Assembly: GCA_029838215.1 (NCBI GenBank)
Contig: JALGVI010000003.1
Coordinates: 53,350 to 85,349 of the forward strand
Direction of reading: 5' to 3'
Length of the DNA: 32,000 bases
Source of the DNA: Candidatus Helarchaeota archaeon
GTDB taxonomy: Archaea > Asgardarchaeota > Lokiarchaeia > Helarchaeales > RDOG01
Below the pieces are notes generated by a model. That model had not been told where the DNA came from. It ran no database searches and saw nothing but the letters and a program-made list of their open reading frames with translations. Within the stretch, counting starts at the first letter, position 1, and every line of letters begins with the position of its first letter. Below, one piece after another: positions 1-32,000 of the stretch. Position numbers and translations under genes: made by a program.

Positions 1-1140
1 ATAAAAGCAACTACGGACCCCGTCCTTGCTTCCAAGAGTTCGGATGTTAAGATGATCTTGATTCCGACCGTCACGGATGAGAATCACCAATTGGATTTAG
101 GACCGTTAAAAAGCGCATTGGAATCAATAGGAAAAGGTCTTTCAAAGGGAGATATCGTGATACTCGAAAGCACGGTGCCACCGGGAACGACCGAAAGTTT
201 CGTCAGGAATGAATTGGAATCGGTATCTGGCTTGAAAGCGGGAAGCGATTTTGGCTTATCTTTTAGTCCTGAAAGAGTTTCTTCCGGTCAGATCCTTAAA
301 AATTTAATTGAGGATTATCCTAAAATCGTAAGCGGAATCGATAAACGAACAACTGAAGCTGTTGCTGCATTTTATGCGGTTGTCGTGAAAAATAAAATCA
401 TTAAAGTATCGAATCTAAGGACTGCCGAAGCCATTAAAGTATTCAAGGGAATTTATCGGGATGTAAATATCGCTCTTGCCAATGAATTTGCGAAAATTGC
501 TGATGACCTTAATATCGACGTTATAGAAGTCATTCACGCCGCCAATACCGAACCATATAGCCACATACATCTTCCAGGAGCAGGTGTAGGGGGACATTGC
601 ATTCCCGTGTATCCTTATTTCATCATGAATTTAGCCGAACTTAAAGGAAAAACAATGCCGAAATTAACACGAATTGCTCGAGATATAAATGAATCAATGC
701 CTTTATACACGATTTCATTAGCTAAAGAGGCACTCAAGGCAATTAATAAAAATTATGAAACGTCCAAAATCTCGATTCTGGGATTAACATACAGGGGTGG
801 TATCAAAGAAACACGGAACGTTCCTGCTTTTGACATCATTGACCACTTGAAGGCGAATCAAATTGATTTCAAGGTATTTGATCCCGTCTTGACACCATCA
901 GAGAGCAAGATCATTTTTGACATTGACGCTGAAGAAACTTTGGAAGCGGCTTGCAAGGGGCGAGACGTGCTCATTTTTCTAACGGATCATGACGAATTTA
1001 AGAAAATTGACTTGAAATGGCTTGCTAATTTAATGAATTCGCCCGGAATCATTATTGACGGTCGACAAATTTTCGAACCGGTTAAAGTTCAGGAAGCGGG
1101 TCTGCGCTATAAGGGAATTGGACGAATTCAAAATCAATGA
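1..1140 (+). CDS. Nucleotide-sugar dehydrogenase (UDP-glucose/GDP-mannose/UDP-ManNAc dehydrogenase family), 5'-truncated by the window edge
   Basis: Frame 1 is open from base 1 (IKATTDPVLASKSSDVK precedes the listed Met), so the N-terminal Rossmann part lies outside the window. The family catalytic-Cys motif GAGVGGHCIPVYPYF is present. The C-terminal UDP-binding region (ILGLTYRGG..ETRN; DPV) is typical. Confidence 0.85.
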   Translation: MKATTDPVLASKSSDVKMILIPTVTDENHQLDLGPLKSALESIGKGLSKGDIVILESTVPPGTTESFVRNELESVSGLKAGSDFGLSFSPERVSSGQILKNLIEDYPKIVSGIDKRTTEAVAAFYAVVVKNKIIKVSNLRTAEAIKVFKGIYRDVNIALANEFAKIADDLNIDVIEVIHAANTEPYSHIHLPGAGVGGHCIPVYPYFIMNLAELKGKTMPKLTRIARDINESMPLYTISLAKEALKAINKNYETSKISILGLTYRGGIKETRNVPAFDIIDHLKANQIDFKVFDPVLTPSESKIIFDIDAEETLEAACKGRDVLIFLTDHDEFKKIDLKWLANLMNSPGIIIDGRQIFEPVKVQEAGLRYKGIGRIQNQ

Positions 1141-1175
1141 AACGGCAATTAAAATAAATTTTTATTTCGCCGTTT
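1140..1175 (+). terminator. Hairpin plus T-tract immediately after the dehydrogenase stop codon
   Basis: AAACGGC (1140-1146) is the exact reverse complement of GCCGTTT (1169-1175). An inner AAATAAA/TTTATTT pairing and a T5 run (1159-1163) lie between them. Archaeal termination commonly uses oligo-T tracts. Not validated. Confidence 0.3.
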
Positions 1176-1209
1176 ACAATTAATATGTATCGTAAACGGA
1201 GATAAATTG

Positions 1210-1518
1210 ATGAAAAACATCGCCTCTCGCATCCACAAAGAATTAGAAGCAGACATTGAGGAATTCATGAAAGAAAGAGGGTTGGATAAATCGTCGGCAA
1301 TTAGAATAATACTACAAATAGGAATAGCCGAGTGGAAAAAAAACAGGGCAATTGAGTTATATAAGATTAAAAGGATTACTTTATGGAAGGCTTCTCAAAT
1401 GGCTGGTCTTTCTCTCAGAGAAATAATCGAAGAATTAAATCGCCGAAAAATCCCGATAAACGTTACAACTCAGGAAATTATTGAAGACATAAAAGCTGCT
1501 AGTGAGGCAGAATCGTAA
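1210..1518 (+). CDS. UPF0175 (COG2886)-type antitoxin-like DNA-binding protein
   Basis: The C-terminal half (AIELYKIKRITLWKASQMAGLSLREIIEELNRRKIPI) matches the UPF0175 HTH pattern, and the N-terminus looks ribbon-helix-helix-like. GGAG lies 9 nt upstream of the ATG at 1210; the ORF track starts at TTG 1207. The 3' end abuts or overlaps the PIN-like gene. Confidence 0.6.
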   Translation: MKNIASRIHKELEADIEEFMKERGLDKSSAIRIILQIGIAEWKKNRAIELYKIKRITLWKASQMAGLSLREIIEELNRRKIPINVTTQEIIEDIKAASEAES

Positions 1519-2074
1519 GTTGCAAAAAGCGAAGAAATCTAAAAAATCATTTATATTAAATGCCACTCCTTTGATATTTCTTTCAAAAATTGGTTTTTCA
1601 AGCATTTTGAATGAATTCAAAGAAGAAAAGTTCACGACTCCGTTAGTTAAAGAAGAAGTCGTGACTAAAAGAAAGGAAATTGGTGTCCCGGATGCGGTTG
1701 TCATCGAAGCAATGATAAAAAATGGCATTTTGAAAGTTAGGACACCGACACAAAATGATTTCATCAATGTATTAAGGCAAGTTCCAGAGCTCCACGAAGC
1801 AGAAATTCAAGTTCTTGCTTTAACAAAAGAAATTAATGGGATAGCGATCTTAGATGATACAGTCGCCAGACAAGCTGCCATTGTATTCGAAATTGAAGTT
1901 CATGGAACTGCATATTTACTTTTAAGACAATATTTCATGGGTTTTTTATCAAAAAAGCAAACAATCACTGCATTAAACAAGATGATTTCTGTTGGATGGT
2001 GGATTTCAGCTGGTGAATATGTGAAAATATTAGAAGAACTCGATGACGATGAATATATTCATAAAAATTTATAA
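1502..2074 (+). CDS. PIN-like nuclease of the COG2405/DUF3368 family (putative toxin partner of UPF0175)
   Basis: FILNATPLIFLSKIGFSSIL...TPLVKEEV fits the DUF3368 N-terminal pattern (DssPLI.L..i..l.lL...iP..V..Ev). HEAEIQVLAL and ILDDTVARQAA supply the further acidic residues expected of a PIN-like fold. The start is ambiguous: GTG 1502 overlaps the antitoxin by 17 nt, and TTG 1520 lies 1 nt after its stop. Confidence 0.6.
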   Translation: MRQNRKLQKAKKSKKSFILNATPLIFLSKIGFSSILNEFKEEKFTTPLVKEEVVTKRKEIGVPDAVVIEAMIKNGILKVRTPTQNDFINVLRQVPELHEAEIQVLALTKEINGIAILDDTVARQAAIVFEIEVHGTAYLLLRQYFMGFLSKKQTITALNKMISVGWWISAGEYVKILEELDDDEYIHKNL

Positions 2075-2131
2075 ACTTGAGTCTTGAATTCAATTTAATT
2101 AATTCAAATAAAGCAAAAGAACTGATTTTTT

Positions 2132-3199
2132 ATGGTTAGAACCGGCGTTATATATGATGATTTATATCTAAACCACGAAACAGGTTCTCATGTTGAGAGT
2201 AAAGAGCGCTTGATTGAAACAAAGAAGTTGTTTGAAGAAAATAAAATCTTTCAAAAAGATGGAATTGTTCATGTCAAGCCCGATCCTGCACCATTAGACG
2301 TGATCAAGCTAGTTCATCACGATTATTATATCGAAAAAGTGAAGGATCGTTGTGAGGCTGGTGGAGGCTGGTTAGATGGCGATACAATCACGTCTCGAGA
2401 TTCCTATGAAACTGCATTGTTTGCAGTTGGTGGACTTACAAAAGCTGCGGACCTGATAATGTCAAAAGAAATTAATAATGCATTTGGGGCTGTGCGTCCT
2501 CCTGGGCATCATGCTGGGGAAGGTGCTGCACGAGGTTTTTGTCTCTTTAACAATGTCGCAATTCTCGCCCGATATTTACTCAAGAGATATGATGAAATCC
2601 AGAAGGTTCTCATCGTTGATCATGATGTTCATGCGGGGAATGGAACCTCGTATACTTTTTACAATCAGCCTGAAGTTCTCTTATTCAACTTGCATCAGCA
2701 TCCCCAGACTTTATATCCCGGGACGTGCTATTTAGACGAAATCGGAGAAGATAAAGGGAAAGGCTATAATGTCAACATGACAGTCATGCCTGGAACATCC
2801 GACATGGAATATATCAATCTAATTGAAGAATTGCTCATTCCTATTGCTTCTCAATTTGAACCTGATTTCGTGCTTGTTTCTGCAGGGTTTGATGCTCATC
2901 ACAGCGATCCTTTAGCAAGCGTTAATCTCACATTAAATGGATTTAAAGAAATTATCCAGCGCGTGAATGAAATTGCGAAAAAGCACTGTAACGGAAGACT
3001 GATGATCACGTTAGAAGGCGGCTATAATCTCAACGCGGTCTCGAAGGGCATTCTAACAGAAGTTTGTGTATTAAACGGTCTGTCTGATTTTGAGTTTGAT
3101 GACAAGAAAATCACGGCTTCTTCGCAAATTCAAAGTTATAATTTAAAACTAATTCAAGAGGCAAAAGATCTCTTTAAACCCTTTTGGACTTTCAAATAA
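2132..3199 (+). CDS. Histone-deacetylase-family Zn-dependent deacylase (class II HDAC / AcuC / acetylpolyamine amidohydrolase-like)
   Basis: Signature blocks are RPPGHHAGEGAARGFCLFNNVAI, DHDVHAGNGT, SAGFDAHHSDPLA and EGGYN. Confidence 0.85.
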   Translation: MVRTGVIYDDLYLNHETGSHVESKERLIETKKLFEENKIFQKDGIVHVKPDPAPLDVIKLVHHDYYIEKVKDRCEAGGGWLDGDTITSRDSYETALFAVGGLTKAADLIMSKEINNAFGAVRPPGHHAGEGAARGFCLFNNVAILARYLLKRYDEIQKVLIVDHDVHAGNGTSYTFYNQPEVLLFNLHQHPQTLYPGTCYLDEIGEDKGKGYNVNMTVMPGTSDMEYINLIEELLIPIASQFEPDFVLVSAGFDAHHSDPLASVNLTLNGFKEIIQRVNEIAKKHCNGRLMITLEGGYNLNAVSKGILTEVCVLNGLSDFEFDDKKITASSQIQSYNLKLIQEAKDLFKPFWTFK

Positions 3200-4361
3200 T
3201 ATCTTTCTTTCTTTTTTCAAACAATTGCCTAATTATTCTTTTGCTTTCAAATTGAAATGCTTTTAGAGTAGGTTTCGGGTCTGTCCACCACAAGTTCGAT
3301 TTTGTTTTCGGATTTAAACAATCAAGCAAGACATCCCAGATTGCTTTTGGATTGTCAATGACATGGATGGCTTCACCACTCAAAGGCCAATGATATCTTA
3401 AATTCACTCGATAGTCTTTTGAAAACGGTATATTTTTCCCCAAAGCATTATTGACTGCAAGCACGGGAAAATTGACTCCACTTGCTATTGCCAACTCCAA
3501 AGATCCCCAAAATTTGGCATTTATTTCCATTAAATAAAGTTGCTTGGTCTTGAAATCACGCTTGAATTCCACCATTGCGATCCCGTCCCATTGTAATGCA
3601 TCTAGGAGTTTTTTACCCGCTTCCATCAAATCTTCCTCATAGATGCTTTCTGCACAACAACTCGCGCCTCCTGATGCGGGAAATTCCCTAATCCTACGAT
3701 GCATGAAAATGCGCTTGCATTTTCCTTTCTGATACAAAGCAAAGAAACCACATCCCTGTCCACTGACATATTGCTGAATGAGTGGAAAATGCGTGTTAAA
3801 ACTCGGATCATTACCTATAGACTCTTCAAGACTCTTCAATAGGTGTTTTTTGGTCATTGCATAAATTGGCTTAGCTTTAAATAATTCATGCCTCCCTTTT
3901 ACCACGAGTGGAAATTTAAATTCATCCAAGTGATCCTTTACTTCTTCAATTGATTTTAAATCCCATGTTTTCGGCGCAGTAATGCCTTGTCTGATTGCGA
4001 GTGAAATCGTAGCAGATTTGTCAAAGCATTTTTCTAACTTGCTTAAAGAGGGAAATGGTAACCGTGCATGTTTTTCAATTTCTTTTTTGTATTCGGCAAG
4101 AAAATAAACCGACCGTCCGCCAATGGGTAAAATTACTTCATAATCTGATCGTTCAAGGAATTTAAGAAAATTTTTCAAGTAATTCTCATTGAAAAAGGAC
4201 TGATCATACGTGATTTTTGAAAAGAAACGTGAGAATCTCGTCAGGCTGTTTTTAAAACCAATGCCATCGACTTGGAACCCTGCTTTATTTAATGCACGTG
4301 CTGCTCCTAAAGCGTGCTTATAATTTGCATCCGTGATCAATACTTTTTTTCGTGTTGTCAT
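3192..4361 (-). CDS. ATP-grasp superfamily enzyme (COG3919-like), substrate unknown
   Basis: FPLVVKGRHE, LIQQYVSGQGCGFFALY and IAMVEFKRD..QLYLMEINAKFWGSLELAIASGVNFP form the ATP-grasp nucleotide-binding core pattern. The start lies 3 nt after the moaB stop. The 3' end overlaps the convergent HDAC gene by 8 nt. Confidence 0.7.
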   Translation of the reverse strand: MTTRKKVLITDANYKHALGAARALNKAGFQVDGIGFKNSLTRFSRFFSKITYDQSFFNENYLKNFLKFLERSDYEVILPIGGRSVYFLAEYKKEIEKHARLPFPSLSKLEKCFDKSATISLAIRQGITAPKTWDLKSIEEVKDHLDEFKFPLVVKGRHELFKAKPIYAMTKKHLLKSLEESIGNDPSFNTHFPLIQQYVSGQGCGFFALYQKGKCKRIFMHRRIREFPASGGASCCAESIYEEDLMEAGKKLLDALQWDGIAMVEFKRDFKTKQLYLMEINAKFWGSLELAIASGVNFPVLAVNNALGKNIPFSKDYRVNLRYHWPLSGEAIHVIDNPKAIWDVLLDCLNPKTKSNLWWTDPKPTLKAFQFESKRIIRQLFEKRKKDII

Positions 4362-4364
4362 TTT

Positions 4365-4883
4365 TTAACTCATCATTTTTAATAGATGGCCCGCTTCCTT
4401 GAGTATGATCTGTTCAAGAGCCAGCTTTACGGCATTTGGTGATCCCGGCAGGCAAAAAATTACCTTTCCCTTGTACGTGCCTGCAAGTGCCCTTGAAAGC
4501 ATGCTGGCAGTTCCAATTTCTTTATAGCTCAGGTAACGAAAGAGCTCTCCAAATCCATTAATTTCCTTCTCAAGAAATGGTCGAATGGATTCAATGGTAA
4601 CATCTCGCGGGTTAATTCCTGTTCCTCCTGAAAAAATTAGAATTTCTATCGTATTCATTAAGGGATTTTGAAGTATCTTTTTTATTTTTTCTTTTTCATC
4701 AGGAACAATTTCGAACCATGCAAGTTCTTGCTTATCTTCCTCCAGAATTTGCCGAACTTTTGGAATAGTTTCATCCGTAAGTTGTTTTCCCTGTTTCAAT
4801 TCAAGATAACGAGAGTCACTTACTATGACCAAGCCATATCTAATGGTCTTCTTCACATTCTTTTTATGTTTCAAGTGAACCAT
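4365..4883 (-). CDS. moaB: Molybdenum cofactor biosynthesis protein B (MoaB/MogA family)
   Basis: LVIVSDSR..., FSGGTGINPRDVT, FGELFR, ASMLSRALAG and FCLPGSPNAV are MoaB/MogA blocks. GGAG lies 9 nt upstream of the ATG. Confidence 0.85.
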   Translation of the reverse strand: MVHLKHKKNVKKTIRYGLVIVSDSRYLELKQGKQLTDETIPKVRQILEEDKQELAWFEIVPDEKEKIKKILQNPLMNTIEILIFSGGTGINPRDVTIESIRPFLEKEINGFGELFRYLSYKEIGTASMLSRALAGTYKGKVIFCLPGSPNAVKLALEQIILKEAGHLLKMMS

Positions 4884-4904
4884 TTCGTGCTACTCCGGTT
4901 CTTT

Positions 4905-5357
4905 TTAAAGATCCTGCTTGATTTTTTCAATAACCAAGATGTCCGAAATTTTGGTATTGGGATATTGTCCATTTTCGTCCTTTTCTAAATATTTTGTCAT
5001 GTCCCAAATCGTTAGGAGCGCGATCTCTACTCCCATGAGAGCCTCTAATTCAACTCCTGTCTTGGCAATTGCTTTTACTTCTACAAAAACATTGATGAAT
5101 TTCTCTTCAATTTCGAAAGAAACATCCACGCTCATGATTGGAATTGGATGTGCTAAAAAAATAAATGCAGGAGTCTGCTTAACTGCATTCACGGCAGCCA
5201 ATTCTGCATTCGCCAACACGTCCCCTTTTTTGATTTTATTTTCTTTTATGGTATTTATTGTCTCTTTCTCTAGAAATATTGTGCCTCTTGCCCGAGCCAC
5301 TCTTAAAATGTCTTTTTTTTCCGAAATATCAATCATTGAAGTCCGTGACGTGCGCAT
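4905..5357 (-). CDS. moaC: Cyclic pyranopterin monophosphate synthase MoaC
   Basis: [18 protein letters not shown]...[32 protein letters not shown]....[20 protein letters not shown] matches the MoaC pattern. Confidence 0.9.
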
Positions 5358-5398
5358 GTTTTCCGACCTTTTTTTTCAAATTCTGTTTCCAAAATACA

Positions 5399-5440
5399 TT
5401 TTTATAATATCTATTTCTTAATAAACCAAGTTAAATATAA
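5399..5440. promoter_or_regulatory. Divergent promoter region with TATA-like boxes for moaC (minus) and the JAMM gene (plus)
   Basis: The minus-strand TTATAAAAA (plus 5399-5407) lies about 42-50 nt upstream of the moaC ATG, with an AGGT SD-like element in between. The plus-strand TAAATATAA (5432-5440) lies just upstream of the candidate JAMM starts (TTG 5450, GTG 5483, GTG 5522). Sequence-only inference. Confidence 0.3.
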
Positions 5441-5449
5441 TGCTTCGAT

Positions 5450-7243
5450 TTGTCATGGATCTTTTCGGGGGTTCGAACCCAATTGCAGAAAGTGGCGACG
5501 CCGGAAGAAGATAAAGGAAAAGTGATTTTAAAAGTTGCAGCATATGCGAAAATAGTTCTTCATTGCTCTCGTTTTGCAAATGCAAAAATACCGAAGGGAA
5601 AATGGAAAGAAGTCTATGGATTTCTAGTTGGTACCATCAATGGCGATGATGTTATTGTCAATGATGCAGTTCCAATGACTCACGGTGGTTCTACTGAAGT
5701 AGAGTTTGAAGAAAAGCATTACATTGAAGCTGCCGAATTGGATGCACGATTAGCCGAAACCGGAAACGATTTTATAGTCGGTTGGTATCACAGTCATCCC
5801 GGATTAGACGTATTTTTCTCATGGATAGATGTTCGAAACCACATGGGATTTCAAGGACCTAATCCTAAAAGTATTGGACTCGTGTTTGATCATACGAAGC
5901 TATCCAATCCCGGCGACTTGGGGTTCGAAATATATCGAATCAAGGAAATATCTCCTGATTCGGGTTACTATGAAGTGAAGTGGGTAATTCCTGACATGAG
6001 CGAGGAAGTGTTTGCTAAGACTTTATTTAATCTTTCCACGCGCTCAACTGAACAAAAACCTTTAATTGAAGAATATGGTGAAGATGAAGCAATGGAACTT
6101 GTTCCGCTCACACCAGTTCAAACTAAAATAAGTCTGATCGAGCCATCGCAACAAATGGAACTTGCTCCTCAAACAAAAGAAACTGAAAAGGCAATTGAGA
6201 AGCTCGAAAAAGCTCTTGAATTCAGTAGGAATGAAAAATACGAAAAAGCCGTGGATCTAGCCATAAGTGCTGTACGGGATTTTGAAAAATTAAATGATAT
6301 CGGACGTGCTACTGACGCATATGTTCAGATAGGCGGTATTTTTCTAGATTATTATGAAAAAAACAAGCAAATTAGAACCGATATTTTCAGTCATAAGCGT
6401 GCTCCAACCATCTCTGATGCCGATTCAATGATCAATTTTGCCAAACTGCTTAACATCACGTCGAAACAGATTGACTTCAATAAAACTGGACTGGAAAATG
6501 AAATTAAAGGTGTTTCTGGAGAAATGGTCAGGGTTCTCGATGTCAGGATTCAAATTGCAAATATTTTAATTGAAGCATCATCTGTTTGCCAAATTTTATC
6601 CCGAAATGCGAGAGATAATCGCGATTTAGACGGACAGGTAACCTATCTTACAAAAGCGAACAATGCCTTGAGTACAGCACTCATATTTTTAAGGGCAGTT
6701 GAAGACCAAAAGGATCTCGTTGAAAGAATTTTTGATTTGGATAAATTAACGAGTGATATAAGCCAAGCGCAAGCACGCATCCAAGAGTTACACGGATTAA
6801 AACAATTCCTTAATGTTAAACACATCGAAGCGGCTAATTTGTTCGCTGGTGCAGCACGGATTGCTGAAGATGGCTCAAATGCAATCAAGACCGAAAAATT
6901 CCAAAAATTATTGCTCGCCTACTCTAAAACACTTCAAGGCAGAGCATATCACATGGTTGCTGAAAATGAAAAATACCTAAAAAGAAACATCTGTAAATCC
7001 GTCGGCTACTATCGATTGGCTCAAAATTTCTTTGAGGATGCAAGGACGCTATATCCTCCCTGGGCAAAGAGCGATATCGATAAAAACCAGGGCTTCTTTA
7101 ATGAAGTTGAACATCAAATTCAAATAGGATATAAAAAATGCCTTGAAAGTGGAAAAACTCCCATGGAATTTCCACTGTCAAAAGAGATTGAAATTCCTGG
7201 CAAGATTATTTTATCGCAACCGGAACCCTTATTCTTTCCCTAA
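5450..7243 (+). CDS. JAMM/MPN+ metalloprotease (Rpn11/CSN5-like catalytic domain) with a ~400-aa alpha-helical C-terminal extension
   Basis: The JAMM signature is complete: Glu in KEVYGFLVG, then GWYHSHPGLDVFFSWID, which is H-x-H-x7-S-x2-D (nt ~5789-5830). The remainder (from ~nt 6000) is helix-rich with TPR/MIT-like hairpins (AIEKLEKALEFSRNEKYEKAVDLAISAVRDFEKL). The start codon is uncertain because there is no in-frame ATG; candidates are TTG 5450 and GTG 5483/5522. Confidence 0.85.
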   Translation: MSWIFSGVRTQLQKVATPEEDKGKVILKVAAYAKIVLHCSRFANAKIPKGKWKEVYGFLVGTINGDDVIVNDAVPMTHGGSTEVEFEEKHYIEAAELDARLAETGNDFIVGWYHSHPGLDVFFSWIDVRNHMGFQGPNPKSIGLVFDHTKLSNPGDLGFEIYRIKEISPDSGYYEVKWVIPDMSEEVFAKTLFNLSTRSTEQKPLIEEYGEDEAMELVPLTPVQTKISLIEPSQQMELAPQTKETEKAIEKLEKALEFSRNEKYEKAVDLAISAVRDFEKLNDIGRATDAYVQIGGIFLDYYEKNKQIRTDIFSHKRAPTISDADSMINFAKLLNITSKQIDFNKTGLENEIKGVSGEMVRVLDVRIQIANILIEASSVCQILSRNARDNRDLDGQVTYLTKANNALSTALIFLRAVEDQKDLVERIFDLDKLTSDISQAQARIQELHGLKQFLNVKHIEAANLFAGAARIAEDGSNAIKTEKFQKLLLAYSKTLQGRAYHMVAENEKYLKRNICKSVGYYRLAQNFFEDARTLYPPWAKSDIDKNQGFFNEVEHQIQIGYKKCLESGKTPMEFPLSKEIEIPGKIILSQPEPLFFP

Positions 7244-7819
7244 AGGGAAATCGTATAACGTGGTGTAAATTGGACCTGCTCTTGTCAATTGACTTTTTTT
7301 TAATTGAAAGCTATTGACTTGCATGGTTCCGACTTCTTCAGAGTGTTTTTGATGCTCCATTAATTTCGTAATCAGGGCATTGCGATTCCGTCCGCTTCTT
7401 ACCCTTCCAATGGTTAAATGGGCTTGAAAACGCTTTTCTCTTTTTATCCCATACCGTGAAACCGTAGAATCTATTTGTTTCGAGAGATCCATGACTTCAT
7501 TTTTTCCTTTATCAATACCGATCCAAATTACCTTCGGAAATGCGGGTTTTGGAAAAGATCCAACACTTTTAAATTCTATTTCAAACGGTTTGATGGATAT
7601 TTTCTTTACATCTTCAATGATGTCCTGTAATACTCTTTCTTCGACATCCCCTAAAAATTTAAGAGTTATGTGAATGTTTTTGATTTCAACATATTTAACG
7701 TGGGCATTGGTTACTCGAAACTCCTCTTGGATTTTACCAATGTTTGACAATATGTTTTCATCAATAACTTCTATGGCAAAAAAACTTCTCAACAATACCA
7801 ATTTATCACGCTCTTCCAT
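7229..7819 (-). CDS. thpR: RNA 2',3'-cyclic phosphodiesterase / 2'-5' RNA ligase family (2H phosphoesterase, LigT/ThpR)
   Basis: Two H-x-T-x motifs sit at the expected spacing: HITLKFLG and HLTIGR. The length (196 aa) is typical. The 3' end overlaps the convergent JAMM gene by 15 nt. Confidence 0.8.
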   Translation of the reverse strand: MEERDKLVLLRSFFAIEVIDENILSNIGKIQEEFRVTNAHVKYVEIKNIHITLKFLGDVEERVLQDIIEDVKKISIKPFEIEFKSVGSFPKPAFPKVIWIGIDKGKNEVMDLSKQIDSTVSRYGIKREKRFQAHLTIGRVRSGRNRNALITKLMEHQKHSEEVGTMQVNSFQLKKSQLTRAGPIYTTLYDFPLGKE

Positions 7820-8057
7820 AATTTCGTTTTTGACTGATTTTTTTTATCTTTATCGTGCAGGATGCTTGTAAATTTTTGTTAACTCTTACTAAAATCATAT
7901 CTTGACGCAATGAAAATAAATTAAAATATCAAACTAGAGCTAGTTCTTAACAGAAATTCGCACATTAGGGATATAAAACTATATAATAAAATGGTATGAA
8001 GTTGATCCTCGAAGCAAAACACCAAACATCTAACACGAATGGACAGCAGGTTATTAT

Positions 8058-9173
8058 TTGACTGGAAAAAAACGAAAAATTCGAGAAATTTCAATTAAAC
8101 GCGATGATATTAGTGTAGGATATTCGAAAATATCTGAAAGTCCTGGTGTCGATGAGGTAGTCATAAAACCCATTGGCTTCCCTTTGATTGCTCTAGGGGA
8201 AGAAAGACAATTCATACGAACTGATAATCCAAAACTCTTTAATTCGTATGCTATTGCTCAGTGGAGTGGAACTTACGTCACGGAAGGCACGTATATTTTT
8301 GATCAATTTCTATTTCCTGATTTTGCATTTGAGATAATTTCTGTCAAGCCTGGACCGGGTAAAATTACATCTGGCACTTCTATTGTGCTTCAGTCAAAGG
8401 AAAAGCTCATTCGCAAGGAATTTCCTAATGTTAGCTTTGACGATATCATCGGTAATCATGAAGCAAAGAGAAAATGTCAAATTATAATGAAGTACTTACA
8501 AGATCCTGACCGATTTGGAGAATGGATTCCGAAAAATGTCCTATTTTATGGACACTCCGGAACAGGAAAAACCATGACTGCAAAGGCTCTTGCAAATGCA
8601 ACTAACGTTCCGATATTCCTGATGAGAGCAACGGATTTAATCGGTTTACATGTTGGAGATGGCGCACGAAAGGTACATAACTTATATAGTGAAGCTTCAG
8701 AATCCAGTCCTTGCATCATTTTTATTGACGAATTGGATGCGATAGGTTTAGATCGAAAATACCAATCCATTCGTGGTGACGTGGCTGAAGTCGTGAATGC
8801 CCTTTTATCAGAAATGGATGGAATTACTAACCAATCAGGAATAGTTACAATAGGTGCCACCAATACACCTGCTTTACTTGATGATAGCATTAAAAACCGA
8901 TTTGAATCTTTGATAGAATTCAAGATCTTTGATGACAATGAGCGATATGAGTTCCTTGAAAAGTATTCAAGGCGACTTCCCATGCCATTCAAAATGGACT
9001 TGCATCGCTTGACGAACATGACAAAGAATTTATCCGGACGAGAATTAAAAGAAAAAATTCTTAAGAATGCATTACATCTTGCCATCCTTGAAGATAAGGA
9101 TGAAATCAATGAGGAAATCATCCAGAAGGTCATTATTCACGTGAAAACCTCAAAAAATCCAATGTTCACGTGA
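8058..9173 (+). CDS. AAA+ ATPase with a beta-rich N-domain and a single classical AAA module (COG1223-like)
   Basis: Walker A is GHSGTGKTMTAKA and Walker B is CIIFIDELDA. The second region of homology is ATNTPALLDDSIKNRF. The N-terminal ~125 aa (FEIISVKPGPGKITSGTSIVL) resembles Cdc48/VAT-type N-domains. Only a TTG start (8058) is available in frame. Confidence 0.85.
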   Translation: MTGKKRKIREISIKRDDISVGYSKISESPGVDEVVIKPIGFPLIALGEERQFIRTDNPKLFNSYAIAQWSGTYVTEGTYIFDQFLFPDFAFEIISVKPGPGKITSGTSIVLQSKEKLIRKEFPNVSFDDIIGNHEAKRKCQIIMKYLQDPDRFGEWIPKNVLFYGHSGTGKTMTAKALANATNVPIFLMRATDLIGLHVGDGARKVHNLYSEASESSPCIIFIDELDAIGLDRKYQSIRGDVAEVVNALLSEMDGITNQSGIVTIGATNTPALLDDSIKNRFESLIEFKIFDDNERYEFLEKYSRRLPMPFKMDLHRLTNMTKNLSGRELKEKILKNALHLAILEDKDEINEEIIQKVIIHVKTSKNPMFT

Positions 9174-9217
9174 ATTTTTAGCACGGTTCTTTTTTTAATT
9201 CAAGGAAGAATTTATAC

Positions 9218-9760
9218 ATGAAACCTGAAATGAAAATATTCACGTTAGTTGGTATGCCCGGTGCAGGTAAGTCTGAAGCCACGAAATTAATCGAAGATCT
9301 CGGCATTCCCGTCATCATTATGGGTGATGTAATTCGTGAAGAGATGCGCCGTAACGGCATCGAACTCACGCGTGAAAATATGGGAAAATTCACACGAGAA
9401 ATTCGTGAGCACTTAGGATGGGACATTGTTGCTAAAAAATGCGTGGAAAAGATCAAAAATATCGAAGCAGATATTCTTATCATTGATGGAGTACGAAATC
9501 CTGAAGAAATCGAATATTTCAAAAACAATTTAGAAAAATTTAAGGTAATATATGTCAAAGCCTCTCCCGAAACACGATTCCAACGCTTGCGTGCACGTGG
9601 TCGTGTTGATGATCCATTCACATTTGATGATTTCAAGAAAAGAGATGAACGTGAATTATCATTCGGCATAAAGAAGATCATGGATCAAGCCGATTATACA
9701 ATCGACAATGAGCATGATAGAGAACATTTAAAAGCTCAGATTCTGAAAATTATCTCATGA
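9218..9760 (+). CDS. UPF0200-family P-loop NMP-kinase-like protein (adenylate/dephospho-CoA-kinase-like fold)
   Basis: MKIFTLVGMPGAGKSE (P-loop) followed by GIPVIIMGDVIREEMRRNG matches the archaeal UPF0200 pattern. The start is either ATG 9218 or ATG 9230. The stop overlaps the next gene's ATG (ATGA). Confidence 0.6.
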   Translation: MKPEMKIFTLVGMPGAGKSEATKLIEDLGIPVIIMGDVIREEMRRNGIELTRENMGKFTREIREHLGWDIVAKKCVEKIKNIEADILIIDGVRNPEEIEYFKNNLEKFKVIYVKASPETRFQRLRARGRVDDPFTFDDFKKRDERELSFGIKKIMDQADYTIDNEHDREHLKAQILKIIS

Positions 9761-10818
9761 ACCTATTTTTTATAATCCTAGATGGTTGCTCCCATAAAGC
9801 ATTACAGCTGGCTTCCACGCCATTTCTTGATAATATCTCAAGCTTTACAGTAATGGCTAATGCCGTGCTACCAACGGCTACTTATACGGGTCACTCTTCG
9901 ATAATGACGGGAACCCCACCAAACACTCACGGCATCATTGGAAATGTTTTTTTAGATCGAACTGAAAACCGAATCAAAGATTTCGATGATCATGACGTGA
10001 ACGAATACTTGCTTTGTCCAACGGCTTTCGAGCATTTGGGTGCTTTGCCGGGTGCCGCAATTTGCGAGCCAGTAACTCGTGGAGCAAAATACATCAAGGC
10101 AATGAATGAGATTAATCAACAGCCCGGAGAAATGAGGGATGAAATCGTATTTAAAGACTTACTGCATGCCTTAAAAAAACCTGCCTTAAAACTCTTTGTC
10201 GCCAACTTTTCTGGAATTGACTACATGGGGGAAAATTACGGTGAACGGAGTTCACGATATCTTGAAGAGATATCAATAGTCGATGATTATCTTAAAGAGA
10301 TATATAAAAGAAGTAATGAAAATAGCCTTTTTCTAATCACGGCAGATCACGGCATGACAAGTGCCCGAGAAAATTTGGACTTACAGTCTCTATTTTTAAA
10401 CGAAGGAATTAAAGACGTGATTTGCTTGGCCACACATCGAGCCTCTCATGTTTATGCAAGAGAAAGAGATCTTGAACGAATGACACGGATTCTTGCAAAG
10501 AACGAAAAAATTGATGTAATCTTGAGCAAGGAAGAAATTTCGGCACGCAATCTAAACCATGAACGATGTGGTGATATCGTGGTTTTTGCCAAGAAAGGAT
10601 ATGAATTAAGTAATCATGAAATGGTAGGAAGCCATGGTGGGTTGGACAATCTCGAAAGAGAAGTACCAATTCTCGTGTTTGATAAAAATATTAACGAGAA
10701 AATACGTTTTGATGAGATGCGGTCAAATTATTCAATAATGGACCTCTTGCCCACCGCCCTAAAAATATTAAAACATGAGGTACCATCGTTTTTGTGTGGA
10801 AAAAGTTTGATTCTCTGA
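9757..10818 (+). CDS. Alkaline-phosphatase-superfamily type I phosphodiesterase / nucleotide pyrophosphatase (NPP-like)
   Basis: FFIILDGCS is the metal-ligand Asp block. PTATYTGHSSIMTGTPPNTHGIIGN carries the nucleophile Thr and the HGI motif. ITADHGM and GSHGG are the distal metal ligands. Confidence 0.75.
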   Translation: MNLFFIILDGCSHKALQLASTPFLDNISSFTVMANAVLPTATYTGHSSIMTGTPPNTHGIIGNVFLDRTENRIKDFDDHDVNEYLLCPTAFEHLGALPGAAICEPVTRGAKYIKAMNEINQQPGEMRDEIVFKDLLHALKKPALKLFVANFSGIDYMGENYGERSSRYLEEISIVDDYLKEIYKRSNENSLFLITADHGMTSARENLDLQSLFLNEGIKDVICLATHRASHVYARERDLERMTRILAKNEKIDVILSKEEISARNLNHERCGDIVVFAKKGYELSNHEMVGSHGGLDNLEREVPILVFDKNINEKIRFDEMRSNYSIMDLLPTALKILKHEVPSFLCGKSLIL

Positions 10819-10847
10819 AGAATCCTAAAAATTAAGTAATGAAATAA

Positions 10848-11297
10848 TTAACGGATGGGTTTCTCTTTCTTTCCTTCAACCAATGCCTTTAAAGAAACGC
10901 CATTTATCTTCGTGACCTTCCAACGCACGCCGGGTAAATCTCCAATAGCCCGTCCTTTTGCACCGCCAATTCCTTCAACGATCACTTCATCGTGTTCATC
11001 AATGAAAGTAAGTGCACCATCGCCCGGGAGGAAAGCCGTGATCTGTTTTCCGTTCTTAATGAGTTGAATCCGCACGCATTTTCGAATGCCTGAGTTGGGT
11101 TGTTTTGTCTCAATACCTACTTTTTCGAGCACGATCCCTTTTGCTTGCGGAGCACCTTCTAAAGGATCTGTTTTAACATCTAAACCCAAAACTCGTCGTT
11201 TATATCGAATGTCTTTCCAACGAAAATGTTTCCTTTTTTCTTTAAGGCTTCTTCCGGCCATTAATCCGTTTGGTGATTTTTTTACTATTTTAATCAA
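10848..11297 (-). CDS. rps12: 30S ribosomal protein S12 (uS12; eukaryotic S23 type)
   Basis: [67 protein letters not shown] and [10 protein letters not shown] are uS12 blocks. The conserved N-terminus can only be included with the TTG start at 11297. Confidence 0.95.
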
Positions 11298-11464
11298 CTC
11301 TTTATCTTGAGTGTTCTAAATTCCTTCAACTCAATATGGATGTTTGGAAACGTAAAACACGGCGAATATTTAAAATTTGTGTGATTTCCAAAGGAAAGAT
11401 TAAATTAAAATTTTTTTCTATTCTAAATTGTATTCGTAAGATCCACATCTGGGTGCTTGGTACC

Positions 11465-12634
11465 ATGACTTTGGAAAAATATAGGGATGATATTTATACT
11501 TGTAATAGATCTCGGTGCGGATTCTGCAGGGAACTCTGTCCTGTCTATTCTCAGCTAAAATATGAAGCGTATAGTTCTCGGGGAAAAATGCAGATTGCCC
11601 GGGGGTTGTTAGAAGGCATCATAGAGCCTGATGATGCGCTCATGGAATGCTTGAGTTTATGCACTTTATGTGGGTATTGCAAGGCACGTTGTGCCCTTCA
11701 AAACGTTGAAATCTTTAAAGAGCTCAGGGAAAGTCTCGTGAAGAAGGGATTCGAGAATAAATATCACAAAAAAGCAATAAAAAGCATACAGGAAAATAAA
11801 TCTCCATTCGGTCCTCAGAAGGAAGGACAAAAATCAAGTTGGGCACAAGGATTGGAATTTGACCAGAACTCCAACGTGTTGTTTTTTGTTGGTTGTAGCT
11901 ATCCACGTTCTTTCCCCCAAGTTCTTAAAAATATTCATGAGTTTTTAGCTAAAGTTGACATCAAGTTGGCTTATTTAGGTGATGAAGAAGATTGTTGTGG
12001 ACTCATGATGGATCTTACAGGATATCGAGACGAATTTGAGCTTTATAAGAAAAATTATAAGGAACGGCTCTTACAATTGGGAATCGATACCATAATGACT
12101 CCGTGTCCTGGCTGTTATAAGATACTAAAAAGTTCGTATTTTAATCCTGAAGATGATTCTACTAAAATTAAGGTCGTTCATTTTATTGAATTCGTGGCAA
12201 ACCTAATAGCGAAAAAAAAGATTTCATTCAAGAAAAAGATTGACATGACGATTACCTGGCACGATCCGTGTGATCTGGGACGCCACATGGGCATATTCGA
12301 AGAACCTCGAACCATATTAAAGTCCATCCCTGGTATAAAACTCGTGGAAATGAAAAATAATCGGTATCAAGCGCGATGTTGCGGCTCTGGAGGCGGAATG
12401 CTCACATCCAATGCTGATATATCCATTGATGTTGCAATTCAACGTCTTGAAGAAGCCGAAGAAACTGGTGCTGAAGCTCTAGTTACAATGTGTCCTACCT
12501 GTGAATCGATTTTTGAAAAAGCAATTCGATATACCGATTCTGCGATGAAACTCTACGATCTTTCCGAATTGCTTTTAAATACTTGTAATGGAGATACAAG
12601 GAAGAACACGGGATCTGCCAAAGATTTTTTTTAA
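11465..12634 (+). CDS. HdrD/GlcF/GlpC-like iron-sulfur oxidoreductase subunit (2x ferredoxin-type clusters plus 2x CCG domains)
   Basis: The Cys clusters are CNRSRCGFCRELCP and CTLCGYCKARC. The CCG-domain motifs are EDCCGLM...PCPGC and ARCCGSGGG...CPTCE. I place the start at MTLEKY (ATG 11465). The ORF track's 11336 start adds 43 poorly protein-like residues across the divergent promoter region. Confidence 0.75.
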   Translation: MTLEKYRDDIYTCNRSRCGFCRELCPVYSQLKYEAYSSRGKMQIARGLLEGIIEPDDALMECLSLCTLCGYCKARCALQNVEIFKELRESLVKKGFENKYHKKAIKSIQENKSPFGPQKEGQKSSWAQGLEFDQNSNVLFFVGCSYPRSFPQVLKNIHEFLAKVDIKLAYLGDEEDCCGLMMDLTGYRDEFELYKKNYKERLLQLGIDTIMTPCPGCYKILKSSYFNPEDDSTKIKVVHFIEFVANLIAKKKISFKKKIDMTITWHDPCDLGRHMGIFEEPRTILKSIPGIKLVEMKNNRYQARCCGSGGGMLTSNADISIDVAIQRLEEAEETGAEALVTMCPTCESIFEKAIRYTDSAMKLYDLSELLLNTCNGDTRKNTGSAKDFF

Positions 12635-12657
12635 ACTCAGCCTAATTTTATAGATGA

Positions 12658-13758
12658 TTGAAAGTGAAAATCATAAAAAATAGCGGTATTCATCTAATCG
12701 CAGATGACGTGCATGTTGTCATTGATCCGACCTCCGTGAGAGCTGCAAATGAAGCCGATTTGATTCTCATTTCTCATGCACACTCTGATCACCATCCCAG
12801 CTCATTAAAAAACGTGACACCATTGAAATTGATGAGTGAACCCACGTATCTACTATTATCGAATAAGAAAAAAGGACCAATCTCGCATTTTCATCTTTTA
12901 AAACCGTTCCAAACGCCACGAGATGAATTTGTTTTTGAAAAAAATGGTGACGCCATTAGGATTCAAGCACATCCTGCAGGACATGTGGTTGGAAGCATGC
13001 AATTCTTAATTTCTTTTAACGGCGAAAAAGTGATTTACACGGGGGATTTTTGTCTTGATGATAGATGCGGCATGGAAAAATCAATGATATTGCAAGCCGA
13101 AAATGGAACCTTAATAATAGATAGCACGTATTTTGACAAGGTCGATTCTTTTCCATCTCGCAAGAGAACGTACGTCCGCCTATTGCGGTGGCTTCACCAG
13201 AATTTTAAAAAACCCGGTAAAAAAAGTGCTGTTATCATCGCCCAGCGGTTGGGAACTTGCCAAGAAATTGCTGCTTTGATAAATAATTATTCCACAATTG
13301 AAAATTACAAAATTCATGTCCATGCACAAGTATTTGAGAGCAATCTAGTGCATGCTAAGTTCTCGAGTCTCCAATATTTTTATAAAAAACGTGTTTTCGA
13401 AGAAGAATCTCGGAATACGTGTCGAAATCAGTCCTCTTTAACGTCTTTTTTTGAAACTGAAATGAATAATGGCTCGGGCGTTTCAGATGGTAATGGGAAC
13501 AAGCGATTCATCGGGCAAGTAGGGGCAAAACTGATTTTTCTATTGCCTTTCAATTATGTCCGAAAAATTCAAGAATTGGTTGAGTTTTATGGTGCTGATT
13601 CCATTGCAGTCTGCACGGGTTGGGCCGAAACAAAAATGTTTAAACCCTTGGAAACCGAATTTGGAATTCAGCTATTTCCTTTAACTTCTCATGCTGCTCG
13701 AGTCGATATTCAAAGGTACGAGAAGGAATCGAAAGCAAAAAAAGTCATTTACGTTTAA
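12658..13758 (+). CDS. Metallo-beta-lactamase-fold hydrolase, small beta-CASP-like putative nuclease
   Basis: The MBL motifs are ISHAHSDHH (HxHxDH), AGHVVGS and YTGDF. IIDSTY resembles beta-CASP motif A, and the C-terminal LTSHAARVDI resembles motif B. TTG start at 12658. Confidence 0.7.
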   Translation: MKVKIIKNSGIHLIADDVHVVIDPTSVRAANEADLILISHAHSDHHPSSLKNVTPLKLMSEPTYLLLSNKKKGPISHFHLLKPFQTPRDEFVFEKNGDAIRIQAHPAGHVVGSMQFLISFNGEKVIYTGDFCLDDRCGMEKSMILQAENGTLIIDSTYFDKVDSFPSRKRTYVRLLRWLHQNFKKPGKKSAVIIAQRLGTCQEIAALINNYSTIENYKIHVHAQVFESNLVHAKFSSLQYFYKKRVFEEESRNTCRNQSSLTSFFETEMNNGSGVSDGNGNKRFIGQVGAKLIFLLPFNYVRKIQELVEFYGADSIAVCTGWAETKMFKPLETEFGIQLFPLTSHAARVDIQRYEKESKAKKVIYV

Positions 13759-13778
13759 TTTTTTTGAAGTGGTTTGAT

Positions 13779-14780
13779 ATGCCTGAAGAACACAGGATTT
13801 TGATTTCAGGATCGGCGGCTTTTGACGTGATTGCATTTACAGGTGAACCTATTTCTGACATTTTTAGTAATGCTCTCACGAATAAGGAAGATTCTGAAGC
13901 ACGAATAAGCATATCTTTTTTGGTAAATAAGAGCGTGTCTTTTGGAGGTACTGCGTTAAATATTGCATACAATGTGAAACTGCTTGGAGGCAATCCTCTT
14001 CCCATTTCGTGCGTGGGTAAGGATTTTTTCAGCAGAAAGTATGAAGAGCATTTGAAACAATTGAACATGGATACGTCCGGTCTGGACATCAATGAAAATG
14101 AGGATACTGCCGAAGCTTATATCGTTACTGGAAGTAAGGGCGGTCAAATGTCCATCTTCCATACCGGTGCCTTGCAATATTGTTGCGAAATCGACATCGA
14201 GAAAAAAATCGCCGGAAAAAATATCTTCATGGGGATCGTTTCTCCAAATCCTCCCGAAACGATGTTAGCCCACGCGATGAAACTTGCCGAATTGAAAATT
14301 CCATACGTGGCAGATCCCGGTCAGATGATAAATGTATTCTCTCAAGATGATCTCATCAAATTCGTGTCGAGTGCTACCATCTTGATCGTGAATGATTTCG
14401 AAGCAACACTTGTTGAAAACCGAACTGGGAAGAAATTGAACGAAATGGTTTCGATTCGGCTCATTACTCAAGGGGAAAAAGGCGTATTGATTCAATTCAA
14501 GGATGAGGAACTGCACGTGCCAGCCATAAAAATAAAAAAACTGGTAGATCCAACTGGGGCTGGTGATGCTTTTCGGGGAGGCTTCTTGTTGGCACTATCA
14601 AAGCTATGCAAATCCGTTGGAGACATAACACTTGAAAAACTTCGACTTGCATCACAAGTAGGTGCCGTGACAGGAGGTGCTGCCGTGGAATGTAGTGGAA
14701 CTCAAAATCACATTTTCACAAAAAATGAGTTCCGTGCCCGTTATGAAGAAAATTATTCAAAACTCGAAATCCCCTTATAA
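13779..14780 (+). CDS. PfkB-family (ribokinase-like) sugar/nucleoside kinase
   Basis: The N-terminal GGTALNIAYN matches the GG motif region. The C-terminal DPTGAGDAFRGGF is the PfkB signature 2. ATG 13779 is preferred over the TTG at 13764 used in the ORF track. Confidence 0.85.
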   Translation: MPEEHRILISGSAAFDVIAFTGEPISDIFSNALTNKEDSEARISISFLVNKSVSFGGTALNIAYNVKLLGGNPLPISCVGKDFFSRKYEEHLKQLNMDTSGLDINENEDTAEAYIVTGSKGGQMSIFHTGALQYCCEIDIEKKIAGKNIFMGIVSPNPPETMLAHAMKLAELKIPYVADPGQMINVFSQDDLIKFVSSATILIVNDFEATLVENRTGKKLNEMVSIRLITQGEKGVLIQFKDEELHVPAIKIKKLVDPTGAGDAFRGGFLLALSKLCKSVGDITLEKLRLASQVGAVTGGAAVECSGTQNHIFTKNEFRARYEENYSKLEIPL

Positions 14781-14839
14781 TTCTCTTGAATTTAATCGGG
14801 CTCGAGTCTTCTTTTCTTCTTTCCAAAAAATATTGAGTC

Positions 14840-15265
14840 TTAAGATATTACTACATCATCAATGTCATAATGGCGTTTTGCTAACATTCGAGACTTTGCC
14901 ACGTTTTTTCCTGCCTTCCCAATGGCGATGCCTTTATCTCTTCCATCAACGGTCACTAAGGCAACTTTCCTTCCGTCTCGTTTTTCATTTATAATGATAT
15001 TCTTTATTTTTGCGGGACTTAAAGTGTTCGATATAAATTTTTCTGCAGAGTCGGCGTATTCTACTACATCAATCTGCTTGTGTAAGAAGTCTCTGACGCG
15101 TTTAATATTTACGCCGCGCTTCCCAATAGCAAGTCCAATATTGCCTGATTTAACAATGAAGATGATGCGATCGTCATCTACAATGCAATCTCTGGCAACG
15201 GCTCCCGTGATACTTTCAAAAAGAGAAATAAAGCGAATTTCTTCGTCTCCGAGTTTTATTGGCAT
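14840..15265 (-). CDS. nusA: Archaeal NusA-like transcription termination/antitermination factor (two KH domains)
   Basis: There are two KH GxxG loops, GLAIGKRGVNIKRV and GIAIGKAGKNVAKS. It is 141 aa long and sits in the conserved position after rpl30e. Confidence 0.9.
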   Translation of the reverse strand: MPIKLGDEEIRFISLFESITGAVARDCIVDDDRIIFIVKSGNIGLAIGKRGVNIKRVRDFLHKQIDVVEYADSAEKFISNTLSPAKIKNIIINEKRDGRKVALVTVDGRDKGIAIGKAGKNVAKSRMLAKRHYDIDDVVIS

Positions 15266-15356
15266 TTCTATAAGTACTTCCTCAATTATATAATCTCTAA
15301 ACTTATTTTATAAGGTTCGCGTGCTTTTAAACCTGTTTTTTCCTTGAAATTTATTT

Positions 15357-15656
15357 TTAACTTAGTCGTAATATATCTTGAGAATCACCCGGGTCAATCA
15401 CGGCTAAAGTAGAAACAAGATGATACCTGCCACAGATTTCGCCCAAATCACGACTTGACCCTTTATACGTATGTAATTTTATTTCTGCGATTTTGCAATA
15501 ATGTTGCAGTTCTTTGGAAAGACCTTCCGGGCAGTTTGCTGCCTTTATGATCAATTTTGCTTTTTTCTGCCTGATTGCTTGCATTGAATTCTTATTTCCC
15601 AAGAAAATCTTGCCTGTTTTCAATGCAATTTTTATGGCTTTGTCCTCGTCAATCAT
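15357..15656 (-). CDS. rpl30e: 50S ribosomal protein L30e (eL30)
   Basis: ALKTGKIFLGNKNSMQAIRQKKAKLIIKAANCP...GSSRDLGEICGR...STLAVIDPGDS matches the eL30 pattern. It holds the canonical position between rpoA2 and nusA. Confidence 0.9.
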   Translation of the reverse strand: MIDEDKAIKIALKTGKIFLGNKNSMQAIRQKKAKLIIKAANCPEGLSKELQHYCKIAEIKLHTYKGSSRDLGEICGRYHLVSTLAVIDPGDSQDILRLS

Positions 15657-15799
15657 GAAGACTCGTATCCTTTAATATTTTGGGTTACACATACAACTTA
15701 GTTCTTTTAAAGATTTGTTTTAATCAATTTTTTTATTCATTTTCTTTATGATTTTGAGTAATAAAGGATTGAACTTTATCATTATTTAAATAATTGTCA

Positions 15800-19901
<4,102 letters not shown>

Positions 19902-20150
19902 TTTTTCTTCTCAACCGTTTAAAAATTCATTAATCAAATTAGAATTGCAGAGAACCCCTATCACGATTGGATTCTGGTGTTATGTGGAAAGGATTTTTCA
20001 GTGATGGGATGCGCGATCAACTCTTTAATTGATTAAAACTTTGAAAAATTCACTAAGAAGGGAATTAAGACTCACTAAAAATTATGGTTGCTCTTTAAAT
20101 TTCCATTGCGAAAATCTTTATAAATTTTTCGATAAGTTTCGGATGTTTTA

Positions 20151-21809
20151 TCAAATTGTCGGTTTTGGTTGCCTATCTGGTGGAAGTCCCGGCATTGGTG
20201 CTCCAGCATGCGCTTCTGGAGACATTAATTTTGCGGCAACAACATCATCAATTCGAAGAATCATTGAAGCCGCTTCAACCGCAGATCTAAGCTCTTGAAT
20301 TTTTACCCAAAGTGGTTCAATAACCCCTATCTCGAACATGTTTGCAATTTTCCCGTCATATAGATTAAGGGCAAGCCATTTACTTTCTGGATTTTCATGA
20401 GCTGCTCGCAATAATACCAAATTATCGATGGGATCGAATCCTGAATTAGTTATTAACGTTCGAGTAATGGCTTCGAGTGCATCACAATAAATTTCGATGG
20501 CTAGTTGCTCTTTCCCTCCGACCGTTTGAGCAAAACGGCGTATGTTCTTTGCCAATTCAACTTCTACGGAGCCACCACCTCCTAAAACTTTATTCTTTTG
20601 TAAAACATCAGCAATTACTGAGAAACCATCGTGTAGAGCTCTTTCTGCTTCATCAAGTAGATTATCCACTCCACCACGAAGAAGAACTGCCACGGACTTT
20701 GGATTTTTGCAACCCTCGATAAAAATAAACTTTTTGTTACTAACTAATCTTTCTTCTACTAACTCAGCCTCGCCCAAGTCATCTTCAACCAAATCATTTA
20801 TATCCGTTATAATCTTGCCTTGGGTGGCCATCTTGAGTTTTATCATTTCTTTCTTCTTAATCCTGCTGATTGCCATGATACCCTCTTGGAGCATGAATTC
20901 TTGGGCTATGTCATTAATTCCTTTTTGGCAAAAAACGATAGTTGCTCCTGTTTTTTTAATCTTGTCAACCATTCGTGCAAGGATTTCCTCTTCTTCATCA
21001 TGCAATGCTTTGATTTGTTTTATGTCCGTTATTCTTATTTGGGCATCAATTTTTGTTTTTTCAATTTCCAGCGGACAATCAATTAATGCAATTTTTGCAT
21101 TCACGATTTTTCTTGGCATTTCTGGATGAGCGATATTTTCTGCAATTATTGCTCCCTTTATGAGTTTAGTATCTGTCAGACTTCCTCCCTGACGTTTTTG
21201 GATCTGGATCCTTTCAACGTTCACTTGGATTTCAGTCCCGCGTGTTTCCTTAATGGACATAACGGCTTCCACGCAGATTTTTGCGAACCTATCCTTGACC
21301 GTTGAAACCGCTTTACTATTCAAGGAAGTCAAAGCTATTTTATGTAATATGTCCGTGTCTTTTTCAGGATCGATAGAAATGGAAATATCTTCAAGAATTT
21401 CTTCTGATTTTGAAAGAGCTTTTTTAAATCCTTTAACAATATGTGTTGGATGAACTTTCAAGTCAAGAAGGATTTCTGAACGCTTAAGCAGTTCTCCCGT
21501 CATGATCACGGCAGATGTAGTGCCATCCCCTACTTCATCATCCAAGGCTCTTGCTACTTCTACAATCATCTTCCCTGCTGGATGTTCTATTTCGAGTTCC
21601 TCAAGGATCGTGGCTCCATCATTTGTGATGACGATGCCTCCAAGTCGATCTACGAGCATTTTATCCATGCCGCGCGGTCCAAGCGTGCTTTTAACCGCTT
21701 CACTAATGACTCTGGCTGCTTTTATGTTTATTTTTTGGGCGTCTTGTCCTTCTACTCTTTTGCTACCTTCTTTTAATATCACTACAGGCTTGCCTGTTAA
21801 TTGTGTCAT
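20151..21809 (-). CDS. ths: Thermosome subunit (group II chaperonin, CCT/TCP-1 family)
   Basis: [22 protein letters not shown] and [10 protein letters not shown] are the TCP-1 signatures. Length 552 aa. Confidence 0.95.
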
Positions 21810-21819
21810 GCTTTTTTAC

Positions 21820-22185
21820 CTAAAAAATTGCAATGTCTACTTCATCATTTAGTTTAAATTCATTAAGATTTGTTGGCAAGATTATCTTTAGTGGAATACC
21901 ACCGATTAGAATGATTAACGTGCTCTGATCTTCTTGTTTTTCAACTGATTCTACTGTTCCATGACCAAAAAACTTTGCATTCTCATCGCTCAGTTTTTCA
22001 CTTTTTCTCGCAATTTTGAAATGAACGTCTTTAGTCGTATCAAAGGCAATTAATCGTTCCGGAGTATTTAATTTAATTTCAATTTTTTTCTCTTTTAATG
22101 AAAAATATAAAATTTTCATCTCTGCGGCTTTCGGTGTTTCGATTTTATCGACTTTTACTTTAATATCTAACAAAATTTCCACCAA
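21820..22185 (-). CDS. rpo8: Small OB-fold-like protein resembling RNA polymerase subunit Rpb8/Rpo8 (RpoG)
   Basis: The C-terminal half [50 protein letters not shown] aligns by eye with yeast Rpb8 [50 protein letters not shown]. Shared features are G-T, a hydrophobic run followed by GG, NLN, and a terminal hydrophobic strand. The start is TTG 22185 or GTG 22182. It lies 10 nt upstream of the thermosome gene. This rests on a recalled alignment, not a profile search. Confidence 0.5.
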
Positions 22186-22200
22186 AAATTGGTTAAAATA

Positions 22201-22677
22201 TTATTTTCTTTTTCGAAATTTTTCCATTTCTTCAATTTCGGCCTCTGCTCCAGGACCAAATTGCATTTTTTCAACGAATTTATTATAGACATTGCGCACG
22301 CTTTCAGCAAGAGGGCCCGAACCTTCTACTCCAAATTCCGTTACTTTAATTTTATTTAATACCATGATAGATCTTGCGTCTGGGAAATATTGCACTTGTC
22401 CTTTTGGAAATAATTTGGATATCTCCTCGGTCAAGGCCTGCAAGTCAAACCCTTTTGCTGTTTCTATAATTTCTAGAATATGTTGTCCATAAATAAAGAT
22501 TCTTTCAAATTCATTTCCTTCATCATCTTCGGCAGGCCCTAAACAAATGCTCATTTTTTGACGTTCCATTCCTAAGAGGGTACCGCTATATACTTTATTT
22601 GCAGTAATAACTTTAACTTCTGCATCAATTAATCCGGAAATTTCTCTAAAAAAACGCTGTTCTGAAGTTTGACTCAT
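22201..22677 (-). CDS. Sm-like (LSm) fold protein with an LSm12-type AD-like C-terminal domain
   Basis: The N-terminal Sm pattern is LIDAEVKVITANKVYSGTLLGMERQKMSICL...FERIFIYGQHILEIIE. The C-terminal LTEEISKLFPKGQVQYFPDARSIMVLNKIKVTEFGVEGSGPLAESVRNVYNKF resembles the human LSm12 AD region ([43 protein letters not shown]). A GGAGGT SD lies 6 nt upstream of ATG 22677; the ORF track's TTG 22695 start contains that SD. Confidence 0.6.
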   Translation of the reverse strand: MSQTSEQRFFREISGLIDAEVKVITANKVYSGTLLGMERQKMSICLGPAEDDEGNEFERIFIYGQHILEIIETAKGFDLQALTEEISKLFPKGQVQYFPDARSIMVLNKIKVTEFGVEGSGPLAESVRNVYNKFVEKMQFGPGAEAEIEEMEKFRKRK

Positions 22678-22724
22678 TTTCTTACCTCCAAACAATCATC
22701 AGGACGTATTTTTCCTGCTTTTTC

Positions 22725-24344
22725 TCAATTCTTAAATATTCTTTCAATTTTAATTTTTAAATGTTCGTGATTATCAAGAACAGTTCCGCTGGATTCGTAG
22801 TTCTTAACAACCTGTTGGAATAACTGCAATTTTATGTTATATTTGATAATATCTGGATCTTGAAAATCTTTTGGATCGTACAAGATTATATGGGAAAATT
22901 GATTTCGATAAGAATTCATGAAATTCTCAATGACCTGCAGGCTTCTAGAAGGTATTTGATTGCATAAATCCAGAGGATATTCATTTTGGATTAATGGGTA
23001 TGTACCTTGTAAATCCTCTAAAATGATCCCAAAAAGAGGTGAAACATGAGCGACTTGCACCAAATGTCTTTCTTTTTCTATTATTTCTTCAAGTATTTTA
23101 TTAACATATCTTTTAAATTTTAAATTCAAATCATTTAATGGGTATTCTGGGACTAATAGTAATACTGACCGTGCATTTAGCGATAGATTTTGCATTTTCA
23201 TTTGGTGTCGGCGAATCTCAGGTCGATCTAGAGATCCCGTGTCAGCGTAAAAAAAAGCCGTGCTTTTTGACGCAAGCTCATAGGGCTCAAGCCGTTCGCC
23301 ATACTTTTTCAAAATGTACCTGAATGCTTCTAATAATGCAGGGTGAGCACTCACCCTAGTCTGAACCAATTCCCAGATTCTACCTGTTCGAATTGCCTGT
23401 CTGATACTTTTTAATTCTTGAAAAGTCACGTATAAGTTGTGTTCTGCTATCAAGCATTGGCGCTCTTTTAAAGTCATCTTCAACAGTTCTTTTGGCTTAT
23501 ATTTTAGGCAAATGGGGCAGCTACAAGGGAACTCGTGGATTTTTTCCAGTCGTAAAGTTCCCATGTTTGTCAGGTATCGGTCGTTTTTTGCAAATAATGC
23601 ATACGCAGAAGAGTCAAATATGTCTGCTCCACAGGCAATGGCTAGAGAGAAAAACATGGGATGACCAATTGAGAAAGCATGAAGCGGTCGTGATTGAATC
23701 ATGCTAAGGCGTGCCACGATTATTTGTTCTGCGACCTGCTTGTAATTGTACGACATCAATGATGGTGCTAAAGTACCCAGCGGATGGTAATCAAATTCGA
23801 GTTCTGACATGAGTCTTGCAGATTTTTCTACCAAGTCAAGAAATTGTCCTCCTTGAATCGGTCCTGCCCATAAAATGCCCGAATCTTTTTGTCTCAAGTT
23901 TAATGCTTCGATACCGCGCCCATGTGTCGTCTCCACGCCCTTTTCTGCTTCTTCATGCGAATCGGTATCGGTAAAAATGTCCAGAATTGTCCCAATATCG
24001 GGTTTTAAGAGATCTTGGAATTCAACTATCTCTTGATTGGAAACTTCCAATTCTTCTCGATACATCCAACTTTGATATGCACCGGAATCAGTCATTATGA
24101 TACCATCATAGGAAATAAGGGAATGTACTCCCTTGGTTGCCTGTTCTCTCAGCTCTGGAGTATTGTAAATGATGTATGCATTAGTAATCAACCCATTCAT
24201 CCCAATCTTTTTCATCTCATTCGGAGTAATTAGAGGAATATTTGGGTTATAAACTGGCAATAGATTGGGCGTTTCGATAATGCCGTGTGCTGTTTTTAAC
24301 TTCCCTATTCGTGCAAGTCCATCTTTTTCGATAATCTCGAACAT
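22725..24344 (-). CDS. tgtA: Archaeosine tRNA-guanine(15) transglycosylase (ArcTGT), no recognisable C-terminal PUA domain
   Basis: The N-terminus FEIIEKDGLARIGKLKTAHGIIETPNLLPVYNP is typical. MTDSGAYQ is the catalytic Asp block. The Zn site is CSCPICLKY...AEHNLY. GGAG lies 7 nt upstream of ATG 24344; the alternative start is TTG 24356. Confidence 0.9.
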   Translation of the reverse strand: MFEIIEKDGLARIGKLKTAHGIIETPNLLPVYNPNIPLITPNEMKKIGMNGLITNAYIIYNTPELREQATKGVHSLISYDGIIMTDSGAYQSWMYREELEVSNQEIVEFQDLLKPDIGTILDIFTDTDSHEEAEKGVETTHGRGIEALNLRQKDSGILWAGPIQGGQFLDLVEKSARLMSELEFDYHPLGTLAPSLMSYNYKQVAEQIIVARLSMIQSRPLHAFSIGHPMFFSLAIACGADIFDSSAYALFAKNDRYLTNMGTLRLEKIHEFPCSCPICLKYKPKELLKMTLKERQCLIAEHNLYVTFQELKSIRQAIRTGRIWELVQTRVSAHPALLEAFRYILKKYGERLEPYELASKSTAFFYADTGSLDRPEIRRHQMKMQNLSLNARSVLLLVPEYPLNDLNLKFKRYVNKILEEIIEKERHLVQVAHVSPLFGIILEDLQGTYPLIQNEYPLDLCNQIPSRSLQVIENFMNSYRNQFSHIILYDPKDFQDPDIIKYNIKLQLFQQVVKNYESSGTVLDNHEHLKIKIERIFKN

Positions 24345-24359
24345 GTTAAACTCCAAGTC

Positions 24360-25550
24360 TCATTCTATGAATTCAAGGCGAGATAGATCATCGGGCAGTG
24401 CTCGACCGACTTTTCCACAGTGAAATATCTTTCCATCTTTTTCATATGCCACTATGTCTGCAGTAAAATCAAAGACACCCTTGAATAACGCACTACCAAT
24501 TCCAATTGAATCGAAAGGCACGTCTGCCTCTATGAATCTTTCTATTTTTTTTGCAGTGAAACCGCCTGAAACCACGATCTTGACCTTATCTCTCGTGAAT
24601 CCCTGTTCATCTAACACCTCCCGAACATTATTGACGAGCACGGGATTCACCCCTGTTAGCTTTTCGTGGCTCCATTGCTTCTTATTGATGATGGAATAAT
24701 CTACTAAAGTTCCCGAAGTATCTAATCTAACTCCCCACAAAGATAATCCTTCTTTTTCGAATGCAAGGGCAACCTTAAGAGCCGTTTCGGCACAATTATT
24801 TTCAAAATCGACCAGGGATATGCAATTCACTTCGGGATGGGTTCTTGCGAACCATAATGTTGCCTCGACTGTTGCATCATCCCAGCACCCTTCTATTTCT
24901 CCCGGTTTAAAAAAAGCAATGAGTGCATGAGGAATTGTTCCAAGTGGTTTTCCACCCCACCACTCCTGCTGAGCGGGTGTACTTCCTCCTAATGCTCCCA
25001 CGAGATTTCCCGCAAGACCGTCAAGATATTGCGTGCTGTAGAGGTCAAACCTTGCAGGGAAAAACAATACAGGGATGTTTTTTTTGGAGGCTGCTTCAAT
25101 GACGGTCCTAGTATTCGTGGCAACCTTGGTACCTCTAGCAATAATCCCTAAATAAACTGTCTCGAGCTCGATAAAATTCGAAAGGCTCCCTTTTATCGTC
25201 AGGACCGTTTCGCCAGGCGAAATAATGTCTCCATCATAAAGTGCTTTTATTTCAACAGGTCCTCTTGCACATGCTTGAATTATCCTGATTGCATAATCAA
25301 TTCCACATAACACTGCTTCTCCGCTTTCGTGTCGAGAAAATACGTTCATTATCAAGGTAGGATCGTAATCGGGGGTTTTCTTTTGAAATTTTTCGATGAC
25401 CTGGCGAGATCTTGTGAAATAGACATCTGTAAAGAAACCATTTCTCAATAATGCCAGTTCTTCCTTACGAATATTAAATACACGAGCAGGCAATCTACCA
25501 CTTGGACTTCGATTCTTGTTTAACGTCTTGCTTGCCAAAATTACCACCAA
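24360..25550 (-). CDS. Nicotinate phosphoribosyltransferase family protein (archaeal type II PRTase, COG1488-like)
   Basis: FFTDVYFTRS is the N-terminal block, and the TIM-barrel region includes GTIPHALI and RLDTSG. No ATG is available in frame. Candidate starts are TTG/GTG 25550/25547, or TTG 25493, which would give MPARVFNI... Confidence 0.8.
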   Translation of the reverse strand: MVVILASKTLNKNRSPSGRLPARVFNIRKEELALLRNGFFTDVYFTRSRQVIEKFQKKTPDYDPTLIMNVFSRHESGEAVLCGIDYAIRIIQACARGPVEIKALYDGDIISPGETVLTIKGSLSNFIELETVYLGIIARGTKVATNTRTVIEAASKKNIPVLFFPARFDLYSTQYLDGLAGNLVGALGGSTPAQQEWWGGKPLGTIPHALIAFFKPGEIEGCWDDATVEATLWFARTHPEVNCISLVDFENNCAETALKVALAFEKEGLSLWGVRLDTSGTLVDYSIINKKQWSHEKLTGVNPVLVNNVREVLDEQGFTRDKVKIVVSGGFTAKKIERFIEADVPFDSIGIGSALFKGVFDFTADIVAYEKDGKIFHCGKVGRALPDDLSRLEFIE

Positions 25551-25685
25551 GAATTCTCATGTAATGCAAGAAAAAATTGGATTTCATCCATTTAAAATAT
25601 AAGAACTCGTTTTTTTTTATAAATATGAGTAGTCAAGACTAACGATTTCACGTTAATCGATCATCTTTTTGGATAAAATCAATTC

Positions 25686-25694
25686 ATTATAAAT
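25686..25694 (+). promoter_or_regulatory. TATA-like box upstream of the DUF2284 gene
   Basis: ATTATAAAT lies 25-33 nt upstream of ATG 25719, a spacing consistent with a leaderless or very short-leader archaeal transcript. Sequence-only inference. Confidence 0.3.
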
Positions 25695-25718
25695 GAAAAT
25701 TCTAGGATTTTGATAAGC

Positions 25719-26318
25719 ATGAAAAGAATAAGAATGCAAGAACTAATGAAGACGTTAATTGACCTTGCTGTAACTAAAGGAGCACACTCAGACTTAACAA
25801 AACCTATTAAAATGGATCAAATTGTAGTTCCAAACCAGTGGGTGAGATGGAAATGCCAATTCGCTTGTGACATGTACGGGAAAAGGCTCTGTTGCCCCCC
25901 ATACACAACAACGATTGAAGAAACACGTCAGCTTCTACAAGACTATGAGGACGGGCTTCTAATTGGTTTTATCGGTAATTTGGCTCGTGAAAGTTATAAT
26001 AAACATCAAAAGAAAATGCATGAAACTCTTCTTAGACTCGAGCAAGAGGCTTTCAAGGCCAATTACGTGAAGGCATTTGTTCTTTCGACAGGCATTTGCT
26101 TGGTCTGCAAGGATTGTGTTTTAAAAGATTTGCCAGCTGAAACACCACCAAGAGTTGCAAAAGCGTTTTGCCGCCATAAAAACAAGATGCGCCCATCCAT
26201 GGAAGCAGTAGGTATTGATGTCTTTGGTACGGTTCACAATCTTGGCATCGATCTCGATGTAATCTCCGAAAACAATACTGAAAATGTCCGAAATTTTGGT
26301 CTTTTACTAATAGAATGA
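25719..26318 (+). CDS. DUF2284-family predicted metal-binding protein
   Basis: WKCQFACDMYGKRLCCPPY fits the DUF2284 C..C..yG....CPP motif, and a second Cys cluster CLVCKDC is present. ATG 25719 is preferred over TTG 25710. Confidence 0.6.
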   Translation: MKRIRMQELMKTLIDLAVTKGAHSDLTKPIKMDQIVVPNQWVRWKCQFACDMYGKRLCCPPYTTTIEETRQLLQDYEDGLLIGFIGNLARESYNKHQKKMHETLLRLEQEAFKANYVKAFVLSTGICLVCKDCVLKDLPAETPPRVAKAFCRHKNKMRPSMEAVGIDVFGTVHNLGIDLDVISENNTENVRNFGLLLIE

Positions 26319-26354
26319 TCCGTTGATGATGCAGTAACAAAAAAACGGGTGACT

Positions 26355-26371
26355 AAACGTGATCCACGTTT
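26355..26371 (+). terminator. Perfect 7-bp hairpin downstream of the DUF2284 gene
   Basis: AAACGTG-atc-CACGTTT is followed by a T-rich CTATTT, 37 nt after the stop codon. Function not validated. Confidence 0.25.
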
Positions 26372-26442
26372 CTATTTAGATGCCTAATCGAACACATGAT
26401 TTAAACATCTTGATTTCCATCATTAAAAGCAGGTGAACATTT

Positions 26443-27003
26443 TTGGAACAACTTGAAAAACTCGGAGAATGGCCATCTGTAAAATTGATTAAAGCATTGG
26501 TCTTGCTTTCACTCGCCCTTATTTTTATCATTTATCCAATAATGGGTCTATTTTTCACATTATCAGGATTTAGCACTAGCAATATCATTTCAAGTCAATT
26601 GTCTTTCAGTGGTTCCATATTAAAGGCAATGTACATCCCTGTTGTCTTGAGCGGTGGTCTTTTTTTCTATCAACTCTCTCAAACTATCGATTACATCTTC
26701 ATGTTTTCTTATGGCTTGCTCATCTTTAATTTGGCATTAGTAATTTCGCGTGCTTTTGAAGAATCTTCTTTCTGGAGAAAATCCGGATATGTCATTGCTC
26801 TATTCGGAATTATTGCTCCAAGTCTTGATGCAATCGAAAATGCCTTTATCCTTTTGACATTAACGAACCCTCTTGGTTTTCCCGATTGGTGGGCTGTTGC
26901 ACATTCATGCTTTGCACTACCTAAATGGCTATTTATAATGGTTGCATTACTGTGGGCGATCATAGCGGCAATTATTCTACTGGTCAAAAAGATTCGCTCT
27001 TAA
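26443..27003 (+). CDS. Hypothetical integral membrane protein (about 5 hydrophobic helices)
   Basis: Several hydrophobic segments are present (ALVLLSLALIFIIYPIMGLFF, VVLSGGLFFY, FMFSYGLLIFNLALVI, VIALFGIIAP, LFIMVALLWAIIAAIILLV). An AGGTGA SD lies 6 nt upstream of the TTG start at 26443. I recognise no family. Confidence 0.5.
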   Translation: MEQLEKLGEWPSVKLIKALVLLSLALIFIIYPIMGLFFTLSGFSTSNIISSQLSFSGSILKAMYIPVVLSGGLFFYQLSQTIDYIFMFSYGLLIFNLALVISRAFEESSFWRKSGYVIALFGIIAPSLDAIENAFILLTLTNPLGFPDWWAVAHSCFALPKWLFIMVALLWAIIAAIILLVKKIRS

Positions 27004-27123
27004 AATCTTCTTTCTTTTTGCTCAAAACTCATCCGCATGAATTTTTGACGTGTTTAAAAAAACTACAATAGATAAGAAAAGAGAAAAAATAGGTTAGTAT
27101 TCTAACTTGTAGAGGACTTTAAC

Positions 27124-28854
27124 TCATTGCTGTAGAATTTCTGTCGCCATTTTCTGTATTTCATTATTATCGTGCTTGGTGAGCTCTGTAAGTTGAGGCT
27201 TTAACGTTTTTACTATATCGGGCTTGTTTTTCGCTAAGGATTTAATGGTTTTTAATGAAGATTTCACGACTTTATTCTTTTTATCTATTAACCCATTCTT
27301 GAAATGGATGGAAAATTGCTCGAGGTTCTTGTTTTTAATGATTTTGCCTAGAAACTTCTGTGTTTCGGCACGTACTCCTGTCTTTTCGTGGCTGAGCATC
27401 TGCTGTAATGCTGTTTCAAATTCTTCATCCTTGAATAATTCCACCGGTAAATCGTCAATACCTGAGTTTAACAAGGAGATGATGTCCTTGGTTTCAAGCG
27501 ACAACGGAGTGAAAGCATCGACACCATTTAATTGCGCCAATAACAGGTTGAATATGAGTTCGTTCTCGTTAAAATTGACTGTCGACAAGGGCTCTATTTC
27601 CAGTGCTTGGAGGAAAACATCATAAAACCTATTTAAATTCCCGCATTCATCAATTGTTCGAATATCGTTGTATTTTTCTTTTAAATCATCAAGAAGTTCA
27701 CATGCACAGGGACCTAATAATAAGATTGGCTCAACCAGATTTTCTAATTGTTCTTCTTCAAATCCTTTTCCGAAAATGGCTGTCAAGCCATTTCGTTTTG
27801 CCAGGTCGCCAGAATCCTGCCAAATCAATTCTAAAGAAACCAGGGATAGACCCACGCAACCGCATCGACAATGAGCCAGGACGTTTTTTCCATATTTATT
27901 GATGCCAATTAACTCAACATAATTCGGAGGCAAGCACTTTTCTGGAAGAGAACGAGATCTAAAGTCATAAGGAACGGATTGAATCAATCCATCAACATCT
28001 CCTTCGTAAATGATTTCAATTTGTGCTTCATCACCGATGCCCAATCCACGTTCGTGGGCTATTCGAGTTGTTCCGACTTCTAAACTCTCATATCCCATTA
28101 GTTTTGCACTGATGGCATCAACGGCGACAGTGTCCGAACCCCCAAATACAATGTTATAATCATAAATGTATGGATCGTCCGGATCTCGCAAGTATTTCTC
28201 ACTTGCACAGGGACCGCGTGCCATGGCATGTTTAGCATCCACGATGCAGAAATCAGGTCGAACCTTCTCGAATATATCGACCAATCGTTCTTCGTGATAC
28301 CAATCATGCCTGATGGCCTTGGAAGAGTCAAACAAATATCCTAACGAAAGTTTTATTCCAATCGTTATCTTCGTTGCCCAATGCGCTTTAAATTTTGGAA
28401 CGTGAATCAAAATATTCTTTTTTCTCTTATCTTTATTGATTATTTCATCAACCACGATTTCTGCAAAATCCACTTCATATTGCTCTTTACCGATTTTTAC
28501 TTTTTTGAACGGCTGTTCATCCATGAAAACGCAATTACAACCACGTTCTTTAATGACTTTAGTAAGTCCTGTAAAATACATCGTGATCCTCGTGATCAAG
28601 CCAGAAGTGCAATTTTCGATGACATGGATTCTATCAGGTTCGAGACCTGCTTCGATGTATAAATCAAGTAATGCTGCTAAGAATTCCGGTTCCGTATAGC
28701 AATATGGCGTGAGGTGAACTGCATTGATTTTTATGAAAAGTTTTCCATCATTATCTGTCGGAAAAAAGTTTTTAATCCCACCAAATGCTTCGAATACACC
28801 AGAAATTGCTTCCTTGTAGTTTTTATCCAACTTCTTGATGGCGACCTTACTCAT
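27124..28854 (-). CDS. DUF362-domain protein fused to a Cys-rich middle region and a HEAT/armadillo-like C-terminus
   Basis: The N-terminal ~300 aa fits the DUF362 pattern (MSKVAIKKL..., FIKINAV, KAHWATKITIGIKLSLGYL, CIVDAKHAMARGP, FGGSDTVAVDAISAKLMGY). The middle carries HCRCGCVG, GPCAC and DECG. The C-terminal ~120 aa is repetitive and helical (KVVKSSLKTIKSLAKNKPDIVKTL...ELTKHDNNEIQKMATEIL). A GAGGA SD supports ATG 28854 over ATG 28881. Confidence 0.7.
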   Translation of the reverse strand: MSKVAIKKLDKNYKEAISGVFEAFGGIKNFFPTDNDGKLFIKINAVHLTPYCYTEPEFLAALLDLYIEAGLEPDRIHVIENCTSGLITRITMYFTGLTKVIKERGCNCVFMDEQPFKKVKIGKEQYEVDFAEIVVDEIINKDKRKKNILIHVPKFKAHWATKITIGIKLSLGYLFDSSKAIRHDWYHEERLVDIFEKVRPDFCIVDAKHAMARGPCASEKYLRDPDDPYIYDYNIVFGGSDTVAVDAISAKLMGYESLEVGTTRIAHERGLGIGDEAQIEIIYEGDVDGLIQSVPYDFRSRSLPEKCLPPNYVELIGINKYGKNVLAHCRCGCVGLSLVSLELIWQDSGDLAKRNGLTAIFGKGFEEEQLENLVEPILLLGPCACELLDDLKEKYNDIRTIDECGNLNRFYDVFLQALEIEPLSTVNFNENELIFNLLLAQLNGVDAFTPLSLETKDIISLLNSGIDDLPVELFKDEEFETALQQMLSHEKTGVRAETQKFLGKIIKNKNLEQFSIHFKNGLIDKKNKVVKSSLKTIKSLAKNKPDIVKTLKPQLTELTKHDNNEIQKMATEILQQ

Positions 28855-28992
28855 TATAATTTCCTCGACCCAAATATCCATTAAATTTATTCCTGAGTGA
28901 TAATCGTTCGAATGAAGGCATTTGAAAACGAAATCTAATCTATCAGGATTACCATATTAGTATTGGAAACATCGTATTTATTGATGATTGCA

Positions 28993-29532
28993 ATGTCGAA
29001 ACGGCGACAGGAAACAAGAATTAGCAAGTTCATGAGCTATCTGCTTCGTCACGATCCGCAGCATCTGAAGATGGATCAGGAAGGATTCGTGGACACGGAT
29101 GAGTTCCTGAAGTTATTACAAGCGCGTTTTAACTGGTTCACGAAATCGGATTTAATTTCATTAGTTAATGAAAACGAGCGATATGAAATCTCGGATAATC
29201 GAATTAGGGCCGTTTATGGTCATTCAATTGATGTTTCTCCTAAACTCGAGACAGTACAAGTTAATATCTTGTTTCACGGAACATCTCAAGAGTCCGCGGA
29301 AAGAATTCTCAGGGATGGACTGAAGTCAATGAACCGAAATAAAGTCCATCTTTCGAGAACCGTCAGCCGTGCGAAAGTCGTTGGACGACGGAAGGCGCGC
29401 CATCCCGTCATTCTAATAATTGATGCCAAATCAGCTTCTGATGATGGTATTGTATTTGAAAAAGCAACGGATGACGTTCTAGTTTGTAACGAAATTCCTC
29501 CAAAATACATCCGAGTTTTGGACGATGAATGA
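28993..29532 (+). CDS. kptA: RNA 2'-phosphotransferase Tpt1/KptA
   Basis: SKFMSYLLRHDP, GFVDTDEFL, RAVYGHSI, LFHGT and NKVHLS are the Tpt1/KptA R-H-R-R catalytic-tetrad blocks. The start is uncertain among TTG 28963, ATG 28984 and ATG 28993. Confidence 0.9.
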   Translation: MSKRRQETRISKFMSYLLRHDPQHLKMDQEGFVDTDEFLKLLQARFNWFTKSDLISLVNENERYEISDNRIRAVYGHSIDVSPKLETVQVNILFHGTSQESAERILRDGLKSMNRNKVHLSRTVSRAKVVGRRKARHPVILIIDAKSASDDGIVFEKATDDVLVCNEIPPKYIRVLDDE

Positions 29533-29539
29533 TGAACGG

Positions 29540-31924
29540 CTAGAGTTGGTGTTCTAGCCGTTTTATGATATCACGTTGAATGGAAGACCCGAGATCAACG
29601 AAAAGAGCATTATATCCTCCCACTTTCACGATGAGATCTGGATAGTTCTCAGGGTGTTTTTGTGCATCTTTCAGCGTGTCGGTTGAAACAACATTGGGTT
29701 GAACTTGCATTCCTCCCAATTCGAAATAAGTCTTTAATAGGGCATGGAATTTCTCGACTTTTTCATTAGATTGAACGGATAACGGATGAAAACGAACGTT
29801 TAATGCGATTCCATTTATTGCGAGATCGTAGTCGAGTTTTGCTACGGACTTCAGGATGGCGGTAACGCCTTTTTTGCCGACTCTGTTTACTGGCGACAAG
29901 CTATTTGAAATTGGTTCTGCTCTTTTTCTTCCATCAGGTGTTGCATTCAAGAGAAGTCCCATTAACACGTGAATCCCCATTGAATATGCCCCTGGATTAA
30001 ATCGCCCGCCTCGGAAAGTCTCATGCTTTACAACTTCCGTGCAGAATAACCCCCAAATCTGTCTTGCAAATTCATCTATCTCTTCTTGGTCGTTTCCCCA
30101 CTTTTCATACTTGTTAATCAATTGTTGTCGCAGCTCTCGACGTCCTTTAAAATTGGAATTCAAGACCTCAACGAGCTCCGAAATCGTGATTAATTGATCG
30201 TCATAAACGAATTTCTTGATGTTATAAAGGGAATCCACCAACGTGGCGAAACCATATGCAGTAATTGAAGAAAAGTTGTATTTTGCTCCACCTCGCGTGA
30301 TATCTTTTCCTTGTTCCATGCAATTATCTATTGTCGCCGAGATAAAAGGTTGTTCGTAATGTATACTTGCTTCCTCGTCCCAAATGTTTGCTATCTTCAC
30401 TGATTGCTCGATATTGAATCTCAATTGTTGTTTAAATGCATCGAGGAAATCATCAAATGTCCGAAATGTAGCAGGATCTCCCGTTTGGAGTCCGTTGAGC
30501 CTATTCGAGAATTGACTATATCCATTATTCAGCACTAATTCCAGAACACCCGGTAGGTTGATAAACATGGCTCCCGTACAGGCAATTGTATTTGCTTGAG
30601 ATGTGGGTTCAACACAGCCAATAATCACGTAATTGCGAGCATCTTCGAGTGAGTACCCGCTTTTCTGCAATGCTCGGATGATAACGTCGTCATTATAAAA
30701 TGCGATTCCTGAGGTTTCTTGAAAAACCCTTATTGCTTCAAAGAAAAATTCTCTGGGAGTATTTGGATGAATCCGCACCGATAAATCGCTGGTGGCAACT
30801 CTTAGTTTTCTTTGTGCTTCCAAGAAAAGATATGATAATTCATTTGTACCATCCGTCCCATCTTTTTTTAGTCCCCCAATTGTAATGGTCTGCGTGTTTA
30901 ATCCCAAGGCATTAGAAGCCATTGAATACTCGTCTTGTAGCATCGTAGAATTCCAAGTTAATTTAAGATTTAATTCTTCAATGAGTTCCAGCGCAAATTC
31001 CTGCGTGAGCTTATTTTCCTGCCTGTCTTTTTCGTAATAGTGCCATAGGATTTGATCCAAACGCCCTAATGCCAAGACGCTGCGGTAACAAATGATGTTT
31101 ACTATGTTCTGCGTGAACCATATTGATTGAATTGCTTCATGAAAAGTGCCTGCAGGATTTTCAGGAACACGATTCAGGGTTTCCGCAATTAATTTTAATC
31201 GATTTTTCTCAGCTGGATCGGCAGCATTTGTAGCCAATTCATCAGCAAGTTGGGCATGGCGCCTTGCAAATCGGATTCCTGCCTCGTAATATATCTTCAC
31301 GGCTTCATAAAAATTGAATTTCTTTTCGAATTCAGGATCGTTTCGATCGAGTTTATCTTGACAGGTAGTCGCTTCCTGAATTATCCCCTTGTAACCTAAA
31401 TTCAAGACTTTTTCATATCCAAAGCAAATATGTCCTTCATTTGTGCCTGTCATGATGGCGACATTGGGCGTGTATGCTTCTCGCCGCGACGGGTTCTCGA
31501 TAAGGTTTTCACGTGCCATTCTTCCAAATATCCGCGTGTCATACAGCGATTTATCTCTCCAATAAGGAAGATATTGCTGTAATTCCTCAAATTCAGCCTG
31601 ATCAATTTGAAACGGCTGGACTTTTCTCGAACGAATATGGTCGACGTGTTTCTGTTTTGTGAAATCTCGAAATGAATAAAGGTCTAGAGCAATTTTTTCA
31701 CCTAAATTCTTACTCGTTTCCGCTCCGACCAGTATTTCATCATCTCTTATAAAAATCGTTTGTTTTTCAAGAGTATTTTGGAGTGCTCTGGCCCTCTTGA
31801 TGATGATTGGTTCTTGCTCATGCTGTTTGTATGCTTCTGTATAGAACTTAGCCCGCTCGATGCAGACTTCATAAGGACTCGTCAGAAGCTGTTCTTTAAG
31901 TCTTGCAATTCTCGGTTCAAGCAT
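29540..31924 (-). CDS. Glycyl radical enzyme of the PFL2 / glycerol-dehydratase-like family
   Basis: The C-terminal glycyl-radical motif is VKVGGYNALFVDL (radical Gly codon at ~29615-29617). The thiyl-Cys loop is IIGCVEPTSQ. The N-terminal ERAKFYTEAYK...IIIKRARAL...IRDDEILVG is typical of PFL2 enzymes. The start is ATG 31924 (MLEPRIARLK); the ORF-track alternative is TTG 31963. Confidence 0.9.
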   Translation of the reverse strand: MLEPRIARLKEQLLTSPYEVCIERAKFYTEAYKQHEQEPIIIKRARALQNTLEKQTIFIRDDEILVGAETSKNLGEKIALDLYSFRDFTKQKHVDHIRSRKVQPFQIDQAEFEELQQYLPYWRDKSLYDTRIFGRMARENLIENPSRREAYTPNVAIMTGTNEGHICFGYEKVLNLGYKGIIQEATTCQDKLDRNDPEFEKKFNFYEAVKIYYEAGIRFARRHAQLADELATNAADPAEKNRLKLIAETLNRVPENPAGTFHEAIQSIWFTQNIVNIICYRSVLALGRLDQILWHYYEKDRQENKLTQEFALELIEELNLKLTWNSTMLQDEYSMASNALGLNTQTITIGGLKKDGTDGTNELSYLFLEAQRKLRVATSDLSVRIHPNTPREFFFEAIRVFQETSGIAFYNDDVIIRALQKSGYSLEDARNYVIIGCVEPTSQANTIACTGAMFINLPGVLELVLNNGYSQFSNRLNGLQTGDPATFRTFDDFLDAFKQQLRFNIEQSVKIANIWDEEASIHYEQPFISATIDNCMEQGKDITRGGAKYNFSSITAYGFATLVDSLYNIKKFVYDDQLITISELVEVLNSNFKGRRELRQQLINKYEKWGNDQEEIDEFARQIWGLFCTEVVKHETFRGGRFNPGAYSMGIHVLMGLLLNATPDGRKRAEPISNSLSPVNRVGKKGVTAILKSVAKLDYDLAINGIALNVRFHPLSVQSNEKVEKFHALLKTYFELGGMQVQPNVVSTDTLKDAQKHPENYPDLIVKVGGYNALFVDLGSSIQRDIIKRLEHQL

Positions 31925-32000
31925 AATTTCAGTCCAACCTATAAATGAAATGATACGTGACAAATGATTCTTTATCGTGCAAAAAGTTTTCAGATGAATT

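Follow-up and report, generated by a model that had tools for sequence, protein, structure and literature searches.

One question raised by this locus is whether archaea related to the eukaryotes already tied the removal of ubiquitin to ESCRT-III. Asgard archaea possess ubiquitin, ESCRT-I, -II and -III as well as Vps4. In eukaryotes, ubiquitin is linked to ESCRT by an accessory layer of Bro1/ALIX proteins and ESCRT-associated deubiquitinases (DUBs), in which the Bro1 domain serves to dock proteins onto ESCRT-III, the machinery that remodels membranes. According to one report, neither Bro1/ALIX nor the ESCRT-associated deubiquitinases could be identified in Asgard archaea (Makarova et al. 2024, PMC10936438), and the support for this layer elsewhere consists of short, doubtful matches alone (Eme et al. 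2023, PMC10307638 supplement). The window, i.e. the whole stretch of 32,000 nucleotides that was analyzed, belongs to an archaeal host, Candidatus Helarchaeota, and contains a gene (Table 1) whose product very probably unites a predicted Rpn11-type DUB and a confidently modelled full-length Bro1 fold in one chain. Such a concrete, expressible protein makes the above question directly testable.

The reading frame was confirmed in position, strand and length as given in the preliminary description, and its product agrees in length and sequence with the public NCBI-derived protein P0001, which is named in the records only as "Mov34/MPN/PAD-1 family protein" or "hypothetical protein". An artefact, be it a frameshift or a chimeric assembly, is ruled out by the continuous architecture found in 27 database proteins and at 18 other loci in separate assemblies.

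Table 1. Features of the MPN-Bro1 gene, its neighbours and its closest paralogue (positions in the window unless another locus is given).
Feature	Position	Strand	Basis or remark
Whole gene: MPN+ / linker / Bro1-like domain, 597 aa	5450..7243	+	TTG start, stop 7241-7243
MPN+ (JAMM) catalytic domain, aa 24-200, Rpn11/CsRpn11-type	5519..6049	+	Pfam JAB, PDB phmmer, Foldseek
Catalytic Glu54 in KEVYGFLVG	5609..5611	+	Invariant in alignment of 27 full-length homologues
Zinc-site motif H114-S-H116-x7-S124-x2-D127	5789..5830	+	All invariant in the same alignment
Short conserved motif P204-x-I-E-E-Y-G-E211, MPN/linker boundary	6059..6082	+	E208, Y209, G210, E211 invariant
Variable, gap-rich linker, predicted disordered, aa 212-241	6083..6172	+	Homologue alignment; pLDDT <50 for 201-239
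Divergent Bro1 domain core, aa 242-566, 12 helices and one beta-hairpin (aa 350-362)	6173..7147	+	AF2, Foldseek, transitive Pfam BRO1, hhalign
C-terminal strap, extended, with PEPLF[Y/F]P (aa 591-597, 7220-7240) as its near-invariant end	7148..7240	+	P593, F595, P597 invariant
MoaB and MoaC, syntenic neighbours, divergent from the MPN-Bro1 gene	4365..5357	-	MoaB 4365-4883, MoaC 4905-5357; functional link not supported
LigT-type 2H phosphoesterase, syntenic neighbour	7229..7819	-	3' end overlaps that of the MPN-Bro1 gene by 15 bp
PRS2-family AAA ATPase, HbYX-type C-terminus, syntenic neighbour	8058..9173	+	Functional role toward MPN-Bro1 only putative
MPN + ApoA-like coiled-coil paralogue (P0032-P0040)	L010 9881-11296		Within E1-E2-RING ubiquitin cluster

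The N-terminal region (aa 24-200) is most likely a catalytically active JAMM/MPN+ zinc isopeptidase of eukaryote type, akin to Rpn11/CsRpn11, its activity being predicted from the sequence. The active site had been described as intact, and the JAMM residues E54 (in KEVYGFLVG) and H114, S115, H116, S124 and D127 (in GWYHSHPGLDVFFSWID) are indeed present and invariant, six out of six, among 27 full-length homologues from independent assemblies. Likewise, the first impression of a eukaryote-like domain distinct from the minimal prokaryotic JAMMs held up in the HMMER and Foldseek rankings on which this assignment is based. Pfam JAB (PF01398) matched aa 24-139 with 54.8 bits (cut-off 22.5, E 1e-14) compared with 27.9 bits for Prok-JAB, the best PDB match was CsRpn11 from Caldiarchaeum subterraneum (6fjv, phmmer, E 2.6e-12), and all 49 PDB matches at E<=1 were Rpn11, CsRpn11, CSN5, BRCC36, AMSH or other eukaryote-type MPN proteins, with no prokaryotic JAMM among them. 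Foldseek matched the domain to CsRpn11, Rpn11, BRCC36 and CSN5, each with a probability of 1.00. HvJAMM1 and the other archaeal desampylases, as well as further prokaryotic JAMMs, have the superfamily and the zinc-site chemistry in common with the MPN-Bro1 protein; however, these are minimal enzymes of ~130 aa acting on SAMP/MoaD, and the NCBIfam desampylase model NF041370 scored the protein with 19 bits, far under its cut-off of 130.

The closest catalytic domain is that of CsRpn11 (PDB 6fju/6fjv/6fnn) and Rpn11/PSMD14, with target-normalised TM values of up to 0.83. The E...HSH-x7-S-x2-D site and the flexible Ins-1 loop occur on both sides of this comparison, and a further likeness lies in paralogues situated in Ub/E1/E2/RING clusters. 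CsRpn11 has been proven to be specific for ubiquitin and leaves SAMPs uncleaved (PMC6043591); it comprises ~200 aa with short C-terminal helices only and is encoded in a ubiquitin operon, while Rpn11 is anchored in the proteasome lid via Rpn8 and a helical bundle. In contrast, the MPN-Bro1 protein has its own Bro1 domain of 355 aa and its gene is situated apart from ubiquitin genes. An identity as Rpn11 orthologue, i.e. as a lid subunit, was rejected given the Bro1-like C-terminus and the lack of an adjacent gene for an MPN- protein of the Rpn8 type or for a PCI protein. That the MPN domain is nearer to Rpn11 than to AMSH was counted against the ESCRT-related function discussed below.

The MPN domain is followed by a disordered linker of ~40 residues, including the conserved boundary motif, which is modelled with pLDDT <50 and has counterparts in MPN paralogues. 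The remainder had been regarded as a ~400-aa helical tail of unidentified kind, for which PCI or 14-3-3 folds were considered; according to the AF2 model, Foldseek, transitive Pfam matches and hhalign it is instead a divergent Bro1 domain. Apart from one beta-hairpin, the C-terminal ~355 aa consist of helices; they were modelled with a pLDDT of 94 and a pTM of 0.90, showing the ~350-aa TPR-like boomerang solenoid, the beta-hairpin and the extended C-terminal strap of the Bro1 fold. Invariant positions in this part are D289, Q293, D323, K339, E351, Q368, N371, E375, T409, C515, Y520 and C564. Ranks 1-20 of the Foldseek search against the PDB were all Bro1 domains (HD-PTP, ALIX 3c3o, yeast Bro1 1zb1, BROX), the best being HD-PTP 3rau (E 4e-6, TM 0.64, 351 columns). 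PCI, 14-3-3, SNAP and generic TPR identities were discarded with TM values <=0.3 versus 0.6 for Bro1. The TPR/MIT-like hairpins of the preliminary description can be retained only in so far as faint Pfam signals for MIT appeared on the first hairpin (E 0.015-0.046, 3/16 members), from which we do not accept an MIT domain, and a marginal Sel1-like repeat (HcpB, E 0.023) is superseded by the Bro1 result.

At the sequence level, homology to Bro1 becomes visible through intermediates. Neither the protein nor 16 family members gave a direct match to Pfam BRO1 (PF03097) at E<=1, a PDB profile search with the family returned no Bro1, and in hhalign the family by itself reached no significance against Bro1 (E 0.03-0.05). 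An exhaustive search of 1.84e9 proteins with the family profile recovered only the family itself and three relatives without MPN domain, namely P0052 (9e-22), P0053 (2.6e-8) and P0054 (9e-4). P0054 in turn matched Pfam BRO1 with E 3.2e-8 and 33.3 bits, just under the cut-off of 35.1, and P0052 with E 1.5e-3. When family and MPN-less relatives were aligned jointly to eukaryotic Bro1 proteins, hhalign gave a probability of 94.6% and E 7e-8 over 262 collinear columns, compared with E ~0.03 over ~30 columns for reversed decoys; the signal persisted under leave-one-out, and the intermediates matched the family with 99.5%. A search for further Asgard Bro1-like proteins with the bridging alignment yielded nothing new, and L031, L035 and L050, considered as remote relatives, were ruled out by HMM scan. 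We regard the architecture of an MPN+ domain plus a Bro1 homologue as highly probable.

Compared with yeast Bro1, ALIX/PDCD6IP, HD-PTP/PTPN23 and BROX, the fold is retained over ~320-350 residues (TM 0.5-0.64), with beta-hairpin, TPR-like core and extended strap preserved and the signature motifs collinear. However, identity is only ~11-14%, the domain stays below the Pfam threshold, V domain and proline-rich region are missing, and the CHMP4-binding residues are not demonstrably conserved. Moreover, the DUB is fused in cis, whereas the eukaryotic proteins recruit it in trans: yeast Bro1 and HD-PTP bring the deubiquitinases Doa4 and UBPY, respectively, to ESCRT-III, and we know of no eukaryotic Bro1 protein with an MPN domain. 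The nearest functional analogue is AMSH/STAMBP together with AMSH-LP, in which a JAMM/MPN+ DUB is likewise joined to an ESCRT-III-binding module, a role that is putative for the module found here. AMSH differs in its N-terminal MIT and C-terminal JAMM domain with AMSH-specific inserts, i.e. the order is reversed in the MPN-Bro1 protein, whose targeting module is Bro1-like and whose MPN domain is Rpn11-like (AMSH matched with only 20 bits, E 1e-3). Membership in the AMSH family was rejected on account of the domain order, the faint MIT signals and this weak match. The notion that the helical tail serves as a specificity scaffold fared better, since it is best read as a targeting module, and the analogy drawn there to AMSH, an ESCRT-targeted JAMM, came close, but the module is Bro1 and not PCI or MIT.

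We give a probability of about 0.5 to the reading that the protein is a ubiquitin isopeptidase with recruitment to ESCRT-III and, as one chain, functionally analogous to Bro1-Doa4 or AMSH. Acting on protein conjugates, the enzyme would strip off the Asgard ubiquitin, and its Bro1 module would bring it to ESCRT-III (Snf7/CHMP4-like) polymers or to another ESCRT component. Cargo or ESCRT subunits, for example the mono-ubiquitinated UEV-Vps23 described for Helarchaeota, might then be deubiquitinated at the site of membrane remodelling, much as when yeast Bro1 recruits Doa4 or when AMSH, a JAMM DUB, reaches ESCRT-III via its MIT domain. Helarchaeota have a working ubiquitin cascade that is clustered with ESCRT genes (10.1101/2023.07.25.550441) and diverse ESCRT components including ESCRT-III (PMC10936438).

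If Asgard ESCRT-III is bound, the coupling known from Bro1-Doa4 and HD-PTP-UBPY, and functionally from AMSH, would be older than the eukaryotes. It is a tentative proposal, to which we give somewhat less than an even chance, that a bona fide Bro1/ALIX-type domain is here recognised in archaea for the first time, fused to a ubiquitin isopeptidase, and that DUB-ESCRT-III coupling via Bro1 would then be pre-eukaryotic. Helarchaeota would in that case keep a single-chain ancestral or sister form of the DUB-Bro1 coupling, which would provide an accessory component of ESCRT that counts among the last "missing" ones on the way from Asgard archaea to eukaryotes.

In ALIX, F199, I212 and L216 form the hydrophobic patch that binds ESCRT-III (CHMP4/Snf7). 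The hhalign alignment, which is of low confidence in this stretch, places F199 opposite a variable position (H/Y/K/S/R) and I212 and L216 within an 8-residue gap. Since these residues are not demonstrably conserved in the profile alignment, ESCRT-III binding is putative and was perhaps lost or never there. It is possible, but in our view unlikely, that the Bro1-fold domain of the DUB binds a non-ESCRT ligand in another Asgard pathway, e.g. one related to small GTPases and trafficking or to cytoskeleton turnover. Besides the binding patch, such a role would agree with the absence of ESCRT adjacency and with the MPN-less Asgard Bro1-like genes, which adjoin genes for Arf/Ras-like GTPases, Roadblock, actin-like and RING proteins; the pocket of eukaryotic Bro1 domains also takes peptides of STAM2, endofin and SARA. 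On the other hand, all characterised Bro1 domains known to us bind ESCRT-III subunits, with the exception of that of rhophilin, and the diverse ESCRT-III proteins and the ubiquitin-ESCRT link of Helarchaeota (see above) also speak for the ESCRT-related role.

The conserved gene neighbourhood suggests two further explanations. The PRS2-family AAA ATPase, a close relative of Cdc48/p97 D2 with HbYX-type C-termini (LYG, IYL, IYG, MYS, MFT), lies two genes away at 10 of the 18 distinct loci and is found at every locus with a convergent LigT gene and enough sequence. Together with the kinship of the MPN domain to Rpn11/CsRpn11 this might point to a proteasome- or unfoldase-associated DUB, which would take the modifier off substrates on their way into the PRS2 ATPase and the 20S core; in this picture, a lid-like scaffold would be provided by the helical domain, and ...LF[Y/F]P at the C-terminus would dock in the manner of an HbYX-type motif. 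In fact, 26/27 family members finish precisely at hydrophobic-aromatic-X (LF[Y/F]P-COOH). However, the strap packs in cis on the Bro1-like domain with high confidence (AF2, pLDDT 85-90), even when the MPN domain is omitted, and in the MPN-less P0052, P0053 and P0054 the homologous segment lies inside the chain, hence conservation of the domain does not extend to a free carboxylate. A proteasome-docking tail was downgraded for both reasons. Furthermore, PRS2 is absent from L001, L007 and L009, a subclade with co-directional LigT, and from L008, it is not co-transcribed with the MPN-Bro1 gene because LigT lies between them on the opposite strand, and the helical domain matches Bro1 and not a PCI or lid fold. 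We consider the proteasomal explanation, including its docking tail and scaffold, as quite improbable. A connection to molybdenum cofactor (Moco) biosynthesis, in which a SAMP/MoaD-type sulfur carrier would be processed or recycled as by HvJAMM1, is more improbable still. The divergent orientation to moaC-moaB was correctly recognized in the preliminary description, and MoaC-MoaB(-MoeA-MoeA) is retained upstream at 12/18 loci among members that are just ~40% identical; in addition, a ThiS-fold gene occurs 7 kb upstream in L001. The proposed link to Moco and SAMPs nevertheless found no positive support. The low score with the desampylase model and the eukaryote-type MPN domain, whose characterised archaeal member spares SAMPs (PMC6043591), argue against it, there is no adjacent MoaD, MoaE or E1 gene, the MPN-Bro1 gene occurs without Moco genes in L002, L004, L096, L097 and L100, and the closest paralogue resides in a ubiquitin E1-E2-RING cluster. 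Synteny is generally high in this lineage, as exemplified by cobW-MiaB-TruA common to L001 and L003, and adjacency has, hence, little weight. LigT itself is adjacent at 17/18 loci. Reading the function from conserved neighbours (MoaC/MoaB, LigT, PRS2, HDAC) was therefore judged weak, also with regard to the lacking co-transcription.

Returning to the putative ESCRT-recruited isopeptidase, the genomic context of ubiquitin becomes relevant. As stated before, the window holds no gene for ubiquitin, ThiS/MoaD, E1 or E2: Pfam scans of all ORFs of at least 100 aa were negative, as was tblastn with ubiquitin and E2 baits, and a check of the intergenic gaps for small ORFs revealed an L7Ae/L30e-family gene as sole additional gene. 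The same applies on a larger scale, since ESCRT, ubiquitin, E1 and E2 genes were absent within 10 kb at each of the 18 distinct MPN-Bro1 loci that were examined, which counts against recruitment to ESCRT. Only Helarchaeota-type Asgard archaea have the architecture, with 3 out of 185,579 species genomes. Helarchaeota have spread one MPN+ catalytic core over differing targeting modules, Bro1-like, coiled-coil and TPR-PCI, which resembles the scaffold-given specificity of eukaryotic DUBs. The closest paralogue combines the MPN domain (50% identity, 73% similarity over 193 aa) and the [E/A]E[Y/F]GE motif with a long ApoA-like coiled-coil C-terminus in place of the Bro1-like domain, and it shares the lineage and even individual genomes with the MPN-Bro1 protein. 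In favour of a link to ubiquitin, its gene sits in Helarchaeota L010 between those for E1 (ThiF), E2 (UQ_con) and a VWA-RING E3. The same E1-E2-RING arrangement is found in L012, the genome of which also harbours an MPN-Bro1 gene (L008).

The helical domain (aa 241-597) of the MPN-Bro1 protein was concluded to be a highly divergent Bro1 homologue with ~11-14% identity, on the basis of structure prediction, MPN-less intermediates with BRO1 matches, profile-profile comparison and paired motifs. In Pfam searches of this region in the protein and 15 homologues no family reached threshold, the first hairpin gave only faint TPR, MIT and SNAP signals, and a profile search of PDB sequences returned nothing significant. 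The AlphaFold2 model, built from a 16-sequence alignment (pLDDT 94, pTM 0.90), retrieved Bro1 domains at ranks 1-20 when it was compared with the PDB by Foldseek, including HD-PTP (3rau; E 4e-6, TM 0.64, 351 columns), ALIX (3c3o), yeast Bro1 (1zb1) and BROX (3r9m). TPR, LGN and SNAP were rejected as its fold (TM at most 0.3, rmsd >12 Å, ranked after these Bro1 domains). When 1.84 billion representative proteins were searched exhaustively by HMMER with the profile of the domain, only 10 matched, namely the MPN-Bro1 family, two fragments and the MPN-less proteins P0052 (9e-22), P0053 (2.6e-8) and P0054 (9e-4). Two of these three match Pfam BRO1 directly, P0054 with E 3.2e-8 (33.3 bits; gathering score 35.1) and P0052 with E 1.5e-3. 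The family-only profile was not significant against a 20-sequence eukaryotic Bro1 alignment (E 0.046; ~247 columns collinear), whereas addition of the three intermediates gave 94.6% probability, E 7e-8 and 262 collinear columns (Asgard 59-330 versus ALIX 34-315), compared to E ~0.03 and ~30 columns for decoys with reversed columns. The match keeps E 6e-5 when P0054 is left out, and the intermediates themselves match the family with 99.5% and eukaryotic Bro1 with 92%. Moreover, the Asgard motifs GLxLEIKD, IQIANILxEA, ARIQE and AAKLYxGAA align with the Bro1 motifs LxFxWKDAF, fEKaxvLFN, LAQAQE and KLAxQAAxYY, respectively. The preliminary description was right in calling the tail helical, while its label of unknown function can be replaced after the modelling and Foldseek comparison it had proposed; the finding is stronger than first thought because the tail now has a name.

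According to Makarova et al. 2024 (PMC10936438), Bro1/ALIX could not be identified in Asgard archaea. Asgard "Bro1" homologues have been reported (Eme et al. 2023, PMC10307638); according to supplementary file 5 of that study these are ~75-180 aa proteins of Heimdall-, Njord- and Thorarchaeia found via PF18097, which appear to represent neither the full Bro1 (PF03097) fold nor an MPN fusion. Full-text literature searches turned up no earlier account of an MPN-Bro1 protein in archaea. Both domains are of known kinds, and the novelty appears to lie in their combination and in a full Bro1 domain in archaea.

The open reading frame is real, as first described; a public protein of equal length has exactly the sequence of its product. 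Its MPN domain matches Pfam JAB (aa 24-139; 54.8 bits, cut-off 22.5, E 1e-14) better than Prok-JAB (27.9 bits). Among PDB sequences, the Caldiarchaeum Rpn11 homologue ranks first (2.6e-12), followed by yeast Rpn11, CSN5, human Rpn11, BRCC36 and AMSH; no prokaryotic JAMM appeared at E<=1 among all PDB sequences searched, and Foldseek with the full-length model agrees. Therefore, the earlier view of a eukaryote-type MPN+ enzyme was correct. E54, H114, S115, H116, S124 and D127 are invariant among 27 full-length homologues, and the predicted Rpn11-type isopeptidase site is intact at the sequence level.

Asgard MAGs labelled Helarchaeota, Hodarchaeota or Promethearchaeota are the only source of full-length members (576-598 aa, 40-77% identical). 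Among 185,579 species-representative genomes the full architecture occurred in only three, including Helarchaeota Hel_GB_B, and MPN-only paralogues were common across Asgard lineages and Aigarchaeota. The Bro1-like domain also served as seed for ten further metagenome loci, every one of which belonged to the MPN-fused family. In Helarchaeota the MPN core is also joined to ApoA-like coiled coils (P0032-P0040) or found in a TPR-MPN-PCI chain. The latter, P0044 (547 aa, ENA metagenome protein), combines a TPR-like N-terminus, MPN+ and PCI (26.7 bits, cut-off 22). MPN and PCI are the domain kinds that define the proteasome lid, CSN and eIF3, and this Asgard-type protein unites them in one chain. 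In a Thorarchaeota MAG (GCA_048883465.1), P0053 carries a C-terminal zinc ribbon, and a JAB protein of 327 aa that shares 36% identity with the MPN domain of MPN-Bro1 is encoded separately ~4 kb away. Genes for Ras/Arf-like GTPases, Roadblock, an actin-like and a RING protein surround the two, and the pair may be an unfused counterpart of MPN-Bro1. Asgard-type MPN genes (39-48% identical to that of the window) on contigs assigned to a bacterial MAG, Candidatus Deferrimicrobium (L054), and Bathyarchaeota Bin_245 (L013/L063) are probably on mis-binned Asgard contigs.

Coordinates of the features discussed
Feature	Locus	Position	Strand	Remarks
UPF0175/DUF3368 genes	window	1207-2074	+	overlapping pair
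MPN-Bro1 ORF	window	5450-7243	+	597 aa; start TTG
P-x-I-E-E-Y-G-E motif	window	6059-6082	+	aa 204-211; invariant residues aa 208-211 in E-E-Y-G-E; predicted-disordered, directly after MPN core
C515, C564	window	6992-6994, 7139-7141
LigT	window	7229-7819	-	3' end overlaps MPN-Bro1 3' end by 15 bp
LigT	L001	9765-10328	+
LigT	L007, L009, L099, L101		+
LigT	remaining loci		-
PRS2-family ATPase	window	8058-9173	+	ends MFT
PRS2-family ATPase	L002	10363-11514		ends LYG
PRS2-family ATPase	L003	10977-12125		ends IYL
PRS2-family ATPase	L004	10380-11531		ends IYG
PRS2-family ATPase	L006	6734-7879		ends MYS
Helarchaeota ubiquitin cluster	L010	6453-13459
Helarchaeota ubiquitin cluster	L012	318-5079
Cluster genes	L010/L012			UEV/E2-like+RWD 421 aa; ThiF E1 409 aa; UQ_con E2; MPN+ApoA-like coiled coil; second ThiF 275 aa; VWA+RING E3 394 aa, Ssl1-like VWA
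P0053 and JAB protein	L090	5058-11119

The gene neighbourhood was compared at 18 distinct loci. They comprise the window, L001-L004 and L006-L009, together with the ten metagenome loci, which were not de-replicated; L005 is a duplicate of L004. A LigT-type 2H phosphoesterase lies directly downstream in 17 of the 18, convergent in one synteny type or subclade and co-directional in the other, with adjacency kept. Every convergent-type locus with sufficient sequence continues with a PRS2-family AAA ATPase (PF23900/PF00004/PF23902; AAA domain nearest p97/Cdc48 D2, E 1e-65). Because their C-terminal tripeptides are all HbYX-type, the sequences suggest 20S-proteasome-docking unfoldases, which would favour a proteasome-coupled deubiquitinase. 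MoaC-MoaB is found upstream in 12 loci; from the divergent moaC-moaB of the window the preliminary description had drawn a Moco/SAMP link. However, distant family loci also share gene strings that have no relation to it, such as cobW-MiaB-TruA, and the neighbours lie on opposite strands; the neighbourhood is therefore treated as lineage synteny that does not speak for a function with Moco/SAMP or the proteasome, and the coupling to PRS2 and the proteasome is regarded as improbable. A SAMP/Moco protease is more doubtful still and very unlikely: the protein scores 19 bits with the NCBIfam desampylase equivalog (cut-off 130), and its best PDB match, the Caldiarchaeum Rpn11 homologue CsRpn11, is ubiquitin-specific and leaves SAMPs uncleaved (PMC6043591). 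That part of the earlier interpretation was not supported; as a whole, the interpretation holds in part.

A connection to ubiquitin is indicated by the paralogues. One with a coiled coil, 50% identical and 73% similar to the MPN-Bro1 MPN domain over 193 residues (E 1e-72), is encoded in a Helarchaeota cluster (L010) with UEV/E2-like, E1 (ThiF), E2 (UQ_con), ThiF and VWA-RING E3 genes. The cluster core (E2, MPN paralogue, ThiF, VWA-RING E3) recurs at L012, whose genome also carries the MPN-Bro1 locus L008. By sequence, the MPN domain is placed in a ubiquitin-associated clade. In Helarchaeota, a Ub-E1-E2-RING cascade whose genes cluster with ESCRT genes was shown by reconstitution to mono-ubiquitinate UEV-Vps23 (10.1101/2023.07.25.550441). 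We infer that the MPN+ module would cleave Asgard ubiquitin conjugates while the Bro1 module would carry the enzyme to ESCRT-III or another ESCRT component, which would make MPN-Bro1 a single-polypeptide counterpart of Bro1-Doa4, HD-PTP-UBPY or AMSH. Two points limit this ESCRT reading. Equivalents of the CHMP4-binding ALIX residues F199, I212 and L216 are not demonstrably conserved in an alignment of low confidence there, and no ESCRT or ubiquitin genes occur within 10 kb at any of the 18 loci. It is also conceivable, if rather unlikely, that the Bro1 fold acts as scaffold for a ligand other than ESCRT.

In the full-length model (pLDDT 79.6, pTM 0.62) aa 201-239 have pLDDT <50 and the alignment there is variable and gap-rich; the two modules are therefore predicted to be flexibly tethered. 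The motif at the linker start recurs in MPN paralogues with other C-termini (AEFGEE, LEYGED, MEYGEA) and may serve in autoregulation or as a short linear motif for interactions. The near-invariant C-terminus PEPLF[Y/F]P is less likely to be an HbYX-type docking motif, being modelled confidently as extended on the helical domain even without MPN, with the homologous segment internal in MPN-less relatives. Bro1 domains typically carry an extended C-terminal strap, which the modelled tail fits. Two cysteines of the Bro1-like domain, C515 and C564, are invariant in 27/27 family members.

The window otherwise holds ordinary core genome, such as RNA polymerase A'/A'', thermosome, NusA, S12, an L7Ae/L30e-family protein and TGT besides MoaB/MoaC, LigT and the AAA ATPase. 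Ubiquitin-like, E1, E2 and proteasome genes were found neither by Pfam (all ORFs of at least 100 aa), among small ORFs in gaps nor by tblastn, whose ubiquitin and E2 baits succeeded on Aigarchaeota operons as positive control, consistent with what had been noted for Ubl, E1 and E2. The UPF0175 (antitoxin-like) and DUF3368 (PIN-like) genes probably form a toxin-antitoxin module.

What the first reader, a model, noticed from the sequence alone, without database searches (positions are those of the whole stretch)
5450..7243. Rpn11/CSN5-like MPN+ (JAMM) protease fused to a ~400-aa helical domain of unknown function
The first ~180 aa carry an intact JAMM active site: the Glu in KEVYGFLVG, then H-S-H-x7-S-x2-D in GWYHSHPGLDVFFSWID. 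The surrounding context (VGWYHSHPG, a long MPN core with inserts) looks more like eukaryotic Rpn11/CSN5/AMSH than the minimal ~120-140-aa prokaryotic JAMMs. It is followed by ~400 residues of predicted helix with TPR/MIT-like hairpins and no catalytic motif I recognise. In eukaryotes MPN+ enzymes gain specificity from separate helical scaffolds (PCI subunits, or the MIT domain in AMSH), so a single-chain MPN+ plus helical-scaffold protein in an archaeon could be a self-contained Ubl-deconjugase. The gene is divergent from moaC-moaB. That matters because archaeal SAMP/MoaD-type Ubls link Moco sulfur transfer to protein conjugation, and JAMM proteases are the known processing and deconjugating enzymes for them. 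No Ubl, E1 or E2 gene is present in this window.
Basis: partly seen in the sequence, partly recalled or inferred. Interest (0 to 1): 0.72.

Follow-up and report, generated by a model that had tools for sequence, protein, structure and literature searches.

The report
Archaeal deubiquitinase fused to Bro1-like domain
An Asgard (Helarchaeales) archaeon encodes one protein that joins an intact Rpn11-type ubiquitin-cleaving MPN+ domain to a domain predicted to fold like the eukaryotic ESCRT adaptor domain Bro1, which a 2024 survey could not find in Asgard archaea.

Summary
The ORF at 5450-7243 (+) is real and intact, and it is conserved full-length in Helarchaeales (27 aligned homologues; 6 of 7 species genomes of the order). 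Residues about 24-200 form an MPN+ domain. The JAMM residues E54, H114, H116, S124 and D127 are invariant. By sequence and by predicted structure the domain is closest to Caldiarchaeum CsRpn11, Rpn11 and CSN5, not to minimal prokaryotic JAMMs or desampylases.

Related Bro1-like domains without MPN occur in other Asgard lineages. The genome carries a full Ub/E1/E2/RING plus ESCRT-II/ESCRT-III/Vps4 cluster on the same contig.

Best reading: a single-chain, ESCRT-III-targeted deubiquitinase, analogous to Bro1-Doa4 or AMSH. ESCRT-III binding is inferred, not shown. The Moco/SAMP idea is weakly supported: moaCB synteny is conserved within the order, but nothing else points that way. The architecture is a new variant of a known kind and of high interest for eukaryogenesis.

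The parts
5450..7243 (+). Whole ORF (597 codons from TTG 5450; probable true start TTG 5483, giving 586 aa): the MPN+ / Bro1-like fusion protein
5430..5439 (+). TATA-like A/T box in the 92-bp moaC/MPN intergenic region; a possible archaeal promoter element (inferred only)
   Evidence: Sequence read. No promoter model was tested.
5519..6049 (+). MPN+ (JAMM) metalloprotease domain, residues about 24-200
   Evidence: Pfam JAB E 1e-14. AF2 model. Foldseek TM 0.83 to CsRpn11 in its ubiquitin complex, 6fnn. PDB profile hits.
5609..5611 (+). Codon of catalytic Glu54 (KEVYGF)
   Evidence: invariant in 27 homologues.
5789..5830 (+). H114-S-H116-x7-S124-x2-D127: the zinc-binding and oxyanion part of the JAMM motif
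   Evidence: invariant in 27 homologues.
6050..6166 (+). Linker, residues 201-239. It begins with the invariant EEYGE (208-211); the rest is variable in length and sequence and predicted disordered
   Evidence: pLDDT below 50. Alignment. An EYG motif is shared with other long Asgard MPN paralogues.
6167..7240 (+). Bro1-like domain, residues about 240-597: TPR-like helical solenoid with one beta-hairpin and an extended C-terminal tail
7220..7240 (+). Extreme C-terminal tail PEPLFFP (P593, F595 and P597 invariant). It is part of the Bro1-like fold and is shared with MPN-less Asgard Bro1-like proteins
   Evidence: The structural alignment runs to model residue 360, opposite ALIX residue 346. Equivalent tails: PQPIIQP in family A3 and PEPLFTP in L042.
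4365..5357 (-). moaB (4365-4883) and moaC (4905-5357): divergent neighbours, conserved next to the gene across the order (context, not shown to be functionally linked)
7229..7819 (-). LigT-type RNA 2',3'-cyclic phosphodiesterase. It is a conserved downstream neighbour in variable orientation, and its 3' end overlaps the ORF by 15 nt (context)
8058..9173 (+). AAA+ ATPase with PRS2_N and PRS2 lid domains. It lies nearby in 3 of the 6 Helarchaeales genomes (context)

Best explanation
The gene encodes a two-module enzyme. The N-terminal module is a zinc-dependent MPN+ (JAMM) isopeptidase of the Rpn11/CsRpn11 type. Its most likely activity is to cleave after the Gly-Gly of the organism's own ubiquitin, acting on conjugates and possibly on the Ub precursor. 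A flexible linker of about 40 residues tethers it to a C-terminal Bro1-like domain. By analogy with ALIX, yeast Bro1, HD-PTP and BROX, that domain would dock on the C-terminal tail of polymerised ESCRT-III, most plausibly the Snf7/CHMP4-like ESCRT-IIIB. This would place the deubiquitinase at sites of ESCRT-mediated membrane remodelling, where ubiquitin could be removed and recycled from cargo or ESCRT components before scission. It would be a single-polypeptide archaeal counterpart of the eukaryotic Bro1-Doa4, HD-PTP-UBPY and AMSH arrangements.

Shown: an intact ORF, an invariant JAMM site, Rpn11-type MPN similarity, a predicted Bro1 fold, and Ub, E1, E2, RING, ESCRT-II, ESCRT-III and Vps4 genes in the genome.

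Inferred: ubiquitin as substrate, ESCRT-III as the partner of the Bro1-like domain, and the cellular role.
For: - **MPN+ domain.** Pfam JAB scores E 1e-14, and the JAMM residues are invariant in 27 homologues. The best solved relatives by sequence are CsRpn11 (2.6e-21), Rpn11 and CSN5. The same holds by structure: TM 0.83 and rmsd 3.1 to the CsRpn11:ubiquitin complex.
- **Evolutionary coherence.** The domain is a conserved unit also found without MPN in other Asgard lineages: hhalign 99% and E 3e-18 to the roughly 505-aa family A3, and 97% to a 371-aa stand-alone protein, with the tail motif shared.
- **Required pathway present.** The genome has Ub (ending ...GG-FLQLAF, so it needs processing), E2, E1, RING, an ESCRT-II Vps25-like gene, Vps4, and ESCRT-IIIA and ESCRT-IIIB on the same contig. 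ESCRT-IIIB is present in every genome checked that has a Bro1-like gene.
- **Eukaryotic precedent (established knowledge).** Bro1 domains bind Snf7/CHMP4 tails and recruit deubiquitinases.
Against: - The Pfam BRO1 model does not detect the domain by sequence, and identity to solved Bro1 domains is only 10-14%. Homology therefore rests on a predicted structure, and convergence of a TPR-like solenoid is not formally excluded.
- No residue-level mapping of the CHMP4-binding patch was possible.
- The gene is not in the Ub-ESCRT cluster. The 32-kb distance seen here is not conserved; in four other genomes ESCRT-IIIB lies on a different contig.
- The conserved neighbours are moaCB, LigT and an AAA ATPase, none of them ESCRT genes.
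- The genome has eight MPN+ paralogues with intact sites, two of them next to E2 genes, so this one need not be the main ubiquitin-processing enzyme.
Confidence: 0.55

Rival explanations
1. The protein is an Rpn11-type deubiquitinase, but the Bro1-like solenoid is a scaffold for a partner other than ESCRT-III. That partner could be substrates, another Ub-system component, or the nearby PRS2-type AAA ATPase. The enzyme would then have no role in membrane remodelling.
For: There is no genomic linkage to ESCRT genes outside this genome. The PRS2-type AAA ATPase lies two genes away in 3 of 6 genomes. HD-PTP and BROX show that Bro1 domains can bind several different peptides at one site (PDB titles). 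The organism has many MPN+ paralogues with different helical C-termini.
Confidence: 0.25
2. This is the first reader's idea: a self-contained deconjugase for a SAMP/MoaD/Urm1-type Ubl, functionally tied to molybdenum-cofactor biosynthesis through its divergent moaC-moaB neighbours.
For: The divergent moaB-moaC/MPN arrangement is conserved in all six Helarchaeales genomes examined, at 40-46% protein identity. The genome has six ThiS/MoaD-family genes.
Against: The NCBIfam desampylase model scores 19 bits against a cut-off of 130. The nearest relatives are ubiquitin-specific Rpn11-type enzymes. No ThiS/MoaD, MoaE or E1 gene lies nearby. MoaC and MoaB do not use MoaD (established knowledge). The neighbours vary in orientation, and the synteny sits within a single order, so it may simply be inherited.
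Confidence: 0.1
3. The protein is a proteasome- or unfoldase-associated 'mini-lid': the helical domain replaces the PCI/Rpn8 scaffold and positions the MPN+ domain over an AAA+ ring.
For: The MPN domain is similar to Rpn11, and there is an AAA ATPase of a 'proteasome regulatory subunit homologue' family nearby.
Against: The C-terminal fold is Bro1, not PCI or an Rpn11 C-terminal helical bundle. No PCI domain was detected in the 94%-complete genome. The conserved C-terminal tail is part of the Bro1 fold rather than a free docking motif.
Confidence: 0.06
4. The Bro1 resemblance is an artefact of structure prediction, or convergence of a TPR-like repeat. The C-terminal domain would then be an Asgard-specific helical domain unrelated to eukaryotic Bro1.
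For: There is no significant sequence match to Pfam BRO1 or to Bro1 chains in the PDB. The only trace is a sub-threshold BRO1 hit (E about 0.0015, 17.8 bits against a cut-off of 35.1) in the sister family A3, and its register was not verified.
Against: The model is very confident and was built without templates. Two independent aligners agree. The match spans the whole domain, including the non-repeat features (the beta-hairpin and the extended tail), and target and model lengths coincide at about 357-360 residues.
Confidence: 0.15

Closest known systems
Caldiarchaeum subterraneum CsRpn11 (PDB 6FJV, 6FNN) and eukaryotic Rpn11/CSN5 MPN+ deubiquitinases
   Same: The same JAMM active site and MPN fold. 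These are the best sequence matches (2.6e-21) and structure matches (TM 0.83). The organism also has a Ub precursor with a C-terminal extension, like C. subterraneum (Fuchs et al. 2018, PMC6043591).
   Different: CsRpn11 is a stand-alone protein of roughly 200 aa (PDB chains of 155 and 228 residues), described as part of an archaeal Ub modification system in which complete Ub operons are known (PMC6043591). Rpn11 and CSN5 work inside PCI/MPN complexes. This protein carries a 360-aa Bro1-like domain, lies outside the Ub operons, and no PCI protein was found in the genome.
Eukaryotic Bro1-domain proteins (ALIX, yeast Bro1, HD-PTP/PTPN23, BROX)
   Different: Sequence identity is 10-14%, and the Pfam BRO1 model does not detect it. 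There is no V domain, proline-rich region, PTP or CAAX. Here the domain is C-terminal and fused to a protease. ESCRT-III binding is untested.
ESCRT-associated deubiquitinases: the yeast Bro1-Doa4 pair, human AMSH/STAMBP (MIT + JAMM), HD-PTP-UBPY
   Same: The functional logic is the same: a deubiquitinase coupled to an ESCRT-III-binding module. AMSH is also a JAMM enzyme, and the profile hits it at about 2e-9.
   Different: AMSH uses a MIT domain, which is only a sub-threshold match here (E 0.015). Doa4 and UBPY are USP-type enzymes recruited in trans. No eukaryotic MPN+/Bro1 fusion is known to me (from memory, not tested).
Haloarchaeal desampylase HvJAMM1 and minimal prokaryotic JAMMs
   Same: The JAMM catalytic motif.
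   Different: The desampylase model scores 19 bits against a cut-off of 130. Prok-JAB is weaker than JAB. No minimal prokaryotic JAMM structure appears among the PDB sequence hits at E 0.01 or below, or in the Foldseek top 50.

Membership tests
JAMM/MPN+ metalloproteases (Pfam JAB, PF01398) | Sequence match above the curated threshold | tested here: met
   54.8 bits against a cut-off of 22.5, E 1e-14.
JAMM/MPN+ metalloproteases (Pfam JAB, PF01398) | Complete E...H-x-H-x7-S-x2-D motif | tested here: met
   E54, H114, H116, S124 and D127 are present and invariant in 27 homologues.
JAMM/MPN+ metalloproteases (Pfam JAB, PF01398) | MPN fold | tested here: met
   The AF2 model matches CsRpn11 (TM 0.83) and Rpn11 (TM 0.75).
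JAMM/MPN+ metalloproteases (Pfam JAB, PF01398) | Zinc-dependent isopeptidase activity on a Ubl | not testable with these tools
   Needs an enzyme assay.
Rpn11/CSN5 orthologues (lid / signalosome subunits) | Assembly with PCI-domain subunits and an MPN- partner | tested here: inconclusive
   No PCI match was found in the 94%-complete genome. The C-terminal region is Bro1-like rather than the Rpn11/CSN5 helical bundle. MPN- partners were not examined.
Bro1 domain (Pfam BRO1, PF03097) | Sequence match to the family model | tested here: not met
   No BRO1 hit in any of the 27 members even at E 10. The six-frame genome search does not hit this gene. Only the sister family A3 gives a sub-threshold hit, E about 0.0015.
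Bro1 domain (Pfam BRO1, PF03097) | Bro1 fold: boomerang-shaped TPR-like solenoid of about 360 aa with a small beta element and an extended C-terminal tail | tested here: met
Bro1 domain (Pfam BRO1, PF03097) | Binding of the C-terminal helix of Snf7/CHMP4-type ESCRT-III on the concave face | not testable with these tools
   Needs a binding assay or a residue-level superposition on ALIX-CHMP4 complexes.
Archaeal desampylase (NCBIfam NF041370) | Score above the equivalog cut-off | tested here: not met
   19 bits against a cut-off of 130.
AMSH-type ESCRT deubiquitinases | MIT domain plus a JAMM domain | tested here: not met
   MIT reaches only E 0.015 and 15.8 bits against a cut-off of 30. The helical region as a whole is Bro1-like.

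The most novel reading that the evidence does not exclude
The Bro1 domain is not a eukaryotic invention. It arose in Asgard archaea, where it exists in several architectures, and in Helarchaeales it is covalently fused to an Rpn11-type deubiquitinase. If so, coupling of deubiquitination to ESCRT-III predates eukaryogenesis, and the eukaryotic Bro1-Doa4, HD-PTP-UBPY and AMSH arrangements are later re-wirings of an ancestral archaeal module.
Probability: 0.4. Interest if true: 0.85.

Novelty: new variant of a known kind. Interest (0 to 1): 0.78.

Why it matters
The origin of Bro1/ALIX is unsettled in the literature I could read.

[quoted passage not shown] 2024, PMC10936438).
- Eme et al. 2023 claim Asgard Bro1 homologues. 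The supplementary rows I could read are proteins of 75-155 aa listed under PF18097, which is the 38-position Vta1_C model.
- Two structure-based Asgard surveys do not mention Bro1 in their main text.

A confidently modelled, full-length Bro1 fold in Asgard archaea would therefore add a missing ESCRT accessory component to the archaeal inventory. Its fusion to an Rpn11-type deubiquitinase works as a Rosetta-stone link: it physically connects the ubiquitin and ESCRT-III halves of the pathway in a prokaryote. It also gives a directly testable hypothesis with small soluble proteins, namely Bro1-like domain against ESCRT-III tails and MPN domain against the Ub-GG-FLQLAF precursor.

Tried and rejected
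- **Complex prediction.** I ran complex prediction on the Bro1-like domain (alignment A2) with residues 135-206 of ESCRT-IIIB (P0062). It gave no verdict (score 0.02 against a mark of 0.32). This is not evidence either way.
- **C-terminal HbYX idea.** I considered that the invariant C-terminal PEPLF(Y/F)P might be an HbYX-type proteasome-docking tail. I rejected this as the primary reading because the tail is part of the structural alignment to Bro1 domains (model residue 360 opposite ALIX 346) and is shared with MPN-less Bro1-like proteins.
- **Sequence searches with the C-terminal domain.** All found only this family or sub-threshold TPR, MIT or SNAP noise:
  - 1.84 billion protein representatives, where the only hit outside the family was P0053, of the Asgard Bro1-like family A3 (E 7.8e-4)
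  - a word-indexed profile search
  - PDB sequences
  - Pfam on all 27 members
  - NCBIfam
  - ESM Atlas, with scores 0.88 or below and TPR/SNAP-type leads only
- **Short MPN relatives.** This search returned only Asgard proteins. A phylogeny with Rpn11, CSN5, AMSH, BRCC36 and HvJAMM could not be built, because no eukaryotic or haloarchaeal sequences were available by reference.
- **Linkage to the ESCRT cluster.** The 32-kb distance is seen in this genome only. ESCRT-IIIB is on other contigs in four related genomes.
- **Sequencing runs.** No RNA holder was listed.
- **Sub-threshold Pfam BRO1 hit in family A3**. I could not verify that its register agrees with the structural alignment, so I do not count it as evidence.
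Full report
**1. Observation**

The window (about 38% GC) carries an uninterrupted ORF at 5450..7243 on the + strand, 597 codons from a TTG.

- Pfam JAB (PF01398) matches residues 24-139 at E 1e-14 (54.8 bits, cut-off 22.5). Prok-JAB scores only 27.9 bits.
- The NCBIfam desampylase model scores 19 bits against a cut-off of 130.
- Residues 200-597 hit no Pfam or NCBIfam family above threshold. Only weak MIT, TPR and SNAP noise appears.
- Homologue N-termini and an A/T-rich TATA-like box at 5430-5439 suggest the real start is the TTG at 5483, giving 586 aa.

**2. Organism and family**

Full-length homologues of 576-603 aa, at 40-77% identity, come from Helarchaeota MAGs in NCBI, JGI, ENA and Logan assemblies. 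A genome scan names Hel_GB_A, Hel_GB_B and other Helarchaeota records.

Among 400 species genomes of the phylum, the full-length form is present in 6 of 7 genomes of the window's own order, across three families. The one genome lacking it is 82% complete.

In a 27-sequence alignment the five JAMM residues, an EEYGE motif just after the MPN domain, and an extreme C-terminal P-x-F-x-P tail (within PEPLF[YF]P) are invariant. The stretch between the two domains varies in length and sequence. The ORF is therefore one conserved gene, not an assembly or frameshift chimera.

**3. The MPN module**

A profile of the family finds Caldiarchaeum CsRpn11 as the best solved relative (2.6e-21). Next come yeast and human Rpn11 (about 2e-15), CSN5 (about 1e-14), AMSH (about 2e-9) and BRCC36. 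No minimal prokaryotic JAMM reaches E 0.01.

The AlphaFold model of the whole protein has pLDDT 79.6, and the linker 201-239 is disordered. It gives the same ranking by structure: the Foldseek top 50 are all Rpn11, CsRpn11, CSN5 or BRCC36, with TM 0.83 and rmsd 3.1 to the CsRpn11:ubiquitin complex.

The genome encodes eight MPN+ proteins with intact motifs. The closest paralogue (47% identity, 486 aa) sits next to an E2 gene. Short relatives found by search are all Asgard proteins. So this MPN belongs to an Asgard radiation of Rpn11-type enzymes.

**4. The C-terminal module**

I modelled residues 238-597 alone from the 27-sequence alignment. The result has pLDDT 94 and pTM 0.90: a helical solenoid with one beta-hairpin and an ordered, extended 30-residue tail.

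- Foldseek against the PDB returns Bro1 domains as the 18 best hits: HD-PTP, ALIX, BROX and yeast Bro1. E goes down to 2.7e-6, with TM about 0.6 over about 320 columns, and target lengths of about 357-360 equal the query length. Generic TPR proteins follow at TM about 0.2.

That is well above the tool's stated background for helical repeats (about 13-14), and it includes the non-repeat elements. Sequence methods do not see the relationship. Pfam BRO1 hits none of the 27 members even at E 10 and does not hit this gene in the six-frame genome search. PDB sequence searches are blank.

I therefore call it a Bro1-like fold and a probable remote homologue, not a member of Pfam BRO1.

**5. Related Bro1-like proteins in other Asgards**

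The A2 profile also finds MPN-less proteins in other families of the phylum.

- A family of about 505-520 aa (alignment A3; P0053, L038-L041), present in 4 of 5 genomes of one genus. hhalign gives 99% probability, E 3e-18, over 295 columns, including the conserved Cys positions and a PQPIIQP tail.
- A 371-aa stand-alone protein (L042), at 97.3%, with a PEPLFTP tail. It lies next to an Arf-like GTPase gene.
- A 458-aa protein (L043), at 91%.

Members of A3 give a sub-threshold Pfam BRO1 hit (E about 0.0015). I could not verify its register, so I do not count it.

**6. Genomic context**

The window is C112:53350-85349 of a 3.62-Mb MAG that is 94% complete. On the same contig, 32-40 kb upstream, lies a canonical Asgard Ub-ESCRT cluster:

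- E1, E2 and ubiquitin. The ubiquitin ends ...TEGG-FLQLAF, so it needs C-terminal processing.
- A small RING protein.
- A Vps25-like ESCRT-II subunit.
- Vps4 (MIT-AAA-Vps4_C).
- ESCRT-IIIA (CHMP1/2-like).
- ESCRT-IIIB (Vps20/32/60-like).

Further E1-E2-MPN and E2-MPN clusters are on other contigs. No PCI domain was detected.

The proximity to the ESCRT cluster is not conserved. In four related genomes ESCRT-IIIB is on a different contig from the MPN-Bro1 gene.

The immediate neighbourhood is conserved in all five other genomes. moaB-moaC lie divergently upstream, a LigT-type 2',3'-cyclic phosphodiesterase lies downstream in variable orientation, and in two of them the PRS2-type AAA ATPase is also nearby. 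The rest of the window is housekeeping: RNA polymerase A'/A'', NusA, S12, thermosome, TGT and a glycyl-radical enzyme.

**7. Interpretation**

The best-supported mechanism is a tethered two-module enzyme. An Rpn11-type zinc isopeptidase acts on the organism's ubiquitin, and a Bro1-like domain directs it to ESCRT-III assemblies. In eukaryotes Bro1 domains bind the C-terminal helix of Snf7/CHMP4 and recruit deubiquitinases: Bro1 recruits Doa4, and HD-PTP recruits UBPY. The JAMM enzyme AMSH reaches ESCRT-III through a MIT domain (established knowledge; see also the PDB titles). The archaeal protein would achieve the same coupling in one chain.

The fold assignment and the catalytic competence are well supported. 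The substrate and the ESCRT-III partner are inferred.

Rivals:
- a Bro1-like scaffold used for another partner;
- a proteasome or unfoldase mini-lid;
- a non-homologous helical repeat.

**8. Novelty**

Makarova et al. [quoted passage not shown] Eme et al. 2023 report Asgard "Bro1" homologues in Hod-, Njord- and Thorarchaeia. The supplementary rows I could read are proteins of 75-155 aa listed under PF18097, which is the 38-position Vta1_C model. Two structure-based Asgard surveys do not mention Bro1 or ALIX in their main text.

Within the literature I could search, a full-length Bro1 fold in Asgards and an MPN+/Bro1 fusion are unreported. Both domains are of known kinds, so I rate this a new variant of a known kind. 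It is of high interest because it bears on the archaeal origin of the ubiquitin-ESCRT pathway and is readily testable.

**9. Limits**

- The Bro1 assignment rests on a predicted structure.
- No eukaryotic sequences were available by reference for profile-profile comparison or phylogeny.
- The complex prediction gave no verdict, and no RNA data were found. Neither is evidence.

From memory only, and offered as a lead: eukaryotic Bro1 domains carry a conserved Asn in a hydrophobic helix after the beta element (the "LFN" motif) and a C-terminal "LF...VP" motif. These may correspond to the invariant N371 (IQIANIL) and the PEPLF.P tail here.

Noticed in passing
Own genome contig C112:18155-26848 (locus L031 3155-11848), 32-40 kb upstream of the window: A complete Asgard Ub-ESCRT cluster: E1, E2, ubiquitin, small RING, Vps25-like ESCRT-II, Vps4, ESCRT-IIIA and ESCRT-IIIB. 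The ubiquitin ends ...TEGG-FLQLAF, so it is a precursor that needs cleavage after GG. An M28 peptidase and a HepT/MNT (nucleotidyltransferase) toxin-antitoxin pair sit between Vps4 and the ESCRT-III genes.
   Followed up: partly
L038 1168-2700 (+); also L039-L041, P0053-P0060 and L060 6811-8316: A second Asgard family of about 505-520 aa with an N-terminal Bro1-like domain (hhalign 99% to the window's domain), a low-complexity linker and an uncharacterised C-terminal domain of about 90 aa, with no MPN. It is found in 4 of 5 genomes of one genus and always lies downstream of a 2-oxoacid:ferredoxin oxidoreductase gene pair.
   Followed up: partly
L042 1138-2253 (+) and 2320-3057 (+): A 371-aa stand-alone Bro1-like protein (hhalign 97%, with a PEPLFTP tail) in another Asgard family, immediately followed by an Arf/Ras-like small GTPase gene.
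   Followed up: partly
window 8058-9173 (+): An AAA+ ATPase with PRS2_N and PRS2-lid domains (the family of the Methanocaldococcus 'proteasome regulatory subunit homologue'). It lies two genes from the MPN-Bro1 gene here and in two other Helarchaeales genomes. Its function and any link to the deubiquitinase are unknown.
   Followed up: partly
Own genome: L001-L008 (contigs C71, C134, C161, C82, C122, C160): Seven further MPN+ paralogues with intact JAMM-type motifs, 227-556 aa long, several with long helical C-termini. Two (C161, C122) sit directly after E2 genes. Other Asgard MAGs carry MPN fused to apolipoprotein-like coiled coils, and one metagenomic protein (P0045) combines TPR, MPN and a PCI domain.
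   Followed up: partly
window 7229-7819 (-) and 28963-29532 (+): Two RNA-end-processing enzymes lie in one window: a LigT 2',3'-cyclic phosphodiesterase, whose 3' end overlaps the MPN-Bro1 ORF by 15 nt, and a Tpt1/KptA RNA 2'-phosphotransferase.
   Followed up: no
window 2132-4361: A histone-deacetylase-family gene (2132-3199, +) and an ATP-grasp ligase of the 'Ter-operon' type (3192-4361, -) lie upstream of moaB. The HDAC gene is also near the MPN-Bro1 gene in Hel_GB_A (L048).
   Followed up: no
window 6071-6082 (residues 208-211, EEYGE): An invariant EEYGE motif sits at the start of the otherwise variable, disordered linker. An EYG motif at the same distance (about 96 residues) after the HxH is shared by other long Asgard MPN paralogues. 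It may be a short docking or autoregulatory motif.
   Followed up: partly

Follow-up and report, generated by a model that had tools for sequence, protein, structure and literature searches.

A single gene fusing an MPN+ domain to a helical domain

The gene under study lies in the 32,000-nt window (the whole stretch of DNA that was analysed) and consists of one uninterrupted reading frame of 597 codons with a TTG start (Table 1). A second in-frame TTG at 5483 (residue 12) is likely the true start, since the 77%-identical homologue P0003 begins at the equivalent of residue 12; residues 1–11 have a pLDDT below 50 in the predicted model. The 21 full-length homologues that we collected align from end to end. 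More than 25 independent Asgard assemblies carry the same two-domain architecture, so the fusion is real and not an artefact. The original prediction had described a single chain combining an MPN+ protease with a helical scaffold, and this point stands. The novelty is a new domain architecture built from known parts.

The gene is divergent from moaC and moaB, as had been noted from the sequence, and is followed by genes for a LigT-type 2H phosphoesterase and a PRS2-type AAA ATPase. We know of no ESCRT role for any of these conserved neighbours.

Table 1. Positions of the fusion gene, its domains and motifs, and the adjacent genes (window coordinates).
Feature	Residues	Position	Strand	Evidence
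Whole gene, predicted MPN+ deubiquitinase joined to Bro1-fold domain		5450..7243 (incl. stop codon)	+	ORF list, translation
MPN+/JAMM metalloprotease domain	~17-200	5498..6049	+	Pfam JAB 54.8 bits; CsRpn11/Rpn11 structural matches
Catalytic Glu54 codon (KEVYGF)	54	5609..5611	+	Invariant in 21 sequences
JAMM zinc motif H114-S-H116-x7-S124-x2-D127	114-127	5789..5830	+	Read from sequence; invariant in 21 homologues
Disordered linker	~196-237	6035..6160	+	pLDDT <50 for residues 196-236
Linker motif P204-x-I-x-E-Y-G-E211	204-211	6059-6082	+	Invariant across fusion family
Bro1-fold domain (predicted model)	238-597	6161..7240	+	AF2 pLDDT 93.5, pTM 0.90; Foldseek, VIA-align
Beta hairpin inside helical domain	350-362	6497..6535	+	DSSP on both models; mean column identity 0.8
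Extreme C-terminal tail P-E-P-L-F-[YF]-P		7220..7240	+	P593, F595, P597 invariant
moaC, divergent from fusion gene		4905-5357	-	Pfam MoaC
moaB, divergent from fusion gene		4365-4883	-	Pfam MoCF_biosynth
LigT-type 2H phosphoesterase		7229-7819	-	Pfam; 3' end overlaps fusion gene 3' end by 15 nt
PRS2-type AAA ATPase		8058-9173	+	Pfam

The N-terminal domain is related to Rpn11

Pfam JAB (PF01398) matched residues 24–139 well above its cut-off (54.8 versus 22.5 bits), which places the N-terminal domain in the JAMM/MPN+ family. Glu54 is found within KEVYGFLVG and the motif H114-S-H116-x7-S124-x2-D127 within GWYHSHPGLDVFFSWID. All five residues (E54, H114, H116, S124, and D127) are invariant in the 21 homologues, confirming the intact JAMM site that had been read from the sequence.

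The best PDB sequence matches in a phmmer search were CsRpn11 (E 2.6e-12), Rpn11 (7.8e-10), and CSN5 (2.9e-9). BRCC36 was also among the matches, and AMSH chains were retrieved at E 1.3e-3, versus 1e-9 to 1e-12 for Rpn11-type chains. In structural alignments with VIA-align, the domain superimposed on the CsRpn11:ubiquitin complex (6fnn) with Z 20.0 and an rmsd of 2.2 Å over 147 aa at 31% identity, which identifies an MPN fold, and on Rpn11 with Z 19.2. The closest solved relative of this domain is Caldiarchaeum Rpn11, followed by Rpn11 and CSN5, in agreement with the proposal that the site is of the Rpn11/CSN5 kind and not minimally prokaryotic. A word-based search for eukaryotic relatives of the MPN domain returned Asgard paralogues only. 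The H-x-H motif is present in all eight MPN paralogues read in the gene's own genome (this gene included; a ninth, with the weakest JAB match, lies outside the count), and these eight therefore include no obvious MPN– (Rpn8-like) partner.

The C-terminal domain is predicted to adopt a Bro1 fold

The other ~400 residues of the protein had been described as helical and lacking a catalytic motif, and this description was borne out: a disordered linker of ~40 aa precedes a domain of 360 residues, which in the AF2 model comprises 13 helices and one beta hairpin. When this model was searched with Foldseek, the top 19 matches were all Bro1 domains (E 2e-6 to 2e-4), with TM scores of 0.45–0.64 overall and 0.53–0.64 for most of the Bro1 chains. 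The matched domains come from four proteins, ALIX, HD-PTP, BROX, and yeast Bro1. VIA-align gave Z scores of 21.9–23.9 against them (HD-PTP, 23.5; yeast Bro1, 21.9), with 303–311 aa aligned at an rmsd of 4.0–4.9 Å and 9–14% identity, and the Bro1 match was reproduced with the full-length model. The best fold outside the Bro1 family was a generic TPR (Z 12.2). By structural-family standards, the modelled C-terminal domain thus has a Bro1 fold over its whole length of ~360 aa, and is neither a PCI nor an MIT fold, nor the helical domain of unknown function of the original prediction. The likeness to MIT amounted to a match of ~15 bits (14–16, versus a cut-off of 30) covering one helix pair. Against a viral structure library, the domain retrieved just TPR, Sel1, and SNAP repeats, all with TM below 0.3.

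The domain shares with the eukaryotic Bro1 domains of ALIX, HD-PTP, BROX, and yeast Bro1 (PF03097) its size of ~360 aa, its overall fold, the beta hairpin, and an extended C-terminal tail. It differs from them in its low sequence identity, in having no PF03097 match, and in lacking, within the domain proper, the N-terminal beta strand of the eukaryotic domains. Helices 2–3, the hairpin, and helix 5 are the best-conserved C-terminal elements within the family, and the hairpin is the most conserved of all. The helices that would form the CHMP4 site, placed by collinearity with ALIX, do not stand out in this way (column identity 0.51–0.53, versus 0.68–0.80 for helices 2–3 and the hairpin). A complex prediction of the Bro1-like domain with the C-terminal 70 residues of ESCRT-IIIB scored 0.00, with the fold of the partner itself uncertain, and so speaks neither for nor against binding.

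In MPN-less Asgard homologues the tail motif does not end the protein: a zinc ribbon, an extension of ~150 aa, or a coiled coil comes after it. Since it is internal there, is modelled with a pLDDT of 78–89, and falls inside the structural alignments to Bro1 domains, we consider the tail part of the fold. The internal position of this PEP-hydrophobic motif also led us to reject F-[YF]-P as a proteasome- or AAA-docking HbYX motif. The linker motif P204-x-I-x-E-Y-G-E211 is shared with MPN paralogues bearing other C-terminal domains.

Sequence searches reached the Bro1 family by an indirect route. None of the 21 fusion-family members matched Pfam BRO1 (PF03097; cut-off 35.1 bits) even at E ≤10, and profile searches of PDB sequences with A2 (the Bro1-like domain) and A4 returned no Bro1 chain. 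The C-terminal domain matched MIT, TPR, and SNAP models below threshold, and no others, in Pfam and NCBIfam; an ESM Atlas feature search gave nothing at ≥0.9, its leads being TPR- or SNAP-like. In an exhaustive search of representatives, the eight matches all belonged to the domain's own family or were fragments of it, with no outside relative by sequence. Profile comparison with hhalign revealed homology to the MPN-less Asgard proteins (probability 99.6%, E 7.6e-24). In one group of these, BRO1 is the top Pfam match, below threshold at 17.7 bits (E 4.9e-4 to 1.8e-3); this match rests on four proteins that are 80–86% identical to one another, and its register may differ by ~45 residues from that of the structural alignment. 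Because the fusion proteins have no direct BRO1 sequence match, their link to Bro1 consists of the structural evidence and this one weak transitive match. Any motif-level resemblance to ALIX is treated as a lead and was not used as evidence.

With both domains defined, two assignments could be set aside. The protein is not a strict orthologue of Rpn11 of the proteasome lid: its C-terminal part is modelled as a Bro1 fold and not as the helical bundle of lid subunits. It is likewise not an ESCRT deubiquitinase of the AMSH/STAMBP type, given the sub-threshold MIT match and an MPN domain nearer to the Rpn11 type than to AMSH. The original prediction had named three findings that would speak against it (a common, well-annotated C-terminal domain in an architecture widespread among ordinary archaea or bacteria, an MPN domain of a standard prokaryotic clade, or two genes joined artificially), and none of the three was found.

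Distribution and the ubiquitin-ESCRT genes of the host genome

The fusion is confined to one order of Lokiarchaeia, probably the Helarchaeales, and was found in five of the six other genomes of that order. As originally stated, the 32,000-nt window contains no gene for a Ubl, an E1, or an E2, yet genes for ubiquitin, E1, E2, and a RING protein are located on the same contig, 39–41 kb upstream of the fusion gene. The organism thus has a eukaryote-like ubiquitin system. The contig carries a complete ubiquitin-ESCRT cluster, with Vps25-like, Vps4, ESCRT-IIIA, and ESCRT-IIIB genes in addition to those for ubiquitin and its enzymes, at a distance of ~32 kb from the fusion gene. The fusion gene encodes the only Bro1-like domain of its genome. 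All five of the other fusion-bearing genomes also encode an ESCRT-IIIB whose C-terminal amphipathic helix is conserved.

Discussion

Among known organisms, Asgard archaea are the nearest relatives of eukaryotes; they carry ubiquitin, ESCRT-I, -II, and -III, and Vps4. Bro1/ALIX proteins are adaptors that nucleate and regulate ESCRT-III and recruit deubiquitinases. Functionally, a Bro1 domain is defined by a conserved hydrophobic groove through which it holds an ESCRT-III subunit of the CHMP4/Snf7 type by its C-terminal helix. To our knowledge, every eukaryotic Bro1-domain protein that has been studied, except rhophilin, binds the C-terminal helix of a CHMP4/Snf7- or CHMP5-type ESCRT-III subunit. 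The Bro1 domain of rhophilin reportedly does not bind CHMP4, and a shared fold is thus no proof of a shared ligand. In eukaryotes, ubiquitin removal ahead of scission is accomplished in several ways: yeast Bro1 recruits Doa4, animal HD-PTP recruits USP8, and the MIT domain of AMSH binds ESCRT-III. The binding of CHMP4/Snf7 and the recruitment of deubiquitinases by eukaryotic Bro1 domains are established and are reported in Kim 2005, McCullough 2008, Luhtala and Odorizzi 2004, and Ali 2013.

The best reading of the fusion protein, to which we give about an even chance, is a deubiquitinase tethered to ESCRT-III. The N-terminal domain would act as a zinc-dependent, Rpn11-type MPN+/JAMM isopeptidase that removes ubiquitin, its presumed substrate, and the flexible linker of ~40 residues would connect it to the Bro1-like domain. 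The latter may dock the enzyme on ESCRT-III polymers, with the ESCRT-IIIB (Vps20/32/60-like) encoded on the same contig as the most likely partner. The tethered protease could then deubiquitinate cargo or ESCRT components ahead of membrane scission driven by Vps4, and ubiquitin would thereby be recycled. Work that is split in eukaryotes between a Bro1 adaptor and a recruited deubiquitinase would thus be hard-wired into one polypeptide. Since an Rpn11-like protease is fused to a Bro1 fold, this one protein may replace both.

Bro1-Doa4 of yeast and human HD-PTP-USP8 (UBPY) likewise combine a Bro1 fold with a deubiquitinase, and by analogy the archaeal protein would place ubiquitin removal at ESCRT-III before scission. 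Those systems, however, consist of two proteins, a USP-family cysteine protease being recruited non-covalently, whereas the fusion has a JAMM metalloprotease and everything in a single chain; unlike yeast Bro1 and HD-PTP, it has no V domain or proline-rich region after the Bro1 fold. AMSH/STAMBP and AMSH-LP/Sst2 also pair a JAMM/MPN+ deubiquitinase with helices that direct it to ESCRT-III, as the Bro1-like domain may do by analogy. In AMSH, the MIT domain is N-terminal and the JAMM domain C-terminal; the fusion has the reverse order, with Bro1 in place of MIT, and its MPN domain is nearer to Rpn11/CSN5 (E 1e-9 to 1e-10), with AMSH more distant at E 1.3e-3. The closest solved MPN relative, CsRpn11 (PDB 6fjv, 6fnn; PMC6043591), is an archaeal JAMM that processes ubiquitin, but it stands alone as a small enzyme whose gene belongs to the ubiquitin operon, whereas the fusion protein has an additional 360-residue domain and is encoded outside the ubiquitin-ESCRT cluster.

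The Bro1-shaped domain could instead be a generic TPR-like scaffold that brings a deubiquitinase to a partner other than ESCRT-III (for example ubiquitin chains, a class of substrates, or a small-GTPase or cytoskeletal module), with no ESCRT role at all. Several observations are consistent with this proposal, including the position of the gene outside the ESCRT cluster, the absence of a direct BRO1 sequence match, the TPR-like core of the domain (TPR folds align at Z 10–12), and the genes next to the distant MPN-less homologues, which encode an Arf-like GTPase and an actin-fold (MreB-like) protein, not ESCRT components. We nonetheless regard it as rather unlikely, given that the Bro1 match covers all 360 residues including the hairpin and the tail and lies 10 Z units above that of any TPR protein, and that the characterised Bro1 domains known to us bind ESCRT-III with the single exception already mentioned.

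The eukaryotic Bro1/ALIX domain may be truly homologous to the Asgard Bro1-like domain and have its forerunner in it, a view that we hold tentatively. Were it true, the fusion to an Rpn11-like protease would indicate that the coupling of deubiquitinases to ESCRT-III through a Bro1 adaptor is older than eukaryotes. A confidently modelled, full-length Bro1 fold joined to an active-looking Rpn11-type deubiquitinase would connect ubiquitin removal with ESCRT-III in an archaeon in the manner of a "Rosetta stone", and the analysis also brings to light Bro1-like proteins without an MPN domain that form a wider family in other Asgard lineages. Both the origin of the Bro1 domain and a pre-eukaryotic, ubiquitin-dependent ESCRT sorting with ubiquitin recycling become directly testable, and the protein, being compact, lends itself to biochemical and structural work on ESCRT evolution.

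According to one report, Bro1/ALIX cannot be identified in Asgard archaea (PMC10936438). Another study claimed an Asgard Bro1 solely on the basis of best-domain matches of small proteins (PMC10307638, supplement). The "Bro1" entries in the accessible part of the list of Eme et al. 2023 are small proteins labelled PF18097, and signature peptides of the fusion family do not occur in the accessible portion of the supplements to that work.

The conserved gene neighbourhood suggests two further roles. In one, the protein would be a deubiquitinase coupled to an unfoldase, working with the neighbouring PRS2-type ATPase, which is named as a homologue of the proteasome regulatory ATPases. Rpn11 on top of the Rpt ring would be the model, and the helical domain would serve as docking scaffold. 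The Rpn11-like MPN domain fits this role, as does the position of the ATPase gene, which is the second gene along in the window and also lies nearby in three of four orthologous loci. We consider it improbable: an oppositely oriented LigT gene lies in between, and the two are not co-transcribed; PRS2 is missing from the L011 neighbourhood; and the tail, internal in homologues, offers no free HbYX-type docking motif. In addition, the PRS2-LigT pair is general, the two genes lying within 3 kb of each other in 48 of 153 archaeal genera (versus 0 at random places). Methanogens and Archaeoglobi, which lack the fusion gene, are among them.

The other role, a protease that processes or deconjugates MoaD/SAMP-type Ubls and regulates molybdenum cofactor synthesis through moaC-moaB (and moeA), as HvJAMM1 does with SAMP1-MoaE, was part of the original prediction and is highly improbable, even with a divergent moaC-moaB(-moeA-moeA) arrangement in the window and in three of the four orthologous loci read, a ThiS-family gene ~7 kb upstream in L011, and a precedent in which a JAMM/SAMP system controls MPT synthase (PMC4443979): the desampylase model NF041370 (HvJAMM1 type) scored 19 bits (cut-off 130), which rules out that identity for the MPN domain, the PDB sequence matches were Rpn11, CSN5, and BRCC36 with no solved SAMP-type JAMM among them, none of the genome's six ThiS/MoaD genes lies within 50 kb, L012 has the fusion without mo genes, neither MoaC nor MoaB performs sulfur transfer, and the Bro1 fold would be left without a role. 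HvJAMM1 and the other SAMP desampylases of Euryarchaeota are similar in being archaeal JAMM/MPN+ enzymes that act on a ubiquitin-like modifier and lie in a Moco gene neighbourhood; the fusion protein differs from them in its longer, Rpn11-like MPN core and its large extra domain.

All of the loci compared come from one order, and their shared gene order may therefore be inherited rather than selected. LigT is adjacent to the fusion gene in all four orthologous loci. Given that LigT and PRS2 form a general archaeal pair, the position of the fusion gene is best read as an insertion beside a pre-existing pair.

A conserved fusion gene with an MPN+ protease domain

The two motifs that led the original prediction to an Rpn11/CSN5-like MPN+ protease with an intact JAMM site (E54 in KEVYGFLVG, and H114-S-H116-x7-S124-x2-D127 in GWYHSHPGLDVFFSWID) are both present in the fusion ORF, and all JAMM residues are invariant across the 21-homologue alignment of the fusion family. 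The profile comparison proposed with it gave 54.8 bits for Pfam JAB on residues 24-139 (cut-off 22.5) and a marginal pass for Prok-JAB (27.9 versus 25). PDB sequence matches of the domain were a Caldiarchaeum Rpn11 homologue (2.6e-12), Rpn11 (7.8e-10), CSN5 (2.9e-9), BRCC36 (7.6e-7) and AMSH (1.3e-3). When the full-length AF2 model (pLDDT 81.3, pTM 0.74) was compared using VIA-align, it matched the CsRpn11:ubiquitin complex with Z 20.0 (rmsd 2.2 A, 147 aa, 31% identity), Rpn11 with Z 19.2, CSN5 with Z 18.7 and BRCC36 with Z 17.8. Given these matches and the invariant JAMM residues, the N-terminal domain is an MPN+ isopeptidase of the Rpn11/CSN5 kind, apparently active, as had been proposed.

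A second in-frame TTG at 5483 (residue 12) corresponds to the start of P0003, a 77%-identical fusion homologue, and residues 1-11 have pLDDT <50 in the full-length model. For these two reasons, the true protein is probably 586 aa long and starts at TTG 5483.

Features of the window around and beyond the fusion gene
Feature	Position	Strand	Remarks
moaB	4365-4883	-	divergent from fusion gene
moaC	4905-5357	-	divergent from fusion gene
MPN-Bro1 fusion ORF	5450-7243	+	597 aa, TTG start, no interruption
Linker motif P-x-I-x-E-Y-G-E	6059-6082		residues 204-211
C515	6992-6994		invariant cysteine
C564	7139-7141		invariant cysteine
LigT-type 2H phosphoesterase gene	7229-7819	-	convergent; 3' end shares 15 nt with fusion gene 3' end
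PRS2-type AAA ATPase gene	8058-9173	+	next after LigT
Tpt1/KptA RNA 2'-phosphotransferase gene	28963-29532		
Glycyl-radical enzyme gene	29540-31963	-	807 aa, PFL-like + Gly_radical; reaches window edge

The source genome spans 3.6 Mb in 170 contigs and is 94% complete; the window corresponds to C112:53350-85349. Full-length fusion homologues (576-598 aa, 40-77% identity) were found in numerous independent metagenome assemblies named as Helarchaeota, Hodarchaeota or Promethearchaeota, and 21 homologues align end to end with a mean column identity of 56%. A scan across 400 genomes from the phylum detected full-length orthologues (E ~1e-150, ORFs of 577-597 aa) in five of the six other genomes belonging to the order and in none outside it; census labels place the fusion-bearing genomes in the class Lokiarchaeia. 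Since the architecture recurs in independent assemblies and across the order, the ORF is a conserved single gene rather than an assembly artefact joining two genes, and the prediction of protease and scaffold fused in one chain is borne out.

The C-terminal domain is predicted to adopt a Bro1 fold

For residues 200-597, sequence methods returned only sub-threshold matches to MIT, TPR and SNAP, and a PDB profile search with the C-terminal domain gave no match. When 1.84 billion representatives were searched exhaustively, eight matches emerged: seven family members or fragments and P0053, an Asgard homologue lacking the MPN domain. Modelled alone from the 21-sequence alignment, residues 238-597 form 13 helices and one beta hairpin (pLDDT 93.5, pTM 0.90). 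Foldseek, the check suggested for this region, placed Bro1 domains (HD-PTP, ALIX, BROX, yeast Bro1) in all top 19 PDB matches, with E 2e-6 to 2e-4 over ~320 columns and TM mostly 0.53-0.64 (0.45-0.46 for two BROX chains); generic TPR proteins followed at TM <0.3. VIA-align, run independently against all representatives, gave Z 23.9 for ALIX (2xs1), 23.6 for 2oew, 23.5 for HD-PTP, 22.7 for BROX and 21.9 for yeast Bro1, each over 303-311 residues at rmsd 4.0-4.9 A, compared to 12.2 for the best chain other than Bro1. The match was reproduced with the full-length model and extends over the entire domain, C-terminal tail included. Because both methods agree over this entire length and with this margin in Z, we assign a Bro1 fold to the modelled domain with high confidence; the TPR/MIT-like scaffold of unknown function originally proposed was thus a misreading.

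Conservation within the family peaks in helices 2-3, the hairpin and helix 5. All fusion proteins terminate in P-[LIMV]-F-[YF]-P. We rejected an HbYX-like docking motif for this tail, as the same motif is internal in MPN-less homologues. Given this internal position, and because the tail is modelled as well ordered and lies within the Bro1 structural alignments, it is best read as part of the Bro1-like fold. The invariant C515 and C564 lie in the last two helices, and one of the two is also almost invariant among MPN-less homologues; they may serve in packing or form a metal or redox site. In the full-length model, the Bro1 alignments begin at MPN residues 152-154, opposite Bro1-chain residues 5-13 (end-points of the aligned ranges); an MPN-domain strand (residues ~152-164) might stand in for the N-terminal Bro1 strand that is missing, or the alignment there might be due to chance.

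MPN-less relatives in other Asgard families

The C-terminal-domain profile also matches MPN-less proteins of other Asgard families. These form a 510-aa group present in four of five genomes of one family, a group of 371-374 aa ending in a zinc ribbon (CxxC...CxxC), and a group of 417-613 aa with an HhH region at the N-terminus and a coiled coil at the C-terminus. Profile-profile comparison of the fusion-domain and MPN-less sets gave a probability of 99.6% (E 7.6e-24, 293 columns). Pfam BRO1 (PF03097) is the top, sub-threshold match in all four members of the 510-aa group, at best E 4.9e-4 and 17.7 bits versus a cut-off of 35.1, a weak transitive sequence link from the fusion domain to Bro1. 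Identity among these four proteins is 80-86%, and BRO1 profile positions 189-287 align with protein residues 143-251, perhaps shifted by one helical hairpin relative to the structural alignment. Given the weak link, the similarity of its sources and the possible shift in register, homology of the fusion domain to eukaryotic Bro1 is likely but not proven.

The 371-374-aa proteins of another Asgard family (L028:1054-2169 and L029:1348-2472) are encoded in a conserved gene block that also codes for an Arf/Ras-like small GTPase, an actin-fold (MreB-like_C) protein and a basic protein of 195-234 aa. Four loci from another family of the same class (L030-L033) encode 417-613-aa proteins with a Bro1-like core, three with the HhH region and coiled coil and all with an internal NPEP-hydrophobic motif. 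The profile search matched this type in 4 of 135 genomes of the family, a detection count from which the true spread may differ.

A possible ESCRT-III-tethered deubiquitinase

As originally noted, the window holds no Ubl, E1 or E2 gene. The suggested genome-wide search located ubiquitin, E1 and E2 on the same contig, in a canonical Asgard ubiquitin-ESCRT cluster (~C112:18.1-26.8 kb) ~32 kb from the fusion gene (C112:58799-60592). The cluster encodes E1 (ThiF), E2 (UQ_con), ubiquitin, a RING finger, a 140-aa unknown protein, a Vps25-like protein and Vps4 (MIT+AAA+Vps4_C), and ends with ESCRT-IIIA (CHMP1-like) and ESCRT-IIIB (Vps20/32/60-like). Between Vps4 and the ESCRT-III genes, the order is interrupted by an M28 peptidase and a toxin-antitoxin-like HepT/MNT (nucleotidyltransferase) pair (L017:10626-11247, C112 ~24.6-25.2 kb). 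The fusion gene encodes the sole Bro1-like domain in the genome, and ESCRT-IIIB with a conserved C-terminal amphipathic helix occurs in all five other fusion-bearing genomes.

ALIX, HD-PTP, BROX, Bro1 and Rim20 use their Bro1 domains to bind CHMP4/Snf7 or CHMP5 at C-terminal helices. Bro1 recruits Doa4, HD-PTP recruits USP8, and AMSH reaches ESCRT-III via its MIT domain. Against this background, the most economical reading is an ESCRT-III-tethered deubiquitinase; we infer ubiquitin as substrate and ESCRT-III as partner. The Bro1-like domain would dock on ESCRT-III, most likely on the B-type subunit, and the flexible 40-residue linker would give the Rpn11-like domain reach to ubiquitinated cargo or ESCRT components, so that ubiquitin could be stripped ahead of Vps4-driven scission.

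Two readings based on gene neighbours carry low weight, since the PRS2-LigT pair is independent of the fusion gene, one orthologous locus (L012) has no Moco genes and no ThiS/MoaD gene is found within 50 kb. LigT is adjacent in all four orthologous loci and PRS2 is nearby in three, which could tie the enzyme to this ATPase (PF23900), the proteasome-ATPase reading. However, a census found LigT within 3 kb of PRS2 in 48 of the 153 archaeal genera carrying PRS2 (about a third, versus 0 at random places), including methanogens and Archaeoglobi without the fusion; we know of no function for this gene pair. The originally proposed link to SAMP/Moco genes was correct as to the divergent moaC-moaB and could draw on moaC-moaB-moeA-moeA in three of the four loci, but it is not supported, as this neighbourhood was seen in one order only and is missing in L012, none of the genome's six ThiS/MoaD genes lies within 50 kb, and the haloarchaeal desampylase model fails on the fusion protein (19 bits versus a cut-off of 130).

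The fusion combines known parts in a new domain architecture confined to one Asgard order, and it has a direct bearing on how the Bro1/ALIX branch of the ESCRT pathway arose. Bro1 has been reported as a best-domain match in Hod-, Njord- and Thorarchaeia, the supplementary entries being small proteins labelled PF18097 (Eme et al., 2023; PMC10307638); signature peptides of the MPN-Bro1 family were not found in the entries examined from that supplement. A full-text search found no paper describing an MPN-Bro1 fusion, and within the literature reached the architecture is undescribed.

MPN paralogues and other genes

Nine JAB matches were found in the genome, and MPN+ paralogues have radiated over contigs C71, C134, C161, C82 (two), C122 and C160 (loci L001-L008) and C64. 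GWYH[ST]HPG is kept in the fusion gene and in all seven paralogues read, the ninth and weakest match (C64) being left out. Their appendages differ: a 482-aa paralogue has an apolipoprotein-like coiled coil, a 330-aa one a Lys-rich tail, a 242-aa one a winged-helix/PCI-like C-terminus, and one of 555 aa joins a TPR N-terminus to MPN and a winged helix. On C82, ~2 kb separates the 555-aa gene from the 330-aa gene. P0045, a database homologue, combines Pfam PCI and JAB and could be a single-chain PCI-MPN unit. The P-x-I-x-E-Y-G-E motif, invariant in the otherwise disordered linker just past the MPN domain, recurs in paralogues with unrelated C-terminal domains (e.g. PLIAE[FY]GE) and may act as a peptide ligand that some shared partner binds.

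Elsewhere the window carries ordinary core genes of archaea, among them RNA polymerase A'/A'', thermosome, S12, NusA-KH, TGT, Tpt1 and a glycyl-radical enzyme. The glycyl-radical enzyme may be of metabolic interest, the lineage being a proposed hydrocarbon degrader.

Follow-up and report, generated by a model that had tools for sequence, protein, structure and literature searches.

Within the 32,000-nucleotide stretch of DNA from a Candidatus Helarchaeota archaeon that we analysed (hereafter the window), the short open reading frame at 21820-22185 on the minus strand very probably (about 93%) encodes Rpo8, also called RpoG, the archaeal orthologue of the eukaryotic RNA polymerase subunit Rpb8. 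This identification is supported by a family profile, an Rpb8 fold, a Gly-Gly turn, presence in single copy, and a conserved gene neighbourhood. Counted against it are an NCBIfam score far below cut-off, the lack of a match to the eukaryotic Rpb8 model PF03870, an unusually fast divergence, and a homologue that lies elsewhere in a related genome (G001). We consider the annotation rpo8/rpoG safe for this gene. A preliminary description of the window had put the ORF forward as a candidate Rpb8/Rpo8, and this is borne out by a Pfam score above threshold, by matches in profile searches, and by the Rpb8 fold of the predicted structure. The gene and its surroundings, all on the minus strand, are organized as follows:

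24360..25550, minus strand: phosphoribosyltransferase-family gene (QRPTase_N; Pfam PF02749, 8e-13), first in the co-oriented block
22725..24356, minus strand: archaeosine/queuine tRNA-ribosyltransferase (arcTGT; Pfam TGT, 7.1e-75), conserved upstream of the Sm gene
22201..22695, minus strand: two-domain Sm protein (Lsm plus Lsm_C, SmAP3 type; Pfam Lsm_C, 3.1e-17)
22179..22183, minus strand: GGTGG resembling a Shine-Dalgarno (SD) motif, read from the sequence, 5 nt upstream of an alternative rpo8 start (TTG 22173)
21820..22185, minus strand: rpo8/rpoG, the very probable Rpb8 orthologue; maximal ORF of 121 aa from TTG 22185, stop codon at 21820-21822
20151..21809, minus strand: thermosome (group II chaperonin; Pfam Cpn60_TCP1, 8.5e-169), downstream of rpo8 in relatives too
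17082..19901, minus strand: rpoA' (Rpo1N), 939 aa, with 78% identity to the ORF next after the thermosome gene in the related Candidatus Helarchaeota genome Hel_GB_A
15800..17080, minus strand: rpoA'' (Rpo1C; Pfam RNA_pol_Rpb1_5, 1.9e-55)

The preliminary description saw no obvious family for this protein, which is incorrect, as Pfam recognises it directly. The RNA_pol_RpbG model (PF16992) matches the ORF with 34.2 bits (E 2.9e-8), above its gathering threshold of 27, and the match spans residues 7-112 of 121 and model positions 3-108 of 119. When the genome was searched in six frames with PF16992, the same ORF was recovered (33.6 bits), and a 99%-identical protein in the databases already carries a precomputed PF16992 assignment. 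The NCBIfam equivalog model for RpoG (PRK14980) gave a weak match (E 1e-3, 19.2 bits, against an equivalog cut-off of 167), and we did not file the ORF under it because, in our judgement, this model is geared to proteins closely related to the crenarchaeal ones. The eukaryotic Rpb8 model PF03870 did not match the protein at E ≤ 10, short of the Pfam cut-off, and matched its relatives at 0.006-0.009, likewise below cut-off. The homology to Rpb8 is carried by the family profile and by the fold, not by PF03870.

Detection of the wider family required profiles, because the family is sparsely sampled and fast-evolving. A word-based homologue search with the single protein retrieved only the 99%-identical copy, and an exhaustive phmmer search of 1.8 billion representatives yielded just six relatives at E ≤ 1e-3, the closest being 62% and 47% identical. 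One metagenomic relative (P0005) is 44% identical over residues 1-86 and has an unrelated C-terminal part devoid of the Gly-Gly motif, so that this gene call probably contains a frameshift or is chimeric. When the single sequence was run with phmmer against PDB sequences, Sulfolobus Rpo8 ranked first at a non-significant E of 0.06. A profile built from 19 family sequences reached S. acidocaldarius Rpo8 (1.5e-9), S. shibatae Rpo8 (1.4e-7), S. pombe Rpb8 (6.2e-7), S. solfataricus RpoG (1.8e-6), and Komagataella Rpb8 (2.7e-4), and among solved chains no match other than Rpo8/Rpb8 was obtained below 0.01. An earlier version of the profile, made of 11 sequences, also matched solved Rpo8/Rpb8 chains. 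Comparison with the Rpb8 family and with the RNA polymerase chains of the PDB, which the preliminary description had envisaged, thus leads to solved Rpo8 and Rpb8.

The predicted structure agrees with this assignment. The AlphaFold2 model, computed from an alignment of 19 relatives, has eight beta-strands, with a pLDDT of 91.6 and a pTM of 0.84, and its predicted fold is an Rpb8-type OB-like beta-barrel across the whole protein. Foldseek ranks 1-45 are all occupied by Rpb8 chains of polymerases I-V or by Sulfolobus Rpo8 (TM 0.72-0.84). In VIA-align, all 50 PDB entries listed are Rpb8/Rpo8: the model superposes on S. pombe Rpb8 with a Z-score of 17.1 (119 of 121 residues, rmsd 2.1 Å) and on S. 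acidocaldarius Rpo8 with a Z-score of 16.0 (116 residues, rmsd 2.2 Å). The expectation that the protein would fit the OB-like fold of Rpb8 is confirmed by these Z-scores of 16-17, and the modelled fold is equally close to Rpb8 and to Sulfolobus Rpo8.

The diagnostic feature of Rpb8/Rpo8 is a pair of glycines located between strands 7 and 8 (Koonin et al. 2007, PMC2234397). In the window protein, G95-G96 sit in the turn between model strands 87-94 and 97-104, and align with the S. pombe segment SFGGLL. G96 is invariant in the 19 relatives, and the G95-G96 pair in an alignment of five sequences. Both glycines of the turn are kept in Helarchaeales, as in eukaryotic Rpb8; in the aligned Sulfolobales sequences the corresponding residues are Y/F-G. 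The C-terminal pattern on which the preliminary description relied holds only in part. All of its motifs are present, that is G74-H-G76-T77 followed by 12 residues, the hydrophobic strand L90-I94, G95-G96, N106-L-N108, and the terminal strand V116-F121. However, only G76 and the glycine doublet are kept among relatives, with no conservation of G74, T77, or NLN in those aligned.

The start of the gene is probably not that of the maximal ORF. In relatives and in Sulfolobus Rpo8, the first residue aligns with position 5 of the 121-aa frame, and GGTGG lies 5 nt upstream of TTG 22173; for these two reasons TTG 22173 is the likelier start, and the product would probably be 117 aa rather than 121 aa long. 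A GTG at 22182 is a further candidate. Use of an SD motif in this cluster is plausible, because GGAGGT precedes the ATG of the Sm gene at 22677 by 6 nt. The longest ORF of the Sm gene starts at TTG 22695, but the first residue of its homologues corresponds to ATG 22677, so that a shorter form starting there is likely.

The assembly to which the window belongs (3.62 Mb in 170 contigs, 94% complete, 6% contamination) contains exactly one PF16992 match and one match to the family profile, and both correspond to this ORF. A search of the same genome with PF03870 gave no match. A better Rpo8 candidate elsewhere in the genome, which the preliminary description had considered a potential objection, was therefore sought with all three models and none was found. 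Members of the Rpb8/Rpo8 superfamily occur as one copy per genome, without paralogues (PMC2234397), as is the case here.

Genomic context provides an additional line of evidence. In Crenarchaeota, rpoG is usually paired with an Lsm-type gene (COG1958) (Koonin et al. 2007, PMC2234397), and in Sulfolobales this rpoG-linked Lsm-type gene adjoins a queuine/archaeosine tRNA-ribosyltransferase gene (PMC2234397). The arcTGT-Sm-rpo8 trio is thus common to the window and to Crenarchaeota, so that the context itself counts as evidence for orthology. We found the arcTGT-Sm-rpo8 order in the window and in five relatives, and the Sm gene lies upstream of rpo8 in every Helarchaeales locus examined. Only 15 nt separate the Sm gene stop (22201) from rpo8, and 10 nt separate rpo8 from the thermosome ATG (21809). 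These tight gaps suggest a shared transcript for the Sm gene, rpo8, and the thermosome gene.

Downstream of the thermosome gene, a 249-nt spacer (19902-20150) is followed by rpoA', rpoA'', and a gene for a NusA-type KH protein. Reading the spacer by eye for archaeal promoter and terminator signals, we observed several oligo-T tracts and a TATA-like TTTTTAAA box near 19925, located about 20-27 nt before the rpoA' ATG. These T-rich tracts and the box make it probable that rpoA' has its own promoter, and suggest that it is expressed as a separate transcript with a short leader, with termination after the thermosome gene. The location given in the preliminary description is accurate: rpo8 lies 10 nt upstream of the thermosome gene, and rpoA' starts (19901) 1.9 kb downstream of rpo8. 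It had also been remarked that rpoH and rpoB are missing from their normal place upstream of rpoA', and we located them on other contigs of the assembly (rpoB on C93 and rpoH on C86).

The RNA polymerase genes of this genome are in fact spread over three contigs, with rpoA' and rpoA'' on C112 (the contig inside which the window lies) and rpoB as a 1133-aa open frame. The genes are thus not arranged in the usual rpoH-rpoB-rpoA' cluster, and the thermosome gene here precedes rpoA'. The rpoH product (Rpo5; 1183-1740, plus strand of locus L019 on C86) is 185 aa long and consists of an N-terminal restriction-endonuclease-like domain followed by Rpb5_C (3.2e-27). The N-terminal domain matches Pfam Mrr_cat (E 1.1e-4, above cut-off) and NA-iREase1 (5.6e-6). 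We take this Rpo5 to resemble the two-domain eukaryotic Rpb5 and not the short archaeal RpoH.

Concerning conservation within Helarchaeales, PF16992 scores above cut-off in four of the six other genomes of the order, and the family profile finds matches in five of the six. The arcTGT-Sm-rpo8-thermosome order is identical in four other Helarchaeales genomes, and in Hel_GB_A the whole block is conserved from the phosphoribosyltransferase gene through rpoA'. Identity between the window and Hel_GB_A is 78% for RpoA', 55% for the thermosome, 53% for the Sm protein, 46% for arcTGT, and 25% for Rpo8 (4001-4354 of locus L015 in Hel_GB_A); no other well-assigned gene of the block evolves nearly as fast as Rpo8. 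The poorly characterised phosphoribosyltransferase-family gene at the head of the block occupies the same position in Hel_GB_A and is about as diverged as Rpo8 (26% identity). Rpo8 has been reported to be highly variable (PMC13257274), and the 25% identity fits this report.

Genome G001, of the same family as the genome under study, carries a divergent Rpo8-like ORF (1474-1956, minus strand of locus L024; profile E 4.8e-7) that keeps the motif as SIGGL, is not recognised by Pfam, and lies outside the Sm-thermosome context. If an upstream GTG start is real, its N-terminus is extended by a tail of some 35 residues rich in lysine.

In two sister families of the same class, f4 (67 genomes, possibly Lokiarchaeales) and f5 (7 genomes), neither PF16992 nor PF03870 nor the Helarchaeales profile matched credibly, and many of these 74 genomes (G007-G080) are 98-100% complete. 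Over 81 genomes of the class, PF03870 gave sub-threshold matches only, all of them on rpo8 genes already found. A weak profile match in G054 (E 4e-4, with two stops) is antisense to a large hydrolase-like ORF, and we dismiss it as noise and not a decayed rpo8. A hidden rpo8 beside SmAP3 was sought in three of the five f4/f5 genomes probed, and no candidate ORF of at least 70 aa follows the Sm gene there, though a shorter or strongly diverged gene may have escaped notice. Across the phylum, PF16992 matches at E ≤ 1e-3 occur in 17 of 151 genomes, concentrated in a few families. Because Rpo8 evolves fast, the result for f4 and f5 is to be read as not found rather than absent: either the gene was lost or it has diverged to an extreme degree.

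The closest characterized counterparts are the Rpo8 proteins of Sulfolobus/Saccharolobus (PDB 7ok0 chain G, 2waq chain G), which share with the window protein the Pfam family PF16992, the size, and the fold, as well as a neighbourhood that likewise includes an Lsm-type gene and arcTGT (PMC2234397). They differ from it in sequence (about 20-22% identity in structural alignment); in addition, the Helarchaeales gene precedes the thermosome gene and rpoA', and its product scores below the NCBIfam equivalog level. The best structural match is eukaryotic Rpb8 (RPABC3; S. pombe 8qsz/3h0g chain H). Eukaryotic Rpb8 is 145-150 aa long, compared with 121 aa here, and in most cases contains long inserted loops that the window protein lacks, with gaps in the Foldseek alignment; moreover, it serves three polymerases, compared with one here. 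Finally, two homologues already bear the NCBI name 'DNA-directed RNA polymerase subunit G [Candidatus Helarchaeota archaeon]'. Helarchaeota Rpo8 in databases and in the literature belong to the same lineage and protein family and probably share the gene order; however, they are only 23-27% identical to the window protein, which falls in a separate, sparsely sampled family.

The preliminary description restricted Rpb8 orthologues to Crenarchaeota, Korarchaeota, and some related lineages, a view that is outdated since they have been reported in Asgard archaea including Helarchaeota (PMC10307638; PMC13257274; NCBI names). RPB8 was reported in several Asgard phyla in 2023 (PMC10307638), and a 2026 paper finds Rpo8 across Promethearchaeati (PMC13257274). 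In the latter study, a Helarchaeota Rpo8 (MHA1266732.1) was modelled together with Rpo1 (MHA1266734.1), Rpo5, and Rpo6. The two accessions are two apart, a numbering consistent with the order rpo8-thermosome-rpo1. According to the same authors, Asgard and Thermoproteota Rpo8 mostly cannot be connected by PSI-BLAST, and detectable similarity to Rpb8 is confined to the Asgard proteins (PMC13257274); in our searches, the crenarchaeal RpoG model and Sulfolobus Rpo8 were better matches to the Helarchaeales proteins than eukaryotic Rpb8 was.

Could the protein have left the polymerase? An Rpo8-derived barrel that is no longer a subunit might instead work with its operon partners, binding RNA alongside the Sm protein, for instance, or acting as a chaperonin-associated factor. 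The tight position of the gene, 15 nt from the Sm gene and 10 nt from the thermosome gene, would fit such a role, but Sulfolobales show the Sm-rpoG linkage too, and their RpoG has been defined biochemically as an RNAP subunit (PMC2234397) and is visible in solved RNAP structures (PDB 7ok0, 2waq). The very fast divergence relative to RpoA' also speaks for this reading, but has been reported as normal for Rpo8 (PMC13257274), and the Gly-Gly turn and the whole fold are retained. Many related Asgard genomes apparently do without a detectable Rpo8; in the present one, however, this is the sole Rpo8-like gene, so that the polymerase would otherwise have lost the subunit. We consider this scenario improbable.

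A far smaller chance still attaches to convergence, in which a small ligand-binding barrel of generic OB or Mop-like type, without relation to RNA polymerase, would have come to resemble Rpb8. The first non-Rpb8 Foldseek matches are indeed molybdate-binding ModG/ModE domains (ranks 46-49), but at TM 0.36-0.39 and an rmsd of about 13 Å, compared with TM 0.8 and 2-3 Å for Rpb8/Rpo8, and the link to Rpo8/Rpb8 also emerges from sequence profiles by themselves (E 1e-9 to 1e-7); together, the Pfam score above cut-off, VIA-align, and the family-profile matches effectively refute it. That a short frame with a non-ATG start in AT-rich DNA arose by chance is refuted by homologues with conserved position and fold-determining pattern in several Helarchaeales families and in metagenomes, as well as by the confident AlphaFold2 model; the ORF is a real gene.

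The product is an all-beta protein of about 13.8 kDa with the predicted fold of an OB-like barrel. Rpb8 docks on the pore module of Rpb1 (PMC2234397), and by homology, with the solved structures 7ok0 and 2waq as reference, Rpo8 is expected to dock on the pore-1 region of Rpo1N/A' beside Rpo6, at the periphery of the RNA polymerase, and to act as a structural or assembly subunit. Its physical incorporation into the polymerase is inferred.

Rpb8 was long considered the sole eukaryotic core RNA polymerase subunit missing from archaea. That Asgard archaea possess it favours an archaeal ancestor of eukaryotes with a polymerase of 12 subunits, as already published (PMC2234397, PMC10307638, PMC13257274). 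Since Rpo8 is already described and annotated in Helarchaeota, the present finding is correct and ordinary: the window contributes one more, rather divergent, Helarchaeales Rpo8, and shows that the Sm/arcTGT neighbourhood of Crenarchaeota is also retained in an Asgard lineage. More speculatively, and with the odds against it, arcTGT-SmAP3-rpo8 might be an ancient neighbourhood of Sulfolobales (Thermoproteota) and Helarchaeales (Asgard), kept through a functional coupling of Rpo8 to Sm-mediated RNA handling at the polymerase surface, with Rpo8 lost or unrecognisable in f4. If this is true, the polymerases of closely related Asgard archaea differ in subunit composition.

Follow-up and report, generated by a model that had tools for sequence, protein, structure and literature searches.

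Among the archaeal Sm proteins, SmAP3 has been known since a crystal structure of 2003 (PDB 1M5Q; PMC3710371; PMC4500138), and it has been reported in both TACK and Asgard archaea (PMC12817955). In S. acidocaldarius SmAP3 is dispensable and, carrying a C-terminal tag, it pulled down negligible RNA; in the same organism SmAP1 and SmAP2, both indispensable, bind much RNA (PMC12817955). The latter two are canonical single-domain proteins of 70-80 aa, with a conserved uridine pocket made of Asn and Arg-Gly. The SmAP3 structure, from Pyrobaculum aerophilum, was reportedly described by Mura et al. in 2003.

Two eukaryotic Sm-type proteins enter the comparison as well. LSm12, an adaptor of ataxin-2/Pbp1, is not known to keep the canonical uridine pocket, and Gemin6, from the SMN complex, pairs with Gemin7 as a heterodimer rather than in homomeric rings (PDB 1Y96). 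A function of LSm12 as NAADP receptor is reported as well (PMC8346516).

A two-domain Sm protein of the SmAP3 family

The window, which is the whole stretch of 32,000 nt analysed here, contains a gene (Table 1) whose product belongs over its full length to SmAP3, an archaeal family already known. The protein matches PDB 1M5Q with E=6.7e-20 (residues 9-137 against 1-128 of the chain, about 32-33% identity), and a profile of the Helarchaeales family finds this structure as its sole match in the PDB sequences (E=1.1e-24). Indeed, 1M5Q is also the top Foldseek match of the window-protein model (E ~1e-12 over 124-126 columns). The gene encodes an "augmented" Sm protein of SmAP3 type, with an Sm barrel followed by an Lsm_C domain, from a Helarchaeales-like Asgard archaeon; family membership and the fold of both domains are shown, and for this explanation together with the role proposed below we put the probability at roughly three in four. 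Like P. aerophilum SmAP3 (1M5Q) and its Sulfolobus orthologues Sso0276 and Saci_0660, it has two domains, carries Lsm_C and has lost the canonical "RG" arginine; it differs from them in its Asgard (Helarchaeales) origin and in an extra charged tail of 18 residues.

Table 1. Position of smAP3, its parts and its neighbours in the window
Feature	Position	Strand	Details
smAP3 gene, 158-aa Sm + Lsm_C protein	22201..22677	minus	ATG at 22677, TAA at 22201-22203; ORF listing, sequence
Shine-Dalgarno-like GGAGGT	22684..22689	minus	6 nt upstream of the smAP3 ATG; read from sequence
Sm domain, residues 1-73	22459..22677	minus	helix 5-14, strands 20-25, 29-37, 44-51, 60-62, 67-72 (AF2 model, Foldseek)
Lsm_C domain, residues 76-140	22258..22452	minus	helix 79-87, strands 95-98, 103-106, 110-113, 116-118, helix 122-140 (Pfam PF14894, AF2)
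E-F-G-V-E-G-S-G-P-L-A-E-S-V-R motif, residues 114-128	22294..22338	minus	most conserved in family; glycine-rich loop into long helix
Charged C-terminal tail, residues 141-158, and stop codon	22201..22257	minus	low-confidence helix, block-mean pLDDT 53-58 (AF2)
tgtA (archaeosine tRNA-guanine transglycosylase)	22725..24356	minus	ends 47 nt upstream of smAP3; TIGR00432 E=1.7e-150, Pfam TGT
rpoG (RNA polymerase subunit G / Rpo8)	21820..22185	minus	starts 15 nt downstream of smAP3; PF16992 E=2.9e-8

An upstream TTG at 22695 was rejected as the start codon of smAP3, as it overlaps the GGAGGT site and the homologues begin at the ATG (MSQT/MSRV). A sequence search with the window protein returned 34 homologues from Helarchaeales, Helarchaeota and Hodarchaeota, which go under the name "Lsm family RNA-binding protein". 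Scans of the whole window for tRNAs and Rfam families gave no matches.

The initial annotation had read residues ~8-72 as an Sm fold and the C-terminal ~85 residues as a structured domain and not a low-complexity tail, and the AF2 model bears out this two-domain layout. Residues ~5-72 form an N-terminal helix and a five-stranded bent Sm barrel (block-mean pLDDT 89-96 over residues 11-70), for which Foldseek finds canonical Sm, LSm and SmAP structures with E ~5e-5 and a TM-score of ~0.8 on target. Residues ~76-140 adopt an alpha-beta4-alpha fold, for the most part with a block-mean pLDDT of 89-93 and at the edges of 79-81, and only residues 141-158 remain as a charged tail of low confidence; in the alignment of SmAP3 homologues these tails are acidic or variable and differ in length. 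In NCBIfam and Pfam scans of the window protein the only match was Lsm_C (PF14894; 62.7 bits against a gathering cutoff of 27, E=2.7e-17, residues 86-137), with no AD, LSM or Gemin6_C. The Pfam LSM profile failed to match the window protein itself and matched 81 of the 111 SmAP3 family members.

An exhaustive HMMER search recovered at least 150 cluster representatives of the SmAP3 family, mostly of 130-160 aa, and a survey of related loci found the protein in Helarchaeota, Odinarchaeia, Thermofilum, Sulfolobales, Desulfurococcaceae and Bathyarchaeia. The initial annotation had supposed that archaeal Sm proteins lack a second domain of this kind, which is contradicted by the SmAP3 type known since 2003 (PDB 1M5Q; PMC3710371; PMC4500138). 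Its further proposal of a eukaryotic-signature architecture also fails, because the family is spread over the TACK and Asgard lineages listed above and the architecture is therefore no eukaryote-only signature.

The best-conserved part of the SmAP3 family is the C-terminal glycine-rich motif: G116, V117, G119 and G121 are each kept in at least 90% of the members (107, 102, 109 and 103 of 111, respectively). Lsm_C also exists as a stand-alone module within unrelated archaeal proteins, where it is fused to zinc ribbons or to Prok-RING, glyoxalase, metallophosphatase, Mrr_cat, C2H2 or AA_kinase domains.

Uridine pocket, gene neighbourhood and proposed role

The canonical uridine-binding residues of the Sm domain are not conserved across the SmAP3 family. 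In the window protein the Asn of the Sm1 motif is replaced by Ser43 and the Arg of the Sm2 "RG" by Tyr63, and among the 111 members the first column holds Ser in 44, Asn in 24 and Thr in 19, and the second Tyr in 35, Asn in 19 and Ser in 15, as well as Pro. The window protein thus has the Sm fold in common with canonical SmAP1 and SmAP2 (TM ~0.8 on target) and differs from them in its two-domain layout and in the loss of the pocket residues.

If the structure of P. aerophilum SmAP3 (PMC3710371) is taken as the model, the Sm domain would build a heptameric ring, and two rings would stack into a 14-mer. The ring would then display seven or fourteen C-terminal domains, and a partner or ligand would be engaged on the surface that these offer. 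On this analogy SmAP3 is likely to be a scaffold or adaptor ring and not a classical RNA chaperone of U-tracts.

It could be argued that SmAP3 is an ordinary Sm-type chaperone that takes U-rich single-stranded RNA into its pore like SmAP1 and SmAP2, and that the C-terminal domain merely stabilises the 14-mer. This would agree with the clear Sm fold (AF2, Foldseek), with the ring-ring interface of P. aerophilum SmAP3, which is contributed mostly by the C-terminal domain (PMC3710371), and with the co-purification of Sso SmAP3 with SmAP1 and SmAP2 (PMC5570065). However, the pocket Asn and Arg have been replaced, the RNA found with S. acidocaldarius SmAP3 was negligible, albeit with a tag at the C-terminus, beside the conserved domain (PMC12817955), and the strongest conservation falls within the C-terminal domain, on a surface loop, and this domain works in non-Sm contexts as well. 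An ordinary chaperone is accordingly improbable to us, and the scaffold or adaptor ring is the reading that we retain.

The initial annotation had placed a tRNA-modification gene upstream and a gene similar to an RNA polymerase subunit downstream, and profile matches identify them as tgtA and rpoG (Table 1). This neighbourhood of smAP3 is widely conserved. In nine out of ten representative genome loci, and also in three metagenome contigs with the most divergent family member, tgtA lies within 70 nt of smAP3; rpoG is usually a neighbour as well, and is so in Helarchaeota, Odinarchaeia, Sulfolobales and Desulfurococcaceae. The gene order varies, being tgtA-smAP3-rpoG on one strand in the window and a divergent rpoG followed by smAP3-tgtA in the crenarchaeal loci. 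There are exceptions: in one 55-kb contig smAP3 is flanked by genes for a methyltransferase and a GHMP kinase, and in another lineage rps17e is found downstream of it. The best candidate, though a doubtful one, for the process in which SmAP3 finds its partner is tRNA modification by ArcTGT and/or transcription, a proposal taken from the gene neighbourhood only.

Comparison of Lsm_C with the AD domain of LSm12 and with Gemin6

In their predicted layout LSm12 (PF21166 and PF09793) and SmAP3 appear alike, with an Sm domain at the N-terminus and after it a module of alpha-beta4-alpha type. Unlike SmAP3, LSm12 has one more long helix (residues 84-106, predicted), and its invariant motif is PPY..EN as opposed to TE.GVEG.GP in SmAP3. 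In the literature searched we found no paper linking SmAP3 or Lsm_C with LSm12, AD or Gemin6. We consider it probable that Lsm_C is distantly homologous to the alpha-beta4-alpha core of the AD domain of LSm12 and of Gemin6_C.

The initial annotation had aligned both parts of the window protein with human LSm12 by eye, and identical alignments are returned by hhalign when profiles of 111 SmAP3 and 73 LSm12 sequences are compared. The match is collinear over both domains (124 columns, Prob 53%, P=1.3e-4), and its probability rises to 66% when secondary structure derived from AF2 is added. For the C-terminal domain alone the P value is 0.002-0.007, and in a column-shuffle null the real score was reached in 2 out of 300 shuffles. 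With a shallow profile made only from Helarchaeales the alignment is unchanged and not significant (P=0.086); shared ancestry is favoured because the signal rises with family diversity, from this value to the 1.3e-4 of the pan-archaeal profile. Lsm_C is aligned to residues 111-175 of LSm12, in register with its predicted elements H111-123, E127-130, E133-136, E140-142, E151-153 and H157-184, so that an alignment based on sequence profiles alone brings six out of six secondary-structure elements of two independent AF2 models into line.

The fold comparison points in part in the same direction. When the AF model of LSm12 was searched with Foldseek against 350,542 PDB chains, 1M5Q_A was the top match and the sole one at E<=1e-3 (3.1e-4), and its alignment of 163 columns took in the whole 126-residue target, nearly all other matches being of Sm length (about 60-120 columns). 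In three out of three 1M5Q chains the local alignment crosses a gap of ~35 residues to reach the C-terminal domain. It must be taken into account that the TM-scores of LSm12 against 1M5Q are as low as 0.25/0.38, with an rmsd of 13.6 A, and that the two further 1M5Q chains score no better against the LSm12 model than Sm-only matches.

Sequence-based searches gave a different outcome. The Pfam AD profile (PF09793) does not match the window protein at E<=10 and the archaeal Lsm_C is matched instead, which, taken literally, is the outcome that the initial annotation had named as counting against its own AD assignment. The resemblance to AD that it proposed therefore stands in part, with profile-profile (P=1.3e-4 over both domains, 0.002-0.007 for the C-terminal one) and fold comparison on its side and no Pfam AD match. 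LSM12_LSM (PF21166) likewise has no match in the window protein, and weakly matches 12 of the 111 SmAP3 members (best E=1.8e-5). The 25 families that these members match most frequently include neither AD nor Gemin6_C. When hmmsearch was run with the HMM of Lsm_C on LSm12 sequences and with that of AD on SmAP3 sequences, the real scores fully overlapped those of tenfold shuffled decoys; therefore, the relationship is invisible to HMM-against-sequence methods. Searched against PDB sequences, the LSm12 profile found weak Edc3 Sm matches only, and neither 1M5Q nor a solved LSm12. In the exhaustive HMMER search of representatives, none of the 13 matches inspected could be recognised as LSm12-like, and the remaining matches were mostly of SmAP3 size, the longer ones being archaeal multi-domain proteins with Lsm_C.

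The alternative that Lsm_C and AD are unrelated small alpha/beta domains, which only by chance have the order helix, four strands, helix in common, has some arguments on its side, and SmAP3 would then be purely archaeal, with no eukaryotic descendant. Taken by itself, the C-terminal domain gives a marginal signal (P 0.002-0.007), shuffled controls reach the same scores as real sequences in HMM-against-sequence searches, the conserved motifs differ, the Foldseek TM-scores are low, and Lsm_C is mobile and could have joined an Sm domain independently. Nevertheless, we hold it to be rather unlikely in view of the apparently identical domain order in SmAP3 and LSm12, the register of the profile-only alignment with all six independently predicted elements, the Foldseek alignments that pass the ~35-residue gap into the C-terminal domain in every 1M5Q chain, and the strengthening of the signal as family diversity is added.

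Distant homology of Lsm_C and AD, which we prefer, does not make the window protein an LSm12. That it is a true LSm12 orthologue (Sm + AD), and as such an Asgard-specific eukaryotic-signature protein, is very improbable, although the collinear two-domain hhalign match, the first place of the SmAP3 structure among the PDB matches of the LSm12 model and the origin of the window in an Asgard (Helarchaeales) genome would all be expected of one. Besides the missing Pfam AD and LSM12_LSM matches, the invariant P144, P145, Y146 and N150 of LSm12 (P-P-Y-x-x-x-N) are absent from the window protein, which opposite this AD motif has T-E-F-G-V-E-G-S-G-P, with a 5-residue gap facing P-Y-Q-V-E. By far the nearest relatives are crenarchaeal and Asgard SmAP3 proteins, and LSm12 is matched less well with the profile limited to Helarchaeales (P=0.086) than with the pan-archaeal one (P=1.3e-4). 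Moreover, TACK archaea have the family as commonly as Asgard archaea do, and therefore it is no Asgard-specific eukaryotic signature. To our knowledge, archaea lack partners of the ataxin-2/Pbp1 or NAADP kind found with LSm12.

Gemin6 is comparable in size to the window protein (167 vs 158 aa) and both consist of an Sm-like domain and a compact C-terminal domain, which in Gemin6 (Gemin6_C) has ~80 residues and is related to AD. The domains of the Gemin6 query sequence were confirmed with Pfam. The Pfam Gemin6 and Gemin6_C profiles do not match the window protein, and the Sm-like profile of Gemin6 weakly matches 43 of the 111 SmAP3 members (best E=7.1e-6). Compared in hhalign as a single sequence with the Lsm_C profile, Gemin6_C aligned end to end, without the helix insertion of LSm12, at a P of 0.057, which is not significant.

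Implications for SmAP3 and the eukaryotic adaptors

As a gene, the window smAP3 is an ordinary new member of its family. If the homology of Lsm_C and AD is true, the Sm + AD architecture of the LSm12 and Gemin6 adaptors would have an archaeal forerunner, and both proteins, the first an adaptor in ataxin-2 granules and the second in the SMN snRNP-assembly machine, would gain an archaeal ancestor. In that case 1M5Q, the sole crystal structure of an augmented archaeal Sm protein, would become a template for considering the AD domain. More tentatively, SmAP3 of TACK and Asgard archaea may be a forerunner of LSm12 and Gemin6 that predates eukaryogenesis, with the rpoG-smAP3-tgtA context pointing to an ancestral role in tRNA-guanine transglycosylation or with RNA polymerase.

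Conserved as it is between Sulfolobales and Asgard archaea, this context suggests a concrete functional hypothesis for SmAP3, which is open to immediate testing since smAP3 can be deleted in S. acidocaldarius (PMC12817955). If true, an ancestral role coupled to tgtA or RNA polymerase would be the first testable function for SmAP3 since the structure of 2003.

Family assignment and domain structure

The open reading frame proposed by the initial annotation was recovered exactly, on the minus strand, with GGAGGT lying 6 nt 5' of its ATG. A 164-aa version starting at TTG was rejected and the 158-aa product retained, because this TTG overlaps the GGAGGT site and the homologues all begin with MSQT or MSRV.

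The sole Pfam match of the protein is Lsm_C (PF14894; 62.7 bits against a cutoff of 27, residues 86-137). The LSM and AD profiles, which the initial annotation had put forward for checking, gave no match even at E<=10, nor did Gemin6_C. Likewise, the only PDB sequence entry matched is 1M5Q, the crystal structure of Pyrobaculum aerophilum SmAP3 (E=6.7e-20), and this match spans both domains (query residues 9-137, chain 1-128). The closest database relatives (85-87% identity) are Helarchaeales proteins named 'Lsm family RNA-binding protein', which assigns the window to an Asgard archaeon. When 1.84 billion cluster representatives were searched exhaustively with HMMER, at least 150 proved to belong to the family, mostly of 130-160 aa, and a genome scan sampling one genome per species located smAP3 in Helarchaeota, Odinarchaeia, Thermofilum, Sulfolobales, Desulfurococcaceae and Bathyarchaeia. 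Crenarchaeota have been described as carrying SmAP3 as a third Sm paralogue, one with two domains (PMC4500138; PMC3710371), Lsm_C, Lsm14 and SM-ATX motifs have been listed for Sso0276 (PMC5570065), and three smAP genes have been noted in TACK and Asgard archaea (PMC12817955). This known family gains a new member in the window gene, which carries no eukaryotic-signature novelty. Since the family was already described and is widely found, the assumption that a second domain of this kind is missing from archaeal Sm proteins was wrong, and the eukaryotic-signature feature built on it does not hold.

Computed from 111 family sequences, the AlphaFold2 model (mean pLDDT 86) shows the Sm fold and the structured C-terminal part that had been expected. 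Foldseek against the PDB ranks 1M5Q first (E about 1e-12, 124-126 columns), followed by canonical Sm/LSm rings that cover only the N-terminal half of the model.

Among the 111 members of the diverse alignment, 81 match the canonical LSM profile. Their Sm domains also weakly match long eukaryotic LSm profiles (SM-ATX, 50; Gemin6, 43; LSM14, 35; LSM12_LSM, 12), with further weak matches to RimP_C (23). One search hit (P0186) is a repetitive protein of 1477 aa in which 21 stretches match positions 2-27 of the SmAP3 profile only, the N-terminal helix region.

Features of the window and of the SmAP3 and LSm12 models
Feature	Position	Strand	Evidence or relation
smAP3, ATG to TAA	22201..22677	-	ORF listing and sequence; 158 aa
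tgtA	22725..24356	-	TIGR00432, E=1.7e-150; 47 nt upstream of smAP3
rpoG (RNA polymerase subunit G/Rpo8)		-	PF16992, E=2.9e-8; 15 nt downstream of smAP3
rpoG-smAP3-tgtA	21820..24356	-	conserved arrangement
thermosome, rpoA', rpoA''	15800..21809	-
Tpt1/KptA RNA 2'-phosphotransferase	28963..29532	+
pyruvate formate-lyase-like glycyl radical enzyme	29540..31963	-	adjoins Tpt1/KptA
SmAP3 Sm domain	helix 5-14; strands 20-25, 29-37, 44-51, 60-62, 67-72		AlphaFold2
SmAP3 C-terminal domain	helix 79-87; strands 95-98, 103-106, 110-113, 116-118; helix 122-140		AlphaFold2
SmAP3 charged tail	141-158		AlphaFold2, low confidence
LSm12 after the Sm domain	extra helix 84-106; helix 111-123; strands 127-130, 133-136, 140-142, 151-153; helix 157-184		AlphaFold2

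Probable relationship of Lsm_C to the AD domain of LSm12

By that family's own definition, the C-terminal domain of SmAP3 is not an AD. When the 111 members were scanned singly, the AD profile did not rank among the 25 most frequently matched families, HMM-against-sequence searches in both directions could not distinguish real from shuffled sequences, and the LSm12 profile did not recover 1M5Q. Moreover, LSm12 has an invariant PPY..EN motif, whereas SmAP3 has TE.GVEG.GP at that place.

However, the core of the by-eye alignment in the initial annotation, RSIMVLNKIKVTEFGVEGSGPLAESVRNVYNKF against a 39-residue LSm12 segment, reappeared in profile-profile comparison, without the AD match or the motif. 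The LSm12 and Gemin6 sequences of human and the Lsm12 sequence of yeast were checked by Pfam (AD, E=3e-25 and 5e-25; Gemin6_C, E=8e-44) and used solely to retrieve database sequences, except Gemin6, which entered the Lsm_C comparison directly. With hhalign, the 111 SmAP3 sequences and 73 vertebrate and yeast LSm12 sequences gave a single collinear two-domain alignment of 124 columns (P=1.3e-4, probability 53%, or 66% with AF2-derived secondary structure added). The C-terminal domains by themselves gave P=0.002-0.007, and 2 of 300 column-shuffled AD alignments attained the real score; a shallow profile from Helarchaeales alone gave P=0.086.

An independent AlphaFold2 model of LSm12 was made without templates and with no archaeal sequences in its alignment. 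In the sequence-only alignment, the six C-terminal elements of the window protein fall on six LSm12 elements, four with coinciding boundaries. In a Foldseek search, the best match of this model among 350,542 PDB chains, and the sole one at E<=1e-3, was 1M5Q_A (3.1e-4), aligned over 163 columns that cover the whole 126-residue chain. Two more 1M5Q chains gave the same full-length alignment (E about 2.5e-3), and nearly all other matches were of Sm-domain length (about 60-120 columns). Because a local alignment crosses a gap of ~35 residues only if the gain beyond it exceeds the cost, the C-terminal domain probably adds real similarity. The TM-scores are low (0.25/0.38), as the two domains are hinged differently. 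Taken together, we give a probability of roughly 0.7 to Lsm_C and the AD core being distant homologues.

SmAP3 and Gemin6 agree in size and layout, and Pfam cross-hits show the C-terminal domain of Gemin6 to be a relative of AD. Gemin6_C aligns with Lsm_C end to end without the LSm12 insertion, at a level that is not significant for this single sequence (P=0.057). No paper linking Lsm_C with the AD of LSm12/Gemin6 was found in the literature searched, and this probable deep relationship is apparently unreported.

Conservation and possible mode of action

Across the 111 members, column statistics reveal no retention of the canonical uridine pocket: the Sm1 asparagine column is S/N/T (Ser43 in the window protein) and the arginine column of the Sm2 'RG' is Y/N/S/P (Tyr63). 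This loss agrees with the report that S. acidocaldarius SmAP3 is dispensable and yielded negligible RNA (PMC12817955), with the reservation that the tag used was C-terminal and so placed beside the conserved domain. The highest conservation of the whole family is in E114-x-G-V-E-G-[ST]-G-P-x-A-E-R-V-R, a glycine-rich loop that leads to the N-terminal end of the long helix. Lsm_C behaves as a mobile module, also existing without an Sm domain, either repeated in tandem or joined to zinc ribbons, prokaryotic RING (Prok-RING), glyoxalase, metallophosphatase, Mrr-type endonuclease (Mrr_cat), C2H2 finger or AA_kinase domains (search hits P0200, P0240, P0256, P0258, P0261, P0268, P0270, P0276, P0280 and P0302). 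Given the lost pocket, the conserved loop and Lsm_C without Sm, the Sm domain could serve as an oligomerisation platform, heptamer or 14-mer as in 1M5Q, and the C-terminal domain as a putative surface for a binding partner or ligand, an adaptor logic that would resemble LSm12 and Gemin6.

Gene neighbourhood

The neighbours named in the initial annotation, tgtA upstream and an RNA polymerase subunit gene downstream, were both confirmed by profile matches. The minus-strand cluster comprises NAPRT-like, tgtA, smAP3, rpoG, thermosome, rpoA', rpoA'' and nusA-KH genes; no tRNA genes or Rfam families were found in the 32,000-nt window. The thermosome gene directly precedes rpoA' and rpoA'', as in loci L001-L003, and no rpoB or rpoH lies ahead of rpoA' within the window, which deviates from the usual archaeal order rpoH-rpoB-rpoA'-rpoA''. 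Tpt1/KptA, also encoded in the window, is a tRNA-splicing-related enzyme.

The 543-aa TgtA has the catalytic TGT domain alone in Pfam; TGT_C1, TGT_C2 and PUA, considered for residues about 340-543, gave no match at thresholds up to E<=10. In a metagenome locus of crenarchaeal type (L017), TGT_C2 and PUA are found together on a separate 172-aa protein, whose gene (5897..6415) comes two genes after tgt. A split TgtA, or one lacking PUA, may occur together with SmAP3.

In nine of ten genome loci, tgtA overlaps smAP3 or lies within 70 nt on the same strand. It precedes smAP3 in three loci of Helarchaeota type and follows it in Odinarchaeia, Thermofilum, Sulfolobales and Desulfurococcaceae; in Bathyarchaeia the two genes are about 2 kb apart, on the same strand. 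rpoG adjoins smAP3 on the same strand in Helarchaeota and divergently in Odinarchaeia, Sulfolobales and Desulfurococcaceae, and a thermosome gene is nearby in Helarchaeota, Sulfolobales and Desulfurococcaceae. Even the most divergent full-length member (E=7e-5) lies within rpoG-smAP3-tgt, and it is here that the gene for the separate TGT_C2+PUA protein follows two genes later. The exceptions are one locus flanked by methyltransferase and GHMP kinase genes and another with rps17e downstream. The arrangement is kept from Sulfolobales/Desulfurococcaceae to Odinarchaeia/Helarchaeota despite reordering (loci L001-L010 and metagenome contigs L017-L019), and no paper describing it was found. Since adjacency outlasts changes of order and orientation, we tentatively suggest, by guilt by association from the neighbourhood alone, a possible though rather unlikely functional link of SmAP3 to the archaeosine tRNA-guanine transglycosylase and/or RNA polymerase. 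The conservation of rpoG-smAP3-tgtA provides the first testable functional hypothesis for SmAP3.
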